Part shown: positions 1-64,000 of the stretch, piece by piece | Layout: every line of letters begins with the position of its first letter | Numbering within the stretch: the first letter of the stretch is position 1 | Assembly: GCF_006345805.1 (NCBI RefSeq) | Contig: NC_043004.1 | Location: forward strand, 84,072,001 to 84,136,000 | Source of the DNA: Octopus sinensis | Lineage: Eukaryota | Length of the DNA stretch: 64,000 nucleotides | Direction: 5' to 3' | The notes under the pieces: generated by a model | Told to the model about the DNA's origin: nothing | Seen by the model: only the letters and a program-made list of their open reading frames with translations | Databases searched by the model: none | Made by a program: the position numbers and the translations under genes

Positions 1-282
1 CATGAATCTGTAGGTACGCGTACGTATGTGTATATACGTGAATGTATGTAGATGTACGTATGTATGAATATAACGCGTGCGTGCGTGTGCGTGTATGCGT
101 GATGCGTGTACGAATGAGTGAGTGTACGTGCTAATGAGTGTGGTGAGTGAATGAGTAATTGTATTCCAGTAGACGGATAAATGGTCTGGCTGTCATAGCC
201 AAGATGTTTGTGACCAAGCGGCCAAAGATAACAAAAGTAATAACGAAGATAATAAAATTAAAATTAGGGAATGGGTCTGTAT

Positions 283-346
283 TGTATATGTATATATATA
301 TATATATGTGTGTATGTGTAGGTATGCATGGGTACACATATGTATA

Positions 347-377
<31 letters not shown>

Positions 378-845
378 GTGTATGTATATATATATGTATG
401 TGTTGTGTGTGTATGGATTTGTGTGTATGCGTGTATGTGAGTATGTGTGTGTACGTGTATATATATATATATTTTTCTGTGTGTATATGTATGTGTGGTC
501 GTGTTGTGTGTATAATACATGTGTGTATACGTGTATGCAAGTGAGTGTGTGTATGTATACATATATATTGTATGTGAAGATTTGTATATGTATGTGTGAG
601 TTATATATGTGTGTATGTGTAGAGGTATAGTGAGAATCTCCTTATTTTACCTAAACCTCTATTCCCCCCTTTATATATATATAATATATATATATATATT
701 ATATATATATATATATATAATATATTTATTTTTTTATTTTTATTTTTATTTTTTTATATTTTTATATATTTTTTTTATTTTTTATTTTTATTTTTTATTA
801 TTTTATTTTTATTTTTATTTTTTATTTTTTTTTTATTTTTTTTTT
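283..845. repeat. Compound microsatellite (TA)n/(TG)n/(TGTA)n followed by a (TTTTTA)n-like T-rich tract
   Basis: Directly visible; explains the overlapping IY/CV ORFs. Confidence 0.95.
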
Positions 846-990
846 ATTCTCCTATCTAATTTAACACTGACTCCTTGACCACTCCCCCAAGTATGATTTT
901 TTGCGCTATGCCTACCCCCAAAAAGTCCCCCACAACACCCCTTTAAACCTGCCTAAATGTATATAAATGCCAATACAATTCTTGTTAACT

Positions 991-1041
991 AGCTTCCTGA
1001 AGATTTCTCTTGAATGAAACAGTTCTAGTCCTGTAGAAGCT
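991..1041 (+). ncRNA. Type I hammerhead ribozyme motif at the 3' end of a putative Penelope-like element
   Basis: agcttc-CTGAAGA-tttc tctt gaat-GAAACAG-ttctagtc-CTGTA-gaagct: 6-bp stem I, intact core, 4-bp stem III, GUA cleavage triplet; stem II short with a U-U first pair. Confidence 0.8.
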
Positions 1042-1051
1042 CCTTCTATAT

Positions 1052-1052
<1 letters not shown>

Positions 1053-1143
<91 letters not shown>

Positions 1144-1177
1144 CATTATATATATATATTCTTTATTTATATATATA
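1053..1177. repeat. (TA)n microsatellite
   Basis: Long, nearly pure TA run directly after the hammerhead-bearing end. Confidence 0.97.
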
Positions 1178-1179
1178 GT

Positions 1180-1535
1180 GTAGGCTCAATGGCCCAGTGG
1201 TTAGTTCAGCGGACTCGCGCTCGAAGGATCGCGGTTTCCGTTCCCAGATCCGGTCTTGTGAGAGTTTATTCAGCAAAAACACCTCCGGCAGGGTTATTTG
1301 GCAAACACTGCTTTACTCTTCCACCACAAACTTCTCTCATTCTTTCTTCCTATTTCTGCTGTACCTGTATTTCAAAGGGCTACCCTTGTAACACTCTGTG
1401 TAACGTGGAATCTCCCCGAGAACTACGTGAAGTGTACACGTGTCTGTGGAGTGGTCAGCCACTTGCACTAATGTCAAAGCGTTTCCGTTGATCGGATCAG
1501 CAGGAACATTCGTCGTCGCAAACGACGGAGTGCCA
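1180..1535 (+). mobile_element. tRNA-derived SINE (body A + tail X)
   Basis: A-box-like tggcccagtggttag and B-box-like ggtttccgttccc; colinear with the copy at 28484-28866. Confidence 0.85.
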
Positions 1536-1809
1536 CGGCATGTATATTGTATATACATATATATATGTATAAATATATATGTGTGCGTGTGTCTATGTGT
1601 GTACATGAATACACGCATACACACACACTTATTTTTAAGTGAGAGTGTAAGAAAGACACATGTTTATCGAATATTTTATTACTATTTGTAAAAATCTATA
1701 TGTTGCTTTAATAATATTATTTTCTAATTTCTCTATATATTTAAGACTTGAAATCTCATATCACGGATATCACAGGTTTTCTGCTGCATTATTATTTTTT
1801 TCTACTCTA

Positions 1810-2437
1810 GGAACGGGGCTCGCAATTTTGAGAGAGGTGGACATTCGATTAGATCTACCACAGTACGCAATTGGTACTTAATTTATTGATTCCGAAAGGA
1901 TGAATGGCAAAGTCGACCTCGGTGGAAATCCAACTCAGAACGTAAAGACAAATGAAATACCTATTTCTTTACTACCCACAAGGCGCTAAACACAGAGAGT
2001 ACAAACAAGGACAGACAAATGGATTAAGTCGATTATATCGATGCCAGAGTGTAACTGGTTCTTAATTTATCGACCCCGAAATGATGAAAGGCAAAGTCGA
2101 CCTCGGCGGAATGTGACCTCAGAACGTAACGGCAGACGAAATACCCCTAAGCATTTCGCTCGGCGTGATAACGATTCTGCCGGCTCACAATCCTTAAGAT
2201 ATATATATATCTTTACTACCCACAAGGGGCTAAACGCAGAGGGGACAAACAAGGTCGGACAAACAGATTAAGTCGAGTAAATCGACCCCATTGCGTAACT
2301 GGTACTTAATTTATCGACCGCGATAGGATGAAGGGAAAAGTCGACCTCGGCTGAATTTGAACCCAGAATGTAACGGCAGACGAAATACGGCTACATATTT
2401 CGCTCAGCGTGCAAACGTTTCTGCCAGCTCGCCGCCT
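1810..2437 (-). mobile_element. tRNA-derived SINE cluster with Deu/Nin-like central domain in tandem units
   Basis: gtcgacctc anchors at 1912, 2096 and 2340; reverse complement of the element at 37320-37920. Confidence 0.85.
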
Positions 2438-2464
2438 TTCTGCCATATTATTGTTATTCGTCTT

Positions 2465-3680
2465 TGAAAAGCTGGTAGAATCGATAAGCACGTCAGGCAA
2501 AATGCTTAGTTCACTTCATTTCGTCCGTCTTTGTATTCTGGGTTCAAATCCTGATAGACCGATTTCATTTTTTCAGAGGCTTTTAATGGAGCTCCAATTG
2601 AACTTACCCTACAATTGCTATTTTTGTGGCAACATTAGAAACTGTTGTCATCCCTCTGCGATTGCTTACGTTGGTATCGACCGAATTTGCAAGTGCGTAG
2701 ACTACCAGTGTCTCACCGCAAACCAATGCTTCATACTTCAATTTTTCACACAAAAAAGGTCTATTATTTAAATTGGTAATTTATCTCATAAAATAAAAGT
2801 TACATTTAAAATGGGCGTCTGACTTTACAATAAAGAATACAAAATATTTCAAGCGTAGTGAAGTCATTCTAACCCACAGTTTCATTTTGTTTTCCATACT
2901 AAAGAGGAATTCGTAAGCTGTAACACTTATACGGTTTATTCTGTACTAAACTGTAATCAGGCAGGCATGTAATATTTTAATGTGACAAGGCGATGAGCAA
3001 GCAGAAACATTAAGTACCATTTGCCTACTAATGTCGCTTTGATCTACTGGACCCCTCACCATAAATTTCGGACCTTGTGCCTAAAGTAGAAAATAATATT
3101 TTAATGTGTCCTCTCTGTTTATATCGTGTAGACAGTGGTTGTCATATGAAGCATAGCGTATGAGCATTTAGAGGCTTCTCCTTGGCAGCAAAAGTTTCCT
3201 CTGTGTAATACGCCAGAAATTAATTTAGAATTCTGATATTATTTCAGATATAAAACTTTAGATTCCAACATAACAATACTAACATAAATCGATTAAAATT
3301 TTGGCAGAAGACTAGCAATTTCGGGGGAGAGATTACTCCAAATCAGTTCTTCCCAGTGCTCAATTGGTATTTATTTTATTGTTCCAGAATTGATGAAGGG
3401 CATAGCGGAAATCGAACTCAGAACGTAAGAGCTGGCGAAAAGCTCTTAAAAAATTTATAATGTCTGTCGTGTATACTAATTATGGTATCGAATTTAGACA
3501 CAAGGGCAGCATGTTCGTGTGTGCCGGTAACATGCTAAAGTAATATTATTTCATTATTGACCCCGAAATGATTACAAGCCAAGTCAACATCGACTGAGTT
3601 TGATCTGACAGCTACAAAACGGACGAACTACCGCCAAATATTTTGTTCTGTGCGTTTACGGTTGTGCCATCTCACCGCTT
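2465..3680. mobile_element. Several degenerate fragments of the same Deu/Nin-like SINE family
   Basis: Head-like pieces near 2470 and 2990 (+); body pieces near 3295-3450 and 3490-3680 (-). Confidence 0.55.
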
Positions 3681-3955
3681 TAATAATAATAAAATAATAA
3701 TAATGATAATGATAATAATACTAATACTAATAATAATAATAATACTAATACTAATACTAATAATAATACTAATACTACTAACAGTAATAATAATAATAAT
3801 AATAACAATAACAATAATAATAATAATAATAATAATGATAGTAATAATAATAATAATAACAATAACAATAACAATAATATTAATAATAATAATAATAATA
3901 ATAATAACAATGATGATGATGATGATGATGATGACGACGATGATAATAATAATAT
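3681..3955. repeat. (TAA)n / (TACTAA)n / (TGA)n compound microsatellite
   Basis: Directly visible; source of the poly-I and poly-L ORFs. Confidence 0.97.
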
Positions 3956-4543
3956 CTGCAATTACACTGGATATATTTCTTATCGAAATACATATCTTTT
4001 ACATTGGATAGTCTTGTCTGTCAGATATGTTTTCGTTTCTGGCTCATAATTTACACCAATGATATTAGTTCATAGTATGTGTACGAGGAGCATACTTTAT
4101 GACAAGAAAACCAATTCACCATGCGGCAAACACATATAAACTCTCTTTGATTGTTATGATTTATTTGCATAGCACACGCAAGATTAACTATAATTTTCTT
4201 TGCATTTATCAAATGTCATTAATCTTAGACGATTTAATTCATATTTTCTGTTTTTCTGAGACATTTATTCAATGATCATGGCTAATGAAAAGAAATCAAA
4301 GAGGATTCAAACAACAAACTGAATTCTGTATTTATCTCACACATCTTATTCATCTGAGTTAAAACTGCTTGTGTGATACCTCAATTATATGAATATACAT
4401 ATATTTTACACGATCAGTAGATATGCACTTAACTATGTGTATGTATACACAGACACATACATAATTAGATAGATAAATTAATGTTTATAAAAGTGTGTAG
4501 ATAGACAGACATTCACGCAAAACCACAAATGCAGACTTTCAAG

Positions 4544-4626
4544 ATGGTGGTGATGATTTTGGTGGTGGTGGTGGTGGTGGTGGTGGTGATACTGATCGTG
4601 GTGGTAGTATTGATCGTGGTGGTGGT
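4544..4626. repeat. (GGT)n microsatellite
   Basis: Directly visible. Confidence 0.95.
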
Positions 4627-6459
4627 CTTTTGGAGAAGATTCGTCTTTGGATTACAGGAATTCACTAATTTCATCGATCGAATAAACTGCCCCTTGATTA
4701 ACTTGGGGAAAGACTGTCCCTTAACGAGAAAATTTAGATTACATTCCATTGGTGAGCATTTACACACTCTCTTACGGAGGAGCTTCATATCCCTTCAAAT
4801 AATATAACTGCCTTGAGTGCAAAGGCTGGAAACGATTTCAACCGAGACACCCATATGAAATAAGGAAGTAGATTTGGCTCGAGGAAAAGGCACTTCAAGC
4901 CTTAAGGTTTCTGGTGAAGAGTACGTTTTCCCTTTTTTTATCCTTTCTACATTTGCATTTTGAGTACAGTTGCATAGAGTGGCCACCACAAAGCATCTAA
5001 GACAAACGAAGTAAGACATCGCTAAAGTGTCTGATGATGCCTCCTAATTCATACTTTGGAAGTAAACCTGAACATTTTACCTCAAAACATTAATAGATAC
5101 ATTTTACTAAATTATATTCAGTGATCGTTGAATTAAATGATAAATTGTTTATATCTATAACTATATATAAAACAAAATACTTTTTTTTCTAAATTGGGCA
5201 GTCTGTATAAACTGAAAAGAAAATACAACTTCCGGTTCAAACATTAAAGTATTATAAAAATCCAAAAACAACAAGTCTATTATAACTGGAATATAAAAGT
5301 TTAATAAAGAGGTACATTCCGCTTCCACTATTGGCTCAATACTACTTTAGAACACGTGTATTCATTCCTCGTGTATCCTTAGGAATATCTTTGAATGCCT
5401 CTTCATCTTCGCCATCAACTCTAGGAAATATGAATGGTCGAAAATGGGGCTGGTCAATTCGATAAAATTCTGCAGCGACCACCTCTATGTCTTCCCAGGG
5501 GTATGGCCATTTGGCTGAAATCTTCTCCAGCAAGGGTTTGACAACACTGTACAGCATCTTATCAGTTGTTAGATGAATTCCGCCGTGCCGACAGAGGCAG
5601 AACGCATTCCGTGTCCCTTCTTCCTGGCCACGGATTCGTAGTCCCTGTTGCAGTTGTCAATGACAACTCTCTCAACCATTACCGGGTTCACAGTGCATCC
5701 TCACGTGAATAATTATGCTAAAAGTAACTCGTTTTCAATAATCTTAAGACTTCATTTTAATCCTGACGCTCTCCAATATCGCAGAGTATTCACCGATTTA
5801 TCATCCTGCTACTGAAGGAAACGTAACTGAACATTTGACGAATTTATACTGAACTCTCTGTGTACATGTGTGTGAATGTCTGTAAAGCGAATATTTTTGT
5901 GAGTATAAATACTGATATTAATAGACATATATATAGACAGGTAGACAGAGAGAGAGAGAGAGGGGGGATATATATATATATATATATATATACATAAATA
6001 CATGCATTCATACATATATTTCTATATACAAATATACGGAGGTACATGTCAACACGTCAAAACTATTATAAATGTCTACAAACGGTTACTTTCTTAATAA
6101 TGTAGTTTGTAAATTATACTCACATAACCACATACACATGTTTCACTCACATTTTATGTACGAAAGCATGCAATTCAGTCTGTTTGATAGAAATTATTTT
6201 GTTCTGTGACTATGTTTGTATAGGCGTGAGAGAGTGGCCGAAAAAGACGGAGAATACGTCTATATGTGAGTGTGCGAGTTTGAGTGCGAGCGTGAGAAAA
6301 AGACACTTGTTTATTCTTGAAAGTATATTGTAAAAAATCTTATCAAAAAGACATGTACTAGGTGTAGGTTAATTCCATTTCACAGACGCAACTTCATTTC
6401 TTAAGAATCGATCGTGCTTCAATATTTAATAATATTCCTTGCTATTCAAATCTAGAAAT

Positions 6460-6631
6460 ACATATATACCTGCATAGGAACATATACATATGCATGCAAG
6501 TATACATACATACATACATACATATACACACACATATATATATGTATATATATTTATGTAATATATGTATATATATATATATATTGATATCTGTTTATAT
6601 ATATATATATGTATGTATTATATATATATAT

Positions 6632-6666
<35 letters not shown>

Positions 6667-6716
6667 AATGAATGTCTGTATATGTATATATACATAAACG
6701 TATGTACATGTACTCC

Positions 6717-6788
<72 letters not shown>

Positions 6789-6820
6789 TTATTCATGCAT
6801 GTGTGTATGTATATATCTAT
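6460..6820. repeat. (TA)n/(TACA)n compound microsatellite
   Basis: Directly visible. Confidence 0.95.
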
Positions 6821-8047
6821 GCATGTATCGCAATAAAGTAATCGCTTATTTTTCCATCAGTGGCAGACATTTTATTTTTATTTCTTTTCTGCACGAAATA
6901 TCATTAAGTAGACTAATTTCCTCATGTTACGTCTGCTATAAAGGGAAATATCATTAACTGTATCTAAAGAATCGACGAATATTTATTAGATTCCGTCGTC
7001 CTCATTTTTGTTACGATTTTTTAAATATAATTTAAAATCTGGATATTGTGATTCATATTATCTCCAATACTACAATTCTAAATTTTTAACATCGACAAAA
7101 CAACTCGATAAAATTTTATTCGATTAATTTTCATGCGCTGCAATCTATTCTGCGTCTTTCGTGACACTTACCACAGCTTCCTTTAACACTCTTAAGGAAG
7201 ATAATCCGAGTAATTTCCTAATGTGTCTGAATGAATATTAACTGAAGAGCCCTTTGCAGGTGAAACTAAGATATGGTTATATATTACGATTCTTGTTAAA
7301 TTAACTCAATACATAAGAGCAATGTTTCGAATTAACTCCTCCGATATCAACTTTATTTTTCATCTGATATGACAATAACAAGATTTCAGTGTGTTGAACC
7401 GGAAGTTTTCAAATTTTTACCTCGTTGTTCGCCATCGACATTGGATCGCACCATAGATCCCATTCCATCACCTACGCCATTTTCTTTCCTTTTTGTTAAA
7501 CCTTTAGTCCTTAGGGAGATATTTTCATAAGAACATCCACAGCGGAATTACACCAGAAGCGATGGTACGAAGAAGAATGAAGTAACTATTTCAAAATTTT
7601 AACGGTTTATTCTTTATGGTTTATGAAATGATGATGGGTAAATTGATGTTGGTGATATTAACATTCAGAGCGCAGGAACCCGGCAAGGATTGTTGGTGAT
7701 GCTCTATCGGTTTGTCTTTTGCAGTGTTGTCTATTTCAGTTGCCCAAATGATCCCATTCCGATTTATGCAGCATTTAATATCAACACGGCAAAGTGTCAT
7801 TTGTGAAGAGTTATATGAAATGCGAAATTAAGATAGATTTGCGTAACCAAGATATGTCACTATTGTAGTTAGCGTGCAATTGTTTTTATCTATAACTATT
7901 AGTATATATCCCTTTATACATCCAATGGCGCTATTATTTTGTATGTACATATATATATATAATATTATATATATTTATATACATGCAAACAGGCACACAC
8001 ACACCACACACACACACACACACACACGCACACACACACACACAACG

Positions 8048-8090
<43 letters not shown>

Positions 8091-8100
8091 TATATATATA

Positions 8101-9290
8101 TTTAATCAATATAGGGTAGCAAAAATTCAATAGAAATTTTTTCGCCACCAGCGGTCTAGTGAGAGAGAGAAAATAGTCAGAAACTATATATATAAATTCA
8201 ACAACAATTGAGGAACGGCCTCAAATAGGCCATTCCATCCACTAGAAAGAGCAGCCAGGACTCAAACCGCAAAGTAATAGTAATTCAGAAATTAAAGGAA
8301 AATTAAAAAACATTTACCCTAATCATCCTTAGACAATGCATTGTTTCAATGTTTTTAATGGCATACCAGCCCAATTAAATTAAATTAAACTGAATTAAGT
8401 CGATCTACCAAAGGCCACATCTCATCGGTAAAGAAGCCAGGAGAGACAGACATACACGAGGCAGTAGTATCTATGCTTCGGGAATGTCTGCCCTAAAATT
8501 TTCAAAAACTATCGTAATCGCGCCAAACTTAGCAGCAAATATAAACTGCTGATTTAATTTCAGAATTAGTCAGAAAATCATCTCTCACTAGACCGCTGGT
8601 GGCGAAAGAATTTCTATTGAATTTTTTGCTACCCTATATTGATTAATTGATGATTTTCTGACTACTTCTGAAATTAAATCAGCAGTTTATATTTGCTGCT
8701 GATAAGTTTGGCGCGATACTCCATTGACAATCTGAGGAAGCAATATCCACGTAATGGATTGTTAAAGACAATCCTGATGCCAACTGGGTTTAACTGAATA
8801 TATTGATTTTTCGTTTGTTTCAATGTTTGAGTATTATCCACATGTGGCTACTTTAGGTTGACATGTCGTCGGTAACGGTAAGTCTAAGTCGGAGTTTATA
8901 ACAGAATTTGAATAAATGGCTATGTTGATAATCAGGTTTGCGGGATGCTGTCAACATTTTAGAATAACGTAAACTAGGAGAGTTGTTAAGAGCGATGGTA
9001 CTATTATTTTCCGGATCTGATTGGGGTTCTATATAAGGATTTATATGTTCAATCCACTGCCCTCGAGGTTTACTACTATTGAGAGCAGCTATGATAGATC
9101 TAAGGTTAGGTGTGGTGGAGTATGAAAGTTTTATTGAGTGTTTATTGAAAATAGAGTAATACTTGTGCTGTGGCGGAAAGTTTGATTTTAAGATTTTAAA
9201 AGTAATTTTAGTAATGATCCAACCTGGAGGATGAAGGATGGTGTGAGCAATATGTTTACACGATTTCTGGAGGTGGACAGCGTATTTGTA
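8101..9290 (-). mobile_element. Penelope-like retroelement remnant with internal inverted duplications; 3' end abuts (TA)n
   Basis: Minus-strand translation ~9215-9075 ITKITFKILKSNFPPQHKYYSIFNKHSIKLSYSTTPNLRSIIAALN resembles the PLE RT-endonuclease linker (HFP..H....IFN...K.SYS..PN); hammerhead-like motif in the 3' part; inverted pairs 8102-8168/8581-8646 and 8517-8580/8651-8717. Confidence 0.75.
8327..8433 (-). ncRNA. Hammerhead-like motif, C4 core variant
   Basis: Minus strand: cttta-CCGATGA-gatgt...acatt-GAAACAATGCATTGTC-taagg; palindromic helix III, long loop II. Confidence 0.6.
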
Positions 9291-9828
9291 TAATCTTAAT
9301 ATATATTCTCAGTGTATTTGTATTGATATATTTGTATATTTTAATGTATTTTTAATGTATTTATATATGTATATATTTTTATTGTATATATACATATATA
9401 TATATATATATGTTTGTATGTATGTATGTATGCATATATGCATGCATGCGTGTATGTATGTATGTATGTATGATGTATATATGTATGCATGGTGGTGGAT
9501 ATATGTCAGTATTTACAAGCGTAATCCATCATGGAGAACAGATGCAAAGCCGTCTCCATCAGGATATAAACAGCCTTCTGTTGGCTTACGTATCAAAATA
9601 AACCTCAGAATAGTTACTTATACAAAAGTACAGTGACGCGCAAACTTCTTATTTCAAACTCTGTGTTTAGGTACATACATGATCTTGGGTATATTACAAA
9701 CACTGATACACACGTACATTTACAGATACAAAAAATGAAAAGATTAAAATAAATACAAACTAAAGAACTAAGAAAGCCTGTAAAAGTTACAACTAAAGAT
9801 ATAACCAAGTTTTTAAAAAAATATTTTA

Positions 9829-10085
9829 CGGAGATACACTTGCAAAGCAAGTGACCTTATCTGAGATCGTGTACTGAAATAAAAACAATTGCAGCGTGGA
9901 CTTTTTTCATAAGCAATTTAAAAACATACAAAAACCTGCTTCACCATGGAAATTTGTCATTGAACAAGTCGCGGTCTCAAACCGACGAAAATATTTTGAG
10001 AAATTAACTTGAAATGTTGAAGTGAATCTAACGTTTTTTTCTGTTTTCAAATGGTTTATAAACATCATCCATGCTGCATTTATTA
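9829..10085. mobile_element. Head-to-head pair of PLE-like end fragments (same family as 11483-11685)
   Basis: 9829-9937 aligns with 11483-11590 in the same orientation; 9953-10080 is the reverse complement of ~11545-11670. Confidence 0.7.
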
Positions 10086-10799
10086 AACCGGTTCTACATA
10101 TTTCAACGTGGATTTCCTGTTTAGCGATGTTTCCCAGACAAGCAGTAATCCTTTGCATAGCATAAGTCTTCAATGTTCATTTTGTACGTGTGCTTTTGTA
10201 AGCTAAAACGGTCAGGTATAAATGACATTTTAGTTTAATGTAAGTATGATTAATACAGCTCTGTGAATACTGAATCAAGAAGTATTATTTGTTGTTCGTA
10301 TATTGTTTTCATGTTAGGTGGCATCATTCCAGATTAGATTCTGACATTGGTATATGTCACATATGTCTTGCAATATCATATATGAAAATCATAGTATCAC
10401 TAGTTTAGAAGTCACAAGTTGAATAATAGTTGAATAATAGCATATAACGACCACTGTATGCATGGGAAATATAACGAAGCAGGTTTGAATTGTCTGTTAA
10501 ATTTTGTAAAAGGAAGACAGTAAGAAAAACAAGAAGAACGAAGAAACGCTTTAATTAAGAATGCACAGATGTTTTCAGACATCACACAAATACTAATTAC
10601 ATATCATTCAGGTAACACGCCGTAGAAAATATAGTTCTATAAAGATGCTTCAGGTCAGTAAACTAAATATCCGTGGAAAACAATAATGCTTTGAATTAAA
10701 CATTTGATTTAAAAATTTTGTATCGGTAGGTACCTGTTCTTCTTGGAGATTAGAAAATTTGTTAATTACATTAATGTATTATGCCCGAGAACGCTAATG

Positions 10800-11150
10800 A
10801 CAAACTTGTATACTTTCTAAGTAAATATTAACTGCAATGATGTGAACAAATAGCTTGCATCCCCACATCCATAACCCCAAAACAGATTTCCCGCAGTTGG
10901 TTTCCGGACACGTGGTGGACAAAAAAACATTCTCAAGGTTACCTTGAGGAGCGTACGTCAGAATATTTTGCAGAAGATCGATCACTGCGGCGGAGTGCTG
11001 TGTACACTGTAGAATAGATCTCAAAATCAGAGATTTTCAGAGAGTCTAAAGAGATGAACAATGCAGGGAATATAAATGTCCCATCGTATGCTAATACTCC
11101 TATTACGTGTTCGCACTCCATCTGTGGATTTTATGATAATATTGTCCTAG
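10800..11150 (-). mobile_element. Possible decayed hAT transposase fragment
   Basis: Broken minus-strand motifs in hAT order: TD.WS...Y....H, QHSAAVIDLLQNIL, GC..FVHI(L)QLI. Confidence 0.35.
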
Positions 11151-11382
11151 GAAACCAAATTAGGACTCAAAATGAGTAAAGCTGGTTATCTTGTCATCTT
11201 CAGTTAGCTGAAGAATGAAAACTTATTAAGAGATTATGAACTTCATAGCCGCAGAAGTGATTATGTGGTAAGTGACTTAAAGAATTTAGAAGAGAAAATT
11301 ATTTATGTATATAAGTGTGTGTGTGTATACATACATATACATACATATATATACACACACACACACCACACATATATATATA

Positions 11383-11473
<91 letters not shown>

Positions 11474-11482
11474 ATATATATA

Positions 11483-11685
11483 GGGAGATGTACTCGCATA
11501 GCAAGTAATTTGATCTGAGATCGTGTGCTGAAACGAAAACAATTGCAGCGTGGAAGGTGTTTATAAGCCATTTAAGAAACACGCAAAAGCCGTTCGATTC
11601 ACTTCAACATTTAAGTTTAATTTGACAAAATATTTTCGTCGCTAAAATCCGCGACCTGTTCACTGACAAAGTCCGTGCTGCATCT
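11483..11685 (-). mobile_element. ~200-bp PLE-like end embedded in (TA)n, with variant hammerhead-like motif
   Basis: (TA)n on both sides; second copy at 9829-10085; motif at 11621-11670. Confidence 0.65.
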
Positions 11686-11689
11686 TGTT

Positions 11690-11744
<55 letters not shown>

Positions 11745-11747
11745 ATA

Positions 11748-11787
<40 letters not shown>

Positions 11788-11802
11788 ATATATATATACA
11801 TA

Positions 11803-11942
11803 GGTGTCAGTGTGTAAGCGCGGGTTCACTCCCACTGTGGCACCTCAGGCAAGTGTCGTCTACTATCGCCTCGAGCCTACCAATTCCTTGTGAGTGGATT
11901 TAGTAGACGGATAGTGAAAGAAACTGAAAGAAGATTGTCATA

Positions 11943-12010
<68 letters not shown>

Positions 12011-12245
12011 TGTGTGTGCATGTATATATGTATATGTTTGTGTGTCTGTGTTTGTCCCTCCCAACATCGCTTGACAACTGATGTTGATGTGTTTACATCC
12101 TCGTCACTTAGTGGTTCGGCTAGAGACCAATAGAATAAGTACTAGGCTTACAGGGAATAAGTCCTGGAGTCGATTTCCTCGACGAAAGGCGGTGTTCCAG
12201 CATGGTCGCAGTCAAATTACTGAAATGAATAAAACAATAAAAGAA
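11803..12245 (+). mobile_element. tRNA-derived CORE-like SINE with internal (TA)n(TG)n
   Basis: gggttcactccc B-box-like; ggcacctcaggcaagtgtcgtctactatcgcctcg resembles the CORE domain; homologous to 32888-33350. Confidence 0.8.
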
Positions 12246-13448
12246 TAACAGAAATATGCAAATATAAGAAAGCAAGTACCTATTAATGTACATATTTCAA
12301 CATTGTGTCTTGAAAATTAATTCAACTGAAAATACATAACTAATTTCTTTATTAATAAATATCATAAAATAGAATAAGTAGTGTAAAAAAATCACTCTTT
12401 CAATCATATAGCTGACATCAACTCTACTATCAGCAACAACAGAACAAGAAGCAACTCTTTAAATATTTTACCTCGTAGCTGAAGTGAACAATAAGAATTT
12501 TCAATAAAATTAGTTTTGAATATAAGATCTCTCTTTCTCTCTCTCTCTCTAAAAAAAAAAATAACTGGAACGAAAATTAACGAATTTAGAAGAGAATATT
12601 ATGTATATATATATATATATACACATACGAGTGAGTGCGTGTGTATGTGTGGAGTGGGGTGTGTGTATATGTGTGTATGTATGTGTGCGCGTGTGTGTTA
12701 TATTTTGTAAAGAATGGTACCATATGTATTTGGGTATCCCGAGAAAACATATTTGGTGGGCCTGGTATGAATAGTCGTGACACCTTGTTTGCAATTTTTT
12801 GGTATATGCATCTATCTACTTACCTCCTTACCTACCTACACACCCACCTACATACTTCTCTACTTACCTATCTCTCAATCCTTTTATCCATCGATGCAAC
12901 TATCTATAATATATATATATATATCTCATATATGTTTATATACATATATGTGTATGTGTATGGTTATTTACCTAAGGTGTATATATGAATGTGAATACCT
13001 CAGTTTACGTATCTGTGTTTCCATGATAGAAAATGTATGTATATTCTGGTTTGTATATCACTGTATATATGTTTCCAATTGTATTTATTAATATGTTCAT
13101 TGTTGTCTGACAATGCGCGTGCATGGGCATGTGTACCACAAAGAGAGGCAAACGCAGAGAGACAAATATAGAGTGTGTAAGGAACTGATTAAGGAAACGA
13201 CAACAAAGGAAGGAGGAAGTAGGAAAATGGCTTGAAAAATGAAAGCAAATATTCATGAGAAATTCCGGAGACAAGACAAGTAACGTGGAAAGAATATGGC
13301 GGAACTGAAAATACAAATACATAATTGCTTTCCTTTCAAAGCAAATGAACATTTTATATTAGCTTTTTTATAAGATTACGGAAGTCAATCTAAACCTATT
13401 CAGATGGAACAGAAAACAAGCAAAATATCCAGCATAATAGATAATGGG

Positions 13449-13480
<32 letters not shown>

Positions 13481-13790
13481 CATTATCATTGTTGTTGTTG
13501 TTGTCTGTTATTATTATTATTATTATCATTATTATCAATATTATTTTTATTATTTTTATTATATATACACACGCATACATCACATATACATATAATATAT
13601 ATAATATAAATTATCTGTCTATGTACCCATCTATCTATCTATCTATCTATGTACCCATCTATATGTTTACCTATCAATCTAGTTATATAAATATATATAT
13701 GTATGTATATAATGTATATATATATATATATATATATAATTATATATATATGTATGTATGTATGTATGTATTTATATATATAGATCTATA
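13449..13790. repeat. (ATT)n, (TCTA)n, (TA)n compound microsatellite
   Basis: Directly visible. Confidence 0.93.
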
Positions 13791-14891
13791 GAAGCACTCT
13801 GCCACAACTTTCTATTTCATTCTATGAATGAAAATTTTGCATTAGTGAAATGTCTTCCTCTTAATTTTCATACACTTACGTGTTTCGTGGGAGGATTATA
13901 CTGAAAATATGTATTGTTAGTTGCGATGTTAAACTGTGCAATTGTGATTGTTTTTAATATCACCGAGATTTCAGGAGAAAACAATTTTTTCATCAGAATA
14001 ACGGTTTCGAAATCTGGTCATACATATGCACAAATTATTTAGGCAGCCTAGTGAGCAAAATCATTTTTGCATCAAATTCTGTTCACTTCTTGTATTTGAT
14101 AGAAACACAAAACTTTAATTTCTCACGATAATGTTTTCAACTGAAAATTACCGTAATATTTTGCCTGGAGTCTTGAATTTCTGTACGATTTGTAGTATCT
14201 TGACAGCTGCAGAGACTGAAAAAGGATTAAGGCTTCGCGATCAAAACCATTAGTTATGTGTTGATATGTACAGGGAAAAAATAGCAACCGCAAATGAATT
14301 TTCACCACAAGAATAGCTTTACAAATAGATTAATGTCCGATCCTAAGTAGGCAGTAGGAATGATTGCGATGTTCAGTTTATAAGTTAACAGATAGTCTAA
14401 GAAAAGAGGGAGCAATTGTGTCTCTGAAAGGTAAAACAATTTCAGCTGGTGTCTTCAACAAAACCGAATGGTGTAATGCGCTAGTTCGGAAAATGCATTG
14501 CTGTGATTCTCAATGATACTCAGTTATGCCACACCATTCCCGATGTGATCTGTGGTATTTCCGTCATTATAATAACAACAGTATTGCAAAGTCGGTTTTA
14601 ATTTTAGATATTTAGGTTCTGTGAGAAAAATACTGTATATTCTAATCCAGAACGGAACGTCAAATATATTGTATTCCTAATGTAGGATCGCTGTGTGAAA
14701 TTATAAGTGGTTTGACTCTTTAGATTTTGCGTAAGATGATCAAGTTTAAAGTAATGTTCTTCGATGTTGTTTCCCTAAGTTGAAGCAATAATATATTTAT
14801 AACATCAATGCATACATACACACATACACACACACACATACATACATATATATATATATAAATACATATATATGGCTATGCATATATATAT

Positions 14892-14936
<45 letters not shown>

Positions 14937-15144
14937 ATAGTAATAATAAATATATATACATATATATATATGCATATTTGGATACAGGACGTCACCAAAT
15001 GTGGAAACGACATGACATACGTAGACAAACGAGTTAAATACGTAAACAACAAGAGAAAAATGGAAAACAGGAATGTGAACATATAGAAAAGACTATGTAG
15101 CAGTTGTGGCTGCCTATCTACTCCTCATTTCGAACATTATACAT

Positions 15145-15292
15145 ATGTGTATGTATGTATGTATTTATGTATGTATGTATATATTTATGTATGTATGTAT
15201 GTATGTATTTATGTATGTATGTATGCATGTATGTATGTATGTATGTATGTATGTTTGTATGTATGTATGCATGCATGTATGTATGTATGTAT
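15145..15292. repeat. (TGTA)n microsatellite
   Basis: Directly visible. Confidence 0.95.
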
Positions 15293-15319
15293 CTACATAC
15301 ACTCACTCACACACATAGG

Positions 15320-15520
15320 GTTTCAGGACGCTAAAACTGTCAAACAACATCAACGATTTGTGAGATATAAATGAGGAGCCCTTCAGAAAGCATCTGGGCA
15401 AATATCATGTTGAAATCCCACGTGAATCCACAACGGTGTGGACAGGATAAAGAAAAGCGGCGAGTGTTTCCGCCCTACTGGCTTCCTCATCAAAAACGTT
15501 AAAGAGAGGATATCAAATCG
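15320..15520 (+). mobile_element. Decayed 3' end of a CR1/L2-group LINE ORF2
   Basis: Plus-strand PFRKHLGKYHVEIPRES parallels FKRSLDRFLQGIPDKP near the end of the 17433-18752 ORF. Confidence 0.45.
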
Positions 15521-15631
15521 TTGAATGACGGTGCACCAGAATCCCCCCAACTTTTGGCTGTACATACATATGTATATATGCATATTATATATTATATATT
15601 ATATATATATACATATATATATGTATGTATA

Positions 15632-15678
<47 letters not shown>

Positions 15679-15718
15679 TATATATGTATGTATATAATAT
15701 GTATATATATATATATAT

Positions 15719-15750
<32 letters not shown>

Positions 15751-15770
15751 ATATATATTACATATATATT

Positions 15771-16428
15771 ATGTCAGGTCACTTTTGGTTACTACTGGTA
15801 GCATGTAACCCAGTACAAGCCTGTTGCATGGTCGGGCCGTCGGCGACTAAACGGGCAACCCCACCAAGCTTGCTTGGTGAGAAGGGTGTTTATTGGACAC
15901 CCTGCGGGATGAATAACAAAACCCGTCAAAGGGCGGAGGAACTCTTGAGAGACAAGGCCCATCCAATAAATGTTTTTTTTCTCTCTCTCTTAGACCTCAA
16001 GGCTGTATCATGCGCGGGGACATAGAAATAATAGGACTGAATACCCGATCGAGCGGTTAAACCATTGGCAGTGAAGGAGTCCTAGCCTTTCTTAGGGCAT
16101 CCTTCTAGGAGAAGGTAAGTCAGGTAACTGGAATAACTCCGACATAAAACGTGCGGCTCAGTGGTTACCTATGATATTGACCTATTCTTCTTTATGGCTA
16201 CTGTTGCTTAGTGAGTGGGATTGACTCAGTGTGCAGCCTTTCCTCGCTTAAAAAATTCTTCTTGCACAGGCATTGCACGATAACAATGATTGTTGATAGT
16301 GCTGTGAGTCTCAACTGAATGGTTGGCTGTAGCCTTTAAAAGCAAATAGAAGTCACATTCGATCACAGCACCAATACAGTGAAGCTTCGTGCAATGGCCA
16401 TACTCGATAAAGAGGTGGTAGCCATCAT
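15771..16428 (+). mobile_element. GC-richer segment resembling an RTE-clade LINE 5' UTR
   Basis: gggcatccttctaggagaaggtaa resembles the RTE 5' UTR motif; 5' part resembles the 3' half of an HDV-like ribozyme; bounded by (TA)n. Confidence 0.45.
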
Positions 16429-16453
16429 TATATATATATATATATATATATAT

Positions 16454-16485
<32 letters not shown>

Positions 16486-16493
<8 letters not shown>

Positions 16494-16710
16494 TTAGAGA
16501 TAAAACCACTATTAGGCAAATCATACAATGAAAAAATTAAGCCAATACGTAAGATTACTTAATTTATATTATTGAAATATATAACAAAATCAATAAAGAA
16601 ATATAATTAATATAACACTACGATCGTTTCATGGCTGTTAATTTCTTTAAATTTTCGAGTTACAGTCATTCATCAGGTGGTTTTAATATTTAACTTGGCG
16701 AGGTTTAATC
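16486..16710 (-). mobile_element. PLE-like 3' end (pseudo-LTR fragment) abutting (TA)n
   Basis: Contains a canonical minimal hammerhead; pieces recur in the opposite orientation at 16823-16872 and 17169-17205. Confidence 0.7.
16616..16679 (-). ncRNA. Minimal type I hammerhead ribozyme motif
   Basis: Minus strand: cac-CTGATGA-atgactgt...acagccat-GAAACGATCGTA-gtg; palindromic helix III ACGATCGT. Confidence 0.8.
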
Positions 16711-16869
16711 AATGAACTGTGATCGAATGTGACTTCTATTTGCTTTTAAAGGCCAGACATTCAGTTGAGACTCACAGCACTATCAACAATCATTGTTATC
16801 GTGCAATGCCTGTGCAAGAAGAATTTAAATAATATAAATTAAATAATCTTATGTATTGGCTGAAGTTTT

Positions 16870-17008
16870 TCACTACTTGAATGGACCATAAGCAAAACTT
16901 GACTTAAACAGGATGATTCAAATAATCCTATCAGGTGGTGCTATTAAGTTAAACATGGCCTGGACCAATCATTGGTCGAAACACATCTAAGTTTATCTAA
17001 GTTTATAT

Positions 17009-17075
<67 letters not shown>

Positions 17076-17289
17076 AATATTAGGGAATAAATCCAAACTT
17101 ACAGGGAAAAATCAGATTTAGGATTGAATCCAATTTTATAGTAAAATATTATATTATATTAAATTAGAGATTTGCCTAATAGTGGTTTTATCTCTAATTT
17201 AATATAATATAATATTTTACTATAAAATTGGATTCAATCCTAAATCTGATTTTTCCCTGTAAGTTTGGATTTATTCCCTAATATTTATT

Positions 17290-17335
<46 letters not shown>

Positions 17336-17465
17336 TAGATAAACTTAGATGTGTTTCGACCAATGGTTGGTCCAGGCCATGTTTAACTTAATAGCACCAC
17401 CTGATAGGATTATTTGAATCATCCTGTTTAAGTCAAGTTTTGCTTATGGTCCATTCAAGTAGTGA
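16870..17465. repeat. ~596-bp near-perfect palindrome
   Basis: 16870-17004 = revcomp of 17331-17465 (1 mismatch seen); 17071-17170 = exact revcomp of 17191-17290; TA tracts between; ~18-20 nt central spacer. Confidence 0.95.
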
Positions 17466-18930
17466 GTTTTTGTTGGGTGAGTTGTATCCAATTATGGGTG
17501 GCTTATCTGGTATTCCTTGAAGGAATCTATCCAGACTTCGTTTAAAGTTGATGGGATCCTGTTCCTCTTTGATCTCTTTTGGGACAATGTTAAATAGGGC
17601 AGGGCTTGTTGAAGAAAAGAAATTATGTTGTAGTGTATATGTATACTGTGATCTTGAATTGGGCAGGGGACGTATGGCCCGTGGTCCCAGTCTTGGATGA
17701 ACCTTGAAGCTTATGTTCAGGTCGTTTGGGCAAAGTTGGCGGTATATTTTCCACATCGTACAAATGATGTACCGCTCACGGCGACGCTGGAGAGAGTAGA
17801 GTTTCAAGGCTTTAAGGCGATCCCAATAATCGAGAGCAGCCATGCCTTCAATTCGTTTAGTGAGTGCTCTCTGGGGTGATTGAATCCTCGAGATGTTTTG
17901 TATTGTATGGGGAGACCACAGTGGGCAGCAGTATTCGAGGTGTGGCCGTACAAAGGAGAAGAGTGGTATGATGACACCTTGTTCTCTGGACCGGAAAGTT
18001 CTTAAGATCCAGGAACTCATCCTACGAGCTATATCGACCTTCTTGTTGATGTGTGCTCTCCAACTGAGATCGTCATCAACAATTACACCTAGGTCTCTGA
18101 TGGTGTTAGCGGCTGTGAGCGGTTCCCCCGAAGGAAGAGAGTATGGCTGTTTTAGTGAGTAATTTCTTCCAAAATGCATCAGCTCAAATTTTCCCTCGTT
18201 CAGTTGCATTTTGTTTCTGTCTGCCCATTGACTCACAGCATATAGATCAGACTGGAGTTGAGTTCGGTCTGCTTCTTCATTGACGATTTGCTGGAGCTTG
18301 GTGTCATCAGCAAATATTTTCACTTTGCAGTAATGTACGACACTGGAAAGGTCGTTTATGTAGATTATGAAGAGTAGCAGACCCAAGACAGTCCCCTGGG
18401 GGACACCGCTGGTGACTTTTGCTGGGCTTGATTGGACTCCATCAACTACAACATGTTGTGTTCTATTTTCCAGGAAATACTTGATACAGTGTAGAACTTT
18501 TCCATGGATTCCAAGATTTGTCAATTTTGAGAGTAGGATATTATGGTCTACCCTGTCGAACGCTTTACTGAAGTCAAGATATATGACATCAGAGTTCGAA
18601 CCTGTTCCCAAGGCTTTGAGTACATCTTCAATGTGGTGTAAGAGCTGTGTTAGACAGTCCCTGCCACAGCGAAAGCCATGCTGATTTGCATTTAGCAGTT
18701 TCTGGGTCTCCAGGAAGTCAGCCACCCTTGATCTTAACACTCTTTCAAACACTTTGATGATGTGGGAGGTGTGTGAAATTGGGCGATAGTTGAGTGCGAG
18801 GGATCTGTTTCCGTGTTTGAAAACCGGGATGACTGACTGGGATAGAAACTGTTTCGGTATATAACCTGCATCTAACGAATTTCTCCAGAGGTTGGTCAGA
18901 GGGACTGCAAGTCGGTTCGATTTTACACAT
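17331..18930 (-). mobile_element. 5'-truncated CR1/L2-group LINE with intact 3' end
   Basis: RT ORF; 3' UTR stem-loop gaccaa-cca-ttggtc and (ATCTAAGTTT)2 tail; frame stays open upstream through LAVPLTNLW...NYRPIS. Confidence 0.92.
17433..18752 (-). CDS. Non-LTR retrotransposon reverse transcriptase, C-terminal part of ORF2 (no endonuclease; the annotated start is not the true start)
   Basis: QHGFR, YLDFSKAFDRVDH, SGVPQGTVLG, IFADDTK, RDLGV, VRPHLEY, YSLQRRRER motifs. Confidence 0.93.
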   Translation of the reverse strand: MFERVLRSRVADFLETQKLLNANQHGFRCGRDCLTQLLHHIEDVLKALGTGSNSDVIYLDFSKAFDRVDHNILLSKLTNLGIHGKVLHCIKYFLENRTQHVVVDGVQSSPAKVTSGVPQGTVLGLLLFIIYINDLSSVVHYCKVKIFADDTKLQQIVNEEADRTQLQSDLYAVSQWADRNKMQLNEGKFELMHFGRNYSLKQPYSLPSGEPLTAANTIRDLGVIVDDDLSWRAHINKKVDIARRMSSWILRTFRSREQGVIIPLFSFVRPHLEYCCPLWSPHTIQNISRIQSPQRALTKRIEGMAALDYWDRLKALKLYSLQRRRERYIICTMWKIYRQLCPNDLNISFKVHPRLGPRAIRPLPNSRSQYTYTLQHNFFSSTSPALFNIVPKEIKEEQDPINFKRSLDRFLQGIPDKPPIIGYNSPNKNSLLEWTISKT

Positions 18931-19195
18931 AAGGTATTGGAATGTTACATATATACCATTCTGTCTAAAAAATGGATCTAGAAATTCAGTATCCCTACAT
19001 ATCCCACATCTATTTTCTTTCCTCCACCTCACTCTCTATTTTGCATCCTATCTAAATTAACTATAATTTAACCATCCTCTGACACCATCTCCGATGAAGG
19101 GATATAATTAATGAATATCCTGGAAACACCTGTAAGACATTCTATCTATAAATGCTCTAATATTTACACACCCTTGTTTTTTATATCATTACGTA
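18931..19195 (+). mobile_element. PLE-like 3' end abutting (TA)n
   Basis: Pyrimidine-rich tract, hammerhead-like motif at 19088-19137, then (TA)n. Confidence 0.55.
19088..19137 (+). ncRNA. Hammerhead-like motif, C4 core variant (degenerate)
   Basis: tct-CCGATGA-agggatat...atatcctg-GAAACACCTGTA-aga. Confidence 0.55.
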
Positions 19196-19267
<72 letters not shown>

Positions 19268-19277
19268 TATATTATAA

Positions 19278-19432
19278 AGGAGTGGCAGTGTGTTAAGAAA
19301 ACTGTTTCCCAACCAGATGATTTTGGTTTCAGTCTCAATGCGTGGTAACTTGGGCAAGAGACCTGTACTATTGTCTCGGGCCTACCAAACCCTTGTGAGG
19401 GGATTCGTTAGAAGGAAACTGAAAGAAGTCAA
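19278..19432 (+). mobile_element. 5' half of the CORE-like SINE
   Basis: Aligns with 32888-33042. Confidence 0.75.
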
Positions 19433-20149
19433 AAATGTGTGTATTATATACAGTGATGCTTTGAAAACTGACATGCTTTTAAACATGCGTAGAAGAAAAT
19501 TGTACAACAGACGGCTTAATGGTAAAATGATAAAACGAATGCTATGCCCATCGTTGTAAGTGCCAGCGATAGGATATCATGGTGTCAATAGCAAGACCTA
19601 TTCGAATTTCCTCTAACAAGATAATGTTTTTCCATAGCATAATATCTCTCTAGTTAAAACGCCATATTTCAATCATAATTTTGACATGGTGCAATGCATT
19701 TTGTGAATAGTTTTGGCGGTTTGACTTCAATAATTTGTATCTATTTTCGATTGCGTCCTAGAACCATTGTATGGATGCATATCATCGCTATTATCTACGA
19801 CTCTAGTTATATTCTTTCTGCTAAACGTTATCCTCATTCGTCTTGATACATAATACATCTTTGGTGTTCTCGTACATTTATTAATAGTATTTCGTGTGGA
19901 ATACATCTGTCTTTGGATTATTCTTCTACGAATGCCGGCGGTATTATATACATTTCATTTGAAATATTTTGCAAACATAATTGAAATTTTCAGAAATGTA
20001 TCAACAGAACATATAACTCCACGAGAGCGAGTTCAGCTTTGATGAGGAGTACATATCTATTACCTATTCTTCATTACGACTGAATTTATTTCTAATGACA
20101 GACCTTCGTGTATTGCAATAGATTGTTTCTCTAAAATAAAATTTTAATT

Positions 20150-20320
20150 TCAAATTTCGGCAGAAGGGCAGTAATTTCATGCGAGGGGATAAATCGATTA
20201 CATTGACGTTAGTGTTCAATTGGTATTTATTTTATCGACGCCGAAATGATGCAAGGCAAAGGCGACCCTAGCAGAATTGAACTGGACGCGGTAACGATTC
20301 TGCCAGCGCGCCGCCTTCAG
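20150..20320 (-). mobile_element. Internally deleted Deu/Nin-like SINE
   Basis: Homology to 1810-2437. Confidence 0.65.
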
Positions 20321-20859
20321 GTCTTCTATTTAATTAAAACGTTTTCATTACCCATACTACAAAAACTCTATTTGACGTTATTACAATCGTGTTACTGAAT
20401 TAAAATATTAGATATTTATCAAAGTTGAATATGTGACAAACATACTGAGAGAATTACCATGAAATTTTTTTTTTCCTTTTCGATTCTTCATTATCTTTGA
20501 ATTAGAAAATTCATACATCATTTAATATAGTTTTATTCTTTTCAATTATCAAAGTGATATATATAATTAAGGCAATATGATTTGAGCGTGTGGAATATTT
20601 ACCTTCGAAATATAAACATACCAACAGAGAATTAAAGGACCAGGAAGTGACATGATAACAGTGAAAACAACCTAAAATTTCAGATTTACTAAGTCAATTG
20701 ACTTAATATATTGTGCTTACAAACGGAGATTGTGTACATGAAATGACAGTTAAAATTAATTTCAATAAAATCATGAAATACATTTCTCTATAGCCACATC
20801 ACAGAGTAAGGAAAATTATTTGCGCGTCTACGTGTCGTTTGTGTGCATATGTATGTTCG

Positions 20860-20960
20860 TTTGTATATATGTATATACACTCATGGACATATATGCAAGT
20901 ATGTTTATATTTATATTTATATATGTATTTATATACGCAAAATATATATATTATATATAT

Positions 20961-20992
<32 letters not shown>

Positions 20993-21103
20993 GTATATAT
21001 GTATTTATATGTATTTTATAACGCATATATATATATATATATATATTGTATTTATATATGTATTTATATATATGTTTTAATGTTTTTATAAATATGTATT
21101 TAT

Positions 21104-21145
<42 letters not shown>

Positions 21146-21205
21146 ATATATGTGTGTATATATATATGCATATAAATATATATACATATATATAAATATA
21201 TATGC

Positions 21206-21247
<42 letters not shown>

Positions 21248-21385
21248 AGTAGACATATATGCTATCGCATGTGGATATTTATGCATGAATATATATTGTT
21301 GTGTGCGCATATATGTAGGTATGTATATTTATATATATTTGTTTATGCGTATTTATGATTAAATATAAATTTTATATATTCTTTT

Positions 21386-21429
<44 letters not shown>

Positions 21430-21470
21430 TGCGCGTGAAAGTGTGTGTATGCATGTGTATGTGTGTGTGT
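20860..21470. repeat. (TA)n-rich compound microsatellite
   Basis: Directly visible. Confidence 0.93.
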
Positions 21471-22779
21471 GATTGGCGTGCCTTTATTCGTGTGAAAAAT
21501 TCTATAAAAGTGACAAGTGATAATGCGTCAACCGTGTATCCTGTGAAATATTTTGATTGCATTAATGACCCTTAATGAACTGCTGACACTTTCGGCCACA
21601 CACTCATTCACCAATACCATTAACATATATGAAATCCTTTAAACTTTTTCTGTTGACATTTTAGCCATCCGCAATACATAAAGTAAATTTATCAACAACA
21701 AACTTGAATCGATGTATCGAAGCATCGATGCAATCAACTGAACTCGTCACTCACTTCCTTAATTCAACGTTATATTGAGTATTATGATTTCAATTTGTTG
21801 ATAAAGCAATCGGGAATGCAGCGATTAGTTTTCAATCATCTACAACTTTGGTTAAATCGAACTCTTGTAAAATAATAGAGAAAATAACTAAAATAAATAA
21901 TGATTGAATAACTTCGTTGAAACATTTTGTATTTTTTTTGTTATATTTATGTTTATGTTGTACATTATCGTTTTTACTAATTCTCTCTAAGTTTACTTCT
22001 CACACAGAGATATTTTATTTAAATATTTTGTTTATTTTTGGTAGATTTTTATATTTTGATTTATGGTGTTTTTCATTCAATCTAACATACAATTAATGAG
22101 ATCAGTTTCCTAAATTTTAGTTTATATTTTTTACTTTATTCCACTTATTGTGCATTATTTTATATTTTATTTTTTCTCTTGTGAGGAGAAACATTTTGTT
22201 ATTTGGACATAGAAATCTGACAGTAGTCTTCAATGTTTTATCAAATTATTTAACTTTGACGCCATCATCATCAGCTTTTACATTGCTTGTAACACACTCT
22301 CACCTTTCTTTTATCTCGTTTATACGTTCATATCTCAATATTTTATATCTACCTGTACATGAATCGTGCTATATATCTTTTACTTATTGTATATCAAATT
22401 TTCTGTATAAGAATACATTATACGAGTTATACGAGTTATAAGAGCTATAACAATACACTATACGAGCTATCAAGCAGATACGTAAATACCCACGCACTCA
22501 TTCATTTATCCAGATATAAATTACACGTACAGAGCCAATAATTTCTTTGTATTCCAATTTCAACCTACTCCTTTTATTATATACGCATTTTCGCATGCCT
22601 GTATATGCAATGCGAATATAATATCGCTATATATAAATGGGCATTAGTTTACGGGTCAGATAGAGAGGTTCCGAAAACTTATATTGTGCGGTTGTTAGGA
22701 CAAGAGTCATTGGTTCCAGCTTCGATCGACCTTTGATATTTAACGCTTTTGTTTGACACAGGCAATACAGAAGATTGAC

Positions 22780-22845
<66 letters not shown>

Positions 22846-22862
22846 ATGTCTGTCTGTCTGTC

Positions 22863-22907
<45 letters not shown>

Positions 22908-23012
22908 GTCTCTCTATCTATCTATCTATCTATATCTATCTATCTATCATCTATCTATCTATCTATCATCTATCTATCTATCTATCATCTATCTATCTAT
23001 CTATCTATCTAT

Positions 23013-23066
<54 letters not shown>
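22780..23066. repeat. (TCTA)n followed by (TA)n
   Basis: Directly visible. Confidence 0.97.
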
Positions 23067-23069
<3 letters not shown>

Positions 23070-23685
23070 CCCACTCAGTAGAGCTGACACCGAAACATAA
23101 CAGCTTGTACCGAATATGCCCGTGCGTGTATAAGAAAGTCTCATAATATTATTCTTATCACATAACATATGCATGCAACATTATATAGCTATCAAACGTA
23201 ATGCGTTATAATTGACAGTTACAGGAGAGATTCTGAGATATATACGTGTTAGAAGATTCAAGATTTGGTTCAATTTATGGAAATGCTCTTGTGTGCATGC
23301 GCGCGTATTTCAATAAGCACTCACACACACACACACACATGTTTGATATATGTGTTTCTCTCGCTACTCCCTCCCTCACTCTCTCATTATATATATTATA
23401 TATATATATATATATATAAATAATGTATAAATATATAGATATATACATACATATATGTACATACCTACATATATATGTATATATACATGCGCATATGTGT
23501 ACAGGACATGAAAAGAAAGTTGAGCACAAGAAGAAACGAAAATATAAAACAAAAACATAGAAACGAACCTTTTTTCGAACAACAAAAAATAAATGACAGA
23601 GACATTGCAGAAAGAATATACCCTTTCATCAGCTGTCCCTGATTAATCTACTCCTCGTTCGAAGGCAAGGATATGCCTATACACA

Positions 23686-23736
<51 letters not shown>

Positions 23737-23739
<3 letters not shown>

Positions 23740-23873
23740 GGTCCCGGGTTGATTCGGGGTTAACCACAGTAAATAAGGTACTCAATACATAGTAGAGTAA
23801 AATTAATTATTATATAGAAGGAGCTTTCTCTTGAATGAAACAGTTCTAGTCCTGTAGAAGCTCCTTCTATATA
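23737..23873. mobile_element. Head-to-head pair of PLE-like 3' ends inside (TA)n; same family as 991-1052
   Basis: 23825-23873 identical to 1004-1052 (49 bp); 23811-23826 is the reverse complement of 23858-23873. Confidence 0.8.
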
Positions 23874-23877
23874 TATA

Positions 23878-23976
<99 letters not shown>

Positions 23977-24451
23977 ATGTATATATATATATATATATAT
24001 ATCTATATATAATATATATATATATATATACACGTATATGCATATGTATTCATGTGTATATGTATGTTTACATACACTTGTGTGTGTATGTTTGTGCATT
24101 CATACATTATAAATTTCAGCAAAAATGCGAATCATAGACGTTGGCAAATAAATTCCAATTTTAATAATATACATTTAACATGCAGCGACGGTGATTGATG
24201 GATCTCAAATGTAATAGGTACAATCAATTTGGAACTTCTAAAAATTACTTATGGACAGCATGTATATATACACATTCGTACAATCATACACACAGAAACA
24301 TATACGAACGCATATATATATGTGTCTGTGTCAGTGTGTTTGTATGTGTGCAAGTGTGTGTGAGTCTGTGAGTGTAGGTGTGCGGTTAGCTATTACTATT
24401 CTATCAATTTGTAACGGTATGCGTGTGCATATATATGTGTGAGTATGTATG

Positions 24452-24499
<48 letters not shown>

Positions 24500-24692
24500 A
24501 GATGTTTGATGTGAAATCGTGTGTTGAAACATATATTGTTCCATTTAGGAAGGAACTCTGGCCAAAATAAGATTAAGATTAATGTAAAAAATAAATAACG
24601 CAGAAGCAAAGTAACGCCAAATGTATAGTGCATGTGTTTTTATTGGCGAATCTGTCAAAATGACCATTCCTAAATACAACAATATATATATA

Positions 24693-24739
<47 letters not shown>

Positions 24740-25189
24740 ATTAGTACACACATACACATAAATCTATTCCCACGTATGTATATATATATATATATATTAT
24801 GTGTGTGTGTGTGCGTGTTTGTGTGTATGTGTGTGTTTGTTTGTGGTTGGGTGTTTATGCATTTATATATGTATAGATTCATCTCAGTTAGGGTGCCCAA
24901 TTTAGGTAGTAGCATTTCACTGGGATGCTAGATCCTGTATGTACACCGAGATCTCCGGCGTTGAAATAACCATTCAGTCGTATATAATCATTGTCTATAT
25001 TCTCAAAATATCCAGTCCAGATTTTGTCGGAGCAACTCTAGTGTCGAAAAAGTTTTACAGAACTTCTTAATTTTCCTAATTGTAAACATATTTGTAATAC
25101 TCTTTATATTACATTTTAATAACACGTTCATCTGTCCCTGATTTGAAGGACGTCGATTTCTTAAGTTTTTAGTGTTAATGTTGCTTATG

Positions 25190-25350
25190 ACATTCACGTC
25201 TCTAATTATAATGCCTTCTACAACAAGCATCGACACCAATGTTCGACTGGTATTTCCGTCGCCGTCAATGAAACGATGGAAAGCGAAGTCGATCTTTTTC
25301 GAACTTCCCACTCAGAATGTAACGACGAACAAAATGGCTCTAATCATTTC
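25190..25350 (-). mobile_element. Degenerate Deu/Nin-like SINE fragment
   Basis: gaaagcgaagtcgatc...actcagaatgtaacgacg homology. Confidence 0.45.
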
Positions 25351-25540
25351 GTTCAGCATGGAAAAACCCTCTGTTTGCTCACTGCTTTATTTAAATGTAA
25401 TACTAACCAGTAGACTATATTATCCATAATGTTAGTAATTGGAAACATCTGTGACAAAAGTTGCTGGTTATAATCACTGGGGCATAGTGTTTTTAGGACC
25501 AACTTCTGAATATCATGTAGCTGTTGCATAGTACCTTCAT

Positions 25541-26487
25541 GTTAGTAAGTTAGTTAGTTAATTTTTTTGCTCAAAAGCAAAAAGCAAGGCCATGTAGGGG
25601 GACATGGAGTTAAGTACAGGGTGGTGTTCATGTAAAGAGTTCAGGCCACTTGAGGTCAAGGGAGACTTTGAACAAAGCGGTCGTCGTCATCTTCACCATC
25701 TCGTCTGGCAGCTTGTTCCACGGATCCGCAACCCGGACGGGGAAAGCTCCTCTCCTTCGATTGAGATGAAATCGTCGCAGGTAGAGCTTTTCGGAATGAC
25801 CCCGCAGCCGACGATCTGGAGCAGGAGTGAAGAACAGCTCTTTCGAGAGGTTACACTTTCCGCTTATGATGTTGTGGGCGAGAATGAGATCACCACGGTG
25901 GCGGCGTTTTCTAGAGAATAAAGGTCGAGCGTCTTCAGCCTTTCTTCATAAGACAAATTCTTGAGACCATGAACCATGCGGTTAGCCAGCTTCTGCACTC
26001 TTTCGAGATGCTGTATGTCTTTGAGGAGATAAGGAGAAGAGGCTTGAATCCCGTACTCCAATATGGGTCTCACCAACGTGACATAGAGCGGTAGGAATAT
26101 GGCTGCTGTGAGCATTCCGAATGATCGTCGAATCAAGAACAGAATTCTGCGTGCTTTGTTGGCAGCATGGACGCACTGGGCCGAAGGCGAAAAGGAGGAA
26201 TCCACCAAGATACCCAGGTCCTTTACCTGATCGGTCCTCTCCAGCAGCAGACGACCCGGCTCGAAATCAAGTTGAGTTGCAGGAGGAGAGCCAACAGGCA
26301 GATGACACCATTTTGACACGTTCAGACACAGGACCCATTCGTTAGACCACCTCCAGATTTGGTGGAGGCATCGACGAAGATCCTCTATATCACCGTGAGG
26401 AGCGACCAGTTTGACATCGTCGGCAAATAGAAGGGTGTGTTGCGTGATGTCGTCGGGCAAGTCATTTATGAAGACGAAGAACAATAA
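25541..26487 (-). mobile_element. 5'-truncated CR1-group LINE with (CTAA)n-like tail; RT C-terminus frameshifted
   Basis: FINDLPD, LFADDVK, KDLGI, VRPILEY, LSYEERLKTLDLYSLE then frameshift (RRHRGDLI in the adjacent frame); gttagttagtt tail on + strand. Confidence 0.9.
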
Positions 26488-28483
26488 CAATTAATGTTAT
26501 TAATTATAGTGGCTGTATGTTATTTTAGCAAAAAAACAAATTTAGCAATATGTCGAATTTATAAAGTGATATTTTATATAAATCATATGCTGTTGTAATT
26601 TATGTACATGTAATCTTAAACTTATCACAGGTGTTTTAAGCACGTTCCATAGTAATATAGAAAGAATTGTGTCTTCTGCAAAAATATTGTAGTTATTTAT
26701 GATACTAATGGCGTTGTTTTGCATATATTCTTACTTTTTTTGGTATATTATATTATTTTGTTTCTATGTACGTTAAGATTTCTAATTTGTTAAAACTTTG
26801 TGTTGGAGCTATGTATCGTAAATTAACTCAACATTATTATTCACATAATTCCTGTTTATTAAATAGTTTTGTCATGTTTAAGTGACAAATGATATATTAT
26901 ATACACGAGAAGTACTATATTCTGAATATATTTAGATGTAAAAAATATCCACTATGTTATTAACAACTGTTTGACGTGAGATATTTTGTCTCCTTTTAAC
27001 AAGAGCTCAAGATTAGATGTTGTCAACGTGTTCTTGCAAAATAATGTTGAGTGTTGAATTTGGAGTATCATTGTTCGTGTTAACAAATGTTCCTTGTTAA
27101 AATACACTCAATATTCTGATGTTAACAAATGCTAGGTTTTAGCTGATTTTGGTAACAATAGATAATTGTTAGAAGTATATTCTATAGTATTGTCAACAGT
27201 CACTTCATTTTCGATTTATTGTTCTTGATGTTTTTAACAAGTGCTAGCTGTTAGACTTTATTGTATCTAAGCTAATTATCACAAACGATCGATGCTATAA
27301 ATTTAATACAGTATATAATTTCGTTTTCTTTGCTGTAAGTCGTATATATGATCCCCAGTACATGATATTAGTTATACACGGCCTCGTTATTTATTCGAAA
27401 ACAACTATTGCCTCTATATCAATATGGGATTTATTGATGCCAGATATGGTTTGCTCATGTATAGTCCTAGTCAGTTTTTTAAATACATTTTGTTGTATTT
27501 TTCCGATGAAAAAACAGAAGGTTCGATTGGAAAATATGGTAGTTTTCGCTAGATTTAGAAGTATTAAAAGACAATAAAGTGTACGAATTCTATGTGAATG
27601 AATGAATTCTATTTTACTGATAAATGATAATTCGTACAGTATTTTCAACAATAGCAGAATGATGCCAGTGGTCATGTGTGTAAGTATATTCTGAATAAAT
27701 ATAGAATGTTTTAATATATATTCTCTTTGCATGGCATTTAAGAAGCGCTTGTGGTACAATGTTGTTTAAATAGCATATTACTATTATTCTCCATCTTAGT
27801 ATTAAAAGATGTTGGGTGTTCATATCCAATATATTTTCTCTATTTTATTATTCAGAATGTCTGCTAGAGGGAAGTATTCTATTTAGTGTTACCAACATGT
27901 GCAACATGACGTAATTATGAACTTCATTATTTATGATGAGTTAGATCGTATTGGACTTTTATGTCTTTTTCTTAGTTCAGCGGCCATTTGGTAATATTTG
28001 TTCATGTTTATATTAAATAATAACTACATGTTAGGGAAAATGCTCAATTTAGTATACACCTTCAATACTGTAATCGTATCAGCCATGGAGTCTCTATGCT
28101 TACGTTGAGATTACAATTAATGAAATTTCTTTCATAACAGCTACGTCTCAGAGAAGATATGGTATTCGCTTGTTAAGCCAAGCACAATGTAATAAAATAA
28201 TTGTACCGGGAATATTTTAAAGAATGGTCTCCGCCGTATATAACAGAGTTGACTTCCACAACTTGTCCGATTAGCGGTTTGGTGAAAGGATATAATAGAT
28301 CTGTTAATGATTTATTGGTATTACGAGTCCAGTAACGTTGATACTAATGTGTTACCCGAATGGTCTGGCTGTTATTGTTGTGTAGCACTGAAGTCATTTC
28401 AGCACCGCTGGATGCGCAAGTGTCAAAAGGGATTCCACCCACATCCATGAATTCACTGGGCAGCAGCACGTTATACTAACCAA

Positions 28484-28866
28484 GGAGGCGCAATGACTCA
28501 GTGGTTAGGGCAGCAGACTCGCTGTCATAGAATCGCGGTTTCGATTCCCAAACCGGGCGATGTGAGTGTTTATTGAGCGAAAACACCTAAAAGCTCCACG
28601 ATGCCCCGGCAGGGGATGGTGGTGATCCCTGATGTACTCTTTCACCACAACTTTCTCTCACTCTTACTTCCTGTTTCTGCTGTACCTGTATTTCAAGGGA
28701 CCGGCCTTGTCACTCTCTGTGTCACGCTGAATATCCCCGAGAACTACGTTAAGTGTGCACGTGTCTGTGGAGTGCTCAGCCACTTACACGTTAATTTCAC
28801 GAGCAGGCTGTTCCGTTGATTCGGATCAACCGGAACCCTCATCGTCGTAACCGACGGAGTGCTTCC
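28484..28866 (+). mobile_element. Full-length tRNA-derived SINE (body A + tail X) with 11-bp TSD
   Basis: TSD atactaaccaa at 28473-28483 and 28867-28877; tgactcagtggttagg A-box and ggtttcgattccc B-box. Confidence 0.92.
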
Positions 28867-28892
28867 ATACTAACCAATGAGAGCAGATTATC

Positions 28893-29282
28893 TTACTCTT
28901 TTACTCTATTACTTGTTTCAGTCATTTGACTGTGGCCATGCTGGAGCACCGCCTTTAGTCGAGCAAATCGATCCCAGGACTTATTCTTTGTAAGCATAGT
29001 ACTTATTCTATCAGTGTCTTTTGCCGAAGCGCTAGGTTACAGAGATGTAAACACACCAGGATCGGTTGTCAAGCGATGTTGGAGACACACACAAATATAC
29101 ACATAAACACACAGACACACACATACACACACACATATATACATACATATATACAACGGACTTCTTTTAGTTTCCCTCTAGCAAATCACTCGCAAGGCTT
29201 TGGCCGGCCCGAGGCTATAGTAGGATACACTTACCCAAGGTGCCACGCAGTGGGACTGAACCCGGAACCATGTGGTTGGTGT
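28893..29282 (-). mobile_element. CORE-like SINE with internal microsatellite
   Basis: Reverse complement of 32888-33350. Confidence 0.88.
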
Positions 29283-30564
29283 GACATTTTATTTCTTCAT
29301 TGTTCTTCTGCCTTAAACAATTTATATGTGCTAAATGGCCAGTGACTAGATTTTTAATGGTTATGTGAAACGTCTCTAGGTGGCAAAGAATTTACAAATT
29401 GTATGCGGTTAGAACGTGATGATCTCTACTTACATCATGTATATAAGGAGGGATGGATGCTATAAATTACAGCATTAGGTTCCAGTGCACTTGGATATTA
29501 TAAATTTACTTTGTGCCGAATGTTATTGCGTTTCAATTGAATCAATTGCTACAAAGTAAAGTCTTGTATTTAAACGTTGGGTGTAATCAAATTTGACATT
29601 CTTTTATTACCATTGTATAAATATGCAGAGTATTATACTGTTCCTCGTTATATGTTCTGATAATATCAATACATGTTCGAAGACAGTGTTCATTCTTTTT
29701 TTAAATTTCTTTTCCAGTATTTCTGTCTTAACAATATCTCAGTATTTTTTATCAGAATTGTTATCTATGAAACCGATATCATTCTTTCATCTGTTTTGTC
29801 TCCTAAATTACTTGCAAGCTGGTTCATCTGTATTATCTAAACATCAAACTTTTTTTATATAAGTGTCACCAATGCATCATTTTAGCTGATTTATCTCATT
29901 GTATCGATTGCTATATTTCTCAGTTCATGCTTTAAAACAAAATACTACACCGTTCTTATAGCAACGCTGTTTTATCACAATATCAGCCTTTAAAATATCG
30001 TTATTTATATCCCTTATTGTTATCTCTTTGTAACCCTGTACTTTCCCATCGTTATATATGTTCTTAACCATTAGTTACGTCTTGATTATTCTAAACGCTT
30101 ATTTTCTATACGTTTTTCTATTATTCTAGATTAAATTTACTTAAATTTATTAACTTCCAAAGCTCTATTTTGATTGGCTCATTCATTTTATATTTGTAGA
30201 CGTTTCTACATCATAAGCTGTAGGCTCAATGCTTGGCAACGAGGAATACCTCATATTTTGGAGGGACAAACTAAATGATACGATAAACCCTGTGTATGGC
30301 TCAAATGTATATATATACATGAGTATATTGTTGCGATTTTAACGAAAAAAAGAATCATAAAGAGTAATAGAAAAAATATTACTTAAGAATTATTACAAAA
30401 TTAGTTTTGCATTCTACTGATTTTTGTAATGATGTATATATAACCGTTTGCATGTGCTTTGTGGTTGTAATTTTGGGTGTTGTTTTAGTTGGTATATGCT
30501 GTGTTTGTGTAAATGTGATGTAGTAAACTACCATCACAACACTTCCATGCCTAAGTTATAAATA

Positions 30565-30948
30565 CAGTAGAACCTCGCAGTACGAGTTCCCCACTGTACG
30601 AATAATTTGCTGTACGAGCCGAGACTCGTGCGAATTTTTTTCTTGACTTACGAGCGGAAATTCGCAGCAGAAGAACACAAATCGACATACCGTTGAGGTA
30701 ATTCAGTTAACAGAAAACAGTTTACATATTTCCCTTGCATTGTATTTCTTCGTAACTGTTATTATGCCTGTAACTACACATTCTCTGTTTTAAAACACTA
30801 AAAGGTTATTTTTGAGTGGATTTGTCGGTCTAGAACGAATCAATTATGGTTTAGTTCATTTTAATGAAGGAAACTTATTTGTGAAACGAGAAATTCGTAC
30901 AAGCTCGGTCCTGGAACGAATTGAACTGGTACTGCGACATATCACGAT
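30565..30948. mobile_element. Tigger/Tc1-mariner-type MITE
   Basis: TA|cagtagaacctcgcagtacgagttc left end; imperfect inverted gaactggtactgcga at the right end. Confidence 0.65.
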
Positions 30949-31954
30949 ATACCAATGTGTAAGACGTATATGCATGTATCATGTCAGGTTTGTTCAAATT
31001 AGCAGTATTTTCTCACCTCGAAACGTCTCTAATTTCAGTTTTAACTAGGTCTATTAGAGGATTTCATTTTTCCCTAATTTAAGAATGCTTCAAAATATAC
31101 ATACATGGAAATTTTCTTAAGTATAAACAACAAACATTTTAACGTGTGTCTTAGTATTCTGTTGTTAGTCAAGAAAAAAAATGCCAATATGTACATGGAG
31201 ACCAAGTACGTTTCTATTTTGAGAACATAAATAATCTTTGGATTATAAATGTATGTACATGTTTATATCTACCAAATTTTTATTGTATGTTTATATCTTT
31301 TGTTATTGGAAATGAATGTAAGCTATCAAATTTTCGAGTTTGAATTTCGGATATGATAACTTTATTCCTCGTTTATAATAGGAGTTTGGCATTATTAAAC
31401 AGCGCTATGTTGTGATAATATTATGTTTTTATGTAAAACATCTTGTTGTTTTAAGAAACTTGATACTATAAATATCATTTTGTTCACTTCTATTTTAATA
31501 CATATAGCACATTCCATCTCACAAGAATATATAAATACTACTGTAACCTTTGTAGTTTACCTCTTCATTGTTCTTACAAATGTTTTCTCATTTCTTGATT
31601 ATACTCATAGTTTGTTTATCGACGGATATATTCGATAGGGGTTATAAATGTTTTATTACACTGTTCTATATCTATTGTTATTACACTTCTCTATCATACA
31701 CGAAAGGGCATCTATATAATTATTTAATGTGATATTGTAAACTATGTCTGAATGTATTTATCAAGATATCAACGTTCGTTTTTAAAAGTACGATTGAACA
31801 TGTGATTGGTGATATTTTGCTGGCTTAATAAACAGCATCGGTTCGTTCAGCATGAGATACGTCGTTCTGTTGATTCATCCAGAGCTCATTATACCACAGC
31901 TTCCATTCCAGTAGCAACATATAGTACATTGGTCGTCGGCCTCTCAATCCAAAC

Positions 31955-31958
31955 TATA

Positions 31959-32040
<82 letters not shown>

Positions 32041-32131
32041 TATTATATATATATGTATGTATATATTATAGTATATATATATATATATTATATATATATG
32101 TATGTATATAATATATATATATATATCTATA

Positions 32132-32164
<33 letters not shown>

Positions 32165-32264
32165 ATATATATATATATATATATTACATATATATTCATA
32201 TATATATATACTTATATATATATATATCATATATATATATACATATATATGTACATATATATAC

Positions 32265-32324
<60 letters not shown>

Positions 32325-32330
32325 CTGCAT
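31955..32330. repeat. (TA)n-rich microsatellite
   Basis: Directly visible. Confidence 0.96.
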
Positions 32331-32887
32331 ATATGAAAATGTACTAATGATTGTCTATATATACATTGGGTAAGATATTTAAATCCAGTGATATGAATTC
32401 AAGATTTACCCATTCGAAGAAGTATATAAGAATCGCTTACCTTATGTAAATGTTGATGCCCCTTAAACTTGATTCAGTCAGCCATAACCTATATTAAACT
32501 GAATGCCCACACAGTACACGCCTGGATATTTTATTCCTGTCTATTCGTTTATATATGTATATACGTATATGTTGGTGTGTGAGTATTTGTGTGTGCAAGT
32601 ATGTGAGAGTATGTGTTTATATGTGTGTGTGTGTTTGTATAAACGTAAATATTGTTCCTCAGTAAATTGCATTTCTTGATGCATGCTTTATATAGTTTGT
32701 GTTTGTACATTTTATCTGATACTCAGGTATATGCGTATGTATATACTATATCTATTGTGAACGGTACTTTCATTTACGTGTGCGTAAGTATGCACACACT
32801 TTATATTACCATATGTGTTTATCATTTGTAACTATTTTGATAAATTTTAACGCACGAAACCACTGTTACACTTGCCATATATTATAT

Positions 32888-33066
32888 GGGAGTGGCTATG
32901 TGGTAAGTAGCTTGCGTACCAACCACATGGTTCCGGGTTCAGTCCCACTGCGTGGCATCTTGGGCATGTGTCTTCTACTATAGCGTCGGGCCGACCAAAG
33001 CTTGTGAGTGGATTTGGTAGACGGAAACTGAAAAAAACAGTCATATATATGTATATATATAGTATG

Positions 33067-33097
<31 letters not shown>

Positions 33098-33117
33098 TAT
33101 GTGTGTGTGTGTGTATG

Positions 33118-33151
<34 letters not shown>

Positions 33152-33349
33152 CGTGCGGTGTGTGTGTGTGTGTTTGCGTGTGTGTCTGTCGCCCCAACAT
33201 CGCTTGACAATCTATTCGGCAAAAGGAGACCGATAGAATAAGTAGTAGGCTTACAAAAAAATGAGTCCTGGTGTCGAATTGCTCGACTAAAGGCAGTACA
33301 CCAGCATGGCCGGAGTCTAAGGACTGAAACAAGTAAAAGACTGAAAGAG

Positions 33350-33350
<1 letters not shown>
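32888..33350 (+). mobile_element. Near full-length CORE-like tRNA SINE with internal (TA)n(TG)n
   Basis: ggagtggctatgtggtaag A-box, gggttcagtccc B-box, ggcatcttgggcatgtgtcttctactatagc CORE-like, 3' ctgaaacaagtaaaag. Confidence 0.9.
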
Positions 33351-33695
<345 letters not shown>

Positions 33696-34224
33696 ATGTG
33701 TGCATCTTTGCGGGCGAACAGAATAAATTTCCAGCGATAAAGGGGAAAGAAAAAATCAAAAGAAAGTGAAAAATCATATCATTGCAAGCAAGTAGCGACA
33801 AAACAAAATTAAAAGACATTGTATAATGAAGTATTGTTTTGTGTAATGCACAGCGCTTGTGTCACGTAGAAAGATTTGTGGGGAAAAGAGTCGGAGCGAA
33901 AGAGAAATCGTAAAGGAAATACACAAGTGGAAATGGAAATAAAAGAAGCAGAATATAATGATATTAATGAAATAGAAAAATGGTTATGGCAGTGTTTTAG
34001 GGAGAACATCGCTTAAAGATGTAGAACCAGCGAAATGAATACGGCAAAAGAAGAGATAACTGATAATTGCAGGCTATTGTTAAGTGAAATATATGTGTGT
34101 GTATATGTTTGTTAGTGTATTTATTTATACATACACATGCAAATATACACATATATATGCATATATACATACATGTATATATGCATATATATATATATAT
34201 AATCATATATATATATATGCACAT

Positions 34225-34278
<54 letters not shown>

Positions 34279-34987
34279 ACACGCACATATATACGCATGT
34301 TAATATGCATACATATATTATATTATATATATATATATATACAGAGCGAGAGAAAGAGAGAGAGGGGGAATGATGTACCTAAACAAGGACAGAGGTGCAG
34401 AGAAAACAATGTTATGGTGATAGTTAGACATAAATAGCAAGGGAGGGAGAGGAGGAATTCGTGAATATTTGTCCTTGTATCTCACTGTTTGTGCGTGTGA
34501 TTTCTCAACTAAGTAAAATAAAACACGTAATTATCTGTAGTTCATTGAATAATGAAAAACCGAACATCAGAGGTGATAAATCAAAGAATAAAAGAGAGTT
34601 ACATAGAGAGTAGCAGAGATAGAGAAGATGAACAGAAAGAGACAGATGGGGAGAAGGAAATTGAGAGGGAGATTTCGTGGGCAAAACGGTTAAAAACGTC
34701 AGGGAAACTGAAATTGAAGTTCAACACACCTTTGTGCATGTGTGTGCGTTGGTCTGTCTGTATGAGTGTTTCCGTCTATCTATCAGTGCGTGTGTGTAAA
34801 GGTACGTGTATGTATACATGCATATACGTGCGTAGGGCATAGCGAGAAAATTTCGATGAAAATAAAAAGGAGTACCAAGGAAGAAGTGGGAAAATCCAGA
34901 ACAAAAATATTAGTCTATGATAAAATTAAAGTTAACTGAACAATCGTAAACATCATCTTAATCGTTTTTGTTATTATCATTGTACAT

Positions 34988-35400
34988 ATTATTATTATTA
35001 TTATTATTATTATTGTCTTTTTTTCTTCTTCTCTCAAATTTGCTTCCATTTCTTGACGAGTGTCTTCCCGACTCCTAGGGCAAAAAAACTCATAGTATAC
35101 ATTTGTAGGCCATTAAACTAAACTCACTAGTTCGTTCTTTTGTTTTTTAAGTTAAATTAAAATATATGGGTAGTAATAGTTCTCATATCGACAATGCTCT
35201 TCTCAATACGTGTGATGTACCAGTTAAGACAATATTTTGCACTTCTTGCAGGGAAGGTAAGCCAGCGATCATTCTCATATAATTTTCGGTTCCCTTCTTC
35301 ATCATTCCTAGTGCTCCTACGATCACTGGTATTGTAACCGCCTTGAGATGCCACATTTTCTCAATTTCAATGAGTAGGTCTTTACAATATTTACCAAAGC
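34988..35400 (-). mobile_element. R4/Dong-clade LINE 3' end with (TAA)n at the 3' junction
   Basis: KDLLIEIEKMWHLKAVTIPVIVGALGMM...LQEVQNIVLTGTSHVLRRAL is the restriction-like endonuclease C-terminus typical of R4/Dong. Confidence 0.85.
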
Positions 35401-36369
35401 AGATCCCGGTAATAACAGTCGCATCCATTCTAATACTTGTATGGGTAAGACAGTGCCAATCTGTTAGCCAAAGAGCATCGTTTCAACAAAAGAGATGATT
35501 CTGTGTAAATATATGTAAACCGAATATATAAAACGTATCTTAAGAAAAAAAGTACTCTTGGCGTTGAAAGATTCCAAGTTTATGGACTCGAAGAACTTAG
35601 TTCTCCAGAACACAATAACGGAAGACATTTAGGTATCTTGGGAAAGTCCTGTCTAATTGTATTTCATAAACATCTGAGTAAAACAGAATTTCAAATCATT
35701 AACTGTCCATCATTGTGCATGTACGTTGATTATAATCCATTCAACCATTAGCATCAAACTGAGGCCTAAATCTTCACGGTCGATACACTGCCTCGGTTGT
35801 GAAACCGAACTACCTTCAATCTGAACATTTATCACTATTTTGAAGTACATTCAGCAGTTTTCACCGTCTATGTATACATTTTAATCATTCTGAAAACTGA
35901 TAGTATGCAATCCTGTTTCACTAAATTCTATCGAATTATATTGTATGTTTATTATAAGTTTCTTGAATTGCAACCACATTCAATGATACTCACGCACGCA
36001 TGCACGCACACACATACAAACAAACACACAAACTTAGGCAACTAAATTATGAAAGAAAAAAAAAGCGTGTTTGGTAAGTCAATTTAAATTACGTGTGGTA
36101 GAAATAACTAGTTACGATTTTATTACCAAATAAAATATTACAACCTATTTTGCCGACATTATTGAAATTGGTTCGTATTTCTCGAAATATATTTATATTT
36201 TCCATTGATTTCTACTTTAAATTATATGTGCAATATTTAATTTTGAATGATTTATGATTATTTTTATATTGTTGAAAAAATTTAATTCGGCATAAGTATG
36301 TATATTATGGTCGTATTTTTATTTATCACAATCTATTAGTGCCATTACTAAGAGGAGAAAAATCTCGTT

Positions 36370-37150
36370 TTCACATCGTGTAGAAATTCGGGGGAATTAC
36401 AACCGTGTTTCGTGGTCTGCTGCCACAAAAGCTCCTTTATAGGATCCAGTTAGCTCAAGACATCATCAGGAGGAACCACGTCCGGTTTCGGCCCCTACTC
36501 CCCTACCGTTTTGACGTGGCGCCCCTCTCCTTTTCGGATGTGTCTTCAGCTCTGGTGTTGTGTGCATTTCTTCTTTCTTCTGTTCCCTGGCCTCTTCGAT
36601 GTATCGTCAGCGAGTGTCAGCCGGTGACTGACTGTCTTGTCAAATTTCTCCCTTTAAATACCTGCCGCAAAGGCTCCAGCAGGCAGCCCCAGCAAGTCAT
36701 CACGTGATACTGTTTCACCTCAACTGACTAGTGAAGACGCGGAATTTTAGCCCGCGCTTTTTCTAAACGACCGTCACCTGTCAGTCAGCCAAGCTGATTC
36801 AGTCAGCTTGTCTCACCTAATGATGTTATTTCCCGTCGGCGTGTTTATGACTTTCAAGCCAGTTTCGGTCTTCCCGCTTCAGCCATATATAGAGCTGGCT
36901 TTTTCGACCACCTCTTGTACTCTCCTTATTAGTTTACGCAGCTTGGGGCTAGAAAAAACAAATCTTCTTTTCAAAAGCGTTGTCATTTTCTTTTCAATGA
37001 AGCCTCTAGCCCCCACTGCCAGGTGATAATATTCGACATTTTATCCCTGTTCTCTGCATTCTTCGATTAGCATTTCATACCTCTTCTCCTTTCGTCCCTC
37101 TCCATTGCCGATGTTCTCTTCCCAAGGTACTGTCAGTTCTAGTAAAATTC
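36370..37150 (-). mobile_element. HERO-clade LINE 3' fragment plus probable GC-rich 3' UTR
   Basis: Minus strand 37150-36880: ILLELTVPWEENI...RKEKRYEMLIEECREQG*...AVGARGF...VVEKAS. Confidence 0.8.
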
Positions 37151-37254
37151 ATCATGCAAGGTGTATGGCTGTCTCCTGAAGAAGTATTGACTACCCATCA
37201 AGATGTGATCAATTATTGATTTCAGACACAGACATATGTTCACATATTTTGAGG

Positions 37255-37920
37255 AGGTAAGAAGAGCTGGCAGAAACGTTATCGAAATTTCCTAGTAGAA
37301 TTTGAAACTAAATTTTGAGGAGGCAGCGAGCTGGCAGAAACATTAGCACGCCGGGCGAAATGCTTAGCGGTATTCCGTCTGCGTTACGTTGTGAGTTCAA
37401 ATTCCACCGAGGTCGACTTTGCCTTTCATCCTTTCGGGGTCGATAAATTAAGTACCAGTTACGCACTGGGGTCGATGTAATCGACTTAATACCTATGTCT
37501 GTCCTTGTTTGTCCCCTCTGTGTTTAGCCCCTTGTGGGTAATAAAGAAATAGGTATTCCGTCAACCTCTACGTTCTAAGTTCAAATTCCGCCGAGGTCGA
37601 CTTTGCCTTTCATCCTTTCGGGGTCGATTAAAAAAGTACCAGTTACGCACTGGCGTCGATATAATCGACTTAATCTGATTGTCTCTCCTTGTTTGTACTC
37701 TCTGCGTTTAGCCCATTGTGGGTAGTAGAAGAAATAGGTATTTCGCCTTCTGCTACGTTCTGAGTTCAAATTAAGCCGAGGTCAATTTTGTCTTTCATCA
37801 TTTCGGGGTCGATTAAATAAGTACCAGTTACGCACTAGGGTCGATGTAAGCGACTTAATCCCTTTGTCTGTCCTTTTTCGTCCCCTCTATGTGTATGTCC
37901 CTATGGGCAATAATGAAAGA
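37255..37920 (+). mobile_element. Deu/Nin-like tRNA SINE with three tandem ~184-bp body units, plus a short upstream duplicate of the head
   Basis: gaggtc anchors at 37409, 37593 and 37778; aggcagcgagctggcagaa head at 37321. Confidence 0.9.
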
Positions 37921-38109
37921 AGGAAGAGAGCAATCGATTATCTAGCTGCTTACTACAAGATTAGATGATTTATTTCATTGCTGCTGAACAATGTTGAGGT
38001 GAAATTTCCCAGTAGACCTAAATACCGTACGTTTTTATGATACACTCCTCTGTTTCACCAATTTGCCAGCTGTTCCACTTTGTCTTTGACATACAATAAT
38101 CCTCACTAA

Positions 38110-38300
38110 TAGAGGCACGACAGCTGAAATTTTAGGGGAGTATTATATCAAGCCCCGTGCTTAACTGGTACTTATTTTATCGACACTAAAGATGAAAGGC
38201 ACAGTCCACCACCGAGTCAACGGGATGAAGATCGTAAAGACATACGAAATACTGCTAAGAATTTTGTCCGTTGTGCTAACGATTCTGCCAGCTCGCCGCA
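38110..38300 (-). mobile_element. Deu/Nin-like SINE, monomer
   Basis: Homology to 37320-37500. Confidence 0.7.
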
Positions 38301-38983
38301 TTTATTAACTATATAGTAATATCAAATTATATGAACTAAATTTTAATAATTTCGCCATGAAAGTTTTAGAGTTATTATCCATTAATCATATTACTAAAAT
38401 CTTTTGATAAATGGTGGTGCAATATCTAATTAGAAGAAGTTGGAAACTGATTTAATTTTATATTAAATTAACACAAAATATGGAGAGAAAATAAAACAAC
38501 ACACACAATGGTTAGTTTTCTCTGACAGGTCTTGTAAGTATATTAGTTTATGAAATTATTTTTACAAATACTCGTTTATCAATATCCATATATAATATTA
38601 CACAATATATATGCCTATGGGTGATTATGTATATGAGAAATCTTGAATGTGATTCTGTGCTTAAATGAGCATGAATGTTTCTCTACGAGTGTTTATATCA
38701 GTATATATGTTTATATTGATGAATGATTACGTAAATGAATAGAGGGGAGGCGGAAGAGTTGTGCTAAGTTATTAACGCATAGCAAAATATTTTACTCCAG
38801 CGACAGTTATTTCCCCCAATTTACGCGCGCGACGTCGCATATAGATATGCCTGCACAAGTACACACACTGGCATGTGATATGTCTCCCCCTTCACATATA
38901 TATTTAGCAATGCACATAAATTTATTATGCATATACACACTTAGACGCCCAATATATCCATGCATCAAACGAACACACAGACG

Positions 38984-39015
<32 letters not shown>

Positions 39016-39123
39016 CCTCTATCTATATTCATAAATATAATATATATATATTATGTGTTTGGATATATATATATATATATATATATGCATATATATACAT
39101 ACATACATACATAAACGCACACC

Positions 39124-39197
<74 letters not shown>

Positions 39198-39919
39198 TAC
39201 ATATACATATATACATATATATCTATGTATGTATATGTATTTGCGTATAATTAACAGGAATTTTTGATTTTGCGCATAATTGAATAAATAATGTGGTTGT
39301 ATCGTAATTTATTAAACTCCGGAACAAAGAAGAATTTATATTTTCTCACTGTAATATATCTTTCTCCTCTGGCAATGTTTTGGTTATTTGATTCCAGCCA
39401 TAATAACAAGATAAGCTGAAGAATCCTCTTAGGTGAAAACTCAGTTGCAGGAATTTCGCAAACGGCTAAGCTTCTTTCGATAAAAACAACATACCTACCC
39501 AAAACTTTAATCTGAAGAATGGGTTTTCTGTAGTGAAAGAACTGTGAGTGCCTTCTAGGCAACAGCTAGTGGTAAATCATTGCAAATGTGACTGCAAATG
39601 AATTAAGCATCTTATAACTAAATACACGACACGATAGTAGGATTACATATGGACGTAAATTTACACACGAAGTCTTACTAATATAAATCTGTTTCACAAA
39701 CTGAGAGTGATTATCAAATTTTCAAAAGAAACAAACTCTCTATTTTTTATAACGAGAATATTTATATATGTTAGATACAACATACAACATAAGTCGCCAC
39801 CCTGTTACTCTGAAATGATTAAGAATTTCTCTCGTAAGGAATTGGTCAGTAGGTGCTGCTGTAAAAATGTTCTTACACCTTCCATGCTGCCCTACGCTGG
39901 TGCTAGCCAAGTTTGCATG

Positions 39920-40560
39920 TTTCAATATCAGTGTTTATCTTGCCGGTGCTCTGGACTGCTTCGTCATTGACGTTTCTGGATTTCCAGGTGGTCCAGCTGG
40001 GGTTGGTCAAATCCCATCTTCCACCCAATAGAGAATACCTGCCCTCAGTAGAAAGCTGCCGACAGGCCTCTGTTGCTTCATTGAATTACCTTACAGGCCT
40101 TCTCTTTGTTACACGTGTAACTCTATGCAAACTCAGTACTTTCGAGAACAAAAGCCCCTCAAACTTTATGCAACCATTTCTATTGCCTCATAATCTGTTT
40201 TCTATCCCTAATGTATGTACTCCTTTGTCAGCTCCTCCTATTTGGCAAGCTTCTTCTCATTTGCCTAGCGTATGTTTTCTTCCCAGAATACATTTAGTTC
40301 GCACATGATCATTTCTTTGGTGAAATCTGAAAAGATCATTCTGTCTGGACGGAATGTTTTTGTTGCGATGATATCTGGTAAATATAACCGGTCCACGAGT
40401 TCTACGCTCAGCTGCCATTCTGCGTGTATGGAGGTTTCAATGAACTGGACTTCTCACCCGCTGTGAAGAAGTTGATATCTTATTTTAAGGTGTGGTATTT
40501 ACTGGACTGAAGGGCTGGTGTAACAATGTTTTCAAGTAGCTAATGTTCTCCGCTTCTTTC
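39920..40560 (-). mobile_element. Second HERO-clade LINE 3' fragment (decayed)
   Basis: Minus strand: WQLSVEL...LPDIIATKTFRPD...CELNVFWEENI.*ANEKKLAK*EEL. Confidence 0.75.
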
Positions 40561-42003
40561 ACTTTATGTTTTGCCTTCAGTTACCATCATATTTAGAGCC
40601 GGTACCGTTTATCCAATAGAATGAATAGGAGGTTTTCTAGTGACGACTAATCGAAACACTACTTCCAAGAATCTGCTCAACAGGCCGAACCCAAATCCAT
40701 GTGGTTGCATGATTAGCATTTAAACCACACACCCATTTTTCTAAAATGTCATTATTCTTTTCTATTAACAGAAAAGACGCAATTTCTTTAATTTATAATT
40801 ACAAGCCATACCCGTAGCTGCAGCGTAATTGCACAGTCGAACAATCTTCCTCAGCGCATTACGTATATCAGATTTCCAATATATCTTAACAATCTTAATT
40901 TTATTTTGCTTTTTATTCACGCAGTTATTCTTGATTATAACTAAACATTTAGCTAATGATTATATCTTTCACCCCAGGGGTAATATTAATTAATTAAAAT
41001 GTATTATGTTCACTTCATTAAGAAAATTATCTCTGACCATTTATTATAAATATGAATATTTCGCACAAGCATTTACGCACATATTTCTTATTGAACTGTA
41101 AATTATTTTATCATCTATTGAGATTGTTCAAAATTCGTTGATACATATATTATAGTTTTCGCAAAACCGTTGTCTTAATCTTTTAGAGACACAACAAAAT
41201 GGGTCTAGATTTTTTTCCTGATACTAAATGAAGAATTGCAATTAATTAAGCGAATTATACTTGTACAGAGTATTTCCTCCATTTCTTAGATAATTTTTTT
41301 GTACACCGTAGCAATTTGCCGATATTTAAATGAATAAACGAGCAAACAAGGAAAGGGTCCCTACAATCAGGTACTCAAAGTGCGTCTACACAATGTTCCC
41401 CTCCGCAAAGACAGTCACTCTAATAGCAGCAATAATCAACGAGTAATTGTAAAATTAATGAATGGTCTAGCTAGTTATTGTGTTTTAATGAATCCAGTTA
41501 TCGATAATGTGTAAAGACTTGCTTGTTCAATTACATCCAACAATCAATCTACGTGTGAATGAATGTGTGTATAAGGTAAAAATGCTTCCGGAAAACTTTT
41601 TTTTTCTAAGGAGTAGTCACTTCTGAAAAAGGATGTTAGAAAATAACATAAACTGAATCCGAAATAAAACTGGCGATAAAACAGACTATTTCTCGGGAAC
41701 TAAACAACAATTCCCAACGCTTATGCCAACTATAATCTTAACAGAAACACGAACAAGGAAGCGATGGATGAAGTCAACATCTGACAGATTAGTTCTGCAG
41801 TATATATTCTCTATATCAATCAACAGATTATTCCAAATAACATGACAACTGGAAATCTTCCTGTAAAGACTTATCGACATTGTCAACGATATTGAGGATA
41901 AAGCTGTCCGCTGAGTAAAACCATCGGGGAATTTCAGTAAACCAATATATGTGTGTGTGTTTGGGTATGCGTACAGACACACAAACACAAACACACACTC
42001 ACA

Positions 42004-42116
<113 letters not shown>

Positions 42117-42158
42117 CATGTATATGTATATATATATATGTATATATGTATATATAAC

Positions 42159-42223
<65 letters not shown>

Positions 42224-42236
42224 ATATATACATACA

Positions 42237-42560
42237 CGTATGGCTTGTGCTAAAATCAATAAAGGGTCTTAAAATCCAAGACCGATTATCTACTAGATGA
42301 ACGCACCGATATATCACGCTGTCAAGATCATTGATCGCCTATTTAAAAGAGACATTGCAGCTAATTTACGCAGTCACTTTCAGCAGAAAATCTTTTCAAA
42401 TGCTATCAGCATGACCTCGTCTATGCACACAATTATAGGAAAGATGATTTCTCCTGCTGCGCAAAAGTCTACTGTGACAACGAAATACTGATTTCCAACG
42501 CTTATCAAACGAGTAACTTTTGAAAATTATATTTAAGTATGACATGAGTCGTGTGCAATA
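42237..42560 (+). mobile_element. Decayed Penelope-like RT fragment
   Basis: [34 protein letters not shown] resembles PLE RT motifs 1-2 (YGLPKIHK...RPII...APTY). Confidence 0.5.
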
Positions 42561-42771
42561 TTCCATCATTGTTTGTAATAGGTTAATCAGAGGTAGAGAA
42601 CTCTGCAAAAGAAATCATTCGATGGTCTTTGAAATACTTTTGGAAATAGAAACAAGCTACACTTAGAGGGCAAAACTGAATCGTGTGCCTTCAAAACAGA
42701 AACAGTGTTAAACTCCATAAAACTTTATAGAGCTTGGTAGCGTCAATAATCGAAGAAATCGATGCATAAGC

Positions 42772-42845
42772 TTAGTGCTTAGTTACGGGGTCATAAACAC
42801 ACGAACATCGGTTGTCAAGTGATGATGGAGTTACAAACACAGATG

Positions 42846-42884
<39 letters not shown>

Positions 42885-43060
42885 TTATATATATACGTAT
42901 GTATATATATATGTATATATGACGATCTTCTTTCAGTTTCTTTCTACCAAATCCACTCAGAAGGTTTTTAGTCAGTCCAAGGCTATAGTAGAAAACACGT
43001 TCCCAAAGTGCTACGCAGTGGGATTGAACCCGGAGCATTGTTGCTGGTAAGCAAGCTACT
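42772..43060 (-). mobile_element. CORE-like SINE (3'-truncated) with internal microsatellite
   Basis: Homology to 32888-33230. Confidence 0.8.
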
Positions 43061-44054
43061 TTATTTCATCAAATTTGCCATGACGACATACCAAAGAGTA
43101 GCTTGCGGGCTTGACAGAAACATTAATGACAAGAATGATGAAAAAAAGACGATATTGATGAGAGAAGATAAAAAACGGCCGCCGATGTTTTGCTTCTCTA
43201 AAACAGTATTCTCTTCTTCTTACATAGAAAAAGACAAAAGAAGGTGATGAAACTCTTATTTCAGTTTTACAATTATGGACTAAGAGACCGTTTTAAAATT
43301 AGGGCTTTAAGCCTCTTAAACACAATAACATGCAATAAACATTGAACATTATACAATAAACATTATAACACTGAGGCTTTTCAACCTCTTGTCACTATTC
43401 CTCTCCAACATCCTTTGTGCTCGTATACTCCGCCATCACCCGCGACTCATTCAAGACTAAGGCGGGATCCATGTCGGCGCCGCCCGGCCACAAGCGATAT
43501 TCCTCATTGCGTCCCTGCAGCCTAAAAGATATGGAGAAAATTATGACACCCACAGCTCTCTGCGGAGATCATTCGGGATCCTGTGGGAAGATTGAAGGTA
43601 CTCCCTTTTGGTGCTTTTCCACCAGCTCTTCTACCTCTCCCCCTTTGTAGAAGAAGACCATCAGTTTATATTCCTCCGGGCGCAATTCCCCACACCGCTG
43701 TCTCTTTCCCAGCCGGTGGCACAACTCCTACTGGCAAGCTTCCGCGACATTCCGGTCTTATGTCACCGACTGCCGGCAATGTCTCGTTTCTCTTCTTCGC
43801 ATTAGATGCGCTAATATTCCAGCTCACAAGAGTATATGGAAACTACGAAGGGAAAAAAGCCAAATTAAAATCCAATGAGAAAATTTACGTGTAATTCATA
43901 CGGCCGTTTCAGCAATGTATTGGTAAGAGTAAACACCAATTTAAAATCCATTCCATTATCGCTGTTTGCTTCATTAGGGTTACTAATATTTCATATGGAC
44001 GAAATTTTGTACGTGCGTACATAGACATCGAAGATATCCCTTTCCTCATATATA

Positions 44055-44109
<55 letters not shown>

Positions 44110-44170
44110 TATATGTATATATAATATATATATATATAGAGAGAGAGAGAGGGAGAGAGATACAGAGATG

Positions 44171-44210
<40 letters not shown>

Positions 44211-44224
44211 TGTATATATACATA

Positions 44225-44274
<50 letters not shown>

Positions 44275-44570
44275 ATATATATATATATATGTGTGTATCA
44301 GTTATATAATCTTACCTAAAATGAGATTAATCATTGCCACTAAATGTGACTAGGGTGTTGAGACACACATACATTGCTAGAAATAGGAGCTAATGTAACG
44401 CACAAGAATGACAACATATAAATATATATGGTGTCTTCCCAGAGTAGTTTCCCTTCTTAATGCATCCATGTGAACAGCTTAGCTTTAAAAATAATCATTT
44501 AACAATAAAGTCAACAATCCACATTTTTGAGCAGTTACACCTTATTTCCAAGCCGTTGTTCCACAGAAAG

Positions 44571-44904
44571 GAGTGGTTCTCAAATGGACTCCATATGGCC
44601 CCTGAGGATCCCTTTTGAGATTTTGGTGAGATCCACACAAAAAATAATAATTTGGAGATCCAAAGTAATATTCTAAGGGCCCCTAAAAAAATTTTGCTTT
44701 GCAGGTATGTATTGGTAGAAACAGTTAAGCTTGATTCTATAATAATTAAAAAAGATCAATTATAAAATTTAATGTTCGAAATACAAAATAGAAACTTTGA
44801 AAAAGTTTCTACAAAACTAGATTTTAAGCTTAGAATGTCTATGGGGCTCACCAGAATAAAATAGTAATCGAAAGAGAGAGATAAAAGATGGTTGAAAACC
44901 CCTG
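44571..44904. mobile_element. hAT/Charlie-like non-autonomous element
   Basis: Imperfect TIRs gagtggttctcaa ... ggttgaaaacccctg. Confidence 0.6.
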
Positions 44905-45289
44905 AAATAATGTTTACTATCGTACAATTCGTACTGAATATATCGTGGTATAAGAAGTTTCAGCTAGCGTTACTACCTGAAGAAACGAAAACAAAATTCA
45001 TGTACACCTACGTAATTTGAAAATACGCGATTTGAATTGGAGAGATTAGATTTAGAATGAAAGATATATTGGTATTGATGAATAATGATACTCCGTTGAG
45101 AATAGTGGTTGAAGATATTTGATGTTGCGAAAGAAATGAAATACAAAGAATATATATTGTATGTACGGAGTTTTTTTTTTCTCACAATACGTGTAAATAT
45201 ACATATATACAAACAATTTTACGTATATGGTCCACATAAAATTTTCATAACCAAGGAATACCGACATTAACTGTATATAAATTAATGGA

Positions 45290-45567
45290 AATATATGTAT
45301 GTACAGCGTTGCATTTATGATTGTATATATGTATGTATGTAGGTATGTATGTGTGTGTATGCATGTGTGTGTAGTATGCATGTATGTATCTATCTATCCA
45401 TATATCCAAATATTTACATTTATATCTATCTATCTGTCGATATATTTTATATATATATATAATATATATATATATACGCATCTGTGTGATTGTGAGCGTG
45501 TGTGCACGAGCATGTATCCACACACACACACATATTTATATATATATATATGTGTGTGTGTGTATAT

Positions 45568-45637
<70 letters not shown>

Positions 45638-45840
45638 TATACATGCATTCATACGTAAATACATAGATATATAGATATATAGATACATACATACATACAC
45701 ATATACACACAACAATAGGCGTATCTGCATTCTGCAATAAAAATCTCATGCATGGATATGAAGTAAGTATATATATGAATATGCATATGCGTATACATGT
45801 ATGTATATGCATATATATATATATATACTCATACACACAA

Positions 45841-45879
<39 letters not shown>

Positions 45880-46456
45880 TATAGATATAAAAAGAGAGAG
45901 AAGCATGTAGGGTGATGTGTATATTTACACATTTATATGCATATATGCGTGTAGGTTTATAACTATTTATTTATTTGTGTCTATAATAAAAGTATACATA
46001 CACACATGGATATATAATACATAACAAAAACGCTGTTTCTTTGCACATGTGTGTTCGGGTTTTGTAAATGTGTGCATATGTGAAAGGTAGAATGCGTTTG
46101 AGGATGAACCTTTGTGGCAGTATATGAATCAATATTAACATATATACGTAGTTTAGCGTAGAGCTGAAATGTTAGCAAATTAATTTTTTATGTATTTCTA
46201 CTTTACATTTTAGCCACAGGCATTATGAATGGAGAAGATTCACATACATCTCTGAACTCATACATATGTGTGAGTGTGATCACGCGTGTATGAGTGTGTG
46301 CAAGTATATGTCTTTGTCTGTGAGTCTTTGTTCCTATGGGAATATATATGAGAATGTGTGTGTGTGCATGCATGAAGGGGTGATAATGTATGCATGTAAA
46401 TATTCATAAACACTCTTATTTATATCCTTGCATGTATAAGAATTGTGGGATATAAA

Positions 46457-46503
<47 letters not shown>

Positions 46504-46679
46504 TGATGTGTTTGTGTGTTTGCGTGTGTGTTTGTATAACTATGTTTACTGGTATGTAGGTTATATTAATGTATACGTATGTATTTATAAATATTGAAAT
46601 ACGTCTATGTAAATAAATCATATATATACATATGTGCATGCGTGTGTGTGCATATACACATACATAATTATATACTAAC

Positions 46680-46721
<42 letters not shown>

Positions 46722-46862
46722 ATATATATATATGTAATATATATATATATATATATATATCTATATATATATATATATAATATATATATATATATTGTGT
46801 GTGTGTGTGTGTGTTTGTGTATGCATATATATAATATATATATATAAATATGTGTATATATA

Positions 46863-46953
<91 letters not shown>

Positions 46954-47667
46954 GCATATAAGTGCTTATATGTATGTGTGCATGTGTGGTTCTGTTTTTT
47001 GAGTCTCCGGAGATAGATAGATAGATAGATAGAGAGAGAGAAAGAGAGAGAAAGAGACAGGGAGTAAACGATAAATAGATACATAGAGAGATATGGAGTT
47101 AGTTAGACAGATAGATATATACAAGCGCACGCGCACATTATGCTCCCTACTTGCGCGTTAGAAACACTTCACTGCACATCTGAATACATAGAACATTATC
47201 ATAGCTGAATGTTCTATAGACGAAGCTTTACCATTCGTGCGAAATATTTCTATGCTCAAGGAATTCTCCAACATTAACAAGTAGAAAAACCAAGACACCT
47301 ATTACCATGCATACACATGAAAACTGTAATTTGAATGAATACATTCATATACCTTAACTCATACAATGAAGATTTCTACATTTTTTTCAGCACACCGTTG
47401 TATTTGTTTGGTTTTGTTAATACTAATATCAGGTAAGAAGATAACAAAAGAACGAAAAAAAAGTAAATAATTCAGGAAAATAAACAGGTAGTTGGTTTTT
47501 GTAGTTATAATGGGTTCCTATGTTTATGCATATATACCTGTACATATACATATACATACATACATACATACATATATGTATATATATAAATGTATATATA
47601 TATACATATATAAGTATATATACATATATATATATGTATATATATATACATATATAAGTATATATAC

Positions 47668-47698
<31 letters not shown>

Positions 47699-47845
47699 TA
47701 TAATATATATATATATATACATATATATATGTGTGTGTGTATATATATATATATATATACACATATATATAAATGTGGGTATCTGTATATTTGTATATGT
47801 GTATTAGCGTGTATACACATACAAATACAGAAATACACACACTCA

Positions 47846-47903
<58 letters not shown>

Positions 47904-48301
47904 CACGTATAGTTGTTTACGCGTACTTATGTAAGAATAGTCTCTGTGTGTAGTTGCGTATACCTACATGAATATATTATATAGGCTTGTGTGTTTGCGC
48001 ACGTGGGCGTGTTTGCGTTTGAGTTTGTTTCTACGCGCGCGTGTGCCCACACATATATATTTCCTCTCTTAAATATATTCACAAAAAACAGTACGAATTA
48101 CGCATGCGTCCACGGGTATCAATACGCTCGAAGAAAACTCAACGTTTTCTTCGTGTGATTTATCTCTCTATCTCACTCACAACATACTATTTTAACACAC
48201 ATATACTTCCATCCATACATACAGAAGCATGTATAAATGGAAATAACGAAAATTATTGTATACGTATAATATATGTATATGTATACACACCCATAAAGTC
48301 G

Positions 48302-48342
<41 letters not shown>

Positions 48343-48420
48343 CATACGATATATGGTTCATGTATGTATGCATACATAAAGACACGTACGCGTACATATG
48401 TAGAAATGCAAGTGTATATT
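45290..48420. repeat. Dense field of compound (TA)n/(CA)n/(TAGA)n microsatellites
   Basis: Directly visible; all ORFs here are low-complexity. Confidence 0.92.
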
Positions 48421-49209
48421 TGTAGTCATATTAATAAGCGGTCTGCTTCACTGGCATTGTGTGCATCTGTTTTTCAGTATGAGAATCGTTATTGTTTGCG
48501 AAATATTCGAATACACCTTCCAATTATAAAGCGTTATATTTTTCTTCGTGTCTGACGGACTCTCTCTCTCTCTCTCTCTCTAGCTTTCTCTAACTTTTTC
48601 GCTATCCCTATCACCTCCCTCTATGACAGTCTGTCTGGCATATAGATATTTGTTGGTTTGTTTTTCGTCCTTACGTAACTTATATACCGCATCGCGCTCC
48701 TTAAACAAATCATAAATACGTAAGTTACGAACTGGCTGTTAAGTTTCTTGAAAACCTATGTTAGATAAGTAATACTTATGTAACGCTCGAGTCCTTCACC
48801 AAAACTTATATTCTACCATGTAGGTTAAGATGCACACACTGTCCTTGAAATTATATTCAACCACATGTTTGTACCATTGAAATAACCGATTATTTGTTGT
48901 ATTGATTTAGTAGTAACTGTGTTAAATATTTTAATAAATATAAATACATTTAAAAACAATTGTTTCAATGAATCTTCTTTCCGCGTCTCATGACGCACAT
49001 TCTTTTCTAAGTACCTCTAGGAAAGTAAAATGCTACAAAACCTCCTTTCATAGGATTTATATGTATCTAAACGTATCTTTTTTCCTATATTCTCTTGATA
49101 TAAAATATTTTCATATTGTCTTGTTTTATGCAGTTGGCTTAGAATTTTCGGTGTTGTTCATACTTTTGTATGTACTTTTAGTTTTATTTACAAAGTACAT
49201 TGGACAATA

Positions 49210-49455
49210 AGTAATTGGTGTATTGTTGTTAATATGGATGAGGACGCGTGTACATGGAGGAATACGGCTTCTTACATTATCTATATGTTCGGATTAGTTA
49301 CACAGACAAGATATTCCTGACCCTACATCTAGCGAAATTCCAGTAAGCAAACTACATATTTTCCGACTCGGTCAATACACCGGAAACATTTCAGCCCAAT
49401 TCTAATTTTATAAGGAAAATATGTTTATTAAGAAATATAAACCATATCTGAATAT
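49210..49455 (+). mobile_element. Decayed PLE GIY-YIG endonuclease C-terminus
   Basis: One frame: HRQDIPDPTSSEIPVSK...*FYKENMFIKKYKPYLN, matching the H.Q.I.DP...IP.S and E..FI...KP.LN pattern. Confidence 0.6.
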
Positions 49456-51785
49456 TCTATAAGAACACACCAGACTGAGAGAACATAATTTATTAAGAAA
49501 AAAAAACAAATTTTAGAATTATCAGACATAAATGGTAAGTATAAATAACAGGCTTCCCTCGGGATTGGAAACCCTAAATCCAAATTGCTCTACAATAACA
49601 CCTTGTTCTTTCTCAAATACCAGCTGTCGACGTCATTCTAGGCTTAACCAATTAGAGTTTTTTTAGTTAAACCTGGACCCTGAGACAGAAATACAGGTAA
49701 ATATTTACCTGAAGAATCCAATAGCTCTATAAAGGAATCAAGCAAATGGCACTGTATATATGATAAAAACGATCTAAGAATACATTTAGACAAAAAGACA
49801 AAGAAAACGCCGTAAGCAGGAAATCAATAAGCCGGGACACTGACCCTCTTTCATGAAAACAATCGACAAATTGACGTCACCATGAATCCAACAAACCAGA
49901 ACATCGGATGTGCAGCAATCCAAAATATGTGACCTGAACATCTCTGAAACCAGTGGCATATCCACGCAGTCAGTTAGTCAAAATACTAGATTGACAAAAT
50001 CAGCAAGGTCGAAATCAGGTGACCTTGTGGTGCCGGCGCTGGAGTTGGAGGAGAGTTGCACCAAAAGCAACTCCCCTCCAAGAGTCTCTCATGCTATCTA
50101 CCACAGTAAAGTTTTCTGTAACAAAACATCCACATTTAAGTGGGAATAAATATTGCTCCTCAGTATTAATAGTGATTGTATTGCTAGTATATATTTTTTA
50201 CAAGGTCACCGACTAATCGCCGCAACACTAGTGTTTATTTGGGTACTGATTTTCTATATATCGCTAGCAGGGAGATGAGACACTGCTATCTCTAGCGGTC
50301 GAGCGTATATCATCGATAAAACAACGGAAAAGAGAAATCAGGTGAACTGGTGGTCCCGGTGTACCTGTTGTTGGGGATTTATCTCCACACTAGCGATATA
50401 AGCAGGCGTGTATTTTGCACCAAAAGCCTAGATGAGAATTTCTCTCATCGTATGTCATGCAGCTGAAGTTTGTTCGTACAGAACATCCATGTTTATGTGG
50501 AAATAAATATACAAAGCAATTTTAGCTTAGAACATTTCAAGCTCTAACCAACAAAGCAACTACGAGGAATTCTAATTTTCTATTTTGTTTTAATTTTATT
50601 TTATCTAATTGGTTATGTAACTCAATGTTATTGAACTTTCAAAATTCATCGAGAAGTTGATTTTGTAATACTGTCTCAGAAAAACCTATTTCATATTGGA
50701 ATATGTATAAACATTTGAACATTTAAGCATGTTTTTCAAAATTTTCCTTTGAACGCTCGATGTTTTCTTAACTGTTTATTCCTGTATAATTTTACTTGTT
50801 TCAGCCATGTGAATGCAGCCATGCTGCAGCACTGACTATTATTTACAAGTGAAAAATTAAAAAATTGAAACCGGTTCGGTATTTTAATATATATGTTACA
50901 AAATTAAAAGACTGGCACATGTTAAAGAACTCGGATGCATTCTCACCCTCTATAATCGAATTCTCTTATAGATTTGTGCGTGTGTGCGTGCGTCTGAGTA
51001 TCTACTGTATGTATGTGACTGCATATCTGTGCGCGCGCATGTGAATATATGTGTATATACAAGTATTGTGTGTATGTATATGGATGTATGTCTGTTCGTG
51101 TGCATGTGTGTGTATGCCTCTTTACTACATTCCTTGTCACAACCTTAATACATTTAAGCACACTATTATCTTGTTCTCTTTTTTACACCATCGCCTCACC
51201 AAGTCCTCGTAATTTTAATAAAAGGGTGTAAAGATTAGATTATTCTTTGGTGACGGGCATAATATTATTACCGGATTACTAACGTCGTTATCACTCTACT
51301 GCAGAGTATGACAGCCAACCATATTGCTTTCTATTTTTTAAGAAATTTTATTAATTTAATTAACATCTGGTATCGTCTCCCTTGATTTTTTTGTTCATTA
51401 TTAGTGATAAAATCTTAATTAATTAAAAATTATCGATTCACTAGATTCTGTCTTTTACGTGAACTCAAAGAAAATGCATAGGATTTCATATGGATGAGGT
51501 GGTTGCTGATTCTTAAAAGAGGTGAAAGGACACCGGAATCATTTTTTTAGTTTTAAGTTCAGCGATGAGGAAGACATGAAAAAATTACAACCAGCTTTCA
51601 TTCTTAATTCGATGAAGTGATCTCACTATGTAAATCACCGCTGCCTGTCAGAAACTAGGATTTCGAGGGAAATTCAGTGTGCTCACAATAACAAAATGAA
51701 AACAAAATGCAAACCTACGACGTCGTATTCCATGAACTTCGTTGCAAATTGATGATAAATTGTAAGTATTATTACTGAAATTTAT

Positions 51786-51990
51786 AGGTGGCGAGCCGGC
51801 AGAATCGTTAGCACGCTGGACGAAATGCTTAATGGCATCTCTCCGTTCTAAGATCAAATTCCACCGAGGTCGCCTTTGCCTTTCATCCGTTCAGTGTGGA
51901 TCAATTAAGTGAAACACTGAGGTCGATATAATCGACATGCTCCCTCCCCCCACCAATGTTGGGCCTTGTGCCTACAGTAGAAAGGATTAT
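51786..51990 (+). mobile_element. Deu/Nin-like SINE, monomer
   Basis: aggtggcgagccggcagaatcgttagcacg head; gaggtcgcctttgcctttcatcc body. Confidence 0.8.
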
Positions 51991-53242
51991 TAGTGAAATA
52001 TTTAATGACGTTTTTCTTCAATAAATTTCAATCTTAATGACACTCTTACAAACTTAATTTACCTCCTATTGTTGCTGATTACAATTACAATATTTATTAT
52101 TTCAGTTTTTTTTTGTATGCTATCGCATGGGAATGGTCGTGTAATATTCCAGAACCAAGAAACAATGATATTGGAGATTATTATCTTTATTACCCAATGT
52201 TTCATCGATTTCTTATTGATATTCTTTCTATAATTGTATAATTGAAAATATTATATAGACTTATTTATATCTTAACGATTTTAACTGTTATACGCATTGC
52301 ATAATTAAGACAGTGACAAGATTCCTGGGTTTAATTACAAATCAATTATGGTCACTATCTTTAGATATTTTTAAGGACGAAACGAAAATACTTTTCAGCT
52401 AAACAAATCATTTATATTCTTAGTCGAAACGTATCGATCACTTCAAAATACACTGATAGTTACAGACTTCAGCGAGCAGGAAAATCGTTTCAAAATTTGA
52501 AAATTAATATAAGAAAAAAAAGCATGCGAATAGCACACCAAATAAGTAAAAGAATTGGCCATGTTAAACTCACTATTTGCTTATGATAAGGCATAAACTA
52601 GATTATCTTATTCAACGTGTACCGCAAGATGACATTGGGGTATTTGACGATTTAGATAATATTTAAAACCTATCGTGTGGCTACATAAAATCTCACTTGT
52701 TGTGACGCGATATTCAGCAATATATATTAATAAAATTCTATAAGTTAATCCATATTTTTAGAAAACAGGATGACGATGAATATTATGTATTGTAGATAAA
52801 ATTGTCAAATATAATATTGATTTCTTCCAAGGTGTGATAAACAGAATTTTGTTGAATGATTATCGTTAATACTGTCTCATTATCCTTAATACACTGTATT
52901 AACTTACGATGGGTGATTATTAACCCCTCCTCGATTATTGTACAATCGGTTAACTTATAATTGGAAGTATAACCTCGATATTTTACGCATTTAAAAAAAA
53001 TTATATATGTAAAATTCTGTGACAATATGGTATGTACCTCTATTTATTTTTGCTTTTAAAATGGTATATTGAAGCATTCTGAACACAGAATACCAATAAA
53101 AGTTTGAAAATCAAGTGCAGTTTTCTCGATTGATTCGAACATATGAATATTAATTTCTTCATCACGTTATAACGTTTTTTGTCTCTCAGTCGCCGTCCAA
53201 ATCTCATTCTTTTAATCCCCCTCCTACCCATTTTAATTTTTC

Positions 53243-53290
<48 letters not shown>

Positions 53291-54147
53291 CTATCTCTCT
53301 CTCTCTCCCCTTTCTTTCCTTTCCTCTCTCTTCCGTCTCTTTCTTCTCATAAATGACCAAGTGGAAAATAGAAAATAGTTTCCGGAATCAAAATACATAA
53401 TTCATGTGATATGCTTGAAGTGAGTTATGCCTATTTTCTATGACAGAATATAAGAGAATTCCATCGAACACCAAAAGAAGAAAGAAATAAAAATAAACTT
53501 CCTCGCTTCTCATCCAACCACTTCATTGGAAGACATTTTGGGTGAATAACATACTCCTGGATGAATTTAAATGTGGAGTAGTCTATTTCGATGCATATTT
53601 GATCACAAACCCCCTCGATCGGTGGCGATTTTTTGTTACACAACGAAGAAAGAAAAGAAAAGAGAAACAACACTTACTTAAAAATTCAAGCACGTAGCAC
53701 GCTGTTCCTTCTACTTGCTTTGTTTATCTTATCCAACATTGTGAAGAGAGGACCTATCCCTGCTGGCCTCAACTACGTTCCTCGCCTCTGCACTGACACA
53801 TATTCCCGTCACACTGATCAACATTCATCAGTATTACTTCAGTGGAGACCATGCGTAATTTCCTCACAGCCTATATTATTTCTACATGTATCCAGTTCAA
53901 ATACTAATTCAATCAATAACATCAACCTGTCAAGTCTTCAGGACTATGGGTGGCACCATTCCTCTCTTTGCTCAAAATTTAAATTATACTTGTATTAAGA
54001 ACAGAGACGAGCACAGTCTATTGCATAGTCAGCAAAGAGGCAAACAAAATGCACCTAGCACAACTCTAACCTTTGTTTCCATCTCGATACTCGCTAATTT
54101 AATTTGAAATCATGCACAGATATGGATATACTAAACGGTACGCTAAG

Positions 54148-54480
54148 AGCGGTGACGGTAGGTAGAGCATCGAGCTTAAAATCGTGAAGTTGTAAGTTCG
54201 AATGCCGTACATGGCTGCGTGTTGTGTTCATTAGTAAGACACTTTATTTCACGTTGCCCCAGTTCACTCAGATGTAGAAATGAGTTGCGACGTCACAGGG
54301 GCCAAGCTGTATCGGCCCCTTTCCCTTTCGCTTGGATAACACTGGTGGCGTCGAGAGGGGAGGCCGGCATGCATGGGCGACTGCTGGTCTCCATAAACGA
54401 CCTTGCTCGGACTTGTGACTGGGAGGGTAACTTTCTAGGTGTAATCTCATGATCAGTCATGAACGAATGGTTTCTCAGAC
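54148..54480 (+). mobile_element. tRNA-derived SINE (body B + tail Z)
   Basis: agttcgaatgcc B-box; tatttcacgttgccccagttcactcag body shared with 62845-62880; gacgctaagagc/tacgctaagagc flanks resemble a TSD. Confidence 0.75.
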
Positions 54481-55249
54481 GCTAAGAGCACTGAATGTGT
54501 GTTAATGCAGGTTCTTAAAAATCATCGCTACTTCAAACATGCTGTAATCAAATTAGTGCTCATTGCATTATTCATGCTTTCAAAATTATAATGAAAATAG
54601 TGTCAGTCGCAATATTGTTGCAAGACAAATTTTAATATTTTATTGGATATTTCATGTAGCTTAATAATGCACAAATATATTATAAAATAGGACAGCATCT
54701 TCATTTCCAACTTAATATGAGTGTTTTGATGGAACGCCAAATACTGTGGTATTCGTCTTGAGGCGTCTGTACTATAGTAGTATGATGGATAAAAGTTCAC
54801 ACATATCGTTAACAATCGAAAATCGCCAGTTGAAAATCTGGAACTACCATGACAATATGATTTGAATGTACAACGTATCTTCCATGGCATATACCCTCTT
54901 ACCGCATACCGGCCACATATCACTGCAAATAAATGGCAGTGATATCAAAGAAAGGACCACAGTATTCGGCGTTATACGAAAACATCCACGTTAAGCTGGA
55001 TATGAAGATAGTTCTATGGTATAAATACTAATTATGTCGCTTATATTTCTTTTTTGAATGAGGCTTCTGGCTGTTTGCGGCATAAGTTCCTGTAAAGCCA
55101 CTGTTATTTTATATATCGATCGCAGAGATATTTAGCTGGTATTTTAGACGTAGTACGTTTAAATCAGGTGACCTGGCGTTTCTGGTACCCATAGCAGGCG
55201 ATTCGCATCTGCTAATCTTATAGGCGTACTTTTAATCAACATGAGTCTA

Positions 55250-56860
55250 TATGTAGGCGCCTCTCAATAGGAATGACACACTGTTCGGTGTCCTAACTAA
55301 AGATACATATGAAGTGGGATATAAAGATTGCCTTTCGCTATTAATACTGTTTCTATTGCTAATAATTTTAGAAAAGTATACTGTCCTATATACTAGACAA
55401 TATGACAATGTGAGGTACTTTAATAATAGTGTAGTATAGTATAGCACTAGTGTATAGCATATTACGATATTGTAAGCATAGCTGTTATACTCTTGTGTAT
55501 ATTTTTGGATTCAAGCTGGATGCTTGGATGCATAATCAAATTTATTTCATTACTCGTTGTTGTTTTAATCAGCAATATCACGAAACTCTTTGGTATGATG
55601 GCGAGATGAGATTGGATTGGCGTTCGACTGTTATATCAAGCACATCGAACCCCAAATCAGAGGATTTTATTCGGCTGGGGACACTATAGTTGTTTATGTT
55701 GTTTACGTTTACGCAATACCAGATGAAGAGACGCTAATGTGTACCTACACCAACTTTACATTTCTTTATGTGTAACAACCGCATCCCCGACTTCCGTAAA
55801 GCTACCGAGTAGCTGCATGCTATCGTATGTCCAACATCGGTAGGCTGTTTCCTTAGAAAAACATTGATGACTACGACAAAGTATCACATAATTTTTTTTA
55901 TCATGGATAAATTACTGATACGTCAGTCGACAGTATCTGGTACGCTAGTAGTTGGCTTATAATTAAATATGCGTAGTTGTTTATATTCGCTGACAGAAAT
56001 TGTGATAATTTTCTGTAATCACGAAAGACAATAGAGTCAAATATTTCGGCAGAATTTAACTCGTGAAGTACCAAAAAGAGATCTATATCAAAACACATTC
56101 TTCTGTATTCTTCATTCTACATAATCTGCTAATGATCGCCAATTAGTGGAGATATGTGAGACATCAGTTTCTGAAAGGTTGGCTTTCCCATGGTTGCGAC
56201 TACGAGATTTCCAGTTGATTGGATCAATGGCAGAGCCTGCACGGGAAATTTACATGCAAGTGGCAGGGCACTCCACGTACCCTTAACATAGTTCTTAGGG
56301 AGATTCAGCCTATCATAGAATATGAAAATCTTAGCCCATACCAGCTAAGTGAACTGGAGCACCATGAAATAATACATGTTACTCAAAGACACAATTCGCC
56401 ACCGGGAATCGAACTCACGTTCCTAGGTTTTCAGCAGAATACCTTTACTATAAACACTTAAGCTCTTTCTTTCTGTGCTTAACACAATCAGCGAAGGCGG
56501 TTCTAGAGGCTGTATGTTTGCTTCAGGGCTAAATTAACACCTTGTTCTATATATATATATATATTATAAGCAGATCTTATGTTGCCTAATAATACCGTCT
56601 GTGTATTCTTACAGAAATAGCTCGCAGTGGTTTCTGTAAACTTTAGGTAATATATGTTTTCGTTTACGATGAGTTCTTTGGATGTTTGTCGAACGAAATA
56701 GTAACACTGGATATTCTTCCTTGAGGTCGTGTAGTCTATCTCTTGAAATTTCACCTGGTGGGGGTTCATTGCTTGGGAAAGTATACATCCGCAATGTACG
56801 AATTTGCTCTCAGCTTTAAATGTCACGTTCAATAGATTTGGCATCCCACCCTTGTACAAT
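55250..56860 (-). mobile_element. Possible decayed Helitron Rep/PIF1-helicase remnant (interrupted by a SINE)
   Basis: Weak motifs in expected order: GMPNLLNVTF, IVFRDYRKL (cf. GDF.QL), SINSERQSL..YVSLVR (cf. TINKSQGQSL..YVALSR). Confidence 0.3.
56190..56460 (-). mobile_element. tRNA-derived SINE (body B + tail X), degenerate
   Basis: Reverse complement matches 62810-63070. Confidence 0.65.
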
Positions 56861-56954
56861 ACTGTTGATTCATATTAACGAAGGAGCAATGCAAATAGAC
56901 AGAGAGCTTGCTAGAGAAAGAAGGAGGGCGAGGAGAGAAAGAGGAATGCGGGAA

Positions 56955-56993
<39 letters not shown>

Positions 56994-57257
56994 TGATATA
57001 GGATATATTATGAGAAGCGTATGGGGAACACCGATATGAAATATAAGAGGAGTAGATGAACAACGAGAGAGTGAGTGTATATGATATTTTTTTATTTCAT
57101 TAATAGTTTTCAGTATTTATGTATTCTCTATAATCTATCATTTATTTCGTTAGTTATTATCTCCACATTATAATACTTCAGCAAACGCTGCTTGATATCT
57201 ATTCAAATAAACTTTCAAGGATCTTTAATCACGTAGTTTGCCTTCGATTTTATATAC

Positions 57258-57310
<53 letters not shown>

Positions 57311-57362
57311 ATTATTATTAATATTATTATTATTATCATCATTATTATTATTATTATTATTA

Positions 57363-57412
<50 letters not shown>

Positions 57413-57420
57413 ATTATTTT
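57258..57420. repeat. (ATT)n microsatellite
   Basis: Directly visible. Confidence 0.97.
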
Positions 57421-57621
57421 CATTGTTTTGTTTTCGCAGCCATTATATCAATGCGTCATCAATTTAGTTTTTTTCTTTTTTTTTTCTTTTTGATTAATAA
57501 TAAAAAAACGGAGAGTAAAAAGATTGAGTGCAAATATGTCAATACTTTGTCTCTCTTTCTCTCTACAGCACTAACAACGGATGATATGCCTCCTTACACA
57601 CAGATATATGTACGTATTTAT

Positions 57622-57658
<37 letters not shown>

Positions 57659-58303
57659 GGTATGTATGTATGTAGTTGTGTGTTTGTTCTCTTAACGACT
57701 GCCGGCAGTTGATTCATTTAGTAGATAAAAAAAAACTACTCATATATATGGACATATATATAATTACATGTGCATACATACTTATAATTTACACGTATAT
57801 AATCATATATACTCACATTTATAGAGACGCATTTACATATGTGTATATACGATTGCATATGTGTACGTATGTAATCATATGCAAATCTGTACTAAAAGCT
57901 TACGCCACTGATGTTTTGAAGGGGCGATGTTTCTTATAAATATCAAAGGAAAGATCTAGTGTAATTTCTTTTGTTAAAAAGTTTTAAAAAATCAAGTAGA
58001 CCATAATTAAGCTGTTGTATACCACTATCAATGTAAAATTTGAATGCTTTATGCCTTAACCGATTTAACACCTCTCACTTCCCGTACGTCCTTTATGGGA
58101 GAATGTAGTCTATGGCCATTACCTTCTGCTATTTCGTATCAATAAATATTAGGAGGTTTTCTCTCTCTAATTACTTATTATGTTTTGGAAATATTGTAAA
58201 TGTACTAACACTGACAATAAATATCTGAGACTAAAATTGATTAAACAGATTTGTTTCATATTAAATATTCTAAAATATGAAATACAAGCGCTACAAACAT
58301 ACA

Positions 58304-58383
<80 letters not shown>

Positions 58384-58402
58384 CAAGCGCAACAAACATA
58401 CA

Positions 58403-58440
<38 letters not shown>

Positions 58441-60389
58441 AAAAGTAATGAACCAATCGTGATATCATGTTGCTTAACCGACAGGGCATGCCATTACTAC
58501 AGTTAATGTAGATTCTATATTAATATGTTAATAACACAGAAATATTTGGCTACTTTTAGTTTCGTCTCTATTGTTTCCGATGTAAATACCTTCCGGAATT
58601 TAGTTTCATTTTCAGCAAGTGTCAATATAACAATTTAGACATGATGCACTCCATTGGATTCAATTATCTACAAAAGAAATGTGTTCATATTCATTATTTA
58701 AGTATAGCCTGAGGTAGTTGCATTAGTACTTACGAGGCAATACGTGATTTGCTACAGAAATGCACAGTTTAAGAATACAAAGCTTTAAATGTAAGTTTTC
58801 ATTTTGAGTTAATGCAACAGTCATGAAGAGTGCAATGATATAGTTCGTTATAGGGTCGAGATATTTGATCAAGAAATAGCAATGAAAAATATGCTTTGTA
58901 TAGGCAAATGTCTGTTTTATTGAAAGGTTTCGAACGGACTATTTGTTGGTTAGTTGTCCGTTAAAGTTTTACATTAGGCTTTTATACGTCCGAAGTGATA
59001 AGGACACACATAACCAGTCATTAACTTGAGGCTTCAAATTCATAAGAGTGATACAGTAAGGGTAAAATGTATGGTAAAACACCTTGAAAACCATAAACGT
59101 AATGTGTGGAATACTGAATCATTTACAACTGAGAATCGAACACTTACTAGAAACTACCCTTGACCAGAAACGATTACTGCTACTAAAATAATGTGATTCT
59201 GGCAACATTAGTCATTTATTAAACATGTAAACAATAGACATCGCGCCGTCTCTGCTTATCTTCACAAATTCTTTATGTGCAAAATCAGTAGCCTGACGTC
59301 TTGACGAGGATCAGAAGTCATTATGTCTTTAGGAATGTGAAATACTGTGTAAATAGTTCATAAAAAATACAAAACCGAAAGAAAGGCGATGGCTGAAAAT
59401 TAACACCGCCGTCGCTCAAACAAATTAGAAATTACTGTCCATCGAATTCTAGGAAACTGAAAGACATAATATTGAGAGACGTAAACAAAAGAAGACAGAG
59501 AATTAGAAAGAAATGAAAAAGAAAGAGTCTCTAAAGATAATTTCCGTTATCTTTAATGACAGGTTGGTCGATTTATTTTTGCTTCATTATTTTTAATGCA
59601 GAATCTCGTTTTTATGTCTTTTACATTTACACTTTAGCTGTTTTGCTATTTTTTTCAATTATGTATTCTTTACGCTTGCCTTTACGCGGGAGAGGACTCT
59701 GTCTCGTAGATTTGCTGAAAGCCTCTTGTGTTACAATAATTTATATATCCACATTGTTAGAAGCAAACTTGTCTGTAGTGTGTGTTTAGGAAATATGTGA
59801 GATCAAAGTACTTCCTCGTTGAAACCTGCTAAGCAATAAATAACTTGCAAAGAACTTCAGGTATCATCTTGGATACAAGTAACAAACTAATATGCAACAT
59901 GTCTTACACTCACGAATATAAACATAGAAAAACACACACGAACACGAAAACAGACACACACAAAAATGCATATTCATGTAGATAGTGGCGTCCACCAGGG
60001 AACTATTCTAGGGTAAATGATGTTCATAATAGCCCGCTTACACATGCCCACGGTTACTCAGACAGCCTCAGTCACTAGCGATACCGAAGCTAGTCACTGA
60101 GCGGAGAATTAATGTATACGTGTAAAAGAATATTACGACAGATGAAAAGGAGTGGAAAGAGGAAAAGATCTGGGTTAGAGTAGAGGTGGGGTACTGTTCT
60201 ATGACGGACTTAGGGAGGAAGAAACGAGTGAGTTTGGGGGATACGCATAGGAATGTATTTCAGAAATACACACAAAATTGCACACACATAAAACACGCTC
60301 ACACACATTACACACACACACACAAACCGCGTTGCTGTGTTTTCTTTTTTTTTTGGTTTTTTCTTGTTTGAACTAACTTTATATATATA

Positions 60390-61250
60390 TACAAAGGTTT
60401 CACAAAATAAGTGAAACTCCGTAAAATTTCAAACAAACTGATCTTAATATGGGGTAGCAGTATAGCTTGAATTCTAGGAGGTATGGACTCATACAAAGTT
60501 TCAATTGTTTCCAAAGGAATGTTTGTTCATTCTTCAACTGAAACAGCTTGCAGTTCTTGTAGTGATAATGGCGAAGGATATCAATTCCTTACTTGTTTGT
60601 CTAAAATGCACCGTAAATGATCAGAAATATTGAGATCTGGGGAATGTGGTGGCCAGATAAGATGTGCCATTCTGTAACAACTTTAGCTGCGTGAATTGGT
60701 GCATTATCATCCTGAAAGATTATGTTTCTCTCCGGAAACAGTTTCTGAGCCCTGGGATGAATTTGATAAGATAAAATGCTTAAATAGTCTTGACTATTAA
60801 TTCTGCCATGAAAAGAAACCATTAGATTGGCGGATTTCCAAGATATCCCCCTCCCAGATCATCACAGATCCCCCTCCCAGATCATCACAGATCCCCCTCC
60901 ATGTTTATCATTTGGAAGAACGCAGTCTGGGTCAACTGCCACTTTTGGCCCACTCCACACTTATACTCGGCCGGTGGTCGGAAATAATGTAAATGATGAC
61001 TCGTCCGATAAAATAACATTCTTTCACTGCTCTATCAGACACGAATCAAACCTAAAGATCAACACCACATGATGACGTTGCTGGATTAACCTTTTTGCCT
61101 TTTTCGTAAGCGTTTCTGGTGACTTTCATCCTCTTTTTCAGGAAAGCAAATCTGCTAAACAATATAGCTCTTAAATCATTTCCTTCTTTCAAAAGCCACA
61201 TGAAAAATTCTGATTTTGTCACTATCCCGTGTGCGAATTCAGTCTGTCTT
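60390..61250 (-). mobile_element. Tc1-family transposon remnant
   Basis: VILSDESSF, FQDDNAPIH and WPPHSPDLN motifs with frameshifts; begins at TA|caaaggtttcacaaaataag. Confidence 0.88.
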
Positions 61251-61600
61251 GATTTTTTATTTATATTATTTTAAGTTTGTTTTTTTTTTGGCTCCCCACA
61301 CTCACATACACGCCTGTGTGTATGTGTTTGTGAGGGGTATATATTTACACAGAACTAAAAACCAAAACATATGTTTTTATGTGTCAAATAAAGACGTCAA
61401 ATATATCTTCCATAAAAGCATGTTAATAGATATGTCACCGGAGTGACATGAGTGGTCCGTGATATGAAATCCCACATAGATGGAACAAAGATACATTATG
61501 AATCATTTTAACTGTTGTCTACCAAGTCTTCATCCCGCTGCAATTTATCAATACTATTTATGTCGGTTATTGTACAAAGTAAAATCTGGTTAACGCCCTA

Positions 61601-61900
61601 TACGAGGAGGTACACAAAGGTAACCGGAAACGTTCTCTGTGGGGCAAACACGAACAAAGGAATATCATGAAAGTTCATGAACTGGTTTTAGAGAACGGTC
61701 ATTGAACAATTGACGGACTTATTAATATAATTGGTGTGTCCTAGAGTTTCTGCCAATGAATTTTCAGTGAGGAATCGCGAAGGAAAAGACTTGCAGCAAA
61801 ATTTCTGCCTCGCTTTCTCATAGAAAATCAGAAGCAGTCACAACTGCAAGCATGTCATGAACTGAAAGATGCGTTAGAAGTTGATCCCAACATGTTTTCG
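61601..61900 (+). mobile_element. Mariner transposon remnant
   Basis: TA|cgagg terminus; ELVLENGH*TI...GVS...KRLAAKFLPRFL..NQK....AC.EL mariner linker. Confidence 0.75.
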
Positions 61901-62754
61901 AAAACGGGATTCCATATTTGGATTTAGAATATATATATATATATATAACGAAACAACTTCGAATCAGTTCGAAGCAGGGTAAAACGTACTGATGACGAAA
62001 TAATTATTGGTTGGTGTCACTTTTACAATGTATTGTAAAGGAACTAATTGTATATGGTTCGTGGTGAAAACATTGCTTGAGAATTAAGGGATATTAGAAC
62101 GTGAGAATTGTGTTTGGAAATGTACCTTTACGTAGAGCGCAAACCTTGATCCCTTGACAAAACGGATACCTTGCTTGGGTTGAAATATACCCTAAGTTTA
62201 TAAGATGACAGCAGAACTATTTAGAGATTAATATTTCAGAGCAAACATAAAGCAATATATCTAAATTATCTCAATGATAAAATTATGATATTTTCCCACC
62301 TATTAAACTCATCTATCAACATGATTAAGAAAGGGGAATTATATGGCTACCTTGTATATAAATGTTGACATTTATATAATTATGGATGGCACTTAAAACT
62401 GACATTTGGTTTTTAGGGATAGCTTTGGTGCTAGAGCATGCAAGTCCATACAAGATAGATGCAGTCCTACTATCTTTCAGTCTTCTATAATTTCTAACAT
62501 GTCTCGGTATGTAGACCTTTTAATCAATGAAAATGTATAAATATGTTTGAGAAATGACTTTGCTTAAATGTACACTCCACTATGCTGATATAACACAGCC
62601 TTTGGTCTGATTGAGGTTATGTCTGTATATGTGATAGGTGTTTGCCTCTACGTTTCATGTTTGGTTGAATAAATTTGGGTATCTCAATTTTTTGTCCTTT
62701 ACATGATCAGTTTGTGTAATTTGGTTTCTCTTTAAGCATTCATATAGATGACAT

Positions 62755-63075
62755 GTGAACGTAAATGGCTTAGTGGTTAACATATTTGGCCTGCGTTCGT
62801 AAGGTCGGGAGTTCAATTCCTGGCAACGCATTGAGTTCTTGTGCCGGAGTATATTTCACGTTACTCTAGTCCACTCAGCTGGCAAAACTGAGTAGTACCT
62901 GTATTTCAAAGGGCCAGCCTTGTCAGATTCTGTGTCAGGCTCATTTGCCCTGGGAAATACGTTGAGGGTAGGAGTAACTGTGGAGTACGCGGCCACTTCC
63001 ACGTTAATTTCATGACCAGGATTTTCCGTTGATCGGATTAACTGGATCTCTCTTCGTTGTAACCAACGGAGTGTT
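62755..63075 (+). mobile_element. tRNA-derived SINE (body B + tail X)
   Basis: tggcttagtggttaa A-box, agttcaattcc B-box; tail cctgtatttcaaaggg... shared with 28685-28862. Confidence 0.8.
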
Positions 63076-63342
63076 TGTGATAGTTGGTATGAAGTGAAGG
63101 GCATTTGCGCATATATGCTTCAGAAGGTTGATACACATGTCGTACATAGATCATAAAGGGGAAAACTTTCTAAGGCAGTGGGTCGACAAATACGCTAGAA
63201 CAAGAAGCAGTCCTTGCCAGGTCGTCGTCGTCGCCGTCATCATCGTCATCAAAAACATCAACAGTAGTAGTGGCAACAACAGCACCAGCTGCAGCATCAC
63301 GAACGCCTTCAAAATCACCTGCAGCTGCTACTGCTGCTGCCG

Positions 63343-63719
63343 TTGTTGTTGTTGTTGTTGAGCGAACGGTCTTCATCCCAGATGGGAGAAGTCCGAAACG
63401 TGGTCCTTTGCTATTCGCAAGAGCGGAGTAAGAAGGAGAAAGCAGGTCAACCCCCGACACCGAGATCACCGACTGATGGATGAATGCGCATCCAGGCTCA
63501 GCGGTTGCGTAGGAAATTGGGGACAAGAAACAAGAAGAATGAGTGAGAGAAAGTTGGAGCGAAAGATTACAACAGGGTTCGCCACCACCCCCTGCTGGAG
63601 CCTCGTGGAGCTTTAGGTGATTTCGCTCAATAAACACACACAACGACCGGTCTGGGAATCGAAACCGCGATCCTTCGACCGCGAGTAGGCTGCCCTAGCC
63701 ATTGGGCCATTGCCCCTCC
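63343..63719 (-). mobile_element. tRNA-derived SINE (body A + tail Y ending in (CAA)n) with ~22-bp TSD
   Basis: 5' ~200 bp match 28484-28680; different 3' part; flanks ctgcagctgctactgctgctgc (63319-63340) and ctgcagctgctgctgctgctgc (63721-63742). Confidence 0.88.
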
Positions 63720-64000
63720 ACTGCAGCTGCTGCTGCTGCTGCGGCTGTGATGATGTTGGTATTCACGACGGCAGCAGCTGTACTAGATGCCGCCTCATTG
63801 CAGCGATATCAACAGACCATAGATTTCTCCTAGTTGATCGATATGATGTCACTTCAATTCTAGCATTAATCTCATATCATTAGACGAAACGCATTTCGTT
63901 TTGCTCTTCAAACCTACTAATTATCCAATTCTAAGAAAGTCTTAGCAAAGAACAACAACAACATCAACAACCAATATCAAATCAACAAAGAGATAAGTAA

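Follow-up and report, generated by a model that had tools for sequence, protein, structure and literature searches.

A natural G3:C8 hammerhead motif in a Penelope-like retroelement of Octopus sinensis

The 64,000-nucleotide stretch of Octopus sinensis DNA analysed here (the window; NC_043004.1, positions 84,072,001 to 84,136,000) carries on its minus strand, at 11670-11621, a minimal type I hammerhead motif in which the C3:G8 tertiary pair of the core is replaced by G3:C8. The motif belongs to a Penelope-like retroelement (PLE), and we are highly confident that it is homologous to the hammerheads of other PLEs. RNAs of this family probably still cut themselves, although slowly, as dimers and presumably with the help of a protein. 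We favour this active but weak reading because of published data on an anole PLE (PMC11167929) and a pairwise scan of the hammerhead core (PMC9901934), in the parts of both papers that were accessible. For the 3:8 tertiary pair, of which the papers covered give C:G and U:A as natural forms, the family would add G:C, and it illustrates how standard descriptors overlook whole high-copy ribozyme families. It also bears on the question of whether PLE hammerheads must cut at all, with two abundant sister families in one genome displaying G3:C8, canonical and A9C cores.

The motif and its host element

The motif had been described in an initial annotation of the window, and both its placement and its letters were reproduced. 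It is comprised of the following parts:

11664-11670, minus strand: 5' strand of stem I (from sequence; pairing probability 0.64-0.89 in the family leader)
11657-11663, minus strand: core positions 3-9, GUGAACA, with G3 at 11663 and C8 at 11658 (from sequence, genome copies and relatives)
11656, minus strand: additional nucleotide after position 9 and before 10.1, here G (from sequence)
11638-11655, minus strand: stem II, 5 bp, including G10.1-C11.1, with strands 11655-11651 and 11642-11638 (pairing probability 1.0)
11643-11650, minus strand: variable loop of stem II
11637-11635, minus strand: G12-A13-A14 (GAA; from sequence)
11634-11629, minus strand: palindromic helix III, AAUAUU, A15.1 to U16.1 (from sequence)
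11628, minus strand: U17, with the predicted cut between 11628 and 11627 (from hammerhead numbering)
11621-11627, minus strand: 3' strand of stem I, in which an A>T change at 11625 is private to this copy (from comparison with other copies)

The geometry is that of a minimal type I hammerhead, as had been proposed, with stems I and II around the core and the G10.1-C11.1 pair present. The residues U4, G5, A6, A9, G12, A13, A14, A15.1-U16.1 and H17 of the PLE minimal type I hammerhead were all found. The core departs from canonical CUGANGA precisely as claimed, with G3:C8 replacing C3:G8 and a Watson-Crick pair thereby kept at 3:8, and it does so family-wide. Stem I has the layout described, but its pairing is not perfect in the window copy, where there is a U-U mismatch at 11625; the stem is a perfect 7 bp in 28 of the 29 other top copies. 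The annotation had also pointed to one more base after A9, to a helix III that is a palindrome and to the cleavage triplet ending in U17. They are all present, but are standard in published PLE minimal hammerheads (min-HHRs). The extra base is G in six of the seven families of the clade.

A descriptor allowing any Watson-Crick pair at 3:8 matched the window only at the 11670-11621 site, and produced one match in 60 dinucleotide-matched simulated windows. The folding z-score of the window motif was -1.54, which is weak evidence by itself. The Rfam covariance models gave no hammerhead match at E-values up to 10, and no hammerhead was among the 150 of 374 matches listed in the Rfam scan of the window. 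The expectation that searches of the CUGANGA type overlook this family was borne out, and Rfam misses it as well.

The surroundings of the motif identify its host as a PLE, represented in the window by a solo pseudo-LTR:

11484-11685, minus strand: solo pseudo-LTR and tail, 202 bp (99% identity to the 3' end of L061)
11685, minus strand: putative start of transcription at the leading A of AGAUGC, with the predicted cut 58 nt downstream (from copy 5' ends)
11484-11571, minus strand: first part of the ORF of the element (ATG at 11571; MAYKHLPR...), with the optional tail within it at ~11484-11537 (in-frame ATG in L164 and L169)
11686-11690, minus strand: five nucleotides at the 5' junction that may be left over from an inverted copy (equal to the first letters of inverted copies; too short for certainty)
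11690-11802: (TA)n target tract, upstream side
11372-11482: (TA)n target tract, downstream side
9830-10084: second copy of the family, older (~81%) and arranged head-to-head, in which the core has decayed to UUGAACA

The window copy shares 99% identity with L061, an intact element, at the 3' end of the latter, and no RT or EN coding sequence was found in the window by tblastn with the element protein. It is a dead insertion, and its stem I carries the mismatch noted above. The element has a single ORF (839-aa and 1,042-aa frames were recovered) with RT followed by a C-terminal GIY-YIG domain. The RT motifs DVVSLYP, GGAIG and YVDD, together with CxxC, GTVY..YIG and CCHH, were identified by eye. 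The ORF has 102 homologues, among them proteins named reverse transcriptase. The closest of those with a name comes from Octopus vulgaris (58%), and PF00078 or PF26215 was found in distant homologues; the element ORF itself had no direct match in Pfam or PDB. Pseudo-LTR, inverted 5' copies, optional tail and microsatellite targets, the features of an EN+ PLE, were all found. The linker spacing appears Nematis-like, as judged by eye.

The leader ATG lies 56 nt past the predicted cut and continues in frame into RT in L164 and L169, which places the motif in the 5' leader on the sense strand. The element carries a second motif ~1 kb behind its stop codon, and in 34 of 52 stretches, some of them overlapping loci, the motif was found on the coding strand 0.3-1.4 kb 3' of the EN stop. 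A genome search with the pseudo-LTR returned 1,279 candidates. Head-to-head inverted partial copies made up 15 of the 40 top matches scored from these and 61 of 100 unbiased copies, and the inverted copies stop near query position 152. A non-LTR retrozyme was rejected as the host, the window copy being a solo copy derived from a coding PLE rather than a member of non-coding tandem repeats.

Several other features were noted. In L177-L181, short pseudo-LTR copies lie clustered in arrays of up to about ten, in both orientations, and such arrays could place several hammerheads within one transcript. In the window, 8518-8716 forms a near-perfect long inverted repeat of ~200 bp that is MITE-like and scored only as a spurious microRNA match. 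A 151-aa frame fragment at 8856-9308 (minus strand) may correspond to the region that links RT and EN in a different group of PLEs, and two frames of LINE-type reverse transcriptase, with 503 and 208 aa, lie at 17436-18944 and 25867-26490, both on the minus strand.

Variation within the family and between families

The core pattern matched the genome 8,630 times, compared to 86 times for a reversed control, and 5,817 copies have the exact G3:C8 core. Position 3 deviates in 216 family copies, the first 100 of which, as listed, include no C3:G8, and position 8 deviates in 380. Counted by eye, 42 of the first 100 rows listed for position 8 were G3.G8, which extrapolates to ~160 copies. Among the rows listed at 2% from DNA-type contigs (four runs with four organism codes; the older subfamily breaks at loop II, which makes the result weak), there was no G3 or C8 variant.

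The G3.G8 copies were considered as a sublineage that might be a counter-example or an intermediate, and this was rejected. G8 is scattered (12 changes for 13 rows, on a poorly resolved tree) and occurs in every subfamily background; furthermore, all five head-to-head pairs that contain G8 have a C8 partner. We observed that C8>G is about four times commoner than G3>C (~160 vs. ~35, extrapolated by eye from the first 100 rows), and that the state of position 8 can change from one half to the other of one and the same inverted insertion. Position 8 may be a site-specific hotspot of reverse-transcription error.

Conservation was measured in 100 copies chosen through a downstream anchor, which matches the genome 9,356 times, with positions scored as polymorphic above 10% and CpG excluded. 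In this young family, 0 of 10 core positions and 10 of 114 flanking positions were polymorphic (p = 1.0, 100 copies), along with 1 of 18 stem positions, at which a wobble pair is retained, and 0 of 4 in helix III. Loop II was polymorphic at 5 of 7 non-CpG positions, against 1 of 35 in the remainder of the motif (p = 0.00014, a value inflated by a loop indel). The motif minus the loop did not differ significantly from the flanks (p = 0.46), and neither did the core. With so young a family, it is the comparison between families that carries weight.

A sister family in the same genome has the hammerhead in the same register, with C3-U-G-A-U-G8 and an extra G. Its stem II is nearly identical to that of the G3:C8 family, with one compensatory pair change. 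Eleven further relatives were found in metagenomes, of which eight included the 3' sequence; the hammerhead was there in five and no motif was found in three. As parsed by eye or by pattern, L122, L124 and L129 are C3:G8 (the L129 motif being degenerate), while L123 and L126 are U3:A8. Thus, all seven families have a Watson-Crick pair at 3:8 (G3:C8 in one, C3:G8 in four and U3:A8 in two), which by reshuffling would occur 1 time in 105, a figure that ignores relatedness. The stems and helix III differ in sequence among the families, and helix III is a perfect palindrome in six of the seven. U4, G5, A6, G12, A13, A14, A15.1 and U16.1 are identical in both octopus-type families despite changes in stem I and helix III.

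In a protein tree of 20 rows (L128, which has no frame, was dropped), the G3:C8 family is sister to the C3:G8 family with a support of 100/100. Since the related families are all C3:G8 or U3:A8, G3:C8 is most likely a derived compensatory swap, as judged from these sequences. No third family of the G3:C8 clade was found in the genome, and no relatives of the element were found in the viral contigs searched.

The sister family is itself abundant, with 3,357 anchor matches (L133-L162, L349-L398). Its common form has A9C (50 of 58 matches) and an imperfect helix III, whereas an older-looking form has a canonical CUGAUGA core with C17; A9 was present in 4 of 30 unbiased copies. The spread of this family with A9C implies that drift in the core did not halt its amplification. 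Across the clade, the core variants comprise G3:C8, U3:A8, C9, A5, U15.1:A16.1, G15.1:C16.1 and the extra-base G. Individual examples are a core with U15.1:A16.1 at L122 4965-5015 and U3:A8 with C9 at L123 2489-2538, while L129, from 2350, combines A5, G15.1:C16.1 and a stem II that is vestigial. In L126, a complete element has a motif with U3:A8 and A17 at either end (14-57 and from 3424). The window also contains a head-to-head fragment of the sister family, at 24505-24685, that starts inside its hammerhead. Two protein models, P0094 and P0095, fuse a piece of the sister ORF to host-looking exons. These fusions are probably annotation artefacts, or possibly exonisation.

Transcripts, insertions and the question of cleavage

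Sixteen of 100 unbiased copies begin at AGAUGC, and 12 of these are preceded by an extra G (p = 3e-6 at 20% G), which suggests that insertions are copied from capped, uncut RNA. As a point against cleavage, 95 of the 100 reach upstream of the predicted cut. Three begin exactly at the cut, but all are inversions, for which microhomology in stem I is an equally good explanation. In the sister family, ~3 of 30 starts fall within one base of the cut site, as judged by eye, and these too are all at inversion junctions. Such starts were consequently not counted as evidence, and there is no clear cut-site signal in the genomic 5' ends of the 100 unbiased copies. The pseudo-LTR is also covered by contigs from four presumed RNA runs, a type of contig that lacks end and strand information.

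Directly before the putative start, L061 8980-9001 has a branch-point-like ACTAAC, a pyrimidine tract and AG, a combination that could serve in splicing, as a 3' splice site, or as an initiator, or in both ways. No spliced exon joined at this ACTAAC/AG site was seen in the copy 5' ends or the presumed-RNA contigs.

In the mechanism that we favour, a capped transcript would start in the pseudo-LTR, upstream of the cut. Stem II would form firmly and stem I mostly, and two motifs would pair through their AAUAUU palindromes to form helix III. Cleavage after U17 would be slow and probably aided by a protein of the element, leading to decapping of mRNA or to trimming of tandem transcripts. Most of the RNA would be left uncut, and its reverse transcription into (TA)n targets would begin at a position inside the tail; an internal start of this kind would generate solo copies of ~200 bp like that in the window. 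The computed energies do not favour the double-hammerhead dimer, which has -27.2 kcal/mol, compared to -31.3 for the best alternative dimer and 2 x -14.7 for two monomers. Activity is also argued against by the extra G, which lies outside the published consensus, by the A9C form of the sister family and by a core no more strongly conserved, at a significant level, than the flanks.

It is quite possible, although not what we consider probable, that cleavage is absent or negligible, and that the fold was kept for another purpose, such as binding of the PLE protein or shaping of the template for RT, with the 3:8 pair having a structural role only. The 95 of 100 insertions from uncut RNA are what such a fold would predict, as are the success of the sister family with A9C and the C9, A5, U15.1:A16.1 and G15.1:C16.1 cores of the relatives. 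In the anole PLE, ribozyme mutants left insertion in vitro unaffected, and none of the RNA-seq reads had its end at the cut (PMC11167929, accessible parts). However, the eight core letters shared by the two octopus-type families, in the face of a changed stem I and helix III, are harder to reconcile with a fold that has lost its activity, and the swap that is present is the very one that rescues catalysis in vitro.

We consider it improbable that the conserved letters represent an internal RNA polymerase II promoter and that the resemblance to a hammerhead is an ancestral leftover. The core does lie 23-29 nt 3' of the putative start, which has an initiator-like context, and PLE promoters reside in the pseudo-LTR (PMC6765202, accessible part). 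Such a promoter would nevertheless leave the paired stems, the palindromes of varied sequence and the Watson-Crick covariation at 3:8 unexplained, and the distance between start and core is not the same in all subfamilies, varying by one base. That AT-rich repeat DNA took on a hammerhead-like arrangement by chance, with which the weak folding z-score and the missing Rfam match would agree, is highly improbable given the single descriptor match per 60 simulated windows, and is largely refuted by positional homology, since the sister family, L122 and L124 have canonical hammerheads in the corresponding place.

Returning to a weakly active hammerhead, a broader and more doubtful proposal can be made. 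The G3:C8 motif might be an evolved, attenuated and protein-gated ribozyme, through which some transcripts would be processed while most of the capped RNA is spared as mRNA and template. The clade would then constitute a natural series of core mutagenesis that is overlooked by CUGANGA searches, and many elements considered "ribozyme-free" may carry active variants.

Comparison with known systems

The pseudo-LTR is the known site of PLE hammerheads (PMC4209133; here and below, the comparisons refer to the accessible parts of the cited papers). The octopus motif resembles the min-HHRs described there by Cervera and de la Pena (2014) in being a type I hammerhead in the pseudo-LTR with an extra base and G10.1-C11.1, in its palindromic helix III and its NUH triplet (U17 included), and in its thousands of solo copies. 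It differs in having G3:C8 rather than C3:G8 and a longer stem I of 7 bp. In addition, the extra base is G, whereas the consensus CUGANGAH in the supplement to that paper has H (not G). The sole natural 3:8 covariation given in the parts of PMC4209133 covered is U3-A8, and no octopus entry was found in the searchable parts of its supplement.

The U3-A8 variants of Perreault et al. (2011) are likewise a natural compensatory change at 3:8, although they represent a transition-type swap, whereas G3:C8 requires two transversions (PMC3088659). The same source describes U15.1-A16.1 variants, such as that of the relative L122. The element as a whole is similar to the Nematis and Neptune EN+ PLEs of Craig et al. 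(2021) (PMC8557442), with which it shares RT, a C-terminal GIY-YIG, a CxxC linker and CCHH, as well as tandem and inverted insertions, a tail and (TA)n targets. With its short linker spacing it looks, by eye, like the Nematis rows in supplementary figure S2 of that paper.

The closest functional parallel is the anole Poseidon element PAc (Frangieh et al. 2024, PMC11167929). In its hammerhead, C3G/G8C partly restored cutting, which needed protein, and insertion used an uncut RNA template with an internal start. C3G/G8C was also the only rescuing core double mutant in the full pairwise scan (PMC9901934). Like PAc, the octopus element has its hammerhead near the start of the ORF, a tail with internal initiation of reverse transcription, and an uncut RNA template. 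Unlike PAc, it has a CxxC linker and an ORF that starts after the ribozyme rather than inside it, and the swap, made in the laboratory in PAc, is the natural state of the family.

As an engineered mutant, G3:C8 appears in PMC11167929, PMC9901934 and PMC3884650. A natural G3:C8 hammerhead was not found in the published literature covered, to which the survey of Lunse, Weinberg and Breaker (2017) did not belong. The natural form may already be in print, as that survey could include it. It is reportedly the largest survey of PLE hammerheads, and is said to contain ~150,000 variants. Based on the comparisons above, the octopus family is likely the natural form of a weakly self-cutting variant that is otherwise known as a laboratory mutant.

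Follow-up and report, generated by a model that had tools for sequence, protein, structure and literature searches.

Inverted copies of both flanks within a two-ended Penelope-like element insertion in Octopus sinensis

The stretch of DNA analysed here (the window; 64,000 nucleotides, NC_043004.1:84,072,001-84,136,000) derives from the 2.72-Gb genome of Octopus sinensis and is without any N. Between a high-copy repeat and a LINE it contains a composite insertion made of 3' ends of a Penelope-like element (PLE), runs of a (TA)n target and inverted copies of both flanking sequences. The features are listed below in window coordinates, with element positions numbered from the tail end of the PLE.

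15775..16428, + strand: copy of a high-copy repeat that ends at a microsatellite, with 47 differences from the majority over 654 positions
16253-16368, within the repeat 15775..16428: L, the template of the left inverted copy
16429..16489: left part of the (TA)n target
16486..16718, - strand: left arm, a tail-less PLE 3' end (element positions ~87-319)
16614..16682, - strand: hammerhead-like core, recognized by eye (CUGAUGA, long-loop stem II, GAAAC-GAUC-GUA)
16717..16826, - strand: L', a 110-nt inverted copy of 16253-16368, with overlaps CT and ATTT at its junctions
16823..16872, + strand: middle element piece (positions 179 to 130), which continues the right arm past a 6-nt gap
16870..17003, - strand: R', an inverted copy of the LINE 3' end at 17332-17465, with junction overlap TCA
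17004..17069: copied (TA)n run
17070..17171, - strand: inverted tail and first core bases (positions 1-102), with hairpin junction GAT/ATC and an 18-nt loop
17169..17291, + strand: right arm, a tailed PLE 3' end (positions 123 to 1) equal to the family majority
17292..17331: right part of the (TA)n target
17332..18944, - strand: LINE copy, whose 3' 134 nt (R) are the template of R'
17433-18944: LINE RT ORF (RVT_1, E 1e-28)

Sequence comparison across 16253-17465 located every piece where an earlier note on this DNA had placed it, confirming that the composite structure is real in the assembly and was accurately described. R' is identical to R at 133 of 134 nt, and L and L' display 93% identity. 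The inverted tail (17070-17171) and the right arm (17169-17291) show no differences from the family majority, with which the middle piece agrees at 49 of 50 nt, while the copied TA run (~67 nt) is longer than its template run (~40 nt). Other copies of the left-flank repeat stop at the same place as the copy at 15775..16428. The left arm, which carries eight changes relative to the family majority, is present from 16486, as described, but ends at 16718 rather than 16710, at a truncation hot spot of the PLE family. The junction overlaps ATTT, TCA and GAT that had been reported are all present, and are joined by a fourth, CT (2 nt); the joint chance of the four overlaps (2, 4, 3 and 3 nt) in the local sequence is ~3e-5.

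The two right-pointing element pieces were said to be consecutive, and this holds, as the right arm comprises positions 1-123 and the middle piece positions 130-179, such that just 6 nt (ttgtat) are absent. The caveat attached to the middle piece, that it has several mismatches to the left copy, is correct in that there are five, although four of these are private changes of the left arm and the middle piece itself is close to the majority. The right-hand side displays the features of a local fold-back templated insertion: the GAT/ATC hairpin, the TCA join, the 6-nt loss and shared private variants (see below). The proposal that a similar event occurred from the other end is not borne out: L' begins ~350 nt back, passing over 60 nt of flank in addition to the arm and the TA run, and there is no resumption on the left side, so the left event does not mirror the right-hand one. 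Interpreting the inner hairpin as an ordinary short two-armed insertion is a weak explanation: its GAT junction is also present in two ordinary one-tail insertions, but those are without a flank copy, whereas in the window R was copied and a tail is found on both sides.

Similarity alone proves little about the source of L' and R', because both flanks are high-copy repeats. R and R' have in common a C>T change and a 3-nt insertion that none of the 29 close LINE copies fetched contains; the two differ at a single site (17366), where R' keeps the family allele. L and L' have in common a 9-nt deletion and three substitutions, absent from 11 of 11 copies fetched (loci obtained from 39 non-self scored matches in each search: 29 and 11, respectively). 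L has one further change, L' has one substitution and its own 6-nt deletion, and at one site L' keeps the family allele where flank L has changed. Since each copy has private variants in common with its own flank, both inverted pieces come from this locus, which upholds the claim that both flanks were copied in inverted orientation. The same variants rule out R' as an independent short LINE insertion and L' as part of the element, which in its long copies contains no match to L'.

Judged by its sequence, the element derives from the 3' end of a Hydra-type PLE that targets (TA)n. A 22-nt motif from this end has at least 4,075 exact matches in the genome. Two-armed copies are mostly head to head, and 69 of 74 pairs carry a tail (~85 nt) on exactly one side; three pairs have no tail and two have both, one of the latter being the hairpin of the window locus (a few tandem-duplicated loci were counted twice, and three further pairs had a truncated arm). 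A purified Poseidon-clade PLE protein is reported to cut and extend both target strands in vitro, starting at two adjacent RNA sites, which define the tail (PMC11167929). In view of the one-tail rule and this biochemistry, the tail-less left arm and tailed right arm in the window are the normal two-ended product of the family. Of 69 ordinary junctions between arms, about 30 show overlaps of 2-7 nt, and short templated fillers are present in several. Many arms end at element positions 309-319, a hot spot that is partly ascertained, as the searches were centred there. The stop lies directly inside TTTAG-TTCATT, a motif on the RNA strand that may mark a transcript start or a splice acceptor. Among 60 arm pairs, 20 rare variants are common to both arms of one insertion, compared with 83 and 109 per side, reflecting either a common donor RNA or arm-to-arm conversion.

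The ORF in long copies carrying this 3' end is predicted, from motifs and alignment, to encode an RT followed by a C-terminal GIY-YIG endonuclease. At L236 the PLE end (389-678) accompanies a broken ORF (~5033-2820) that aligns in order with the full-length homologues P0027 and P0010. Pfam searches of the ORF fragments returned no RT and no GIY-YIG domain, with only sub-cutoff GIY-YIG matches in 2 of 10 homologues. The linker is of the Hydra type, CxCx5C replacing CX2-5CxxC (CTCRDKTKC in L233, L234 and L236). The endonuclease is without CCHH, having one Cys between VVYKC and IYIGS, while CYLC..E and CRH, corresponding to CxxC and CxH around the conserved E and N, are present; DKT is found in L236, where the RWK position reads KWK in a decayed frame. 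Together with insertion into (TA)n, a property of the Hydra clade, the linker, the endonuclease motifs and DKT match the clade definition in PMC8557442, the assignment being set by motifs. The Neptune and Naiad clades were rejected, as the CCHH motif and CX2-5CxxC linker (and, for Naiad, an N-terminal endonuclease) were not found. As in published endonuclease-bearing (EN+) PLEs and the Hydra clade, the family has head-to-head arms, a one-side tail, a (TA)n target, a hammerhead-like motif and, in long copies, Hydra-type endonuclease motifs, although its tail of ~85 nt contrasts with the 30-40 bp reported (PMC8557442, PMC3846280). The hammerhead core remains putative: its by-eye motifs give a fold z of 0.17, and an Rfam search returned no hammerhead match at 16614-16682. 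The PLE ORF (L233:2751-3281, L234:6240-7112) has a very high AT content and encodes runs of asparagine both within the endonuclease and ahead of it, which recall the N-rich inserts of rotifer Penelopes (PMC3846280). The 3' region of the long element also includes 65 nt, antisense to the PLE RNA, with 83-91% similarity to the LINE 3' end (R) (L188:1157-1219, L199:1176-1240 and ~25 other long copies); this stretch is a putative old capture, in one or other direction.

A search for further PLE ends with inverted copies of their own flanks, as the earlier note had recommended, covered ~280 sites with 505 inner (299+136+35+35) and 49 internal outer (30+2+5+12) arm ends, in a sample biased to full-length young arms and chromosomes 1-2. 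Besides the window, flank copies were found at three sites (L265, L351 and L166), inverted at two and with resumption at one. The last of these, L265 (G000:C1:39647249-39650275; locus positions 1013-2033), repeats the leave-copy-resume layout. Its tail-less arm extends up to position 281 and is followed by one extra base and 255 nt of inverted primer-side flank (99.6%), the sole full match genome-wide being that flank. The element then resumes in the original direction at ~293/295-309 (11-13 nt on), followed by a 7-nt filler and the tailed arm. The leaving point is without microhomology and has one untemplated base, while the return shows 0-2 nt. The register holds only for the short form of the subfamily and is probably real, because the sample contains 20 short-form and four long-form copies. 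A forward-resumption scan of 383 ends identified six within 30 nt of register, namely L265, the window and four repeat interruptions (L029, L095, L016 and L310), which were discounted as other repeats inserted later. Near-register resumption thus recurs, and the window belongs to a small recurring class of PLE integration accidents.

At L351 (1491-2044) a single arm displays a 19-nt snap-back on its own cDNA and a repeated filler; on the end without cDNA the opposite flank is folded back over 135 nt, at a 7-bp hairpin. L342 contains a 60-nt copy of its own cDNA end. At L166 (115-215 and 725-825) a direct ~60-100-nt copy of primer-side flank, from ~610 nt back, is joined to the arm 5' end by a 2-nt overlap. 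Smaller templated matches (L144, 29 nt direct; L188, 33 nt; L192, 20 nt) were left out of the count. In a general scan for inverted pairs across ~0.97 Mb of fetched DNA, 26 of the 28 pairs other than the window were judged by eye to be repeat-family stubs or touching TA runs, the remaining two being L265 and L351; no clear host-only example was seen among the 29. Inverted pairs at L058, L108, L119, L115 and L290 look like other fold-back repeat families, and those at L106, L199 and L383 are long two-armed copies. Near many copies there are also further fold-back families, flanked by (TA)n and with both tandem and inverted arms (L108:227-1521, L119:344-1830, L290:2120-2790). Host-repeat palindromes centred on a TA run were observed at L010:2139-2351 (79-nt arms, 100%) and L088:438-1242 (~400-nt arms, 94.6%), both within ~100 nt of family insertions; these are possibly fold-backs at (TA)n cuts that received no insertion.

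The two halves of the window structure differ in divergence, with 11 of 457 nt changed in the left half versus 2 of 543 in the right (Fisher p 0.009), and, when only the arms are compared, 8 of 231 versus 1 of 173 (p 0.08). Seven of the eight left-arm changes cluster in 63 nt (16536-16598), each occurring in 0-2 of ~200 arms and being private or nearly private. A diverged source for the left arm is unsupported, as no surveyed arm has more than one of its eight changes. Ordinary pairs are also asymmetric (L006, 0 versus 5; L143, 0 versus 4). A clock-like accumulation of changes would make the left half the older part and the right fold-back the younger.

Given the observed anatomy, the local origin of both copies, the one-tail layout and the recurrence of near-register resumption at L265, a timing, an order of steps and a probable enzyme can be proposed. 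The reading we tentatively favour, with a likelihood slightly short of even, is a single two-ended integration in which the DNA ends snapped back and then rejoined through 2-4 nt of microhomology, with host repair as the probable agent. Both target strands would prime cDNA, giving the tail-less left arm and the tailed right arm. The left cDNA end would pair by CT ~350 nt back and copy 110 nt of flank, then anneal by ATTT to the right cDNA, which by then would have reached at least 179 nt, and copy 50 nt of it. The right cDNA would be cut or trimmed at positions 124-129, after which its end would fold on GAT/ATC, copy the tail, the TA run and 134 nt of the LINE (~300 nt), unwind, and anneal by TCA to the waiting left-derived end. 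The register would need no return to the RNA, because the repaired gap amounts to a 6-nt deletion with an inverted templated insert.

Remodelling of the ends in a single event is consistent with the outer arms carrying exactly one tail, as in 69 of 74 pairs, and with the primer-side origin of all long flank copies on cDNA ends (4 of 4; two from the selected window locus, the others L265 and L166). The resumed pieces are short and end-proximal (50 nt in the window, ~15 nt at L265), the 135-nt fold-back at L351 lies on a cDNA-less end, own-cDNA snap-back is seen at L342 and L351, and ordinary arm-arm junctions show 2-7-nt overlaps and templated fillers. Precedents are reported from yeast breaks, R2 junctions, L1 insertions and human inverted duplications. 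Several observations fit less well. The enzyme is not readable from the sequence; the near-blunt junctions and untemplated base of L265 suit an RT jump or ligation better; the greater divergence of the left half is not explained by one episode alone; and the step at which the right cDNA is shortened requires an unobserved cut. Moreover, copies of 255-300 nt are longer than the ~30 nt quoted for Pol theta and than the maximum of 150 bp in yeast (PMC11724301), and only one unselected case of resumption was found.

The earlier note had proposed that the RT left the RNA, copied its own product and primer-side DNA, and returned to almost the same RNA position. Much of that account stands: a PLE end is involved, the two cDNAs were primed from either side of a single (TA)n site, both inverted pieces have a local origin, and the resumption is near register, which recurs at L265. 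The RT excursion with a return to the RNA does not follow, as fold-back repair gives the same product; the register comes free, because fold-back at a broken end and joining leave a small deletion and an inverted copy, as reported in yeast (PMC11724301). We regard it as unlikely, though a serious competitor, that the PLE RT copied 250-300 nt of primer-side DNA, including its own cDNA, and re-engaged the same RNA 6-13 nt on, the RNA staying anchored by an RNA:cDNA hybrid. In its favour, both loci resume just past the leaving point with a forward skip (6 nt; 11-13 nt at L265), the polarity is as predicted, and at L265 the template of the excursion is not part of the cDNA, which would allow the RNA to remain anchored, and the junctions have 0-2 nt of homology and an untemplated base. 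In the window, however, copying back through its own cDNA would presumably strip ~100 of the 123 nt of RNA anchor; a fold-back of similar size is present at L351 on an end without cDNA; papers on L1 and R2 assign such synthesis, as proposals, to DNA polymerases or end remodelling; and no such product is described in the consulted parts of the in vitro PLE study (PMC11167929). Sequence cannot decide between end remodelling and a return of the RT, with L351 and L265 leaning in opposite directions, the latter towards the RT.

The right-hand fold-back might instead be a later accident, in which an ordinary insertion with L' at its centre broke in the right arm and was repaired by fold-back. The register would then be automatic, the right palindrome has one difference in 236 nt versus three events in 113 nt for L and L' (p 0.10), and (TA)n-centred host palindromes exist near family copies (L010, L088). 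We consider this sequence of events improbable: it needs two independent rare events (each at ~1 in 100-300 sites) at one locus, the breaks at both loci lie near arm ends and the copies are primer-side, and no clear host-only inverted pair was seen by eye in ~0.97 Mb. Furthermore, the right arm and middle piece are near the majority (1 of 173 nt) and therefore not old. A chance register is very improbable. Here the top strand would undergo two serial snap-backs, onto L and then onto its own cDNA (16578-16529), before joining the folded-back bottom strand at a chance TCA. The middle piece does show complementarity to the left cDNA, L342 and L351 provide examples of own-cDNA snap-back, landing within 10 nt has a roughly estimated chance of ~10-20%, and the locus was picked for its unusual look. 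The near-register layout is, however, repeated at L265, and the middle piece is without all four overlapped left-arm changes, which would therefore all have to be later.

Least probable of all is that chimeric long reads with fold-backs produced an assembly artefact. The fetched loci do include several perfect palindromes, and no read support was obtained: 19 indexed runs contain part of 16490-17003, the best fraction being 0.35, with none reaching half. For four of the runs (X1, X6, X2 and X15), none of the pieces listed within 16490-17003 exceeds 71 nt or spans a junction. Across the flank at 15790-16425 none of the pieces listed for X1, X2, X15 and X16 exceeds 68 nt, and depth is zero at 16142-16185 in X1 and X16. 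As these runs seem to be without even the flank haplotype, the read results weigh neither for nor against the structure. Arguing against an artefact are the four microhomology junctions in a gap-free window of a 107-Mb sequence, retention in the copies of family alleles that the flanks have lost (R' at 17366 and L' at one site), the 6-nt deletion private to L', and recurrence of the layout at L265.

Published systems provide partial parallels to the window. Fold-back inverted duplications of target-side DNA, 52-220 bp long, are reported at 4 of ~1,200 somatic L1 insertions (~0.3%) and tentatively assigned to DNA polymerases (PMC10191854), while a preprint attributes them to self-annealing of resected ends with 2-bp homology (10.1101/2024.12.14.628481; earlier version PMC11702581). 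The octopus structure resembles these in its inverted duplication of target-side DNA, but in the L1 examples consulted the duplications are on the reciprocal end, whereas here it is the ends bearing cDNA that fold back, and they do so on both sides, with resumption of the element. In R2, before the junction is closed, the 3' end of the cDNA primes synthesis on that same cDNA and, in fewer cases, on target DNA close by; this often follows full-length synthesis, as it does at the left arm here. Those cases are single-ended insertions in cultured human cells, and the parts of the source consulted describe no resumption (PMC11371274). At yeast breaks an end folds on a nearby inverted microhomology, extends, unwinds and is captured with 0-5 nt of homology, a route that gives the right-hand layout seen here. 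The yeast events use a 10-bp priming repeat, yield inserts mostly <34 bp (up to ~150) and involve no retroelement, compared with 3-bp priming and ~300 nt here (PMC11724301). For inverted duplications in humans that do not involve mobile elements, the median length is 284 bp (PMC12350158). Inverted host-flank copies and resumption are not described in the consulted parts of accounts of EN+ PLEs (PMC8557442, PMC3846280), and no report of PLE flank inversion with template switching, or of RT resumption after flank copying, was found in a literature search that covered few subscription papers. What is new, within an already known kind of event, is its two-sided form and a resumption that has been seen twice.

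These fossils bear on how PLEs finish integration and form inverted ends. They suggest that both cDNA-bearing ends are free, that single-stranded primer-side DNA is reachable over several hundred bases, and that joining uses short homology. About 1% of family insertions duplicate neighbouring DNA, which is roughly the published L1 rate. If the RT does return to its RNA, palindromes and captured flanking DNA would arise within the body of the PLE itself; this might also account for the 65 LINE-end-like nt that are fixed in the 3' region of the long element. The leave-copy-resume layout is a specific product to seek in the in vitro PLE assay, where it would separate the RT from host repair.
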